DNA of 43,755 nucleotides, taken from the IMG/VR virus record IMGVR_UViG_3300012921_000051, positions 1 through 43,755 of that record; one strand, given 5' to 3'. This DNA is from a virus. Lineage: Duplodnaviria > Caudoviricetes. Positions 1 to 43,755 of the stretch are shown piece by piece. How positions within the stretch are numbered: position 1 is the first letter of the stretch; every line of letters begins with the position of its first letter. Both the position numbers and the translations under genes were made by a program. The notes under the pieces were generated by a model that did no database searches, was not told where the DNA came from, and saw only the letters and a list, made by a program, of their open reading frames with translations.

Positions 1-282
1 GTGACGGACACCCCCACCCAGACTTGGGATCGGCACTCGATCCTGGCGGAGATCAAGCGCCGATACGGCTCGCTTCGTGCCTTCGCGGAGACAACACCGC
101 TGAGCATCAAGCACTTTTCGGTCGCGCTCGGGTCACCCTATCCCAAAGCGGAGAAGTACATTTCCCGCGCCCTGAAGGTGCCCATGCACCAGCTCTGGCC
201 CGATCGCTACGACGCGAAGGGCCGCAGAATTCCTAACAGACGCAAGGCTGCCAAGGCGAGTCCGGAAAGGGACGCCGCATGA
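1..282 (+). CDS. ner: Ner/Nlp-like HTH transcriptional regulator
   Basis: WDRHSILAEIKRR...PYPKAEKYISRALKVPMHQLWPDRY matches the Ner pattern; first gene of the early operon. Confidence 0.85.
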   Translation: MTDTPTQTWDRHSILAEIKRRYGSLRAFAETTPLSIKHFSVALGSPYPKAEKYISRALKVPMHQLWPDRYDAKGRRIPNRRKAAKASPERDAA

Positions 283-488
283 GCGCGCAGGTTCTGTTCT
301 TCACGGGGATCTATCACGGCCGTCGCAAGACTATCGTGGAGTGCGTCCTGGAGGTGGCCGGACGCGACCGCGTCACCCGCGGCGCGGTCGGCGTTTCCAC
401 TGGCGTGGGAAGACCAGCGAACGTCGTTGACCTTCGCGCGCCCGCTCACTCAGCGACTGCGACATCTGCCGAAGGAGAGCGGTCGTGA
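279..488 (+). CDS. hypothetical protein
   Basis: ATGA overlap with the ner stop codon; 69 aa. Confidence 0.4.
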   Translation: MSAQVLFFTGIYHGRRKTIVECVLEVAGRDRVTRGAVGVSTGVGRPANVVDLRAPAHSATATSAEGERS

Positions 489-648
489 ACGGATCCGCGT
501 CGGCAGGAACAATCGTGCTCTCATCGACCAGCTCGTCAAGGGCAATCTCCATATGCCCGCTGTCGGCGATCGCCTTGCCGAGCAGCAGCTCGACCAGGTG
601 CTCCAGCACGATCACGCGCATTTCGAGCAGCTTCAGTTCTTCCGGCAT
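373..648 (-). CDS. hypothetical protein, antisense to early operon (91 aa)
   Basis: ATG at 648 preceded by a strong RBS (TTGGAGGAGACG-ATG); helical protein-like sequence MPEELKLLEMRVIVLEHLVELLL. Confidence 0.55.
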   Translation of the reverse strand: MPEELKLLEMRVIVLEHLVELLLGKAIADSGHMEIALDELVDESTIVPADADPFTTALLRQMSQSLSERAREGQRRSLVFPRQWKRRPRRG

Positions 649-795
649 CGTCTCCTCCAATTCGAGGTTCGAGGGGATGAGAGGTCCCGGGCGGCACGGC
701 AGCGCCGTCCGGGACCGACTGAGCGAGGCTAGCGGCAACAGAAGCCGCGCCGGAAGAGCAAATCGCACCGCATTTTTAGACATGGGAGGCCGCTC

Positions 796-1647
796 ATGAC
801 CGGTCCCTCGACATCTTCGTCCCCTATCGCTGACATCGCCCTCGACCTGATCGACGTGCGGCCCGGCCGCCGGCGGATCGACCCTGCCTGGGTGAAGACG
901 CTTGCCGAGTTGATGCGGACGCCGGCCGACTGCCAGCCGATCGAGCTGGTGGCACGCGGCGAGCGTTTCGACCTGGTGTTCGGCGGGCACAGGCTTGCGG
1001 CCGCCAAGGAAAAGGGCTGGCCGACGATCCCGGCGGCCGTCAAGTCGGCAAGCGACTTTGCCTCCGAGGCGGAAATCACGCTGCGGGAGATCACGGAAAA
1101 CCTCGCCCGGCGCGAACTCTCCGCGCTCGATCGCGCGGTTGATATCGCCAGGTGGCGTGCAGTCTACGAAGCTGCCCACGGTGCGGTCCGCAAAGGCAGA
1201 CCGTCAAAAATGCCGCAAGTTGCGGCAATTTCCGATGATCCCTCTCAGCACTTCGCCTCGACCTTCTCCGAGGCGGCGAGACGCTCGTTGGGCCTGTCCC
1301 GGGACACTGTGGAGCGCGCGATGCGCATCGCCTCGATCCCGGAGGAACTGCGCGCGCTGATAGCGCTGGATCCAATCGCCGACAACCAGTCCGAACTGCT
1401 GCAGCTCGCGGCCGAGCCCATCGAACGCCAGCGCGAGATCGTCAGGCTGCTGACCAAGATCGCGCTACCCGCGGCGAACGTCGCGGCTGCGATTGCCATC
1501 ATGGACAGCACCCCCGAGCGGCCGCGCGAGGCGGCATGGCGGGCGCTGTCGAGCAAGTTTTCCCGGCTCAAGGAAGCCGAGCAGGACCACTTCTTCGAGC
1601 TGCACGAGGCGGCGATCCGCCGCTGGCTGTCGGCGAGGCCGTCATGA
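796..1647 (+). CDS. ParB N-terminal domain protein
   Basis: LVFGGHRLAAAK and EITENLARRELS ParB motifs, followed by an HTH-like segment; RBS GGGAGG. Confidence 0.85.
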   Translation: MTGPSTSSSPIADIALDLIDVRPGRRRIDPAWVKTLAELMRTPADCQPIELVARGERFDLVFGGHRLAAAKEKGWPTIPAAVKSASDFASEAEITLREITENLARRELSALDRAVDIARWRAVYEAAHGAVRKGRPSKMPQVAAISDDPSQHFASTFSEAARRSLGLSRDTVERAMRIASIPEELRALIALDPIADNQSELLQLAAEPIERQREIVRLLTKIALPAANVAAAIAIMDSTPERPREAAWRALSSKFSRLKEAEQDHFFELHEAAIRRWLSARPS

Positions 1648-2105
1648 AGCGCCCGCGACGCGACGCGTTCACCGCGGACCTGTTCAGAGACTACCAGCCG
1701 GCGCCCGTCGTCGAGCGCTTCGAGCCGGAGGCGGTCCAGGCCTGGTCGATGTCCGGCCGGCTGTCGAAGGCTGTCAAGCTGACGATGGACGAGTCCGGCA
1801 TGTCGCGGAACGAGATCGCGGCCGAGATGACGGAGATGACGAAAGCCTCCGTCTCCAAGGCGATGCTCGACGGCTACGCCAGCCAGGCGCGCGAACAGCA
1901 CTCGATCTCCGCCGTGCGGCTGGCGGCGCTGGTGGCGATCACCGGGGATGCGCGGGCACTCAACGTGCTGCTCGCCGATGCCGGTCTGGTCGCGGTTCCG
2001 CAGAAATACGAGGCGCTGCTGCGCCGCGAGATGGCGCGCGAAGCCCGTGAGCGGGCTGCGCGCGACGAACAGGCTTTCGACGCCGAATGGAGGGCCAAGC
2101 GGTGA
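1644..2105 (+). CDS. phage regulatory / DNA transposition-associated protein
   Basis: ATGA overlap with the ParB-like gene; HTH-like MSRNEIAAEMT...VSKAMLDGYAS. Confidence 0.7.
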   Translation: MKRPRRDAFTADLFRDYQPAPVVERFEPEAVQAWSMSGRLSKAVKLTMDESGMSRNEIAAEMTEMTKASVSKAMLDGYASQAREQHSISAVRLAALVAITGDARALNVLLADAGLVAVPQKYEALLRREMAREARERAARDEQAFDAEWRAKR

Positions 2106-2227
2106 ACCATCCCTTCCAGCCTTCTGTCCATCGCCGCTCGCACGCGATGCTGATCGCCTCGACGCTGGTCGGCACCATCCTTGCCGGCGTCGCGATCACG
2201 GTCGCTTCTATCGTGGGAGGGTTCTGA
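2102..2227 (+). CDS. small membrane protein (41 aa)
   Basis: Start and stop overlap both neighbours; hydrophobic stretch MLIASTLVGTILAGVAITVASIVGGF. Confidence 0.5.
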   Translation: MNHPFQPSVHRRSHAMLIASTLVGTILAGVAITVASIVGGF

Positions 2228-2472
2228 TGCTCCGCGCTGCCATCAACCTTTTCCATTCCGGCTCCCTTGCCGCCGCTCTGTGGGGCCGGACTGCGCCTGC
2301 CATCCCTGCCCCCAGGGTGGCAGGCGCGCCGTCTTGCGAGCGCTGCCATGGCGCCGGCATCGTCTTCGACTGCGCGCACTGGCCGCGCTGCGGCTGCCCC
2401 GGCGGAGCGGTGGCGGACCATTGCCCCGGCCGGACGGTCGCCTGCAGCTGCAGGGAGCGGGCGAATGGCTGA
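2227..2472 (+). CDS. Cys-rich hypothetical protein (possible Zn finger)
   Basis: CERC, CAHWPRCGC, HC and CSC motifs; RBS GGGAGG. Confidence 0.55.
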   Translation: MLRAAINLFHSGSLAAALWGRTAPAIPAPRVAGAPSCERCHGAGIVFDCAHWPRCGCPGGAVADHCPGRTVACSCRERANG

Positions 2473-2692
2473 GAAGATCCACATCGCTAGCCAGATCGCC
2501 GAGGTTCGGCGCGAGATCGCGCTGCGCAAGAATGTCTATCCCGGTCTCGTTGCCAAGGGGAAGTTGCGCCAGTCCGAGGCGGACTTGTGCCTCGCCCGCA
2601 TGGAGGCGGTGCACGCGACGCTGATGTTCTGCTCCGAGAACGAGGCGGACATCCGCGCCTATATGGCCTCGAAGCGGGAGGCCGCATCTTGA
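2465..2692 (+). CDS. hypothetical phage protein
   Basis: MAEKIHIASQIAEVRREIALRKNVYP; RBS GGGAG; coupled to the transposase start. Confidence 0.7.
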   Translation: MAEKIHIASQIAEVRREIALRKNVYPGLVAKGKLRQSEADLCLARMEAVHATLMFCSENEADIRAYMASKREAAS

Positions 2693-4935
2693 AAGAGTGG
2701 CTGACAGCTCGCGAGATTGCGGCCGAGGCGCTGCCAGATCTGCCTGCCGACAAGAGCAATGTGCTACGGATGGCCGAGCGGGAGGGATGGGATCTCAATC
2801 CCGCCTTCGCGCGCGCCCGGGCAGGCCGGGGCGGCGGCATGGAATACAACGTCGCGCTGCTGCCGACGCTCGCCCAGGTGGCCTACCGGCAGAAGCACAT
2901 GCGCTTCGAGCCGCAGCCGGCCGCGCCTGCCGAAGCGGCAGCCGATGACGGGATGACCGATCGGGCGAAGCTGGAGCGCGATGCGCGGCTGGCGATCGTG
3001 GCGGCGTATCAGCGGTTCACGAAGACGCTGCGCCTCGGGCACGCGACCCACCTGCAGGTGTTCACCGACAAGTACAATGTCGGCTCGATCGACGTGCCCG
3101 AGTGGGTGCGGACCTCCGTCCCGTCGTTGTCCAAGCGGTCACTGGTGCGCTGGATCTCGGCGAAGCGCGACGGACGCAGCGCCGCGCTCGGGGTCGACCG
3201 CTCGCTTGCTCGCAAGGGCACCGGCGTCCTGGATCGAGCCAACGGCGGCAAGGTGCGCGCTTACATGCTGGCGCTGATCGCGCACCAGCCGCACCTCTCC
3301 GGCGAAGCCGTCAGGACGCAATGCCGGGCCGAGTTCGGCGACACGATCAAGGTCATTTCAAAGGGCGTTGAAGCGGTCGTTCCGATGCCGCCGGTGCGGA
3401 CCTTCCAGCACGCTCTCAAGGCGCTGAAGGCCAACAACAAGGTCGTCCTGACGAAGCTCACCAATCCCGATCTCTACCGCTCCACGATGGCTCCCTCGGG
3501 CATCGGGATGTTGCGTCATATCACCGAGCCGAACCAGCTCTGGCAGATTGACGCCTCGCCGGTCGACGCGCTCTGCACGGACGGGCGGCACACGGTGTAT
3601 GCCTGCATCGACATTGCCACGCGGCGCGCGATTTTCAGCCTTTCGCGGACGCCACGCGCCTCGGCCGTCGCGCTGCTGGTACGCAAAGCGATCCTCGCCT
3701 GGGGCGTACCGAACACGATCAAGACTGACAACGGCTCGGACTTCGTCGCGAAAGACACCCAGCGTCTGTTCGCCTCGCTCGACGTCGAGATGGAGTTGTC
3801 GGACGCCTATTCGCCGGAACAGAAGGGCCATGTCGAGCGCGTCATACGGACCTTCCAGCACATGGTCGGGCCGCTGCTGCCCGGATATGTCGGCCATTCG
3901 GTCGCTGACCGGAAGGCGATCGAGGGACGCAAGTCCTTCGCCAAGCGGCTCGGCGAGAGCGAGGCCGAAACGTTCGGGGTCAGCCTCACTGGAGCCGAGC
4001 TGCAGCGTACCATCGACGAGTGGACCGAGCTGGTCTACCAGCATCGGCCGCATGCGGGCCTGAAGGACCGGACGCCTTTCGCCGTCGCCACGGAAGCGAC
4101 GCGGGCGATCCGGATGGTCGACGCCCGCGCGCTCGACCTGCTCTTGATGCCGGTCGCGGGCGAGAACGGGCAGCGAATCTACCGGAAGACCGGCATCCGG
4201 ATCGACGGGCTCGATTATCTCGCGCCGTCGATCATGGTCGGAACCCCCGTCTTCGTGCGGCACGACCCGAACGACCTCGGCCTGGTCTACGCCTTCAGCC
4301 AGGACGGCGGCAGGTTCCTCTCGGACGCGATCTGCGCGGCGGTGCGCGGCCTGCATCCGGCAACCTTCATCAAAGCGGCCAAGGAGATCAATCGCGAGCT
4401 GCTCGACGATGCCACCCGGCAGGTGAAGGCGGACATGAGGCGCATCGCCAAGGGTCCGACGCTGATCCGGCGGGCGCTCGATGTCGCCCGGCGCGACGCG
4501 CCGAACGTCATTGCGCTGCCAAAGCGGGAAATCGGCCATTCAACGCCGCAGATCTCGGCGGCGATCGAGGCGATGGGCGAGACGGTGCGGCCGACGAAGC
4601 CAATGGATGAGCGCACCGCCGCCGAGCATCGCCGCCTGATCGACGCGATGAAGGCGGAGGAGGAACAGCACCTCATCGAGAGCACCGAGGCCGTTGTCGC
4701 GCGCCGAATGGCCGAGGTGGAGGCCGCCCGCACCACACACCTGCCGGCCAACGTCGCCGTGCTGCCGGAATCGCCCAAGGATCGATACCGCCGCCATCTC
4801 GCCGCCCGCGAAAGGCTCGCACGCGGAGAACTGTCCGGCGTCGATGGGGTGCTGCTCGCCCGCTACGAGCAGAGCGCCGAGTTCAAGACGCAGGCCCGCA
4901 TGCACGCGGATTTCGGAGACGCCTACCTGTCCTGA
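2689..4935 (+). CDS. Mu-type DDE transposase (MuA-like)
   Basis: TTG start after GGGAGG. N-terminal KEWLTAREIA...GRGGGMEY Mu DNA-binding domain; DDE core WQIDAS / KTDNGSDF / KGHVER. Confidence 0.95.
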   Translation: MKEWLTAREIAAEALPDLPADKSNVLRMAEREGWDLNPAFARARAGRGGGMEYNVALLPTLAQVAYRQKHMRFEPQPAAPAEAAADDGMTDRAKLERDARLAIVAAYQRFTKTLRLGHATHLQVFTDKYNVGSIDVPEWVRTSVPSLSKRSLVRWISAKRDGRSAALGVDRSLARKGTGVLDRANGGKVRAYMLALIAHQPHLSGEAVRTQCRAEFGDTIKVISKGVEAVVPMPPVRTFQHALKALKANNKVVLTKLTNPDLYRSTMAPSGIGMLRHITEPNQLWQIDASPVDALCTDGRHTVYACIDIATRRAIFSLSRTPRASAVALLVRKAILAWGVPNTIKTDNGSDFVAKDTQRLFASLDVEMELSDAYSPEQKGHVERVIRTFQHMVGPLLPGYVGHSVADRKAIEGRKSFAKRLGESEAETFGVSLTGAELQRTIDEWTELVYQHRPHAGLKDRTPFAVATEATRAIRMVDARALDLLLMPVAGENGQRIYRKTGIRIDGLDYLAPSIMVGTPVFVRHDPNDLGLVYAFSQDGGRFLSDAICAAVRGLHPATFIKAAKEINRELLDDATRQVKADMRRIAKGPTLIRRALDVARRDAPNVIALPKREIGHSTPQISAAIEAMGETVRPTKPMDERTAAEHRRLIDAMKAEEEQHLIESTEAVVARRMAEVEAARTTHLPANVAVLPESPKDRYRRHLAARERLARGELSGVDGVLLARYEQSAEFKTQARMHADFGDAYLS

Positions 4936-4937
4936 CC

Positions 4938-4966
4938 AAAAGAAAACCCGGCGCCGAAACGCCGGG
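4938..4966 (-). terminator. intrinsic terminator-like hairpin, antisense orientation
   Basis: 7-bp stem CCCGGCG/CGCCGGG followed by TTTTCTTTT on the minus strand. Confidence 0.45.
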
Positions 4967-5005
4967 CAAGGAACGCCGCGAAAAGCGGCTGAGACGACGA
5001 GGACT

Positions 5006-5752
5006 ATGATGAACGACTACCTCAATGTCAAACCGGCACCCCTGCGCAATGTCGCTGCCTTCAGCACGTTGGTGCAGAAGATGGTGGAGCGCGACCCGGA
5101 CCTGCCGGGCCTCGCCTGCTTTTTCAGTCCGAGCGGCTGGGGCAAGAGCAAGAGCGCGGTCTACGCCGCCCACACATACCGCGCCGCCTATGTCGAATGC
5201 GGCCAGTTCACCACGGCCCGGTCCCTGCTGATCGCGATCCTGATGGAGCTTGGCGAAGCCAAGCCGCGGGGGTCGGTCGAGGACATGAAGAACCGGGCCA
5301 TCATGATCATGGCGTCAGACCCGCGCCGCCCGCTGATCGTCGACGAGGCGCATTTCGTCGCGTCGAAGCGCTTCGTCGACGTATTGCGCGAACTCTCGGA
5401 CAAGTCCGGCGCGCCCGTCATCCTGATCGGCGAGGAGACCTTGCCGGCCGCCCTAGAGACCTTCGAGCGGGTCCACAATCGGGTGCTCGAATGGCTGCCG
5501 GCCGAGCCTTGCGACGAGGGGGATTTCGCGCAGCTCGCGGCGGTCCGCTGCAAGGGGATCAGGATCGCTCCGGATCTCGCGGCCGCGATCCTGAAGGTCA
5601 CCCGCGGCAATACACGGCGCGTCGTCGTCAATCTCGCCGCTATCCGCGAGATTTGGCGGACCAGCGGGGTGGACGTGGTCGATCTCGCCACTTTCGGCGG
5701 GATCGAGGCGATCGTCGGCCCGAAGACGCATGCGGCGCGAAGGGATTACTGA
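5006..5752 (+). CDS. AAA+ transposition ATPase (MuB-like)
   Basis: Walker A SPSGWGKS, Walker B LIVDEA; directly after the transposase. Confidence 0.92.
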   Translation: MMNDYLNVKPAPLRNVAAFSTLVQKMVERDPDLPGLACFFSPSGWGKSKSAVYAAHTYRAAYVECGQFTTARSLLIAILMELGEAKPRGSVEDMKNRAIMIMASDPRRPLIVDEAHFVASKRFVDVLRELSDKSGAPVILIGEETLPAALETFERVHNRVLEWLPAEPCDEGDFAQLAAVRCKGIRIAPDLAAAILKVTRGNTRRVVVNLAAIREIWRTSGVDVVDLATFGGIEAIVGPKTHAARRDY

Positions 5753-6369
5753 TGCCGCGCTATACCTATCTCGAATTCCTGCAGGTCAAGGCGGAAGTGC
5801 CGCGCGGCAACGACGGCATCTGGTCCGTTATTCTCGACCTCGACCAAGCCGGTCCGTGGACCGCGCGGGACGTCACGCAGCAAACCAACGTCAATGCCGG
5901 AACACCACGCGACTATATCCGCTGCCTCAGTGCGGCAGGCATCGTCGTGGTGGTCGGATCGCGCCGGACGGGCGGCAAGAACCCGCAAGACGCCCCGCTT
6001 TACCGCCTGACACGCCGACCGATCGAAGCGCCCCGGGTGCGTCGCGACGGCAGCCTCATTCCCGAGGCGGCGAACGAGACGCTCTGGCGAACGATGAAGA
6101 TGCTCAAGGTCTTCACCGCGTCGGAACTCGCCGACTTCGCCTGCAGCGAGGGCCGGACCATGAACCGGAACTACGCGCACAGCTTCGCCAATGCGCTCGT
6201 CCATGCAGGTGTGCTCGTGAAGGTTCCGAGCAAGACAAGGGACACGCGTTACCGGCTCATCCGCAATGTCGGCGCGCGGGCGCCGAAGATCCTGCAGACG
6301 CGCCTCGTCCTCGACCCGAACACCAACACGGTGATCGGCAGGGCGGTCGCCCGCGAGGTGTCGCGATGA
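5752..6369 (+). CDS. hypothetical protein with two wHTH-like repeats
   Basis: Coupled to B; repeated WT/FT-A..DV/EL...L..AG..V...YRL units. Confidence 0.75.
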   Translation: MPRYTYLEFLQVKAEVPRGNDGIWSVILDLDQAGPWTARDVTQQTNVNAGTPRDYIRCLSAAGIVVVVGSRRTGGKNPQDAPLYRLTRRPIEAPRVRRDGSLIPEAANETLWRTMKMLKVFTASELADFACSEGRTMNRNYAHSFANALVHAGVLVKVPSKTRDTRYRLIRNVGARAPKILQTRLVLDPNTNTVIGRAVAREVSR

Positions 6370-6773
6370 ACCGCGGACCGCAGAAGAACAGCCGCCCCTC
6401 CGGCGCGAGCTTCGCCGAGAAGGCGATCCTCGCCTGGGGCGAGCCGCTGCCGGACTGGGTGGCGGCACTGGCCGAACTCGCTGACAGGGAAGGGCTGGCG
6501 GGAGCCGAGAAGAAGATCGGCTACAGCCGGTCGGCGGTCTCGACGGTGCTGTCCGCGAAGTATCGCGGCGACATGGACCGCGTCGCCGACATGGTCCGCG
6601 GCGCGCTGCTGTCGGCGACCGTCGACTGTCCGGTGCTGGGCGAGATCGGCCGCGATCGCTGCCTGACCGAACAGAAGGAGCCGTTCCGCGCCACGTCGCG
6701 GTTCCGCACCCAGCTTTTCCACGCCTGCAAGACCTGCGCGAACGCGCGGCAGAACAATGAAGGAGTCGAGTGA
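6366..6773 (+). CDS. HTH transcriptional regulator with Cys cluster
   Basis: KKIGYSRSAVSTVLSAKYRGD HTH; CPVLGEI...C...CKTC. Confidence 0.75.
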   Translation: MNRGPQKNSRPSGASFAEKAILAWGEPLPDWVAALAELADREGLAGAEKKIGYSRSAVSTVLSAKYRGDMDRVADMVRGALLSATVDCPVLGEIGRDRCLTEQKEPFRATSRFRTQLFHACKTCANARQNNEGVE

Positions 6774-7090
6774 TGTCCATGAGTTACGACCTTTCCGATG
6801 GGCTGATGATCCTGCGGCGCTGGCTCGCCGAGTATGAGGGCACCGGTGTCACGCTGTCCGGCGAGGACGTGCGCGAACTGCGCAAGCAACTCCAGCCGCT
6901 CACGACAATGGCCCGACAGATGGAGCATGAGCTCTCGCGCCATCTCTGGAACGAGCGGGCGCGGTCCGATCTGCGCCGGCTGGCCGAACAGGAGGATGCC
7001 GTCGTTGCCGAGGCCGCGCGGCCTGGCACGAACCTGCGGCTGCTGTCGCGCACGGGCGTCCCGTTCACGGACGGGAGACCGCGGGCATGA
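6773..7090 (+). CDS. hypothetical protein
   Basis: RBS AGGAG; overlapping start and stop. Confidence 0.65.
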   Translation: MSMSYDLSDGLMILRRWLAEYEGTGVTLSGEDVRELRKQLQPLTTMARQMEHELSRHLWNERARSDLRRLAEQEDAVVAEAARPGTNLRLLSRTGVPFTDGRPRA

Positions 7091-7365
7091 TCGGCCAAGA
7101 GATCTCGGCGCGCATCGAGCCGATCGTCCAGCAGCTGGTCGACAAGGAAGTCGCCCGGCTGATGGAACCGATCGTCCGGCGCCGGACGGCGGCGGAGGTG
7201 GCAAACGACGAGATCATGTCGGCGGCGCGCGCGGTGGGCGAGCTCACCGACCGGCTGCTCCAGGCCCGCTATGCCGGGCAGGGCGAGATCACGGCGCGCA
7301 AGAAGCTGTTCATCGCCAATCTCAAGCTCGCCACCGTGATGCGCCGGCACGGGAGGCTCAAGTGA
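7087..7365 (+). CDS. hypothetical protein
   Basis: ATGA overlap; helical 92-aa ORF. Confidence 0.65.
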   Translation: MIGQEISARIEPIVQQLVDKEVARLMEPIVRRRTAAEVANDEIMSAARAVGELTDRLLQARYAGQGEITARKKLFIANLKLATVMRRHGRLK

Positions 7366-7676
7366 CGAAGCTGTTCGAGCAGGCCGCCCAGGTCGACATC
7401 CTCGACGCCGCCGGCCGTCTGATCGCGGATCCGGAACGGGCGGTGGTGAGCCGCGCGGCGATCGTGGCGATGGCGCAGCTCGTCGAGCGCGCCTGGGAGA
7501 TCTGCATCGAAGCCGACCTGCTCGCGCGGGCACTTGAGCTGCCGATCACCGGCGGCGACGACCACGACGCCGCGCGAGACTACGCGATCGCCACCCAGGC
7601 GCAGCGCGTCCGAACCCTCATGGCCGCGCTAAGCGGCACAACCCAGGAGAAAACCGATGGAAGCAGTCATCCTTGA
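7362..7676 (+). CDS. hypothetical protein
   Basis: GTGA overlap; RBS GGGAGG. Confidence 0.6.
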   Translation: MTKLFEQAAQVDILDAAGRLIADPERAVVSRAAIVAMAQLVERAWEICIEADLLARALELPITGGDDHDAARDYAIATQAQRVRTLMAALSGTTQEKTDGSSHP

Positions 7677-8310
7677 AGAACGCCCGATGACCGGAGAGGT
7701 CATGGTCAGCGGCAAGGCCTATATGCCCGACGCAAAGGGCAACCTTGTCCCGGTCGAAACCATCAAGGCCGCGGACAAGCTCGAAGACGAGACGGTGCGG
7801 AAGATCTTCGGCTACGCCGACGAGCTGTCGGCGCAGGTGACCCGGTTCAAGCTTCACACGTTCGACGATCTCGAAGCCTTCGAGGCGCTGTTGGCCCAGG
7901 AATACGGCTCTGCGAAGGGCGGGGCGAAGGGCAACAAGACATTCATGACCTTCGACGGGTTGAAGAAGGTGCAGGTGCAGGTCGCCGACACGATCGATTT
8001 CGGGGCGCAGCTGCAGATCGCCAAGGGCCTGGTGGACGAATGCCTGACCGAGTGGGCCTCCGACGCCAGGCCGGAGATCCGGGCGATCGTGACGCGGGCG
8101 TTCAACACCGACAAGGAAGGCCAGATCAACCGCGCCGAGATCTTCATGCTGCTGCGGCTCGACATCGAGGACGCGCGCTGGAAGCGGGCGATGGACGCGA
8201 TCCGCGACGCCATGCGGGTCGTCGGATCGAGGATCTACGTCCGGTTCTACAAGCGCGCCGACCATAAGGCCCGCTGGGAGCCCGTCACGATCGACATGGC
8301 CAAGGCCTGA
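7657..8310 (+). CDS. DUF3164 family protein of Mu-like phages
   Basis: YMPDAKGNLVP, GGAKGNKT, AFNTDKEGQIN and W.RAMDAIRDA motifs. Confidence 0.85.
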   Translation: MEAVILEERPMTGEVMVSGKAYMPDAKGNLVPVETIKAADKLEDETVRKIFGYADELSAQVTRFKLHTFDDLEAFEALLAQEYGSAKGGAKGNKTFMTFDGLKKVQVQVADTIDFGAQLQIAKGLVDECLTEWASDARPEIRAIVTRAFNTDKEGQINRAEIFMLLRLDIEDARWKRAMDAIRDAMRVVGSRIYVRFYKRADHKARWEPVTIDMAKA

Positions 8311-8320
8311 GGAGGCGGGG

Positions 8321-8578
8321 ATGACGGGCAAGGACGAAGAAGCCTTTCGTCGCGGCATCACCGTTGGCTGCGCGATGTCGATCGCCCACATGCTGCGTTC
8401 CGGCGCCGAGACCTGCGCGGAGGAGTGGTGGCAGGCCTGCGGCTTGTCAATGGCCGAACTCGAGTGGGCGGTCGTCGACGATTACGACCTCGAGCCGATC
8501 CGTCAGGCCGGCCTTGAGCCCGACCCGATCAACCTCGCCGGCTCCGGCCCGACGCCGATCGCGGCGCGGGAGGGCTGA
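8321..8578 (+). CDS. hypothetical protein
   Basis: RBS GAGGAGG; fills the operon gap. Confidence 0.6.
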   Translation: MTGKDEEAFRRGITVGCAMSIAHMLRSGAETCAEEWWQACGLSMAELEWAVVDDYDLEPIRQAGLEPDPINLAGSGPTPIAAREG

Positions 8579-8581
8579 GCT

Positions 8582-9271
8582 ATGAGCGAGGCCCAGCGCA
8601 AGTTGAAGGACCGTATCCGCCGCCTGCGAGAGCTGACGGAGGAGCGCGGCTGTACCGAGGCAGAAGCGCTGGCCGCAGCTGAGAAGGCGGCGCAGCTCAT
8701 GCGCGATCACGGCCTATCCGACGCCGATATCGTGATGGACGAGCAGTCGTCGTCGACGAAGAACAAGGGCGGAGGTCAGAAGGCCCGGCTGTGGCCGGTG
8801 ATCGCCCATTGCACGAACACAGCATCGATCGTCATCACGCGGCGGGACGGAGCCGACGTAGCATTCATCGGCCGTGAACCAGGTCCAGAGATCGCGGTCT
8901 ATCTTCGCGATGTGTGCGAGCGCGCAATCGACCGTGAGCTGCGGCGCTTCAAACTCACCAAGCTTTACCGCCGTCAGCGCAAGCCCTCATCGCGAAGAGA
9001 GACGGCCGCTGCCTTCGTCGCCGGTATGGTTGATCGGCTGTCGCGGCGACTTATCGACGTGTTCGGCCCCTCGACTTCTGCCGAGGCGCGGGGCGAGGCC
9101 GACCGTGCACTGGCCGAGCGCTATAACGCCGTCGATCTCCCCCGACCGAAAGCTCCGCAGGGCCGGTGGGACGCTCAGGACGCAGGCTCCAGGGCTGGCG
9201 ATGCGGTGACGCTCTCCCATGGAGTGGGCGGCGCGGCAAACGAACCTCTTCAGATCGGAGCGCGAACATGA
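8582..9271 (+). CDS. DUF2786-domain protein
   Basis: N-terminal RIRRL...TEAEALAAAEKAAQLMRDHGL motif. Confidence 0.8.
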   Translation: MSEAQRKLKDRIRRLRELTEERGCTEAEALAAAEKAAQLMRDHGLSDADIVMDEQSSSTKNKGGGQKARLWPVIAHCTNTASIVITRRDGADVAFIGREPGPEIAVYLRDVCERAIDRELRRFKLTKLYRRQRKPSSRRETAAAFVAGMVDRLSRRLIDVFGPSTSAEARGEADRALAERYNAVDLPRPKAPQGRWDAQDAGSRAGDAVTLSHGVGGAANEPLQIGART

Positions 9272-9699
9272 GCGCGGACGTGATCACGATCGCCGACGCG
9301 CGGCAGCTGCTTGGCCGACCCGAGGCGGCATGCATCGCGGACGACGGGGCCGGCGGCACCCTCTATCTCTTCCGAGCGGTCTACTATGTCTCCGGCGAGC
9401 CTCACGATCTCGAATTGTGGGCCTATGACCGGCAGGACGCCGAGTTCCGGATCCTGTCGATGCGGGCAAGCGCCGAGCTCGCTGAGCAGCAGTTCATCCG
9501 GCCGTCCGCGCCCGAGCCAGCAACCGAGGCAGCCGTGAGCACGCTTGAGCACCAACTGGCGCTCTGCCTGGCCGAATGCATCGACACGACGCTGATGTTG
9601 GTGACGGAGGACGGGCGTCCGGTCGGCCTCCGCCTCGGCTCCTTCCTGCCGGACCTCGCCGACCGGGCGGCCGGCCTTTGTGAGGAGGCGGGTGTCTAA
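9268..9699 (+). CDS. hypothetical protein
   Basis: ATGA overlap; in operon. Confidence 0.6.
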   Translation: MSADVITIADARQLLGRPEAACIADDGAGGTLYLFRAVYYVSGEPHDLELWAYDRQDAEFRILSMRASAELAEQQFIRPSAPEPATEAAVSTLEHQLALCLAECIDTTLMLVTEDGRPVGLRLGSFLPDLADRAAGLCEEAGV

Positions 9700-9902
9700 T
9701 GGACCATTGGCAACGCATCCGTCAGATCGAAGACGTTCTCGCGCGTGTGCTCAATCGCGGGTGCTTCGAAGTCGTCCAACGAGACGGCGAACGTCTGGTT
9801 CGCCCCCACCTCATCGGCCCGCCAGAACTTTGCGAATTGGTCGACGGGCAGCCGGTCCTCCTCCGCTCCATTGCCGAGGATCTTGAAAGGGCGCTGTCAT
9901 GA
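9699..9902 (+). CDS. hypothetical protein
   Basis: TAATG overlap; RBS GAGGAGG. Confidence 0.6.
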   Translation: MDHWQRIRQIEDVLARVLNRGCFEVVQRDGERLVRPHLIGPPELCELVDGQPVLLRSIAEDLERALS

Positions 9903-10531
9903 ACCCGACCGCGGCCATCCATGTCGCCAAGAAGCAGCTCGGGCTTGACGACGATACCTATCGCGATCTGCTGGACAGAGTGACCGGCAAGCGCTCGGCG
10001 AAGGACATGTCCGACGCCGAGCGCCAGGCGGTGCTGGAGGAGATGCGCCGCCAGGGCGGCGGTTTCAAACCCGGTTCAAACGGGTCTCGAAGGCCGCTTG
10101 AAGGCCGCTTCGCGAAGAAGCTGCAGGCGCTCTGGATCGCGGGCTGGAACCTCGGTGTCGTGCGCGATCGCGACGATGCGGCGCTGATCGCCTTCGTCAG
10201 ACGGCAGACGCATATCGACCATGTACGCTTCCTCGTCGACGCGGCCGAGGCACGCAAGGCGGTCGAGGCGATCAAGGCCTGGCTCACCCGCGAGGCCGGC
10301 GTCGACTGGGGCGACGACAGCGACAAGCCGGCCTGGCTACGCGAGCCCGGCGCGCAGATCGCCATGGCGCAATGGACAATCCTGGTGAACGCCGGCGCGG
10401 TCTCGCGCGACTTTACCGCCTTTCGGCACTTTGTCGAGGACCGGAGCTTCCGTCAGCTTGGCCAGATGACGCCGGGCGAGTGGCGGCGCGTGATGAACAC
10501 GCTCGGCGAGCGGGTCAGGAAGGTGCGGTGA
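9899..10531 (+). CDS. gemA: GemA (Mu gp16-like) regulatory protein
   Basis: IHVAKKQLGLDDDTYRDLL..VTGKRSAKDM and KLQALW motifs. Confidence 0.9.
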   Translation: MNPTAAIHVAKKQLGLDDDTYRDLLDRVTGKRSAKDMSDAERQAVLEEMRRQGGGFKPGSNGSRRPLEGRFAKKLQALWIAGWNLGVVRDRDDAALIAFVRRQTHIDHVRFLVDAAEARKAVEAIKAWLTREAGVDWGDDSDKPAWLREPGAQIAMAQWTILVNAGAVSRDFTAFRHFVEDRSFRQLGQMTPGEWRRVMNTLGERVRKVR

Positions 10532-10710
10532 TGAGCACTGGAAGCATCCTCGTCCTCGCCATCGTCTACACCGGCGTCGTGGCCTGCATGGTGTCGCTCA
10601 CCGACGTCTCCGGCGCTGTCGTCGTGGCCGTCGCATGGGCGTGGTTCAACCTCGGCCGCATGGTCGAACGCCGTGCGCCTGCTCTTCCTTTGAAATGGGG
10701 CCGCCAGTGA
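10531..10710 (+). CDS. small membrane protein
   Basis: Two hydrophobic segments; overlapping start and stop. Confidence 0.55.
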   Translation: MSTGSILVLAIVYTGVVACMVSLTDVSGAVVVAVAWAWFNLGRMVERRAPALPLKWGRQ

Positions 10711-10940
10711 AGGACCGCCCTGCCGTCACCGTCACCGACCACGCCATCCTGCGTTGGCTGGAGCGCGAGCACGACATCGATGTCGAGGCCATCCGCGAGC
10801 ACCTTGCCGGTTTGGCCGCGAACGGTGCGCGGCTGGGTGCCGCGGGCGTGAAGATCGGCAAGGTCAAACTGGTGCTGCGGGGCGCGATCGTGACCACGGC
10901 ACTTAAAGGCGTCTGGCCGAGCCGGGAGCGCGGTGAGTGA
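10707..10940 (+). CDS. hypothetical phage protein
   Basis: VTDHAILRWLER motif; GTGA overlap. Confidence 0.7.
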   Translation: MKDRPAVTVTDHAILRWLEREHDIDVEAIREHLAGLAANGARLGAAGVKIGKVKLVLRGAIVTTALKGVWPSRERGE

Positions 10941-11158
10941 CCGCCATGGCCCGCATCCGCCCGATCGACCCGCCGCCGCTCCTCGTCTGGAGCGAGCTGG
11001 CGGCGATCGACCGGCTGCAGGTGCAGCGCGAGGAGCTGATCCGCCGGATCAGGCTTCTGCCGCCGCGCTCCTTCCGTCGTGTCGAGCTGGAGGCGCGGCT
11101 GCGGCTCGCAACCGCGCAGCAGCTCGAACTGCAGAACATGATCAGGGGCCAACGTTGA
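10937..11158 (+). CDS. hypothetical protein
   Basis: Coupled ORF; coiled-coil-like. Confidence 0.6.
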   Translation: MTAMARIRPIDPPPLLVWSELAAIDRLQVQREELIRRIRLLPPRSFRRVELEARLRLATAQQLELQNMIRGQR

Positions 11159-11523
11159 GCGAGGGCGCGACCGAGGCTTCGCTCCTGAAGCTGCTCGGCC
11201 CGGCCGGGCTAATCCGGCTGGCGGAAGCCCGCGGCGGCACCAGGCTCTACGTGCCCGAGACGGTCGAACGAACTGGCCTTGCCGACGAGGTCGGCCGCGA
11301 CCTAGTCGAGAAGCTCGTCGGCCGCTACGCCCGCGACTATATCCGGGTGCCGCTTGCACGCGAGTTCCGGGCGCGCCATTATCGCGCCGCTGGCCTGTCG
11401 AACGCGGAGATCGCGGTAAAGCTCGGCATGACCGAGACCGGCGTGGACAAGCTGTTCCACCGGATGCCGAACAAGCCCGTCAAGGGCGCCGGCGACCCGC
11501 GCCAGCTCAAGCTCTTCGGCTAA
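11155..11523 (+). CDS. Mor/C-like late transcription activator
   Basis: LAEARGGTRLYVP motif and C-terminal HTH GLSNAEIAVKLGMTETGV; last early gene before lysis. Confidence 0.8.
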   Translation: MSEGATEASLLKLLGPAGLIRLAEARGGTRLYVPETVERTGLADEVGRDLVEKLVGRYARDYIRVPLAREFRARHYRAAGLSNAEIAVKLGMTETGVDKLFHRMPNKPVKGAGDPRQLKLFG

Positions 11524-11541
11524 CCCCTTCAACGTATGCGA

Positions 11542-11565
11542 CCCGCCCGCCGGCGCGGGCATGAC
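11542..11565 (+). promoter_or_regulatory. putative late-promoter activator site (lysis operon)
   Basis: CCCGCCCGCC-N5-GGGCATGAC containing the dyad GCCCGC-N4-GCGGGC; repeated at 21453-21476. Confidence 0.65.
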
Positions 11566-11652
11566 CCTCGTCGTGTGACAGGACCAGAGTGGCGGTCGAA
11601 CCCGGCCGGGTCCCGCTCTCGCGGGCCGGCCCTTTCCACACCGGGGGCCACG

Positions 11653-12540
11653 ATGGACGCCGAAACCCGCCAGGCCGCAACCGCGATCGCCAACGCCAAG
11701 GGCTGGGAGCCGCCGGCGCTGCTGGCCGTGATCGAGATCGAGAGCGCCGGCAAGGTATTCGCGACGGTCAACGGCCGCAAGGAACCGATGATCCGCTTCG
11801 AGGGCCACTATTTCGACCGGCGGCTGCCGGCCGCGAAGCGCGCCGTTGCGCGGGAGGCGGGACTTGCCGACCCCACCGCGGGCGCCGTGAAGAACCCGGC
11901 CTCGCAGGCGGCGCGCTGGGCGATGCTCAATCGCGCGATCGAGATCGACGCGACGGCGGCGCTGGAGTCGGTGTCGTGGGGCCTCGGCCAGGTGATGGGC
12001 TCGCACTGGGAATGGCTCGGCTATTCGAGTGTCGGGAACATGGTCAATGTCGCCCGCTCGGGCGTCGCCGGCCAGATCGACCTGATGGTGCGTTACATCG
12101 AGAAGGCAGGTCTCTCGGACGAACTCGCACGTCGCGACTGGGCCGGTTTTGCCCGCGGCTACAACGGGCCGAACTACAAGAAGTACGGCTACGACACGAA
12201 GCTCGCCGCCGCTTATCGCCGGCAGCTCGGCTCGTCGGGAACGGTCGCGCCGTCGCCGACCGACGGCCTGTTGCGGATGGGATCGAAGGGCGATGCCGTC
12301 CGCGATCTGCAGACGCTGCTGCGGCGCGCCGGCCACGCGATCGCCGTCGACGGTGATTTCGGGCCGGCGACGCGCGACGCGGTGCGGGCCTTCCAGACGG
12401 CGGCCGGCCTCGACGTGGACGGTATCGCCGGGCCGGCGACGCTCGCCGCGCTCGATCGCTACCGGCAGTCTGCCTCGCCGGCCGTCGAGAAGCCCGCCGG
12501 CTGGCAGGAGCTGCTGCTCGCACTGCTGAGGAGCCTGTGA
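11653..12540 (+). CDS. endolysin: N-acetylmuramidase (DUF3380-like) plus peptidoglycan-binding domain
   Basis: ES.G, IRFEGHYF, SWGLGQVMG, FARGYNG; C-terminal DGDFGPAT..AVRAFQ...VDGIAGPAT. Confidence 0.92.
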   Translation: MDAETRQAATAIANAKGWEPPALLAVIEIESAGKVFATVNGRKEPMIRFEGHYFDRRLPAAKRAVAREAGLADPTAGAVKNPASQAARWAMLNRAIEIDATAALESVSWGLGQVMGSHWEWLGYSSVGNMVNVARSGVAGQIDLMVRYIEKAGLSDELARRDWAGFARGYNGPNYKKYGYDTKLAAAYRRQLGSSGTVAPSPTDGLLRMGSKGDAVRDLQTLLRRAGHAIAVDGDFGPATRDAVRAFQTAAGLDVDGIAGPATLAALDRYRQSASPAVEKPAGWQELLLALLRSL

Positions 12541-12743
12541 TGATTGTCGCCAACTTGTTTTCCTGGCTCACGGCGATCCTCGCGATTGGCGCGGGTATCT
12601 TCGTAGTCATAGCCGGCGCGGTGTGGCGCAAGTTCGCGCCGGTGGAGGATTCCCAGCCTGATCTCGCGATCTGGGGCGGTATCGGCCTGATCGGCATCGG
12701 CGTCCTGCTCTTCGCCGCCAATATGTGGGAGCTGTTCCAGTGA
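12540..12743 (+). CDS. small two-TM membrane protein (lysis cassette)
   Basis: Two hydrophobic helices; between endolysin and holin. Confidence 0.6.
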   Translation: MIVANLFSWLTAILAIGAGIFVVIAGAVWRKFAPVEDSQPDLAIWGGIGLIGIGVLLFAANMWELFQ

Positions 12744-13285
12744 CCGGCCTCGAAACTATCCTGATCGCCGTGGCCGCCAAGGTCGGCGCGCCACTGGTGA
12801 AATCGATCCTGGAGAAGAAGATCGGCGGCAAGGCCGGCGAGATCGGCGGCGCGGTGATCGACGCGATCGCCGGCAAGGCGGGCGCTGCCCCGGAAGATCT
12901 GCCCAAGCTGCCGCCCGGCGAACTTGAGGACGCCGTCCGCCAGGTCGAGGCCGAGGCGCCGGAGCTGATCGAGTTGTGGGCGCAGGGGCTGAGCGGGCAA
13001 TTCGCCCTGCTGCAGGCCGAGCAGAAGGAAGCCTGGTATCAGTCGGCATGGCGTTGGGGGTGGATGTATCTGCTGGCGCTGTTCTGGGTTTGGCGCATCA
13101 TGATCGCGCCCTACGTGAATTGGCATCTGCGAAGGCTGTACGACTCCGCGCCCGAGCTGATCGACTATGCGATCCTGCTGACGCTGACCGGTTGGTTCAT
13201 CTCACTCTACATGGGCGGCCACACGCTCAAGGAACTGAGCAAGAACGCGATCGACGCCATGCGCAGCTGGAAGGCCCGCGCATGA
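12740..13285 (+). CDS. putative holin (3TM/GTA-type)
   Basis: AWRWGWMY, TM segments, YMGGHTLK motif. Confidence 0.7.
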   Translation: MTGLETILIAVAAKVGAPLVKSILEKKIGGKAGEIGGAVIDAIAGKAGAAPEDLPKLPPGELEDAVRQVEAEAPELIELWAQGLSGQFALLQAEQKEAWYQSAWRWGWMYLLALFWVWRIMIAPYVNWHLRRLYDSAPELIDYAILLTLTGWFISLYMGGHTLKELSKNAIDAMRSWKARA

Positions 13286-13503
13286 GGGCGACCGACGCCA
13301 TGATCGAGCAGGCCGAGGCCCGCGTCGCCGAGGAGGTGGATGCGGGCGTTGCGCGGATCCAGGAAAAGCTCGCCGTGCGCTCGTCGCGGCTCGTCTGTGA
13401 CTGCGGCGAGGAGATCTCGCCGCTCCGTCGCGAGGCATATCCCAATGCCCAGGACTGCATCGAATGCGCGCGGCGCATGGAACGCATGAGGAGACGCGCG
13501 TGA
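13282..13503 (+). CDS. TraR/DksA C4-type zinc finger protein
   Basis: CDCGEEISPLRREAYPNAQDCIEC. Confidence 0.85.
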   Translation: MRATDAMIEQAEARVAEEVDAGVARIQEKLAVRSSRLVCDCGEEISPLRREAYPNAQDCIECARRMERMRRRA

Positions 13504-13898
13504 CACCGCAGGACATCAATCCCTGGCTCTCGCTGGTCCTCAGTCTTATCGCCGTCGGCGGCTTTGTCTGGAACCATCTCACGGCCGGCGGCACGAAGGC
13601 GCTGAAGGCCGTCGATGCGCTCAAAGACGACGTCGAGACAAAGGTTGAGGAGGAAGCCGACAAGCGCCGGGCGCAAGGCGATGCCGTCGTCGCGCGGTTC
13701 GCCTTGGTCGAGGCCCGGCTGCAGAAGCTGGAAAGCGACATGTCGCACCTGCCGGACCGGGAGCAGACCCACCGGCTGGAGCTGGCGATCGAACATCTGA
13801 CCGGCCGGATGGCAACTCTCGACGAGCGGCTGAAGCCGGTCGCGGCGGTCTCGGACCGGCTGCAGGAATTCCTCCTCGGACAGGCGTCGCGCAAATGA
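13500..13898 (+). CDS. DUF2730 family (Mu gp25-like) membrane-anchored protein
   Basis: N-terminal TM, coiled coil, MSHLPD motif; synteny. Confidence 0.75.
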   Translation: MTPQDINPWLSLVLSLIAVGGFVWNHLTAGGTKALKAVDALKDDVETKVEEEADKRRAQGDAVVARFALVEARLQKLESDMSHLPDREQTHRLELAIEHLTGRMATLDERLKPVAAVSDRLQEFLLGQASRK

Positions 13899-14194
13899 GC
13901 ATGGATCGCATCATCCGCGAAGAGGCGCGGCTCATCGTTCTGAAAGCGCTGGCGCTCGAGATCGGCAATCGGTCGAACTCCGAACTGCTTCGCCTGACTC
14001 TCGAAACCTTCGGCATCGCACGCACGCGCGACTGGGTGCACGCCGAGCTGACCCATCTGGCCGATATCGGCGCGGTCACCCAGGCGGACGCCGGCACCGT
14101 TCGGATCGTGTCGCTGACCCAGCGCGGCCTCGACCATGTCGAGAGGCGGATCGCGCTCGAAGGGGTCAAGCGGCCCTCGATCGTGGAGGCATGA
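13895..14194 (+). CDS. Mu gp26-like wHTH protein
   Basis: EEARLIVLKAL...LTQRGLDHV...GVKRPS; synteny. Confidence 0.8.
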   Translation: MSMDRIIREEARLIVLKALALEIGNRSNSELLRLTLETFGIARTRDWVHAELTHLADIGAVTQADAGTVRIVSLTQRGLDHVERRIALEGVKRPSIVEA

Positions 14195-14195
14195 G

Positions 14196-14792
14196 GTGGC
14201 AAAGCGCGCCGGACGCGGCCGGCTGTCCGGCATGGAACAGCTGCCCGAGGAGGCATCGCCGATCATCGCCGCGGCGGCCGAGGCCCTGCGCGACCGCGAC
14301 CGGACCCAGCTCGACATATACGAGGAGTTCTTCAACGCCCTCAACGCGCTGAAGCGCGAGCATCGTGGCGAGCTAGAGTTCACCATCCCGTCGTTCTCGG
14401 CGTTCAACCGCTACTCGATCAGGCTCGCGACGCTGACCCGGCGGCTGGAGGAGACCCGAGAGATTGCGGCGGCGATCTCGAAGCGCTTCGACGCGGAGGC
14501 GTCCGACGACCTGACGCTCATTGCGGCCGAGTCGATCAAGAACCTGATCTTCGAGATGATCATCGCGAAGGGCGAGGCGGGCATCGATCCGAAGTCGGCG
14601 ATGAACCTCGCGACTGCGCTGCGCGCCGCCACCCAGGCGCAGGGCGTGTCCACCGCGCGGCGGGTCAAGGTCGAGAAGGAGTTCAAGGAAGGCGTCCAGG
14701 ACGCCGTCGACACCGTCGTGCGCGAGAAGGGCATGTCGAAGGAGACGGCCGAAGCGATCAAGGCGAAAATCCTCGTGGTGCCGAAAAAGTGA
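14196..14792 (+). CDS. DUF3486 / Mu gp27-like terminase small subunit
   Basis: GRGRLSGMEQLP, SFSAFNRY; directly before the large terminase. Confidence 0.8.
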   Translation: MAKRAGRGRLSGMEQLPEEASPIIAAAAEALRDRDRTQLDIYEEFFNALNALKREHRGELEFTIPSFSAFNRYSIRLATLTRRLEETREIAAAISKRFDAEASDDLTLIAAESIKNLIFEMIIAKGEAGIDPKSAMNLATALRAATQAQGVSTARRVKVEKEFKEGVQDAVDTVVREKGMSKETAEAIKAKILVVPKK

Positions 14793-16486
14793 GCGCTCCA
14801 ATCGGCCAAGTGGAATGGGAGAAGCTCCGCCGCGAGTCGATCGAAGTCGTGCCGGAGCTGGCCGAGAAGCTCGGACTGCCCAACGTCCTGTTAGAGTATC
14901 AGGGGGACACCGTCGCTGAGCTAGAAAGCGGCACGGCCCTGCTCGTCATCGAAAAGAGTCGGCGCATCGGCCTCACCTGGGGACTAGCATCCTATGCCGT
15001 GCTGCGTGCGGCGCGGGCGCGATCGGCCGGCGGCATGGACGCGATGTATATCTCCTATTCGCAGGAGATGACCCGAGAGTTCATCGACGCCTGCGCGATG
15101 TGGGCTCGCGCTTTTGCGGTAGCGGCCGCATCGGTCCAGGAGTTCATCTTCGACGACACGGATCCGCGGACACCGGACGAGACGCGTCAGATCAAGGCGT
15201 TCCGCATCCAGTTCGCGTCGGGCTTCGAGATCCTCGCACTGTCATCGGCGCCGCGGTCTCTGCGCGGCAAGCAGGGCCTGGTCATTATCGACGAGGCGGC
15301 CTTCGTCGACAGTTTGAAGGAACTGCTCAAGGCCGCACTCGCCTTCCTCATGTGGGGCGGCCAGGTCGTCGTCTGCTCGACCCATAACGGCTCCGAGAAC
15401 GAGTTCAACGTGCTCGTCCAGGACATTCTCGGCGGGCGGCGCAAGGGCAAGCACAAACGCATCGACTTCGACCAGGCGCTGCAGGACGGGCTGTTCGAGC
15501 GCATCTGCCTCGTCACCGGAAAGGAATGGTCGGCCGAGGCCGAGGCCGCCTGGCGCCAGGACATCATCGACTTCTATGCCGACGGCGCCGACGAGGAGCT
15601 GTTCTGCATTCCCGCGATGGGCTCCGGCGCCTGGCTGACCGCGCCGCTGATCGAAGCGCGGATGACGCTCGACCCGGAAGAGGCACCGATCCTGCGCGTT
15701 GCGCTTCCCGCCGATTATCTGCAGCGCCCCAAGGTCGATCGTCGGCATCTCCTGGCGGCACAGATTGACGGTCTCGACGATGCGCTGAAGCTGCTTAGCC
15801 CGAAGCACATTCACGCTTTCGGCTACGACCCGGCGCGGATGAGCGATCCGGCTGTCATCACCCTCCTTGCGGTCGACGGCCTCCTCAGGCGTCGCACGGC
15901 CCTCACGGTCGAGTTCAGAAACGTGCCGTTCGATGAGCAGAAGGCCATCGCCAGGCAGATCATCACGGCTACCCCACGCCTCGTCGGTGCGGCCGTGGAC
16001 GCGACCGGGATGGGCATGAACCTTGCCGAGGATCTCGGGCGCGAGTTCGGCTTCTACATTCCGAACGACGATCCCACGAAGGTCGTCTACGGCCTGGTGT
16101 GGCAAGTGAAGCTTTCGACTGGCTGGTACAACGAGCACATGCCCCCGGTGAAGGTCGCGTTCGAGGATGGCGCGATCGCGCTTACGAAGGACGTCGAACA
16201 TCTCGCCGACCTGCGGCTGGTCAAGGTGATCCGAGGCGTGCCGACGATCCCGGAGGAGCGGGTCGCCGTCGCGGGCAAGAAGCGCCACGGCGACTTCGCG
16301 GTGGCCCTGGTGCTCGCCTACGCCGCCAGCCGCCTGCAGTGGCACGAATACGGCTACACGCCGGTCGGTCGGCCCCGAACGAAGTACGACGAGGCGGACG
16401 CCGCGACTGGCGGCATGCGCATGACGGCCGACGAGAAGCCGCGACCATTCCGCATGGCAAGCCTGCGGCGGGGCGGACCATGGTGA
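14789..16486 (+). CDS. terminase large subunit (Mu gp28-like)
   Basis: EKSRRIGLTW, LRGKQG, IIDEAAF, STHNG, DATGMG, HGDFAVA. Confidence 0.93.
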   Translation: MSAPIGQVEWEKLRRESIEVVPELAEKLGLPNVLLEYQGDTVAELESGTALLVIEKSRRIGLTWGLASYAVLRAARARSAGGMDAMYISYSQEMTREFIDACAMWARAFAVAAASVQEFIFDDTDPRTPDETRQIKAFRIQFASGFEILALSSAPRSLRGKQGLVIIDEAAFVDSLKELLKAALAFLMWGGQVVVCSTHNGSENEFNVLVQDILGGRRKGKHKRIDFDQALQDGLFERICLVTGKEWSAEAEAAWRQDIIDFYADGADEELFCIPAMGSGAWLTAPLIEARMTLDPEEAPILRVALPADYLQRPKVDRRHLLAAQIDGLDDALKLLSPKHIHAFGYDPARMSDPAVITLLAVDGLLRRRTALTVEFRNVPFDEQKAIARQIITATPRLVGAAVDATGMGMNLAEDLGREFGFYIPNDDPTKVVYGLVWQVKLSTGWYNEHMPPVKVAFEDGAIALTKDVEHLADLRLVKVIRGVPTIPEERVAVAGKKRHGDFAVALVLAYAASRLQWHEYGYTPVGRPRTKYDEADAATGGMRMTADEKPRPFRMASLRRGGPW

Positions 16487-16498
16487 TGGAGACCCGAC

Positions 16499-18073
16499 AT
16501 GGCTGAAAAGCGCGTGCAGCTGCTCGACGCGTTCGGGCGGCCGATCAACCTTCAGGCGCTGAAAGAAGAACAGGCTGCCCCGACGATGGGCAGCGTGCGC
16601 CGCCATGATGCGATGCATCCGGCGGCCGGCCTCACTCCGGGCCGCCTTGCGTCGATCCTGCGCGAATCGATCGAGAACAATCCGGAAGCCTACCTCGCAC
16701 TCGCCGAGGACATGGAGGAGCGTGACCTGCACTATGCCAGCGTGCTGTCGACCCGCAAGCTCCAGGTCGCCGGGCTGGACATCACGGTCGAGGCCGCCGG
16801 CGAAGACGCCGAGTCGGTGAAACAGGCAGACCTGGTGCGCGAGTTCGTCGAGCGCGACGCGTTCGAGATCGAGCTGCGCGATATCCTTGACGCCACCGGC
16901 AAGGGCTTCTCGGCCACCGAAATCTGCTGGGACAGTTCGGAAGGCGATCACAGGATACGGGCGCTGAAGTGGCGCGATCCGCGCTGGTTCGAGTTCGACC
17001 GGCTCGACGGCGAGACGCTCCGGCTGCGCGACAACGCTGGCCCTGTCGATCTGACGCCGTTCGGCTGGGTCCTGCACTACGCCAAGGCCAAGTCGGGCTT
17101 GCCGATCCGCGGCGGCCTGGCGCGCGGCGCGGCGTGGGCATTCATGTTCAAGTCCTTCACGATGAAGGATTGGGCGATCTTTGTCGAAGCCTACGGCCAG
17201 CCGCTGCGCCTGGGTAAATACGACGCCGGGGCAACCAACGAGGACAAGGACAAGCTGCTGGACGCGGTGACCTCGATCGGCACCGACTATGCGGCGATCG
17301 TGCCGAACGGCATGGCGATCGAGTTCATTGAAGCTAACCTGACCGGCAGCCATGAACTCTACGAGAAGCGGGCGGACTGGCTGGACCGCCAGATCTCCAA
17401 GCTCGTGCTCGGCCAGACGGCGACGACGGATGCGATCAAGGGCGGCTACGCCGTTGGCAAGACGCATGACAAAGTGCGCGACGATCTTGAGCGCGCCGAT
17501 GCCAAGCAACTCGCCGGCACGCTCAACCGCGACATCTCCATCCCGCTCGTTGCGCTCAACTACGGGCCGCAGAAGAAGTATCCGCGGATCAAGATCGGCC
17601 GGCCGGAAGAGATCGACGTCGACAAGCTCGTGGCCAACGTCGAGAGGCTGGTGCCGTTGGGTCTCGAAGTGGGCATGGCCACGATGCGCGACAAGCTCGG
17701 CCTCCCGGATCCGGCCGCCGGCGAGAAGCTGCTCCAGGTGCGACGCCAGGATGCGCCTCCGCCGCGCCTCGGTCCTGACGGAAAGCCTCTGCCGCCGGCT
17801 TCGCCACCGCAGCAGTCGCTGCAGCAGGAAATGTCGCCCACCGACGCGATCGACACCGCCGTTGCCGGAACCATCGACGATTGGGAGCCGCTGGTCGGTC
17901 CGATCGTTGCAGGCCTCGCCGACAGGATCGCCGCGGCCGGCTCTCTCGACGAGGTCAAGCAGATCCTCGCCGAGCGCTTTCGCGACATGGATCTCTCCGC
18001 GCTAACCGAGCAGCTCGCCCGGGCGGCGTTTGCGGCGCGGCTGGCCGGTGAGGCCGACGAAGATCTCGCATGA
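16499..18073 (+). CDS. portal protein (DUF935, Mu gp29-like)
   Basis: EDMEERD, W..FVEAYGQPLRLGKY, ISKLVLGQT. Confidence 0.93.
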   Translation: MAEKRVQLLDAFGRPINLQALKEEQAAPTMGSVRRHDAMHPAAGLTPGRLASILRESIENNPEAYLALAEDMEERDLHYASVLSTRKLQVAGLDITVEAAGEDAESVKQADLVREFVERDAFEIELRDILDATGKGFSATEICWDSSEGDHRIRALKWRDPRWFEFDRLDGETLRLRDNAGPVDLTPFGWVLHYAKAKSGLPIRGGLARGAAWAFMFKSFTMKDWAIFVEAYGQPLRLGKYDAGATNEDKDKLLDAVTSIGTDYAAIVPNGMAIEFIEANLTGSHELYEKRADWLDRQISKLVLGQTATTDAIKGGYAVGKTHDKVRDDLERADAKQLAGTLNRDISIPLVALNYGPQKKYPRIKIGRPEEIDVDKLVANVERLVPLGLEVGMATMRDKLGLPDPAAGEKLLQVRRQDAPPPRLGPDGKPLPPASPPQQSLQQEMSPTDAIDTAVAGTIDDWEPLVGPIVAGLADRIAAAGSLDEVKQILAERFRDMDLSALTEQLARAAFAARLAGEADEDLA

Positions 18074-19512
18074 CGATCGCGCTCGACCCGCTGCCGCCGC
18101 GAGAGGCGATCGCCGCCCTAGCGCGTCGTGGGGCGCGGCTCGAAGAGAGCTTCGCCTGGCAGGACGTCTGGCAGGAGACACATGGCGAGATGTTCACGGT
18201 CGCGAAGTCGGCCGGTTTCGACATTCTGAGCGACATCTATGCCGCCGTGCAGAAGGCGCTGGCCGAGGGAAAGACCTTTCGCGATTTTGCCAAGGTGCTC
18301 ACGCCCGTGCTTCAGGCAAAGGGATGGTGGGGGCGAAAGGCGACGCTCGACCCGCTGACCGGGGAGCCGGTGATGGCGCAACTCGGCAGTGTGCGCCGGC
18401 TGCAGACGATCTTCGACACGAACATGCGCGTGTCGTATGCGGCCGGGCATTGGGCGAACTTCGAGCGCAACAAGGCATCCAGACCGTTCCTGCGCTATGT
18501 CGCCATCCTCGACGAGCGGACGCGGCCGGCCCATGCCGCCCGGCATAATCTCGTCCTGCCCATCGACCATCCCTATTGGAACGCCTGGGCGCCCCCCTGC
18601 GGCTGGAATTGCCGTTGCACCCTGCAGAGCCTCAGCCAGCGCGACATCGACCGCATGGTTGCCGAGGGCGTTCCCCTGAACTTCGAGCCGCCCGAGGACA
18701 CGTTCCGCGACTATGTGAACAGGCGATCCGGAGAGGTGAGCCGTGTCCCGGATGGGATCGATCCCGGCTGGGCCTATAATCCGGGGAAGCGAGGCTGGCT
18801 TGCGTCGAACCCGCCCGCGCCGCCGGCGCCGCCGCGCCGCGCGGTCGGCGCGAACATCGTGTCCGCACATTATGCTCCGGCCGACGAGCATGTCGTCAGC
18901 GACGTCCTGGGCGCCAACTCGCCGGAAGAGGCGGGTGAATTCCTTAAGCGCATGGTCCGCGACGTCGACGACGAGATCTCGATGCGCCTCTGGACGACGG
19001 GATCGAACGTGAAGGTGACGTTCACCGCGCCGGGGTGGTTTGCGCAACGCACGTTCTCACGGCGCAGGAGCACGGGTGAGCTCGTCGTCGATCACGACCT
19101 GTTCTCGGTCGACGAGGAGCGGCAGGGCCAGGGCCTGGCGACGACGATCCTCGCCAATTCGATCGAAACCTATATCGGCCTCGACGTGGCGAAGGTTTCG
19201 GTGCACGCGGACATCGATGTCGGCGGCTACACCTGGGCGAAGTTTGGCTTCGTGCCATCAGAGGACTCGTGGGACGAACTGCGCGACGAACTCGCGAGGG
19301 ACGCTCGCTACATCGGCGACGAGGTGGCCCGCGAATATCTGCTGAAGCTCTGTCGCGATCCGGGGCCGAAGACGATCTGGGAGCTCGCCGACACGGCGGA
19401 AGGCAAGCAGCTTCTCCTGGGCACGGACTGGTATGGCGACCTCGATCTGCGCGATCCTCTCGCAATGCACCGCTTCAATCGCTATGTTAGGCGATCCAGG
19501 AGCAAGGCGTGA
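18070..19512 (+). CDS. MuF (gp30) minor head protein fused to a C-terminal GNAT-like domain
   Basis: MuF motifs FTVAK, RLQTIFDTN, D.RTRP.H, PPCGWNCRC, GIDPGWAYNPG; Pro linker; then VDEERQGQGLAT and GGYTWAKFGF. Confidence 0.88.
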   Translation: MTIALDPLPPREAIAALARRGARLEESFAWQDVWQETHGEMFTVAKSAGFDILSDIYAAVQKALAEGKTFRDFAKVLTPVLQAKGWWGRKATLDPLTGEPVMAQLGSVRRLQTIFDTNMRVSYAAGHWANFERNKASRPFLRYVAILDERTRPAHAARHNLVLPIDHPYWNAWAPPCGWNCRCTLQSLSQRDIDRMVAEGVPLNFEPPEDTFRDYVNRRSGEVSRVPDGIDPGWAYNPGKRGWLASNPPAPPAPPRRAVGANIVSAHYAPADEHVVSDVLGANSPEEAGEFLKRMVRDVDDEISMRLWTTGSNVKVTFTAPGWFAQRTFSRRRSTGELVVDHDLFSVDEERQGQGLATTILANSIETYIGLDVAKVSVHADIDVGGYTWAKFGFVPSEDSWDELRDELARDARYIGDEVAREYLLKLCRDPGPKTIWELADTAEGKQLLLGTDWYGDLDLRDPLAMHRFNRYVRRSRSKA

Positions 19513-19715
19513 CCCGATATCTCTACGAGCGACCGGCAGGGGAGGCGCAGCCAGGCGATGTCGACCTGATGCGTTTCGTGCTTGAGATCGATGATGATGA
19601 GAACGTCTTCCGCCCCGGCCGCGAGGAATGGCCGGAGCGGAGGACCGTCGCTCATGCGCTCAGTTCGAAGATCGAACGTGCCCCCTGGCTGCCTCAGAAA
19701 AACGCCTCCGAATAG
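19509..19715 (+). CDS. small hypothetical protein, candidate immunity protein
   Basis: GTGA overlap with the MuF fusion; RBS AGGAG; acidic core EIDDDE. Confidence 0.55.
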   Translation: MTRYLYERPAGEAQPGDVDLMRFVLEIDDDENVFRPGREEWPERRTVAHALSSKIERAPWLPQKNASE

Positions 19716-19802
19716 GATCGCCCAGGAGCGCAGGGACGCCCCTGGATGGCCCGCAGGCCATCGGGAGGGGCCTTCGCGCGCCTGGACCCGTTTAAAACCG
19801 CT

Positions 19803-21296
19803 TTAACGGGGTGTTTTCGTTGGACCTAGCGAAAGCAGTCCGGCCTGCCGCACGAGTTCGGGGTAGCGTCGAATCATGCTGACTGGTTCAGGATCGCCCG
19901 GGTAGTAAGTTCCGTTGTTGCGGGCTAGGTGCTCCTGTCTGAAGCGCTGGCCGATCCAGTAGTCCGATACAGCGGTGGCGCTCCCGGTGCCGTAACTGGT
20001 CAAATCCACGAGCGTCTTCTCGTTGGCAAGCGCCCACAGCTGACCTGCGAGCTCTGACGCCGTTCGAACCTGCGGGTACTCGCTGGAGCTAGTTCTGGAA
20101 GGAAACGACACCCCTATCTTGGAATAAAAAGGCTCGGCCAAAACCCTGTCGACTGTCGGGATCGTCCCCGTCTCGACGAAGGTGCTGACTATCGGCATCA
20201 GCACCAATAGCTCGATCTGAGCTCTGTCCGTCCAAGTGGTCACGATCGTCGCGACGGTGTCCACGATTCGCTTTATGGACCTAGCGCCAAGGCCCGAGGC
20301 GGCAAGATAGGCAGCGATGAACTCAATCGGGGAATAGCCTCGGGGCGCGGAGAGCTTTGACTCGTCGACGGGCGTGTCAACGAATAGTGCGCGGACGAGG
20401 GTCGCCGGATCCGGCGGCTCGAATTGGAAGGTCCGGTCGAAAAATCTGTGAAGATAGCGGCGGCCATCGAATTCGCTCCCATAGACGCCCCTGATTGAGT
20501 GCGCGAGCTGCTCGCTGTCGGTGGCTACTACGAAGACGACATTCGGCAGCTCAAAGAGGTGCTTTATCCGCTCCAGCATGGCGATCGCGTAAGGAGGGCG
20601 GCAACGGTCGAGTTCGTCCACCAACACGAAAAGCGGCGATGCGATCCCGTCCGTCTCTTCGACTTTCGTGACGAAGTCCGCCAAGCTTTTTCGAAATTCG
20701 TCGAGGCTCGCCTTTTCCGTCCGAAAGTCATCGACGGCGCTGGCTTCCTTCGCTTCGATTTGCTTCTCCACCGCTTCCTTTGTCGCCGCAGCGACCGCAT
20801 CGCCGGCGCCGGTTGCGGCTGTCGGCGAGACATTGGTCACCGCTTCGCCGATCGCGGTCGCTATTCCCTCGGTCAACGCCCATGATAAACCGCGCAGCGC
20901 CAGTCCCTTCACTACGAGCTTTGCCACGCTGCCGGCCTTCGTTCGCGCTTTGACGAAAGCCTTCGAGGCGGGAGCCTTTGAGCCCAGGCGGGATTTCATC
21001 TCCTCGTCGATCGCCGCCATGACAGCGATCAGAGGATCGTCGGCGAAATCGTCTCGCCAACAATCGACATAGACGGCGATGTGTCCCTGAGCCGCCAGCA
21101 TCTTCCTCAGTCTGGTGAGGAAGAATGTCTTTCCGTCGCCCCAGCGAGCATCAATGTTGAGGACGAACGACCTTGTCTGCTTCTGGTAGGCGAGCTCCTT
21201 GCTGCGGCTTCTCAGGAAAGTGGCCAGGAATTCGGCCGTCTTTCTCCTGTCGAGCAGGTCGTCGCTCCAGATCGGGTCTGGCGTTACTTGGCTCAT
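19803..21296 (-). CDS. KAP family P-loop NTPase
   Basis: WSDDLLDR, Walker A DARWGDGKT, Walker B VLVDELDRCRP, LERIKHLF, YLHRFFD; RBS GGGGGG before the ATG at 21296. Confidence 0.9.
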   Translation of the reverse strand: MSQVTPDPIWSDDLLDRRKTAEFLATFLRSRSKELAYQKQTRSFVLNIDARWGDGKTFFLTRLRKMLAAQGHIAVYVDCWRDDFADDPLIAVMAAIDEEMKSRLGSKAPASKAFVKARTKAGSVAKLVVKGLALRGLSWALTEGIATAIGEAVTNVSPTAATGAGDAVAAATKEAVEKQIEAKEASAVDDFRTEKASLDEFRKSLADFVTKVEETDGIASPLFVLVDELDRCRPPYAIAMLERIKHLFELPNVVFVVATDSEQLAHSIRGVYGSEFDGRRYLHRFFDRTFQFEPPDPATLVRALFVDTPVDESKLSAPRGYSPIEFIAAYLAASGLGARSIKRIVDTVATIVTTWTDRAQIELLVLMPIVSTFVETGTIPTVDRVLAEPFYSKIGVSFPSRTSSSEYPQVRTASELAGQLWALANEKTLVDLTSYGTGSATAVSDYWIGQRFRQEHLARNNGTYYPGDPEPVSMIRRYPELVRQAGLLSLGPTKTPR

Positions 21297-21452
21297 GGCT
21301 GTCCCCCCTGATTCAAGGATTACCGCGAGAATGTGAGTCGAACCAGAGACGCCTTGACCCTCCACCCTCTGCCGTGACAGCCTGACGGTGGCGCTGCTTG
21401 CGCCGCGGCGCAGGCAGCGGTTCGCGGCGGGTCGAGTGGACCGGTTCGGCCT

Positions 21453-21476
21453 CCCGCCCGCCTTGGCGGGCATGAC
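21453..21476 (+). promoter_or_regulatory. putative late-promoter activator site (head operon)
   Basis: Second copy of CCCGCCCGCC-N5-GGGCATGAC, upstream of the protease gene. Confidence 0.65.
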
Positions 21477-21509
21477 GACCACCCCCGATTGCGGGGCAAT
21501 GTCGGCGTC

Positions 21510-22610
21510 ATGCTTCGATCCGACGTCAACATCTCCATGCATTCAGCCGCGACGGCCGCCGCCGGCGTGGCTCTCTGCGCAGCGGTGATGCTGGGCGACG
21601 CGGTCGAAGCCCCCGAATGGATCCAGCTGCTGCCAGCGGGCATTATCCGGACGGGCGACGGCCGCGGCCCGTATCGCGTCGCCGACACCTCCGAGCTGGT
21701 CCGCGTCTCGCTCCAGGCGGGCGACCGTCTGCCGATCGACGAGAACCATTCCACCGACCTCGCCGCACCGCGCGGCGAGCCGGCGCCGGCGCGCGGCTGG
21801 ATCGTCGCGCTCGAAGCCCGCCAGGACGGGATTTGGGGCAAGGTCGAATGGACTGAGGATGGCAAGCGCCTAGTCGCCGGCCGCGCCTATCGGGGCATCT
21901 CGCCCGTCATCCAGCACAAACCGGACGGCACGGTCACGCAGCTACTGCGCGCCTCGCTCGTCAACCGACCCAATCTGCGCGGCCTTGCCGCGCTCCACGC
22001 AGAGGAAAACTCCATGAACCTGCTCCAGAAGCTCCTGGCCGCACTTGGCCTTCCGGCAGCCACGACGGAAGAAGCTGCGATCGCCGCCGTCACAACGATG
22101 CATGCCCAGCAGGCTGCGTCGTCGACCGCGCTGCAGGCTGCATTGTCGCCCATCGCCAAGGCGGTCGGCTTGCCGGAGACGTCCGACGCGGCGGCGGTGC
22201 TGGCCGGCGTCGAGGCGGTAAAGGGCGGCGACCAGGAGGTCACTGCCCTGCAGGCGGAGCTGACCCGTGTCGCGACCGAGCTGAAGACGCTGCAGGAGGG
22301 CGGCAAGAAGAAGGCCGCCGAGATGTTCGTCGACCAGGCGATCAAGGCCGGTCATGTCGGCGTGAAGCCGTCGCGCGAGCGCTTCATCGCGCTCCACATG
22401 GCTGACCCGGTCGAGACCGAGAAGATGATCAACGCCATGCCGACGCTCGGCGTCGGAGGGCAGGTGGTCCCCAGCACGCCGCCCGCTGCCAATGGCGAAA
22501 TCTCGCTCAATGCCGAGCAGCTCACCGTGGCCCGCATGCTGGGCCAGGACCCGAAGGACTACGCCGCAACCCTCAGGGCCGAGCGCGAACAGCGCGAGGC
22601 AATGCTCTGA
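21510..22610 (+). CDS. prohead protease/scaffold (Mu gpI-like); start uncertain (21510 or 21537)
   Basis: PEWIQLLPAG, PIDENH, PARGWI, VEWT, YRGISPV, LVNRPNL. Confidence 0.9.
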   Translation: MLRSDVNISMHSAATAAAGVALCAAVMLGDAVEAPEWIQLLPAGIIRTGDGRGPYRVADTSELVRVSLQAGDRLPIDENHSTDLAAPRGEPAPARGWIVALEARQDGIWGKVEWTEDGKRLVAGRAYRGISPVIQHKPDGTVTQLLRASLVNRPNLRGLAALHAEENSMNLLQKLLAALGLPAATTEEAAIAAVTTMHAQQAASSTALQAALSPIAKAVGLPETSDAAAVLAGVEAVKGGDQEVTALQAELTRVATELKTLQEGGKKKAAEMFVDQAIKAGHVGVKPSRERFIALHMADPVETEKMINAMPTLGVGGQVVPSTPPAANGEISLNAEQLTVARMLGQDPKDYAATLRAEREQREAML

Positions 22611-22653
22611 ACGGCGCCAGCCGCCCCGAACGCAACCAGCAAGGACACCTCCC

Positions 22654-23106
22654 ATGGCTCTTACCGCAGGCCGCAACACCATCCGTGCCGAGGGCGATTT
22701 CATCGAACAGGGGCTCGCCGCCTCCGTGGTTATCTTCCCCGGTGCACTCATCATGCGCAACGCCGCCGGCTATCTGACGAAGGGCGCGACGGCGACCGGG
22801 TCGGTGGGTGTCGGGCGGGCCGAAGAGCACAAGACCGGCGGCGCTAACCCCGGCGACGAAACCCTGAAAGTTCGTCGCGGTCCCTACTGGTACAAGAACT
22901 CCACGGCGGCCGACGCGATCACGGTCGCGGAGATCGGCGACGTCTGCTTCATCGTCGATGACGAGCAGGTAGCCAAGACCAACGGCACGAACACTCGCTC
23001 ACCCGCCGGCTTCGTCGAAGACGTCGACGCCATCAACGGCGTCCTTGTTCGCTTCGACGAGGTTCTGACCCGCATCTACGTCGAGGGCCTCGCCAACCCG
23101 GTCTAG
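22654..23106 (+). CDS. capsid decoration/cement-like protein
   Basis: MALTAGRNT, CFIVDDEQVAKT..TNTRSPAG; between protease and capsid. Confidence 0.75.
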   Translation: MALTAGRNTIRAEGDFIEQGLAASVVIFPGALIMRNAAGYLTKGATATGSVGVGRAEEHKTGGANPGDETLKVRRGPYWYKNSTAADAITVAEIGDVCFIVDDEQVAKTNGTNTRSPAGFVEDVDAINGVLVRFDEVLTRIYVEGLANPV

Positions 23107-23155
23107 CCGGACCGACCGACTTCCACCCTTTTCGTCAACCGATGGACCGCCTCAG

Positions 23156-24052
23156 ATGATCATCAATTCCCAGAATCTCGAAGCCATTCGCACCGGCTTC
23201 TCGACTGCCTACCGTCGCGGCCTCGGCCAGACGACGAGCCTCTACAACCGCATCGCCACCACGGTGCCGTCGTCCGCGAAGGACAACACCTATGGCTGGC
23301 TCGGCAAAATGCCGAACATGCGGGAATGGATCGGGCCTCGCCACGTCCACGGCATCTCCGAGCACGACTACAAGATCAAGAACAAGACCTTCGAGCTCAC
23401 CATCGCCGTCGATCGCGACGACATCCGAGACGACAACCTCGGCGTCTACGAGCCCATGTTCGTGGAGATGGGCGAGTCGGTGCAGGCACATCCGGATCTC
23501 CTGGTGTTTGACCTGCTCAAGAACGCCTGGACGACCGAATGCTACGACGGCCAGTATTTCTTCGACACCGATCACCCAGTCCTGGACAAGAGCGGTGCGA
23601 AGGTGTCCGTGTCCAACTCGGGCGGTGGCGCCGGCACGCCTTGGTATCTGCTCTGCACCAAGCGCGCGCTGAAACCGATTATCTACCAGGAGCGCGAGAA
23701 GCCAAACTTTGTCTCGAAGGACAATCCGCGCGACGAGAACGTCTTCACGAATAAAGAGTTCGTCTACGGCGTCGACGGCCGTTGGAATGTCGGCTTCGGC
23801 TACTGGCAGATGGCCTACGGCTCGAAGCAGACGCTCAACGCGGCGAACTATGAGGCAGCTCGCGGCGCCATCACCGGCATGAAGGGTGACCACGGCAGGC
23901 CTCTCGGCCTGGTTCCCGATCTTCTGGTCGTGCCGCCGACGCTCGAAGGCGCCGGGCGCGAGCTGCTCAAGTCCGTCCTCGTCAACGGTGGCGAGACGAA
24001 TAAATGGGCGAATTCTGCCGAGCTTTTGATGGTGCCCTGGCTGGCCGATTGA
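23156..24052 (+). CDS. major capsid protein (Mu gpT-like)
   Basis: YGWLGKMPNMREWIG, CYDGQYFFDTDHP, KPIIYQER, GFGYWQMAY. Confidence 0.93.
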   Translation: MIINSQNLEAIRTGFSTAYRRGLGQTTSLYNRIATTVPSSAKDNTYGWLGKMPNMREWIGPRHVHGISEHDYKIKNKTFELTIAVDRDDIRDDNLGVYEPMFVEMGESVQAHPDLLVFDLLKNAWTTECYDGQYFFDTDHPVLDKSGAKVSVSNSGGGAGTPWYLLCTKRALKPIIYQEREKPNFVSKDNPRDENVFTNKEFVYGVDGRWNVGFGYWQMAYGSKQTLNAANYEAARGAITGMKGDHGRPLGLVPDLLVVPPTLEGAGRELLKSVLVNGGETNKWANSAELLMVPWLAD

Positions 24053-24057
24053 TGGAC

Positions 24058-24121
24058 CGGCGGCGGCGAGCCACGCCGCCGCCGAACCTGCCCGCCGATG
24101 CTCGCGCGCCGGCGGGTCTTT
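24058..24121 (+). terminator. hairpins after the capsid gene (terminator or mRNA stabiliser)
   Basis: 11-bp stem 24058-24084; second stem 24091-24116 followed by TCTTT. Confidence 0.45.
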
Positions 24122-24169
24122 CGAAGGACGGCCCGCGTGGCCCTCCTCCCAAAGACCCGGAGATGGAAG

Positions 24170-24886
24170 ATGTCAAAGGCCACTCGCAATGCAAAAACGA
24201 AAGCCGCAGCGACGCAGGCCGGACCGGTCGCCGCCGCCCCTGCCGGCGCAGGTGACGTTCTCGACCCGGCCGCGACCGTCCGTCCAGACGCAGGCAGCGC
24301 TTATGCGTCTGGCGCTGGCAGCGCTGGCACAGTGGCGCCGGGAGTAGAATACCAGGGGAAGCCGCTCGACCCCGACCATCAGCCTGAGGCCCACGTCGAC
24401 GATAAGGCGGGCCTCTCAGCGGACAGCGGGGCGGGAGACCCGCACATGAATACCCCGAGGGGGAGCTCTGGCACGGCTCGCGAGGCCTCCAGCGCCGGTA
24501 GCGGTGTGGCGATCGACGGATCTGCCACCGGGACACAGTCCGGCTCCCCGAACCCTTCCGAAGATGCCTCCCAGGCTGTGACCGAGGGCGGCGGGACCGG
24601 TGCTTCAGGGGCCGGTTCCGCCAGCGCCGCGTTTGCGGATCCGGAGGCCGCGGTCAATGAGGCTTACGCGAAGTATCCGCATCTGTTCGCCGCCTCGGAG
24701 GCGTGGAGAGCCGCGAGCCCGGACGCGCCGCCGACCTCGATCCAGATCAAGTCGAAGGTTGAGGGGTTTCGCCGCGCCGGCGTCGCGCATTCCCGCGCCC
24801 CGATCGACCACCCGATCGGCACCTTCGACGCCGACCAGCTCGAGGCCTTGCTCGCCGAGCCAAAACTGACCGTGAGGTTCGTGTAA
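24170..24886 (+). CDS. HI1506-like (Mu gp35-like) protein with long low-complexity N-terminus
   Basis: C-terminal GFRRAGVAH...QLEALLAEPKLTV; A/G/S/P-rich N-terminus. Confidence 0.7.
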   Translation: MSKATRNAKTKAAATQAGPVAAAPAGAGDVLDPAATVRPDAGSAYASGAGSAGTVAPGVEYQGKPLDPDHQPEAHVDDKAGLSADSGAGDPHMNTPRGSSGTAREASSAGSGVAIDGSATGTQSGSPNPSEDASQAVTEGGGTGASGAGSASAAFADPEAAVNEAYAKYPHLFAASEAWRAASPDAPPTSIQIKSKVEGFRRAGVAHSRAPIDHPIGTFDADQLEALLAEPKLTVRFV

Positions 24887-24888
24887 TC

Positions 24889-25320
24889 GTGACCTACGCC
24901 GTCAAGCAGGATCTGATCGACCGGTTCGGGGAGAAGGAACTCCGCGAGCTGACCGATCGCGTCAATCGCCCGCCGACCACGATCGACGACGTCGTCGTCG
25001 GCCGTGCGCTGGCGGACGCGGACGGCCTGATCGACGGCTATATTGGCAAGCGTTATGCGCTGCCGGTGGCGGAAGTGCCGCCTATGCTCACCAAGACCGC
25101 CGCGGATCTCGCGCGCTACTTCCTGCACGGCAAGGCGGCGGACAAGGACAGTCCGGTGACCGCGGCCTACAACCAGGCTGTCGCCTGGCTGCGCGACGTG
25201 TCGAAGGGCCTGGTCGAGCTTGGCAACGGGGCCATCGAGCCTCCGGCCGCCGGCGGCGGTTCGGTGAAGACCAGCCGCCCGAACCGCGTCTTCACGCGCG
25301 ACACGATGGGGGGCTTCTGA
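24889..25320 (+). CDS. head-tail connector (Mu gp36/DUF1320-like)
   Basis: TYAVKQDLIDRFG, IDGYIGKRYALP, DLARYFL. Confidence 0.88.
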   Translation: MTYAVKQDLIDRFGEKELRELTDRVNRPPTTIDDVVVGRALADADGLIDGYIGKRYALPVAEVPPMLTKTAADLARYFLHGKAADKDSPVTAAYNQAVAWLRDVSKGLVELGNGAIEPPAAGGGSVKTSRPNRVFTRDTMGGF

Positions 25321-25889
25321 TGGCGGATGGCCTCACCCTCAGGCTCGACGATCTGGAGGTTCGCCGGGATCTTGAACAGCTCGTGCGTCGCGCCGACAAT
25401 CCCGAGGCCGCGTTCCACGCGATCGGCGCCTACATGGTGACGGCGACCCAGCGCCGCTTCGAGCGTGAGACCGGGCCGGACGGCCAGCCCTGGCAGCGCC
25501 TCTCGCCGCGCACGGCGGCCAAGCGCATCGGCTCGCGCCGGCGCGGCTACGAGAACATCCTGCGCGTCAAGGCGCGGCTGTATTCGAGCCTCGCCTACGA
25601 GGCATCGGCCGACCAGGTCGCGATCGGCACCAATGTAGAGTATGCGGCCGCGCAGCAGCTGGGCGCCGAGATCCAGATGCCGGCGCGCGAACAGGACATC
25701 AACCTGTCGATCGGCAAAGGTCGGCGTCGCTTCGTGCGCGCGTCTGCCAAGCGGAAGGAGACCCGCCGCGTTTCGGTCGGCGAGCACGTCATCCGCATCC
25801 CGGCGAGGCCCTATCTCGGCGTCGATGAGACCGACCAGGCCGAGATCCGCAGGATCGTCGAGGATCATTACAGGGGCGAGTCACGATGA
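25320..25889 (+). CDS. phage virion morphogenesis protein (Mu gpG-like)
   Basis: RRFERETGPDGQPWQRLS, IGTNVEYAA, IPARPYLG. Confidence 0.88.
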   Translation: MADGLTLRLDDLEVRRDLEQLVRRADNPEAAFHAIGAYMVTATQRRFERETGPDGQPWQRLSPRTAAKRIGSRRRGYENILRVKARLYSSLAYEASADQVAIGTNVEYAAAQQLGAEIQMPAREQDINLSIGKGRRRFVRASAKRKETRRVSVGEHVIRIPARPYLGVDETDQAEIRRIVEDHYRGESR

Positions 25890-26320
25890 GCGCGGTCGCA
25901 TCGATCATCGAACGGCTGAAGCCGGACACGGACGCGATGTTCGCGATCGTCGAGGGCGCCGGAGGCTGGGCTGCGCTGAACGGCAAGCTGCCTACCGCGC
26001 GGCCCGCCGCCTATGTCGTGACGCTCAAAGAGGCCGGCGGCGACAATGAGCGCATGACCGGTCCCGTGATGCAGAAACTGGAGAGCGACATCGCCGTGAT
26101 CATCGTCACGGACAACGTCTCCGACCCGATCGGCGGCGCAGCCTCGGACGATGTCGAGGTGCTGAAGGCGTGGGTCCGCGCGCGCTTGCTCGGCTTCACG
26201 CCGGCGGGCGCCGACGAGCCGCTGATCTTCGTCTCCGGCGAGCTGCTGCAGACCCGCAACGGAAGCGTCTGGTGGGAAGATGTGTTCGGCAACGCTGCCT
26301 ATATCGAGGAGCAGTTCTGA
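25886..26320 (+). CDS. tail terminator-like protein (Mu gp37-like)
   Basis: PAAYVV, VRARLLGFTP, WWEDVF; synteny. Confidence 0.7.
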   Translation: MSAVASIIERLKPDTDAMFAIVEGAGGWAALNGKLPTARPAAYVVTLKEAGGDNERMTGPVMQKLESDIAVIIVTDNVSDPIGGAASDDVEVLKAWVRARLLGFTPAGADEPLIFVSGELLQTRNGSVWWEDVFGNAAYIEEQF

Positions 26321-26514
26321 TGAGCGACAAACCCTACGCCGAGCCGCTTGGCGGCAGCTATGTGGTGGACGAGGCGACGGGCTCAGCCCGCCGCGTCGGC
26401 GGGACAGAGGAGCCGAAAGGCGCCCGCCCGCGCCCTGTCGACCTGGACCGCGCCGCCAAGGCGCAGCGCAGCTCTCCTGACGAGGCCGGACCGGCCGCGA
26501 AGAAAGGCAAATAA
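26320..26514 (+). CDS. small hypothetical tail protein
   Basis: TGATG overlap; GGSYVVD motif ahead of the tube gene. Confidence 0.6.
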   Translation: MSDKPYAEPLGGSYVVDEATGSARRVGGTEEPKGARPRPVDLDRAAKAQRSSPDEAGPAAKKGK

Positions 26515-26516
26515 CC

Positions 26517-27446
26517 ATGGCCAAGCGGCACTGGCGCAAGCTCGCGCTACTCGCCAAGGTCGAGACGGTTTACGGCACCGACGCGGTGCCCGCCGGCGCG
26601 GCCAATGCGATCCTCGCCATCAACGTCACGCACAGGACGATCGTCGCCGACCAGCTGACGCGCGACCTCATGACGCCCTGGATGGGCCATCAGGGCGTCA
26701 TCCTGGATGGCGTCGTCTCGACGCTGGAGTTTCAGGTGGAGCTTGCCGGCTCCGGCGCGGTCGGAACGGCGCCCGCTTACGGCGCCCTGCTACGGATGTG
26801 CGGCATGGCAGAGGCCGTGTCCGCGGGCGTCTCGGTCACCTATACGCCGGTATCGGCCGGCTTCGATGCGGGCACGATCTATTTCAACCAGGACGGCGTG
26901 CGGAAGATCATGCTCGGCACCCGCGGCAACGTCTCCGCCGAGTTGGCGCCTGGGACCATTCCGCGCCTCCGCTTCGCCTTTACCGGGCTGCTGGGCACGA
27001 TCACCGACACGGCGCTGCCGGCCGTGACTCTCACCGCGTTCAAGAAGCCGGTGCCGGTCAACCCCGACAACACGACGCTCACCCTACACGGCCTCGCCCT
27101 GATCGGCGAAAGGTTCACCTTCGACCTCGGCAATGTGGTCGAGAAGCGGATCCTGATCGGCGAGAAGAGCATCCAGATCACGGACCGCAAGACGGTCGGT
27201 TCGATCGTTGCCGAGGGCGTGCCGATCGCGACGAAGAACTGGTATTCGACCGCGCTCGATCACACGGTTGGGCCGGTCGAGTTCGAGCATGGCATCACGG
27301 CCGGCAACATCGTCACGATCGGCGGGCCGGCGGCGCAGATCGGCCCGCCGGAAGACGGCCAGACGCAGGGCATCATCAACAACACGCTGCCGCTGATGAT
27401 GCTGCCGAACGCCGGCAACGACGAACTGTCGATCGTCTTCACCTGA
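26517..27446 (+). CDS. major tail tube protein
   Basis: LLAKVETVYGTDAVP, ELAGSG..GTAPAYG.LL..CG, GNDELSI; no sheath gene present. Confidence 0.8.
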   Translation: MAKRHWRKLALLAKVETVYGTDAVPAGAANAILAINVTHRTIVADQLTRDLMTPWMGHQGVILDGVVSTLEFQVELAGSGAVGTAPAYGALLRMCGMAEAVSAGVSVTYTPVSAGFDAGTIYFNQDGVRKIMLGTRGNVSAELAPGTIPRLRFAFTGLLGTITDTALPAVTLTAFKKPVPVNPDNTTLTLHGLALIGERFTFDLGNVVEKRILIGEKSIQITDRKTVGSIVAEGVPIATKNWYSTALDHTVGPVEFEHGITAGNIVTIGGPAAQIGPPEDGQTQGIINNTLPLMMLPNAGNDELSIVFT

Positions 27447-27546
27447 CCGCTGCCGGGCGACGCCCGGCGGCACCCACCTGACCGGGGCGTATTACCCGCT
27501 CCTTCAAACGCCGTTGAACCGGCTTTCGAGGAGGCTTTTGCACGCC

Positions 27547-27921
27547 ATGAAGTTCCAGCTGTCGACCGAGTATCTCTACTGGTGGCCGGTGACCATCACG
27601 CTGCCGGATGAGAACCAGCCAGGAAAGTGGGTGAAGCAGAACTTCACCATGCAGTTTGCCGCGATCGACGAAGACCGCGCCAAGGAAATCCACGCTGAAA
27701 TCTCGGCGCTGCCGAGCGAGGAAGAACGCAACGCACGCAAGCATGACCTTCTCGTCGAAGCCTGCCGCGACTGGCGCGACGTGATCGACGGCAAAAAGCA
27801 GCCACTGCCCTTTTCCAGGGAGCTGCTCGTCCAGGCGCTCGGCGTCGTCTGGTACAGAACCGGAATCTACGAGGCCTGGGCGAGATCGCTCGCCGGCGAG
27901 GAGGCCCGAAAGGGAAACTGA
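27547..27921 (+). CDS. tail assembly chaperone
   Basis: Between tube and tape measure; ends in the slippery GGGAAAC-TGA. Confidence 0.75.
   Translation: MKFQLSTEYLYWWPVTITLPDENQPGKWVKQNFTMQFAAIDEDRAKEIHAEISALPSEEERNARKHDLLVEACRDWRDVIDGKKQPLPFSRELLVQALGVVWYRTGIYEAWARSLAGEEARKGN
27912..27918 (+). other. programmed -1 frameshift site GGGAAAC
   Basis: XXXYYYZ heptamer before the stop; the -1 frame is open (KLTEAARAWAF...) into the 27999-28319 ORF. Confidence 0.75.
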
Positions 27922-27998
27922 CCGAGGCCGCGCGGGCATGGGCGTTCAACCTGCTCGGCCGTGACGATCCGACGAAGCCGATCGAGATCGATGAGGAC

Positions 27999-28319
27999 GT
28001 GGTGGCGGATTTCGCGGCGCTCGGCGTCACCGTCGAACGACCGCCGGAAGACGAGGCGAAGGAAGCAACCGACGTGTTCCTGGTGTGGGACAAGAACTGG
28101 CCGGCGCTGACTGCCTTCCTGGCGGTCGAGACACAATGGCGCGTGCTGTCGATCGGCATGGCCGGCGTGGTCCGGCGGCTCGGCCTCGACTATGCGGCCG
28201 TCGACGTCGTGATGCGCCGCCTGAAGATCAAGAACGCCGTGTTCGAAGATCTCCAGGCGATGGAGCGCGCCGCCCTGAAGGCCTTCGGCGAGATCGCAGC
28301 GAGCGAGGACGGGGCATGA
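27999..28319 (+). CDS. DUF1799-like tail chaperone extension (probably read via frameshift from about 27918)
   Basis: VW.KNWPAL.AFL..ETQWR, GLDYAAV, DLQAMERAAL. Confidence 0.75.
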   Translation: MVADFAALGVTVERPPEDEAKEATDVFLVWDKNWPALTAFLAVETQWRVLSIGMAGVVRRLGLDYAAVDVVMRRLKIKNAVFEDLQAMERAALKAFGEIAASEDGA

Positions 28320-31300
28320 GCCTGAACTTCGCCCTCGTTATCGACGGCAATGCGTCCGGCGGCAAGCGAGCCGCGAACGAGGTGACGGTCGCGGTCCAGG
28401 ATCTCGGCCGGGAGGTGCGCAATACATCGGCCAATATGCAGGCGGCCGCGAATGCGAACCGCCAGGCCGAGACGGCGCACCGGGCCGCGGCCGACGCCAT
28501 CCGCGGCGAGACGGCTGCGCAGCGGGACCTGACCGCCGCCGTTCTGCAGTTCGCCGGCGTCCGCGCCCCGACCGCCGATAGCGGGCTGGCGGCGCGGCAG
28601 GCCGATCTCGACGCCTATGGTTCGGCGCTTGACCAGATCCGCGCCAAACACGTGCCGCTGTTCGCGGTGCAGCGGCAATATGGCGAGCAGCTGGAGGAGA
28701 TCGCGGCGGCCGCGCGCGTCGGCGCGATCTCGGAGGACGAGCGGGCCGCGGCTGCCATGCGGGCCAAGGCCGCCTACGACCTGCAGATAATGTCGCTCAC
28801 CCGCGGCGGCGCCTCGACCAAGCTTGCCGCGCACGAGATCCAGAACCTGTCGTTCCAGGTCAACGACATCGCCATGATGCTGCTGTCGGGCCAGTCGTTC
28901 GGCATCATCATGGCGCAGCAGGGCGGCCAGATCGCGCAGATCTTCGGCAAGCGCGGGCTCGGGGAGATTATTCCCGCCCTGGGCACCGGGATCGCGTCGC
29001 TGGTGTCGCCGACCACGATGGCGCTCGCAGCGATCACGGCGCTGTACTACGGGGCAAGCTACGCCTTCTCGGCAATGAGCGACGACGTCGATAAGGTCGA
29101 CAAGGAGCTGGAGGAGCATCGGGAGCTGATCTCCCGGGTGGCCAAGGAGTGGGGGGCGGCGCTTCCCGGCCTGAAGGCTTATAATGACGAATTGGAGCGG
29201 CAGAAGCGCATCCGCGACGCGATCGCGGCACAGCGCCTCGTTGTCCAGGAGAAGTACTCCGACGCTCAAGCGGCCGTGCCGAATGTCCAGGTCGATTTCG
29301 CCGCAGCGCGCGTGGATCTGCAGCAGTTGGGTGTCGACGCTCAGGCGATCGACCTGTTGCAGGGCAAGTTCGATGAGCTGAAAGCAAGTGTCGCCAGCGG
29401 CAAGGCCGAGGTCAAGGACGTCGATGCCGTCCTGAAGCTTCTGGCGCAGACCACCGGCGAGCACACCCCGCCCGCAGTCGAAGCGGCGGTCGCGAGCCTG
29501 AAGCAGCTGAGTGAACAGCTGGCGATCGCGAGCCGCGAGGCAGAGAAATTCCGTCTCATCCAGGACGGCGGAATCATCAATGCCGATGGCCGGACGTCGA
29601 TCCTCTCGCCACTCAATCCGCTGGACGGGTTTAACGGGACGCCCTTCCAGAACGCCGAGCAGATCATGTTCGAGCGGTCGCGCCGCCAGCGCGAGCTGGA
29701 GGAGCAGCTGCGGCTCGGAAAGGAGCTGGGCGGGTTCGTTCCCATGCCAGCCCCCAACCGCGAGGATGCGCTGCCTTCGGCAAATGACGTGCTGCGCGGG
29801 CAGGAGGAGCGGCTCGAGTTCCTGCGGCTCGAGGCGCAGCTGATCGGGGCGTCGGACGCGGTGCGGGCGCGCCTCATGGCCCGGCTGGAGGCCGAGCAGG
29901 ATCTGCGCCGTCGCGACATCGACTTGCAGAGCGAGGAAGCGCGGTCGGTCATCGCCAATGCGGAGGCGATCGCCGAAGCGGAGGACAAGATCGAGCGCGG
30001 TGCACGTGCCTGGGACAGGTTCCGGTCGGCCGGCGAGAACGCGATCGACACGCTTGTCGACAAACTGTCCGAGGGCGACATCGAGGGCGCGCTGGAGGCG
30101 CTTGCCAAGGATTCTCTCAAATACGCTCTGGAGATGGCGGTCAAGAACCCGCTGAAGAACCTGGCGTTCAATGACAATCTACCGACGATGGCCGATTTGC
30201 CGGGCGTGATCGCGCGGATGCTCGGCGGGGCCGACAAGAGCGCCGAGTCGGCGATCGACGCGATCGCCGGGCAGACGGTCGGCTCGATGAACGTCACGGC
30301 CGCTACCGTGATGATCAATGGCGGGATTGCCGGCGCGGGCGGGATTGTGGGCAACCCTGCCGCCAATGTGACTAAGCTGCTCTCGCCGGCGAACAGCAAC
30401 GACCCGAATGTCGGCTCGACGATCGATTTCATGCGGGCAGGCAACGGCCGTCGCTCGCCCTGGAGCTTCCTGGATCTGATCGGGCAAGCCGAGGGCACCG
30501 ATCGGGGCCGCGGCTATAACGAGACCCTCGGCTACGGCGCCTTCACTGGCGGCGATCGCAATCTCACCGGCATGACGCTCGATGAGATCGACGCCTTGCA
30601 GCGGCAGATGCTGGCGCACCCGGCCAACACGTTCAATTCGTCGGCGCTGGGCCGCTACCAGATCACTGGCCGCACGTTGCGCGGCCTGCGCGGGCAAATG
30701 GGCCTCACCGGCTCGGAGCTGTTCGACGAGGACATGCAGGACCGGCTCGCGATCCAGCTGGCGCAGGGCCGGGGCGCGAACGTGGCCGGGCTGCGCAACG
30801 AGTGGGAGGGGCTCCGCAACGTCGATCCGGCGGAGATCCTGAGGTCCTTTCAGGGCACGAGCGACGCCGTCTCCCAGCTCGGCAAGGTGGCGCTGCCTGC
30901 ATCCGAGAACCTGGACGTCTTCGGGTCCGGGGTCGGCGATATCGCCAAGTCGCTCCTCGGCGGCGGTGACGCGGGCGCCGGCGGCGGCTTCATGAGCTGG
31001 ATCATGAAACTGCTGGGCGGCATTGGCGGCTTTGCCGAGGGAACCGATGGCGCACCGGAAGGCTGGCACTGGGTCGGCGAGAAGGGGCCGGAACTGCGCA
31101 GGCTGCGCCAGGGCGACGTGATCCGCAGCAACGAGCGATCGAGACAGATGGTCGCCGAAAGCGCGACACCGGCGGCCGGCTTCGCAACCGGCGGTGCCGG
31201 CCAGGCAGCTGCACCGGTGTTGATCCCTCAGAAGCAGACGATCGTGCACAACTATGCCGGTGACGACGTGACCACCCGGCAAGAGGATGACGGTCAGGGC

Positions 31301-31420
31301 GGCGTGCGCGAGGAGATCTTCGTCGAGCGACGGGTGGCAGCCGCGATCAACCGGCCAGGTTCAGCCGCTTACACCGCACTGGCCGAGCGCGGGGTCCCGC
31401 CGAGGAGGATCCAGCGGTGA
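28316..31420 (+). CDS. tail tape measure protein with embedded lysozyme-like domain
   Basis: NLSFQVNDI...QQGGQI tape-measure motif; long helical body; FLDLIGQAEGT...SALGRYQI...QDRLA; VGEKGPE. Confidence 0.9.
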   Translation: MSLNFALVIDGNASGGKRAANEVTVAVQDLGREVRNTSANMQAAANANRQAETAHRAAADAIRGETAAQRDLTAAVLQFAGVRAPTADSGLAARQADLDAYGSALDQIRAKHVPLFAVQRQYGEQLEEIAAAARVGAISEDERAAAAMRAKAAYDLQIMSLTRGGASTKLAAHEIQNLSFQVNDIAMMLLSGQSFGIIMAQQGGQIAQIFGKRGLGEIIPALGTGIASLVSPTTMALAAITALYYGASYAFSAMSDDVDKVDKELEEHRELISRVAKEWGAALPGLKAYNDELERQKRIRDAIAAQRLVVQEKYSDAQAAVPNVQVDFAAARVDLQQLGVDAQAIDLLQGKFDELKASVASGKAEVKDVDAVLKLLAQTTGEHTPPAVEAAVASLKQLSEQLAIASREAEKFRLIQDGGIINADGRTSILSPLNPLDGFNGTPFQNAEQIMFERSRRQRELEEQLRLGKELGGFVPMPAPNREDALPSANDVLRGQEERLEFLRLEAQLIGASDAVRARLMARLEAEQDLRRRDIDLQSEEARSVIANAEAIAEAEDKIERGARAWDRFRSAGENAIDTLVDKLSEGDIEGALEALAKDSLKYALEMAVKNPLKNLAFNDNLPTMADLPGVIARMLGGADKSAESAIDAIAGQTVGSMNVTAATVMINGGIAGAGGIVGNPAANVTKLLSPANSNDPNVGSTIDFMRAGNGRRSPWSFLDLIGQAEGTDRGRGYNETLGYGAFTGGDRNLTGMTLDEIDALQRQMLAHPANTFNSSALGRYQITGRTLRGLRGQMGLTGSELFDEDMQDRLAIQLAQGRGANVAGLRNEWEGLRNVDPAEILRSFQGTSDAVSQLGKVALPASENLDVFGSGVGDIAKSLLGGGDAGAGGGFMSWIMKLLGGIGGFAEGTDGAPEGWHWVGEKGPELRRLRQGDVIRSNERSRQMVAESATPAAGFATGGAGQAAAPVLIPQKQTIVHNYAGDDVTTRQEDDGQGGVREEIFVERRVAAAINRPGSAAYTALAERGVPPRRIQR

Positions 31421-31839
31421 CACTCCCCTGGTATCCACCCGAGTTGCCGAGGCCAAACCGCGACGGCTACGAGCTCGCGCACGGCGATGGCCGCTCGATC
31501 GGCCGGACCGACAGAGGCTCCCCAATCCGGCACGGGCGCGTCTCGAATGTCCCGGAGACGGTGTCTTTTGTCACCGACCTTTCGCTGTCGCAGAGGGCGC
31601 GGTTCTTGCGGTTCTATCGCGAGGATACCGCCAAGGGGACATTGCCCTTCCAGATTCCCGACTGGTCCGTGCACGGCACCCCGATGCTGAAGGCGGACGG
31701 CACGCCGTTGCTGAAGGCGGACGGCGCGCCGCTCCTCATATCGCGGATCTGGCTTTGTGTCTTCGGCGAGCAGCTGCCCAAGGAAAGGCCGCGCGGTGTC
31801 GAGATCCGCGTCAGCTTCAATCTCCTGGTGATGCCATGA
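31417..31839 (+). CDS. distal tail-like protein
   Basis: Follows the tape measure; YPPELPRP, GTLPFQIPD; contains a 24-bp tandem duplication (LKADGTP/LKADGAP). Confidence 0.7.
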   Translation: MTLPWYPPELPRPNRDGYELAHGDGRSIGRTDRGSPIRHGRVSNVPETVSFVTDLSLSQRARFLRFYREDTAKGTLPFQIPDWSVHGTPMLKADGTPLLKADGAPLLISRIWLCVFGEQLPKERPRGVEIRVSFNLLVMP

Positions 31840-32354
31840 GGTACATCTCCTTCAATAAGCGCGCCCAGGCTGACGCGGAATCGACCGCAGAGGTCGAAGT
31901 CGTGCTGATCAAGATCACGCACCGGCTGCTCCCGTCGGCGATCCGACTCTCCTCCGACAATGCTGAACGGCTCTCAGTCGAGCCGCTCATCTACGGAACG
32001 CGCTCGACCTGGCTTACGGACGACGGCTCGCCGTTCCAGTTCATCGTCATGGGCGTCCAAGTGCCCGACGAGACCGACGACCAGAGCATGGGCGCTAATC
32101 TGGTCATAGCCGACCTCGACAGCGAACTGGCCGAGATCCTGACATCCACGACCGAGCCTGCCATCGTGTCGATGGCCCTGGTCTATGCATCGAGCCCCGA
32201 CGAGGTCCAGCGCGACTTCCTCGATCTGCCGCTGAAGAGCGCGGACGGCGGCGGCGACCGCATCGTGTTTGCCATGTCCCGGGATCTGCTCGACCAGGAG
32301 ACCATCCCGGCCGACCGGATGACGAAGGAACGCTTTCCGGGGCTATACCAATGA
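31836..32354 (+). CDS. minor tail protein (DUF1833-like)
   Basis: LIKITH..L...IRLS, MTKERFPGLY. Confidence 0.7.
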   Translation: MRYISFNKRAQADAESTAEVEVVLIKITHRLLPSAIRLSSDNAERLSVEPLIYGTRSTWLTDDGSPFQFIVMGVQVPDETDDQSMGANLVIADLDSELAEILTSTTEPAIVSMALVYASSPDEVQRDFLDLPLKSADGGGDRIVFAMSRDLLDQETIPADRMTKERFPGLYQ

Positions 32355-32764
32355 GGCACTGGAGCGTCCCCTTTGTAGGTATTCCCCTGGTCAACCGAGG
32401 CCGCTCGCCGGCAGGCGTCGACTGCTGGGGCGCAGTCTGGCTGGTCCACACCGTCCACCTCGGCCACGCGGATTTTCCATCATACGCGGAGCGCTATGTC
32501 AGCGACGAAGAGCGCGCCGAGATCGCGTCGATCGTCGCCGGCGAGGCCGAACAGCCCATCTGGCGCAAGATCGAGCACGAGCCCGAGCCGTTCGACATCC
32601 TGTTCTTTCGTGTCGGCCGGTGGGATTCGCATGCGGCCCTCGTCGTGGACCGCTTGCACGTGTTGCACGCGTCGACCGACGCCGGTCAGACGGTGGTCGA
32701 GCGCCGCGATGCCGTGCGCATGCCGTTCGCCTTTGCCGGCCGCTATGTCGGGAGGCGTCCATGA
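32351..32764 (+). CDS. NlpC/P60 tail-associated peptidase
   Basis: GRSPAGVDCWG, HAALV, VLHA catalytic Cys/His pattern. Confidence 0.85.
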   Translation: MRHWSVPFVGIPLVNRGRSPAGVDCWGAVWLVHTVHLGHADFPSYAERYVSDEERAEIASIVAGEAEQPIWRKIEHEPEPFDILFFRVGRWDSHAALVVDRLHVLHASTDAGQTVVERRDAVRMPFAFAGRYVGRRP

Positions 32765-35700
32765 CCTCGCTGCCCGTTCCCATTACCGCCATGCGTCATG
32801 TAGAGCCAGACGTGGCGCGGCTGCATGTCGAGCTCCCGGAAGGCCTGACGATCGCCGAGATCGTGCTGCAGGTCATGCCTGGGCTGCCCGAGACTGCGCT
32901 TGACCGACTGCGCGTCGTGCTGGTGACGCCGAAGGGAGAGGTCGCCATCCGGAGGGGCCTGTGGCATCGCGTGCGGCCGCATGCCGGGGTGCACGTCATC
33001 CTGCGGGTCGTGTCTGGCAAGGGAGCGCTCAAGTCCGTCCTGTTCGCGTTGGTCGCGATCGCGGCGGCCGCACTGACCGGGCCGATCGCCTTTCTGTTGA
33101 CCGGGCCGCTCGGAACCTCATCGATCGGCTACGGCATCCTCAAGGCTGGCATCACGCTCGCGCTGACGATGGCCGGTGGGCTGCTGATCAATGCGCTGAT
33201 GCCGAAGCAGGAGAAGGAGACCGAGAAACCGGCCTACCTTCTGTCCGGCTGGCGCAACAGCTTCACGCACAATCAGCCGGTGCCCGACCCGATGGGCCGC
33301 ATTCGCTACGCGCCGCCTTTCGCAGCGATGAGCTGGACCGAGGTCGTCGGCGACTATCTCTATGCGCGCGCCCTTTTCCTCGTCGGCTACGGGCCGATCG
33401 AAGTCTCTGACCTCAAGTTCGGCGACACGCCGGTCTCCACCTATGAGGAGGTGGTCGTGGAAGTCCGCGAGGGCTGGCCCGACGACGAGCCGCAGACGAT
33501 CTTCCCGCGCCAGGTGATCGAGGTTCCGCAGGGCGCCGATCTGACCAGGCCAAGGCCGCGCGACGAATACGGCAACAAGATCGTCGGGCCTTCGATACCG
33601 AAGCCGGTGGCCCGTTTCTCCGCCAACGATGCGACCGGCTGCGGCCTGCTCCTGTCCTTCCCGATGGGGCAGATGCGCATCGATGACGAGGGCGAGGAGC
33701 ATTCGTGGCCGATCGATCTCGACATCCGCTACCGGCTGGCGGGCACGAGCGAGTGGACAGAAACGGACGGATTCCACCTCACGCGCAAGACGAAGGACGC
33801 GTTCTTCCGGCTGGTTCCGATCGATTTTCCGGTGCGTGGCCGCTACGAGATCGAGGTGTTGCGAACGTCCGAGGAAGAAGTGGCGGCGGACGACTATGGC
33901 GGCGTCACCTACCTCGCGCGATGCACATGGGTGGCGCTGCAATCCTATCGGCCGGAGTACCCGATCAACTTCTCGAAGCCGATCACGACGATCGGGTTCC
34001 GCGCGAAGGCGACGGCGCAGCTCAACGGAACGATCGACAATTTCAACCTGATCGCCGAGCCCCTGCGCCGCGACTGGCACGCGGCGATCGAAAGCTGGGT
34101 CGTGCGCAAGACGCGCAACCCTTCCTCCTACGGTATCCGCCTGGTGCAGGGCCCGATCAACCCTTTCCCAGCGAGCGACGCGCAGATCGACTGGCCGGCA
34201 TTCGAGGCATGGCACGACTTCTGCGTCCTCAAGGGGCTTACCTACGATCGCGTGCACGATTTCGACGCCTCCTTCGACGAGGTGAAGGCGGCGATCGGGG
34301 CGGCGGGTCGTGCGGCCATCCGCTTCGACGGCGCGAAATGGACGGTTGTGATCGACCGGCCGCGCGAGCTGGTGACGGCACACATCAATCCTCGAAACAG
34401 CCGGGACTTCACATGGTCGGCCTCCTACTTCCGTCCCCCGGACGCGCTGCGGGTACAGTTCCAGGACGAGACGGCAGACTTCGGATCGGCCGAGCGGCTG
34501 ATCCCTTGGCCGGTCGACCTGAAGTTCGCCACCTGGGCGCTGCTCTCTGCCGATCTGGATCACGACGAGGGCACCGAGGCCGAGGTCCATTCGGATCCGC
34601 TGGCGATGAACAATGGCATCTGGACAAAGGTCGGCGCGGCCGGCGCCGGCTCCTGGACGCTTAAGCCGATCAAACTCACCGAGCGGCTCGAACTTCCGGG
34701 TGTCGTCAATCCGGATCGCGTGTTCATCGAAGCCCGGCGGCGCCAGCACGAGATCATGCATCGCGCTGTGCGCTACAGCGCCGTGCAGCTGGGCAACATC
34801 CGGACCGCTACGCCCGGCGACCTGGTGATGGCCTCGCGCGATGTCATCCGCCGTGTTGCCCATTCGGCGCGGGTGCGGTTCGTCTCCGACAACATGGTCG
34901 TGCTCGACGACGCCTTCGAGATGGTCGAAGGCGAGACTTATGCGATCCGCTTCCGGATCTTCCCGGTTGACGCGCCCGACTATGCTGTCGTGAGGCCGGT
35001 CGCCACTTTTGCCGGACGTACGAGCGTTGTCTACATGACCGGCACCGGGGAGGCGCCTGCGCCGCGCTCGATCGTGCATTTCGGGCCGGCTGCCTCCGAC
35101 TCGATCCCGCTGATCGTGGCGGCGATCGAGCGCGGCCAGGACGACACGTCGGTGCTGCAGATGCTGCCGGCGGCGGAGATCATCGACGAAAAGACCGACG
35201 CCGAGATTCCCTACCCTTGGACCGGGCGGACGGGTCCGACCTATCCGACCGTCACCGTGCCCGCGGCGCCGCGCTTCGCCGGCATCGAGACCGGCTTCAC
35301 CGGGACCGGAGATCCGGACGGCCTGATCGTCCGTCTCGCGCCAGGCTCCGGCAGCACCGCGATCGTCACCGGGTATCGGCTATATCACCGCCTTGCCGGC
35401 TCTGGCGTCTGGGAGCCGTCGATCTACAGCTCGGCGGCGGAAGCTGCGGTCAACGTGCCTTCCTACACTGCCGGCGACTTGGTTGAGCTGCAGGCGATGG
35501 CGATCGGGCTGGACAGCGTTGACGGGCCGTTGGGGCCGGTGGTGACGATCGAGGTCGGCCTGGACGACGAGGACTTGCCGGACGCATTGCCAGAGGCCTC
35601 GGTGGTCGTCTCGCTCGGCCGGGCCGAGCTCTCCTTTATGACCGACGACGACGCCAAGACCGTCAAGGTTCAAATCTACCACAATACGACGGGGGCGACT

Positions 35701-36243
35701 CCAACCGCCGCCAACAAGTGGGGCGCGCCGATCGCGGTCACTCAGAACGAGGCCTATCAGCGCACGCACGGCGACCCGACCCGGTCGAGCGGCTTCACCG
35801 CGGGGGACTTCTCCGACGCGGCGCCCTGGTCGGCTGGCACCGGCCTCACGATCGCGTCGGGCAAAGTCACCGCTGTTGCAGGGACGATGTCGGCACTGAC
35901 CCAGCCTTCGTCGCCGGCCGCCGGACAGGTATGGCGGTTCGCGATCGACGCTATCATCACTGCCGGTGGCATCTGGGCGCGCTTTGGCGGCGGCGGCGGC
36001 GTCAACGGGCTCACGCACACTGCGTCCGGTCGCTTGCAGGACCGCCTGGTTGCGGGATCCGGACACACGCTGTCGGGCTGGCAGAAGAACGCCAGCTTTG
36101 CCGGCGAGCTCGACAATGCTGTGCGGTTCCTCGAGACGCCGACCTGCATCTCCCAGGGCCTTCACTACTACTGGTTTGAACCCCTCAACGAAGACGATCG
36201 CGGCGGTCCGATGTCCGGACCCTTCGCTGTCCTTGTCGATTAG
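32761..36243 (+). CDS. tail tip / host-specificity protein (J-like)
   Basis: G.RN, PVPDPMGRIRYAPP, ATAQLNGTIDNFN, TRNPS; 1160 aa; after NlpC. Confidence 0.85.
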   Translation: MTSLPVPITAMRHVEPDVARLHVELPEGLTIAEIVLQVMPGLPETALDRLRVVLVTPKGEVAIRRGLWHRVRPHAGVHVILRVVSGKGALKSVLFALVAIAAAALTGPIAFLLTGPLGTSSIGYGILKAGITLALTMAGGLLINALMPKQEKETEKPAYLLSGWRNSFTHNQPVPDPMGRIRYAPPFAAMSWTEVVGDYLYARALFLVGYGPIEVSDLKFGDTPVSTYEEVVVEVREGWPDDEPQTIFPRQVIEVPQGADLTRPRPRDEYGNKIVGPSIPKPVARFSANDATGCGLLLSFPMGQMRIDDEGEEHSWPIDLDIRYRLAGTSEWTETDGFHLTRKTKDAFFRLVPIDFPVRGRYEIEVLRTSEEEVAADDYGGVTYLARCTWVALQSYRPEYPINFSKPITTIGFRAKATAQLNGTIDNFNLIAEPLRRDWHAAIESWVVRKTRNPSSYGIRLVQGPINPFPASDAQIDWPAFEAWHDFCVLKGLTYDRVHDFDASFDEVKAAIGAAGRAAIRFDGAKWTVVIDRPRELVTAHINPRNSRDFTWSASYFRPPDALRVQFQDETADFGSAERLIPWPVDLKFATWALLSADLDHDEGTEAEVHSDPLAMNNGIWTKVGAAGAGSWTLKPIKLTERLELPGVVNPDRVFIEARRRQHEIMHRAVRYSAVQLGNIRTATPGDLVMASRDVIRRVAHSARVRFVSDNMVVLDDAFEMVEGETYAIRFRIFPVDAPDYAVVRPVATFAGRTSVVYMTGTGEAPAPRSIVHFGPAASDSIPLIVAAIERGQDDTSVLQMLPAAEIIDEKTDAEIPYPWTGRTGPTYPTVTVPAAPRFAGIETGFTGTGDPDGLIVRLAPGSGSTAIVTGYRLYHRLAGSGVWEPSIYSSAAEAAVNVPSYTAGDLVELQAMAIGLDSVDGPLGPVVTIEVGLDDEDLPDALPEASVVVSLGRAELSFMTDDDAKTVKVQIYHNTTGATPTAANKWGAPIAVTQNEAYQRTHGDPTRSSGFTAGDFSDAAPWSAGTGLTIASGKVTAVAGTMSALTQPSSPAAGQVWRFAIDAIITAGGIWARFGGGGGVNGLTHTASGRLQDRLVAGSGHTLSGWQKNASFAGELDNAVRFLETPTCISQGLHYYWFEPLNEDDRGGPMSGPFAVLVD

Positions 36244-36252
36244 GAGACCTGA

Positions 36253-38454
36253 ATGCCCATCGGTACGATGACGCCGGATATCCCTCCCTCGGACACGATC
36301 ATGGAGGTGCTCGGCAACGCGCTCGTCGCCGGCGTGCCCGACACCGTTCGCCAGTCCTTCGAGAAGCTGTCGATGCAGCTCGCCAGCACCGGGCCGCTTG
36401 CGACGAGGATCGCGGGAGCGGCCGATGGTTTGGTCCAGGTGAACACCTGGGCACAGCTCGAAGCCATCCCCGGCACGCGGGCCGGCCAGCCAGGACAAGC
36501 GATCGGGCCGGATGCTGGCACGCACACCGATCCCGTCGTCGGCGGCATCGTGCCCAACAAGGGAAAATACACCTGGTCGATGGCGCCGGCAGGCTGGCGC
36601 TGGATCGCCGACTATCAGGCGGTCACAGAGGAGACGATCGACGAGGTCTATGATGCGCTCGCGACCAAAGCCAACGACAGCGCCGTCGTCAAGTTGACAG
36701 GCGACCAGGCGGTTGACGGCGTCAAGACATTCTCAGTCCCGCCGACCTTTCCGACACCGGTCGCGGGCACCAACAATACGCAAGCCGCTACAACGGCCTT
36801 CGTCCAGGCGGCCATCTCGGTCCTGCTCGGCGGCGCTCCGCCGGCGGTGCTGGATACGCTCAGTGAGCTGGCAGCAGCGCTGGGCAATGACGCGAACTTC
36901 GCGGCGACCATCGCGAACGCCCTCACCTTGAAAGCACCGTTGAACAATGCCGCGCTGACCGGGACACCGACCGCGCCGACTGCGGCGCCGGGCACGAATA
37001 CGGCGCAGATCGCGACCACGGCGTTCATAAAGGCTGCCATCGACGTTCTGCAGGACGCGATCGCCAACGCGCTCGCCCTCAAAGCGTCGACTGCCGCACT
37101 TGCTGCCGAGCAGGCGGCCCGTGAGGACGGCGATACCGCTCTTGCCGACGAGATCTTCGAACAGACGGTGGCGCATGTGCCTGGCTATGGCGCCTCTCAC
37201 CCTGGCCCTCTCGTGGTTACGAGCGCGGACGGCTACCTGCTGCAGGCACCGGCGATGACGGAGGCTTACCAATCGCACGATCGCGCCCCTGCCATACTGA
37301 CGAGTCCGGACGGGTTCATGATCTCCCGGCTCGGCTACAACCGGAAGCCGCCCGCCGTGGTCAATGCCGATCAGATCCGGCGCCTCAAGCAGAAGCTCCG
37401 GACGATCGACCACGATCCCGGGGCCACTGCTCGCATCTCCTTCGTGGGTGACAGCTGGTCGGCGTCCACGATGCCGGTCCATTACAGGAATCGCCTCGTC
37501 GCGAAATACGGCGATGCCGGTCCTGGGTGGATCAATCTCTCCGGCTCGAACAACAATTATTGCGCAGACGGTCGGGTCGCGGTCGTTACCACGGGCACGT
37601 GGGCCGATCAGGTCGGCTACGAGGCCACCCCTTCGACGACTACGTCTACGACCTCCAGCTCGGCCGCATACAAGACTGTTGTGGGCGTCGGACCGATTTC
37701 TACCGCATGGTTGCACTTCGTCGCGACCGCCGGGGCGGAGGCATTCTACAGCTGGGGCACCTTCATAAGCGGGAACAGGCTGGACCCCGCCAGGTATACG
37801 TTCGGTGCGGATCAGCCGCTGGACCTGTCCACCGGCTTCCGTATCGGTCTCCCCACCGGCATCCCGTCGGGGCTGGCGACCAATGGGTATTGGGCGCTGC
37901 GGATCGGTCGGTCGACCGGCACGATCAAGATCGGCGGTCTCGACATGCTCAATGGTCTGGGCGGCGTCATCGTGGATTCCTTGGCGAAGGGCGGCTCGAA
38001 CACCGACTTCTGGCTCACCCCACCGCGGGTCGCGTGGCAGACGGCCTACGCGTCCCTCAACACTTCCGGGACGTATTTCCTGCACGGCACGAACGATCAG
38101 GCCGGGACCAAACCCGACTGGGATGTGGCGATCAACTTCGACCATTTCCGGCAGAGGCATCTTGCGGCATCGCCCGCCGCCGACCTGATCTACATGACGC
38201 CGTGCGAGAACTTCCTCGGTCGCCCGCGTCTGATCAAGAACATCTCCGCCGCCGTGCGCGAGATGGCGCTCGACACCAACGTCTGCCACCGCGATCTCCA
38301 GGACACCTTCGGCCCGCTGTCGCGGATGTGGGAGTACCGGCACGAGAGCAAAGGCGGCATTCGACCGCTCTTTAATGTGGACGACGTTCACCCCGATGCC
38401 TTCACCGGCATGCTTTCCATCGCCGCCGCCAACGAAGAACTGATCAACTTCTAA
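36253..38454 (+). CDS. tail fibre with C-terminal SGNH/GDSL hydrolase-like domain
   Basis: Fibre repeats PTFPTP..GTNNTQAATTAFV and LDTLSELAAALGNDANFA; SGNH blocks VGDS, GG, GTND, DDVHP. Confidence 0.85.
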   Translation: MPIGTMTPDIPPSDTIMEVLGNALVAGVPDTVRQSFEKLSMQLASTGPLATRIAGAADGLVQVNTWAQLEAIPGTRAGQPGQAIGPDAGTHTDPVVGGIVPNKGKYTWSMAPAGWRWIADYQAVTEETIDEVYDALATKANDSAVVKLTGDQAVDGVKTFSVPPTFPTPVAGTNNTQAATTAFVQAAISVLLGGAPPAVLDTLSELAAALGNDANFAATIANALTLKAPLNNAALTGTPTAPTAAPGTNTAQIATTAFIKAAIDVLQDAIANALALKASTAALAAEQAAREDGDTALADEIFEQTVAHVPGYGASHPGPLVVTSADGYLLQAPAMTEAYQSHDRAPAILTSPDGFMISRLGYNRKPPAVVNADQIRRLKQKLRTIDHDPGATARISFVGDSWSASTMPVHYRNRLVAKYGDAGPGWINLSGSNNNYCADGRVAVVTTGTWADQVGYEATPSTTTSTTSSSAAYKTVVGVGPISTAWLHFVATAGAEAFYSWGTFISGNRLDPARYTFGADQPLDLSTGFRIGLPTGIPSGLATNGYWALRIGRSTGTIKIGGLDMLNGLGGVIVDSLAKGGSNTDFWLTPPRVAWQTAYASLNTSGTYFLHGTNDQAGTKPDWDVAINFDHFRQRHLAASPAADLIYMTPCENFLGRPRLIKNISAAVREMALDTNVCHRDLQDTFGPLSRMWEYRHESKGGIRPLFNVDDVHPDAFTGMLSIAAANEELINF

Positions 38455-38465
38455 GGATCGATTCC

Positions 38466-39374
38466 ATGCCGACTGCCATCATCACTTCGCAGAACGCGGC
38501 CGGTCTGGGTCGCCCGTTTATCGCCCGCCATCGACTCGTCGAGTATGACTTCCGGCGAGGGATCAAGTGGGTATCCTCCTATGCCGATCCGCATTGTTAT
38601 CTGGGCGGCTCACCTGTCGCGAACGGGGCTGTCGTTCGCAACCTCGCCGAGACGTTTGCGGAGCGAAACGCCCCGAGGCCTGCTGGGGAATTCGTCGTTA
38701 CTGCCGGGCAGACGATCACCCACGCTGGCGGCGGTATAGACTTCTCGACCGCGACCGCGGCCAACAGCTACGAGCGCGGCCCGGCAGACGCCGCTGCGGC
38801 GATTTGGGCCAACGGTCAATATTTTCTGTCCATGACGGCGATGAAGCTGCCGACCGAGGCGGACTGGCCCGAGGCCGCAACAATCGCGCCGATCCAGGCA
38901 TGGACAGCAGGTGTGAACGGGTATGCGGCAAATCTGGACATCGCGACGACCGGTATGTTGAGCTACAGCGGGGTTCCCGGCATGGCTATCATTCGGCAGC
39001 ACGGATCGAGCTTCTTGACCGACAGTGCGGGGCTACTCGTGCCGGCCGGGGCTTTCGGCGCCTTCGGACTGGTCGCCTCGTGGTGTGTCCCGGGCGACAT
39101 GGGTGTTAGCCTCACCACGCAGGTCGGTGGCGTCGTAGAGTCGGCACCAAAGGTGCCGACAGCTAACAACGGCGTGAACTTCTCGGCCCTTCGCCCGCTG
39201 CGAGGGCTCCCGAGCAACCTCTGGACCGCGCGCATCGCCGAGAATGCGCACAAGTGGAAGCTCTACTCCTCGTTCGACGACGCGATCCAGCTCGACGGTC
39301 GGAGCATGCGGACCCTGATCGCGCAGCAGTGGGCCGAAGAGAAGGCGAAGTGGGACGCGGGGATCTATTCGTGA
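38466..39374 (+). CDS. hypothetical fibre-associated beta-rich protein
   Basis: RBS AAGGA; 302 aa directly after the fibre gene. Confidence 0.7.
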   Translation: MPTAIITSQNAAGLGRPFIARHRLVEYDFRRGIKWVSSYADPHCYLGGSPVANGAVVRNLAETFAERNAPRPAGEFVVTAGQTITHAGGGIDFSTATAANSYERGPADAAAAIWANGQYFLSMTAMKLPTEADWPEAATIAPIQAWTAGVNGYAANLDIATTGMLSYSGVPGMAIIRQHGSSFLTDSAGLLVPAGAFGAFGLVASWCVPGDMGVSLTTQVGGVVESAPKVPTANNGVNFSALRPLRGLPSNLWTARIAENAHKWKLYSSFDDAIQLDGRSMRTLIAQQWAEEKAKWDAGIYS

Positions 39375-39505
39375 TCGGCCGCCCGACACTCTTTCGACTG
39401 CCCCGGCGCGAACATCTGCTCGACGGAGCCGGCGCGCGGGCGGCATTGCTCCGGCACCGGCGCGCACCCGGCAAGGAAGAGGGCAAGTAGGACCAGAATT
39501 CGCAT
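39365..39505 (-). CDS. small lipoprotein (46 aa), Cor-like superinfection-exclusion candidate
   Basis: Translated by hand: MRILVLLALFLAGCAPVPEQCRPRAGSVEQMFAPGQSKECRAADHE; signal peptide II with lipobox LAGC; RBS GGGGAG. Confidence 0.75.
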   Translation of the reverse strand: MRILVLLALFLAGCAPVPEQCRPRAGSVEQMFAPGQSKECRAADHE

Positions 39506-39520
39506 GACACTCCCCGGCTT

Positions 39521-39607
39521 GGGATCGGGGAGTTGGAAAGCCGCTGACGCAACCGCTTACGCCTTCGGACCGAAGCCCTGTTGTATAGCGCAAGCCTCCC
39601 CGAACCG
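39521..39607 (-). ncRNA. c4-like structured antisense/leader RNA
   Basis: Closing stem GGUUCGGGGAG/CUCCCCGAUCC; inner stem GCUUGCGC/GCGUAAGC; cUUCGg hairpin; segment CGUCAGCGGCUUUCCA complementary to 39671-39687. Confidence 0.65.
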
Positions 39608-39721
39608 AAGCCGGGTCGGTGAAAACGCTCCCCGGATGCACCGGAGAGCGTTTCGGTCCCTGGGACCGTTCGTCAGCGGGGTTTCCACGCCCCAGCGCGC
39701 CATTTGAACGCGCCAAGGCGG

Positions 39722-39750
39722 AATCTAGTCGCGGCGGCCGCTTGCCGCAA
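39722..39750 (-). promoter_or_regulatory. sigma70-type promoter for the c4-like RNA/lipoprotein unit
   Basis: TTGCGG-17 bp-TAGATT on the minus strand. Confidence 0.6.
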
Positions 39751-39942
39751 GGAAGGAAAGGAGAAACAGCCGGGCGAAGCCGGCACATGTGGATGACCAC
39801 GGATGGCCCGGGGTTTGCCCCGGGCAGCGGGACCGCCGCCAAGCAAGAACCCGCCCGACAGCCAGAACACATACCTGTCGCACCCGCTGCCCACGGAAGA
39901 CCGTGAGCCAGACGAGCGTGACCGATTCCTGGACACCCTTAA

Positions 39943-40755
39943 ATGCCCGTTGAAAGCGAATTCACACCTGTTTCATCGACACACCCGCCGGCGCCCTATA
40001 TCGGCGGCAAACGCCGCCTGGCGGCCGAGCTGGTGCGCCGCATCGCGGCGGTGCCCCATCGGGCCTATGCGGAGCCGTTCGTCGGCATGGGAGGAGTGTT
40101 CTTCCGCCGCGATCGCCGGCCGCCGGCCGAGGTAATCAATGACCGCAACGGCGAAGTGGCGAACCTCTTCCGGATCCTGCAGCGCCACTATCCGCAGTTC
40201 ATCGAGACCCTGCGCTTCCAGATCTCCGGACGGAAAGAGTTCGAGCGCCTGAAGGCGTCCGACCCGTCCACGCTGACCGATCTCGAGCGCGCCGGCCGAT
40301 TCCTCTATCTCCAGCGGACGGCCTTCGGAGGCAAGGTGGCCGGGCAGAACTTCGGCGTCGATCCTTACACCGGCGGCGGCTTCAACCTGACGCGGCTGGT
40401 ACCGGTACTCGAGGGCGTGCATGAGCGGCTTGCCGGCGTCGTGATCGAGTGCCTGGACTGGCAGGAATTCATCCGCCGCTATGACCGGCCGAGCACGCTC
40501 TTCTATCTCGATCCGCCCTATTGGGGCTCAGAGGGCGACTATGGGAAGACGCTGTTCGATCGGGCGCAGTTCGCGCTCCTGGCCGATATGCTGCGCGGCA
40601 TCAAAGGGCGGTTCATTCTGTCGATCAACGACCGGCCGGAGGTGCGGGAGGTGTTCGCGGGCTTCGAAGCGGACGGCGCGGAGCTGCTTTACTCAGTGTC
40701 GGAAGGCAAGCCGGTCGCGGCGAAGGAACTGATCATCAGCGGGCCTGCGCAATGA
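39943..40755 (+). CDS. DNA adenine methyltransferase (D12 class)
   Basis: PYIGGKRRLA, YAEPFVGMGGV, EVIND, FYLDPPY; occupies the mom position. Confidence 0.93.
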   Translation: MPVESEFTPVSSTHPPAPYIGGKRRLAAELVRRIAAVPHRAYAEPFVGMGGVFFRRDRRPPAEVINDRNGEVANLFRILQRHYPQFIETLRFQISGRKEFERLKASDPSTLTDLERAGRFLYLQRTAFGGKVAGQNFGVDPYTGGGFNLTRLVPVLEGVHERLAGVVIECLDWQEFIRRYDRPSTLFYLDPPYWGSEGDYGKTLFDRAQFALLADMLRGIKGRFILSINDRPEVREVFAGFEADGAELLYSVSEGKPVAAKELIISGPAQ

Positions 40756-40768
40756 GGAGCGCCGGCCG

Positions 40769-40891
40769 TCACCGGATCCAGCCAAGCGTCAGCGCCACGT
40801 GGCCGATGATGGAGCCGAAGCTCGAAATGAATGCCAGCGCGAGCAGCAGGCGGCCATACCAGGGCAGCCGGTCATCCTGGGGTTTTCTCAT
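40769..40891 (-). CDS. small membrane protein (40 aa)
   Basis: MRKPQDDRLPWYGRLLLALAFISSFGSIIGHVALTLGWIR; overlaps the end of the upstream minus-strand ORF. Confidence 0.45.
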   Translation of the reverse strand: MRKPQDDRLPWYGRLLLALAFISSFGSIIGHVALTLGWIR

Positions 40892-41093
40892 CGAACCTGA
40901 TACCCTTGTCGCGCGCCGCCGCTTTGAAAATCAGAAGCTCCAGCAGCCTGTCATCGTCTACGGTCGACCGAGGCGCTCGACGGCGAAACTCGCTCAGCAC
41001 TGCCTTGGTCGAAAGCGCAGGTCCAGACCTGAACTCCGTCACGATCGCGTCCAGGACGCGGCCGGCGTCTTCGTTGTCAGCGGTAAGCGGCAT
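40872..41093 (-). CDS. hypothetical protein (73 aa)
   Basis: RBS GGGAG before MPLTADNE. Confidence 0.6.
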   Translation of the reverse strand: MPLTADNEDAGRVLDAIVTEFRSGPALSTKAVLSEFRRRAPRSTVDDDRLLELLIFKAAARDKGIRFDEKTPG

Positions 41094-41174
41094 TGCGGTG
41101 CTCCCGACCCACAATCCCTCAGCGCCTTGATGATGTTGCCAGACCTACCTGATGTAAAGAGCCGAATCTGGCGT

Positions 41175-41876
41175 CTAGATGAGATCGGGCGGAAGCGGGT
41201 CGAGGATGTCGGGCGTATTGTTCTTGGGCGACCCGACCTTGCGGCCGATCTTCCACATGGTCATCAGCTCGGCCGGGAACGGCTTCATCAGGTCGGCCGG
41301 GTCGTCGCCGAACATCCAGCGGTGATAGTCCTCGGGTGCGATGATGACCGGCATGCGGTCGTGGATCTCGGCGACCATCTCGTTCGGCGGACATGTGATG
41401 ACGGTGAAGGTGCGGATGATCTCGCCGGTCTCCGGGCTCTTCCACTGCTCCCACAGCGCGGCGAGCGCGAACGGCTCGCCCGATCGCATCGCAATCGCAT
41501 AAGGCTGCTTGTCCTTGCCTGTGCCGAGGATGTCCTTCCATTCGAAGAAGCCATCGATCGGCATCAGGCCTCGCCGCGACCTGTAGGCGCCGCGGAACAG
41601 GCCGTTGGTCGCCACCGTCTCGCATTTGGCGTTGATCGGCTGCGCACCACCCTTGGGGTCCTTCACCCAGCCCGGAATCAGTCCCCAGCGTGCCGAGATG
41701 AAGCCGCTTTCCCCGTTGGCGGCATCCGCGACGACGATGATTGGATACTGCTGGCGCGGCGCACCATTCCAGCGCGGGAGGGAGTTGCCGAGCCCCTCGA
41801 CCTCGCTCGGATCGGCAAAAGTGAAGCGCGAGACCAGCTCGCGCAGGGTGTGCTTGATGTGAACCCGACCGCACAT
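41175..41876 (-). CDS. SOS response-associated peptidase (SRAP/YedK-like)
   Basis: N-terminal MCGR, WGLIP, INAKCET, GFFEW, IHDRMPVI; RBS GAGGAGG. Confidence 0.93.
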   Translation of the reverse strand: MCGRVHIKHTLRELVSRFTFADPSEVEGLGNSLPRWNGAPRQQYPIIVVADAANGESGFISARWGLIPGWVKDPKGGAQPINAKCETVATNGLFRGAYRSRRGLMPIDGFFEWKDILGTGKDKQPYAIAMRSGEPFALAALWEQWKSPETGEIIRTFTVITCPPNEMVAEIHDRMPVIIAPEDYHRWMFGDDPADLMKPFPAELMTMWKIGRKVGSPKNNTPDILDPLPPDLI

Positions 41877-41940
41877 GAACTGACCTCCTCACACCTACTC
41901 TATGGGCATGTGGCCGCCGGCTTGACGCTCCTCGGGCGGC

Positions 41941-41955
41941 GCTCCATTTCTGTTC
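41941..41955 (+). promoter_or_regulatory. putative alphaproteobacterial LexA box
   Basis: GCTC-N7-GTTC, one mismatch to GTTC-N7-GTTC; between TTGACG (41922-41927) and the ATG at 41958. Confidence 0.45.
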
Positions 41956-41957
41956 CC

Positions 41958-42236
41958 ATGTCCTCAACCCGGCTGGAAACCATAGGCGATCTCGTCGATG
42001 GCGGCTACTCGCTGCACTATCTGTGCTGGTGCGGCCGACACGGATGGCTGGACCTTGAGGGCATCGCCGAGGGCTTTGGTCGCGATATCCGCTACCTGCA
42101 CGACAACCTGACGCGCCGTCTGACGTGCGTAGCCTGCAAGAGGAAGGGCCAGCTCACGTACCGGCTTCACGGTCCTTTGACGGACGGAACGCCCGTCAGC
42201 CGGGAGCGGCCTCGGATGCTCTACGGGGCGGGCTGA
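41958..42236 (+). CDS. small Zn-ribbon-like hypothetical protein
   Basis: TIGDL, CWCGRH...CVACKRK; 92 aa. Confidence 0.7.
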   Translation: MSSTRLETIGDLVDGGYSLHYLCWCGRHGWLDLEGIAEGFGRDIRYLHDNLTRRLTCVACKRKGQLTYRLHGPLTDGTPVSRERPRMLYGAG

Positions 42237-42253
42237 ATCGGTCCTCTTGTGGT

Positions 42254-42298
42254 GCCATTTGAACTTGCGCACCGCGCCATTTGATTTTGCGCGCTACA
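42254..42298. repeat. prophage right end: two transposase-binding repeats plus terminal CA
   Basis: GCCATTTGAACTTGCGC (42254-42270) and GCCATTTGATTTTGCGC (42276-42292), then GCTACA ending at 42298. Confidence 0.8.
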
Positions 42299-42299
42299 C

Positions 42300-42899
42300 G
42301 TCCGTCTCGCGCGGCACGGATACCGGACAGGCGTGATCTTCTCTCCGACCGGGGAGGAAGCGCCGGAACAGCCGATCGTCTGGCTGAAGCAGCGCACGCG
42401 CTGGCTGAAGGGCTGGGCGCAGACATGGCTCGTCCACATGCGCGACCCGGCGGAACTCGCATCCGATATCGGCTTCCGGTCCTTCGCCGCGGTCCAGATC
42501 CTGCTGGCGGGTTTGCTCGTCTCGTCGCTGCTGCACCCCATGCTGCTCGTGACGGGGATATTTCTTGCGGCAAGGGTGATCGCCACTGGCGGGCTGACGC
42601 CGATGCAGTTCTTCTTCTTCGCCATGGACGCCTTCAACCTCGTCCTGGGGTACGGCGCGTTCCTGCTGCTCGGCTGGCGCGCGAGCCGGCGGTCGGCGCG
42701 GCGAGGGTTCTGGAAGGTCGTGCTGTTCACGCCGCTCTACTGGATAATGATGTCCGCCGCCGCCTGGCGCGCGCTCTTCCAGCTGTTCACCCGCCCGCAT
42801 CACTGGGAGAAGACGCCGCATGCGCGGCGCCGGCTTCGCGGCGGGGAGGCGAGGGCTGGCCGGGCTACAGTCCGAGGAACGCCGGGCCGTCGCCGATGA
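42300..42899 (+). pseudogene. 3' part of a host GT2 glycosyltransferase gene interrupted by the prophage
   Basis: Frame reads VRLARHGYRTGVI.SPT.EEAP...WLKQRTRWLKGW (QxxRW), TM helices, WEKTPH; no N-terminus. Confidence 0.8.
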
Positions 42900-43755
42900 T
42901 CTTCGGATCTTCCGCGCCAATGACGGCCATGTCGCGTCCGGCATAGGGGATCGAGCGGAGGAGGCGCCGCATCACCGCAACACGGGCCCTACGCTTGTCG
43001 TTCGCGGCCACGATCGTCCATGGCGCATGGGCGCTGTGGGTCCGCGTGAGCATCGTGTCTCGAGCCTTGGTGTAGTCGTCCCACAGCTTCATGCCGGCAA
43101 TGTCGATCGGCGAGAACTTCCAGTTCTTCAGCGGCGAATGTCGCCGGTCGTGGAAGCGCTTCAGCTGCATTTCCTGACCGATGCCAAGCCAGAACTTGAA
43201 GAAGCGGATTCCTTCCTTGGTGATGCGCTCTTCGAAGTAGGGCGTCTCGTCGAGGAATTTCTCGTGCTGCTCGGGCGTACAGAAGCCCATGACCGGCTCG
43301 ACGCCGCCGCGATTGTACCAGGAACGGTCGAAGGTCACGAATTCACCGGCCGTCGGAAAATGTGTCACATAGCGTTGATAATACCACTGCCCGCGCTCGG
43401 TCTCTGTCGGCTTGGTAAGCGCAACGTTGCGCGCGGTGCGGGGGTTCATGAATTGTCGGACAACGAAGATCGTTCCGCCCTTGCCGGCGGCGTCGCGCCC
43501 CTCGAACACGATCATCACCCGCTCGCCTGTTTCCTGAAGCCAGTGCTGCAGCTTCACGAGCTCCATCTGGAGCGTCTCGACCGTCTTGTCGTATTCCTTG
43601 TCCGCCAGCTTGTCGTCGTAGGGATAGCCGCCCGACTTCAGCGCGTTCTTCTCCACCCAGTCCGGGAGCTTCGGATTGCCGACGTCGAAGGTCCGCTCCT
43701 TGCCGCCGATCTTGAGTTTCACCTTCTCGGACGGTTGGTCCTCGGTCTTCGCCAT
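42865..43755 (-). CDS. ppk2: polyphosphate kinase 2
   Basis: [34 protein letters not shown]. Confidence 0.95.

Follow-up and report, generated by a model that had tools for sequence, protein, structure and literature searches.

A leader RNA on the minus strand of a Mu-like prophage, followed by a gene for a 46-residue lipoprotein, can be read as a self-recognising delay switch in which the mature RNA turns the lipoprotein on in the established prophage, where it possibly blocks related phages; we give this reading a probability of roughly 45%. That the RNA controls the lipoprotein is very probable in itself, and activation seems somewhat likelier than repression. The window, i.e., the whole stretch of 43,755 nt that was analysed (IMGVR_UViG_3300012921_000051, Caudoviricetes), is a transposable prophage of 66% G+C with genes for a transposase, a transposition protein, a Mu portal, gpF, siphovirus-type tail proteins and a Dam-type methyltransferase. 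The unit lies between a 302-aa gene, which is located 3' of the tail fibre/spike gene, and dam. Its features and its neighbours are the following:

39769..39784, minus strand: terminator-like hairpin with a T-rich tail, just upstream of the promoter (2 such sites found versus 0.8 +/- 0.8 in shuffles, a weak excess)
39722..39750, minus strand: putative promoter TTGCGG-N17-TAGATT (-35 at 39750-39745, 17-nt spacer, -10 at 39727-39722)
39694..39714, minus strand: 5' leader hairpin predicted by folding, with a hairpin also at this position in the second locus L219 and in plasmid relatives
39671..39693, minus strand: upstream target, a1/b1- or seqA-like; a GGGG/CCCC hairpin presenting UGGAAA, then CCGCUGACG
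39623..39668, minus strand: two spacer hairpins, preserved in L219 as hairpins and not in sequence
39608..39615, minus strand: 5' strand of the outer helix P0, CCCGGCUU, pairing with AAGCCGGG at 39520-39513 and covering the first G's of the Shine-Dalgarno (SD) sequence
39521..39606, minus strand: sRNA-Xcc1-like RNA domain with P1, P2, P3 and a UUUCCAA junction (RF02221 match, covariation)
39534..39549, minus strand: antisense segment (P3 loop and junction), CGUCAGCGGCUUUCCA, complementary to the upstream target
39526..39533, minus strand: 3' strand of P1, which is also the anti-Shine-Dalgarno segment, ACUCCCCG
39509..39516, minus strand: ribosome-binding site (RBS) CGGGGAGU, with GGGGAGU preserved in L219
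39365..39505, minus strand: 46-aa lipoprotein gene with conserved LAGC lipobox, Cys21 and Cys40; its 3' end overlaps that of the convergent 302-aa gene by 10 nt
36253..38454, plus strand: tail fibre/spike gene (PHROG tail fibre; 40% identity over 609 aa to provirus G636), linked to the unit in both phages
38466..39374, plus strand: convergent 302-aa gene with no assigned function, 51% identical to its counterpart in L219 and linked to the unit in both phages
39943..40755, plus strand: Dam-type methyltransferase gene (family match), a divergent neighbour outside the unit

A sequence check placed every motif of the preliminary description of this DNA at its minus-strand position. The promoter that it had proposed is present, and L219, which belongs to provirus G636, has a like pair (TTGCCT-N17-TATCTG) with equal spacing and equal offset; nevertheless, it is weak when compared with the E. 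coli consensus, and a consensus promoter scan returned 0 sites. The terminator-like hairpin upstream of it is a possible insulator. The 5' hairpin (39714-39694, minus strand) holds GCGUUCAAA, which could pair with the UUUUGA junction in the Rfam consensus of Xcc1; as L219 lacks it, this complementarity is probably due to chance. Two overlapping minus-strand ORFs (279 aa and 129 aa) were considered as genes and weakly rejected, since they are not conserved frames in the L219 listing. Elsewhere in the window, a gene for a KAP-family NTPase (579 aa; 19803-21542, minus strand) forms an antisense insert between the gpF and protease genes and is possibly a second accessory gene with a role in defence; a SRAP-family gene (41175-41876, minus strand) lies beyond dam. 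A PPK2 gene of the host (42865-43755, minus strand) at the right end appears to mark the right boundary of the prophage, and its product is 72-75% identical to Mesorhizobium proteins, which indicates a Hyphomicrobiales host.

The leader RNA and its relatives

The 214-nt leader folds with a z score of -5.7, none of 200 shuffles being equally stable, and in the seven segments tried (7/7) folding was better on the minus than on the plus strand; both the structured leader and the preference for this strand had been anticipated in the preliminary description. The covariation check that it had recommended was carried out on 63 matches, in which both sides change in 24 of 27 pairs, 95.5% of the cells pair and 0 of 500 shuffles scored as high, figures that lean towards structure because the sequences share ancestry and were aligned by fitting to the model. 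Chance folding is ruled out by the z score together with the covariation, and the existence of a structured RNA is practically certain. Its domain shows the three-way fold of sRNA-Xcc1, with the AUACAA bulge and an unpaired junction; P1 joins 39603-39596 (UCGGGGAG) with 39532-39525, and P2 carries the UAUACAACA bulge and a UUCG hairpin (cUUCGg at 39575-39570, minus strand).

At the gathering cut-off, Rfam gave no match in the window. The best relaxed match was sRNA-Xcc1 (RF02221), with 32.1 bits versus a cut-off of 53 and an E value of 0.0013, over positions 1-87 of 87; the C4, c4-2 and isrK models are absent among the 5 Rfam matches at E <= 10. Membership in C4 proper, for which an Rfam comparison had been suggested beforehand, is rejected. 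The closest relatives of the window RNA also score 35-37 bits versus the sRNA-Xcc1 model, below the cut-off of 53, and the RNA is therefore assigned to a sister subfamily of sRNA-Xcc1. The R1 score for the window's RNA domain is 57 bits, and a profile built without the window row recovers the window RNA with an E value of 1.6e-9.

A blastn search with the whole unit yielded no phage match and one weak plasmid match; the closer subfamily was found in Alphaproteobacteria by pattern scans, in which real loci were 2 of 33, 2 of 15 (contigs already found), 8 of 21 and 15 of 16, and 0 in two further scans. L161, from the scan with 15 real loci, is identical to the window and was excluded as an independent member. 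Two true Xcc1 members in phages, L108 and L111 (59 and 72 bits), were recognised with 20 of the 33 pattern loci run against Rfam. A covariance model built from 24 sequences, the window included, matches 20 of 151 genomes of the order Hyphomicrobiales, and by reading of the ORFs many of these copies precede genes for small membrane or secreted proteins.

The unit of L129 matches 386 PLSDB plasmids at E <= 1. When 15 plasmid regions were opened, the gene directly downstream was traM in four, a DUF2285 gene in one and an HTH gene in two, the rest being hypothetical, transposase or unannotated. The copies directly before traM (L176:901-1400, L167, L171, L174) are carried by Ti-type plasmids, among them pMP90 of the standard disarmed Agrobacterium strain A. 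fabrum GV3101, and match no Rfam family at the cut-off; traM is a gene that an established plasmid needs on. Copies before DUF2285 genes, which we take to be QseM-like, occur in L170, where the gene is annotated, and in L154, L191 and L129, and copies before HTH regulator genes in L166, L173 and L150, on plasmids and mobile elements. An excerpt of PMC4201532 reports lower TraM in an hfq mutant. Six RNA copies are present in genome G096 (L194, L210, L214, L217) and four in G056 (L204, L213, L216, L218), mostly with different target codes before near-identical small genes. Table 4 of PMC12189769 lists five tandem sRNA-Xcc1 copies about 380 nt apart in Xylella, and for another strain C4, isrK and Xcc1 matches within 400 nt. 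Among the main texts accessible without subscription, no report was found of the subfamily, of an RNA upstream of traM, or of such an RNA before a phage lipoprotein.

Target coding and access to the ribosome-binding site

As the preliminary description had pointed out, the upstream element UGGAAACCCCGCUGACG (39687-39671, minus strand) is complementary to a segment inside the RNA domain; the match comprises two patches of 6 and 9 bp around a small internal loop, and it co-varies in the family. By energy alone it is modest, since equally good pairing is reached by 13 of 774 window tiles; as a two-patch code, a 13/13 match is shown among 970 tiles by this site and its own reverse complement only, six other tiles reaching 12/13. 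Energy ranking was done on 56 of the 63 matches, after five near-duplicates, one match without upstream DNA and a truncated one had been dropped (7 in all); the own upstream region was the best duplex in 25 and among the top three in 38 of the 56, and that of the window ranked second. In the coding count, which included these 56 members and L219 (n=57), the own upstream target matches at 12/13 or better in 55, compared with 84 of 3192 non-own pairs. A downstream c4-type site (at least 12/13, within 113 nt) is present in four of the 57 members, L108, L200, L212 and L185, whose canonical c4-like layout suggests a separate subtype and hence two subtypes. The window has no second target within 113 nt downstream, as had been observed before, and L219 reaches 10/13. 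From the proportions of 55/57 and 4/57, an upstream target characterises the family as a whole, and members of the subfamily normally lack the downstream site, so that the window is no exception in this respect. The earlier proposal of a c4 circuit rewired from an antirepressor operon is thus too narrow: its nearest relatives usually have no downstream site, and the genes that follow them are traM, DUF2285, HTH and small membrane-protein genes.

The preliminary description also proposed that ACUCCCCG pairs either with the RBS, blocking translation, or with the 5' strand of P1, in which case the closed RNA would free the RBS. The first part of this switch is borne out by folding, i.e., ACUCCCCG pairs with the RBS at -17.0 kcal/mol, and in the cis-paired state it buries the whole SD with an unpaired probability of about 0. 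The second part had to be rejected, since in the folded RNA domain the helix CCCGGCUU / AAGCCGGG still engages three of the four G's of the SD; both uncut conformers, which differ by about 2-9 kcal/mol (2-4 in one calculation, 2-9 in another), keep the RBS shut. Anti-SD pairing exceeds 95% of shuffles in only 16 of the 57 members. In nested folding, which cannot represent the likely pseudoknot of the leader, opening the ribosome footprint requires 17.8 kcal/mol in the folded, 15.9 in the cis-paired and 5.9 in the 5'-cut form of the window, and 13.2, 9.2 and 3.8 kcal/mol in those of L219, with P1 held in the cut form and the lower energy after the 5' cut being partly a trivial effect of shortening. 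When P1 is not enforced, the 5'-cut RNA of L219 refolds into an anti-SD hairpin (10.9 kcal/mol). For the 28 members with a usable start, the cis-paired form is harder to open in 10 and the folded form in 13, i.e., there is no polarity, and the 5'-cut form is easier to open than the cis-paired form in 19.

In the mechanism that we propose, the primary transcript would be silent: the target would pair in cis, P1 would open and ACUCCCCG would hide the RBS. With the RNA domain folded, the outer helix P0 would still hide it, and the RBS would become exposed only once the transcript had been cut at the base of P1. An RNA of 80-90 nt would be cut out of the leader in an RNase P-like manner, as for C4; this mature RNA may bind the upstream target of new transcripts, whose RNA domain would then fold and be cut, closing a positive feedback, and the 5'-cut message would be the form that is translated. 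The outcome would be a delay after entry, with the lipoprotein on in the established lysogen; judging from the position of its gene, the protein may go to the envelope and interfere with the receptor of the linked tail spike. Positive processing feedback by CI and C4 is known, and the stem geometry of the modelled RNA domain is compatible with processing by RNase P. In excerpts of the respective sources, C4 is an RNase P substrate (PMC11143913), Northern blots show sRNA-Xcc1 as a separate RNA species of 88 nt (PMC2996969), and IsrK acts in trans as the activator of its own downstream message (PMC4825925). If the RNA does promote its own processing, this would explain how an exclusion protein is delayed until lysogeny.

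The c4/CI RNAs are repressors of phage antirepressor operons, and the most serious alternative, which we consider unlikely, is a repression timer of that type: a burst of lipoprotein synthesis right after entry would be shut off by the RNA as it builds up, either through fixation of the folded, P0-closed state or through termination. Early synthesis of this kind would fit a protective role during infection, opening takes slightly more energy for the folded state bound in trans than for the cis-paired one in the window as well as in L219, and passages of PMC8201110 and PMC4825925 describe repression of downstream genes by P1 C4 and P4 CI. Nevertheless, the window lacks the downstream second site, as do all but four of the 57 members, so the known c4/CI repression route has no site here; moreover, the cis-paired state buries the whole SD, and hence no translation is predicted from the unrepressed state.

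The lipoprotein and its association with tail genes

The LAGC lipobox and the two further Cys that had been noted in the 46-aa ORF are present, and the protein has six close homologues. No match came from a word-indexed search with the single protein sequence; an exhaustive phmmer search found P0121 (69%, E 2.4e-9), and a profile search retrieved five homologues in all among 16 candidates. The AGC of the lipobox, Cys21, Cys40 and GSVEQMF are invariant in the six aligned proteins, and the AGC is also found in L219. A basic n-region, a hydrophobic h-region and a conserved lipobox Cys make up the lipoprotein signal, and LPAM_1 is weakly detected in 4 of the 6 proteins (best E 0.022). The mature lipoprotein has 33 residues; the conserved part is a soluble two-Cys loop, and the hydrophobic part is a signal peptide of the cleavable type. 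Residue +2 is never Asp in the aligned lipoproteins, which in E. coli means the outer membrane, a rule that may not hold in the window's host. No family was matched above the cut-off, nor were Cor or Llp in PHROGs, Pfam and PDB; tblastn of the lipoprotein against phages and plasmids gave only matches at E >= 0.7, and searches at E <= 0.001 hit 3 of 401 and 3 of 243 genomes, with the mature part covered in L220 only. This distant homologue (L220:1492-1671, minus strand) retains both Cys, but its hydrophobic N-terminus is longer and lacks the lipobox Cys, and the RNA is missing upstream of it. The AlphaFold models (pLDDT 62 and 32) are too poor for use, and atlas matches to small lipoproteins at 0.90-0.91 serve as leads only. 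From the lipobox onward, the window and L219 differ by 7 synonymous versus 5 non-synonymous codon changes. By its sequence conservation the ORF is a real, conserved gene, and it defines a new family of small lipoproteins that are candidate exclusion proteins; an exclusion function, suggested by size, lipobox and gene position with Cor as the model, is a tentative assignment with slightly less than even chances.

The L219 lipoprotein is 80% identical to that of the window, and just upstream of it the RNA scores 42 bits (E 3.5e-7) with a model that does not include L219. Target and antisense are both re-coded in this locus with their complementarity preserved, P0 is maintained by compensatory change, and the RBS spacing is also kept. 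The neighbours are the convergent 302-aa gene (51% identity) and then the tail fibre gene, with a lysis cassette in place of dam. G636 has no Mu transposase, and it shares with the window only the tail spike, the 302-aa gene, the lipoprotein, a muramidase domain and two short tail-J stretches. The 302-aa product has no family match at the cut-off, and a search with it returned the L219 contig again and no further locus. The presence of the same unit beside the same tail genes in phages that are otherwise unrelated indicates that the unit moved with the tail-spike module. It stands beside receptor-binding tail genes in both (2/2) of the independent loci with a lipobox and known context; as only two independent loci have RNA and lipoprotein together, this linkage may represent one transfer event; the lipoprotein and 302-aa genes also overlap at their stop codons, and two loci cannot tell function from hitch-hiking as the cause of the linkage.

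An improbable alternative is that the RNA acts mainly in trans on other elements with a matching code, or is carried along as a passenger, with the lipoprotein as a hitch-hiking moron unlinked to the tail genes. The restriction of the RNA-lipoprotein-tail linkage to two loci agrees with it, and so does the absence of the RNA from all 80 Dam-homologue loci that were used as an anchor (20 of them also run against Rfam); in addition, Xcc1 is called trans-acting in the title of Chen 2011. Against it, target, antisense, P0 and RBS spacing are all kept between the two phages with compensatory changes, neither the window RNA nor the L219 RNA has another 13/13 site in its own genome, and the window code gives 13/13 with no other member's target.

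Tight closure of the uncut form is also typical of processing-activated toxin mRNAs, and membrane-pore type I toxins are built differently from a signal peptide with a soluble two-Cys loop. A type I-like toxin-antitoxin or abortive infection system, in which a toxic lipoprotein would be held silent by the RNA and released when RNA turnover is disturbed, is consistent with the tight closure of both uncut conformers and with an excerpt of 10.1101/2025.06.18.660453, in which the most widespread Xanthomonas integron cassette carries sRNA-Xcc1 upstream of the toxin gene symE, and is the least probable reading, given the cleavable-type signal peptide and soluble two-Cys loop of the lipoprotein and the many family members that precede regulators and not toxins.

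The delay switch that we favour may have a wider counterpart. The version with the upstream target only drives other cargo, with codes differing between elements, and it is conceivable, if rather doubtful, that alphaproteobacterial Xcc1/c4-like leaders without the downstream repression site are in general privately coded, processing-activated "established" switches for resident-state genes, such as the tail-linked exclusion lipoproteins of phages and, on conjugative plasmids, traM or DUF2285 anti-activators. If true, newly arrived mobile elements would get a built-in delay.

Comparison with known systems

With sRNA-Xcc1 (RF02221) the window RNA has in common a full-length model match, the fold, the bulge and the single-stranded junction; L108 and L111, which are above the cut-off, share the upstream GUGGAAAC target and a second co-varying patch. 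The difference lies in the score of the window RNA, which falls under the cut-off. To our knowledge, no mechanism has been established for sRNA-Xcc1; in the passages of the literature at hand it is treated as a trans-acting sRNA, and an upstream target of its own is not mentioned there. The resemblance to C4 of P1/P7 (RF01695) and CI of P4, which the preliminary description had seen in the layout, holds in that the RNA lies inside its own leader and exposes two patches complementary to a co-varying upstream site, and the closing stem is of the kind that RNase P cuts. In contrast with C4 and CI, the closest Rfam family is sRNA-Xcc1 and neither C4 nor c4-2, there is no seqC or a2b2 site downstream, and no icd, kil or antirepressor gene follows; as had been noted earlier for the antirepressor, there is a single lipoprotein ORF and then a convergent gene. 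IsrK of Gifsy-1 (RF01394) offers a precedent: as described in part of PMC4825925, this phage RNA belongs to a silent message and also activates it in trans. However, its partner sequence is downstream, in orf45, and here it is upstream, and Rfam gave no isrK match.

Both cor and llp adjoin receptor-binding genes, and the window lipoprotein resembles Cor and Llp in being a small phage lipoprotein with such tail genes beside it at both loci. Cor blocks FhuA, according to an excerpt of PMC13673623. Unlike Cor and Llp, to which it has no sequence match, the window protein has a mature part of only 33 residues, and control by an RNA switch is not described for either of them in the passages of the literature at hand. 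The c4 and c4-a1b1 motifs are listed by Weinberg 2010 (PMC2864571, in the part available). In its working the window RNA resembles the upstream half of a c4/CI circuit, yet it is outside C4 and below the Xcc1 cut-off.
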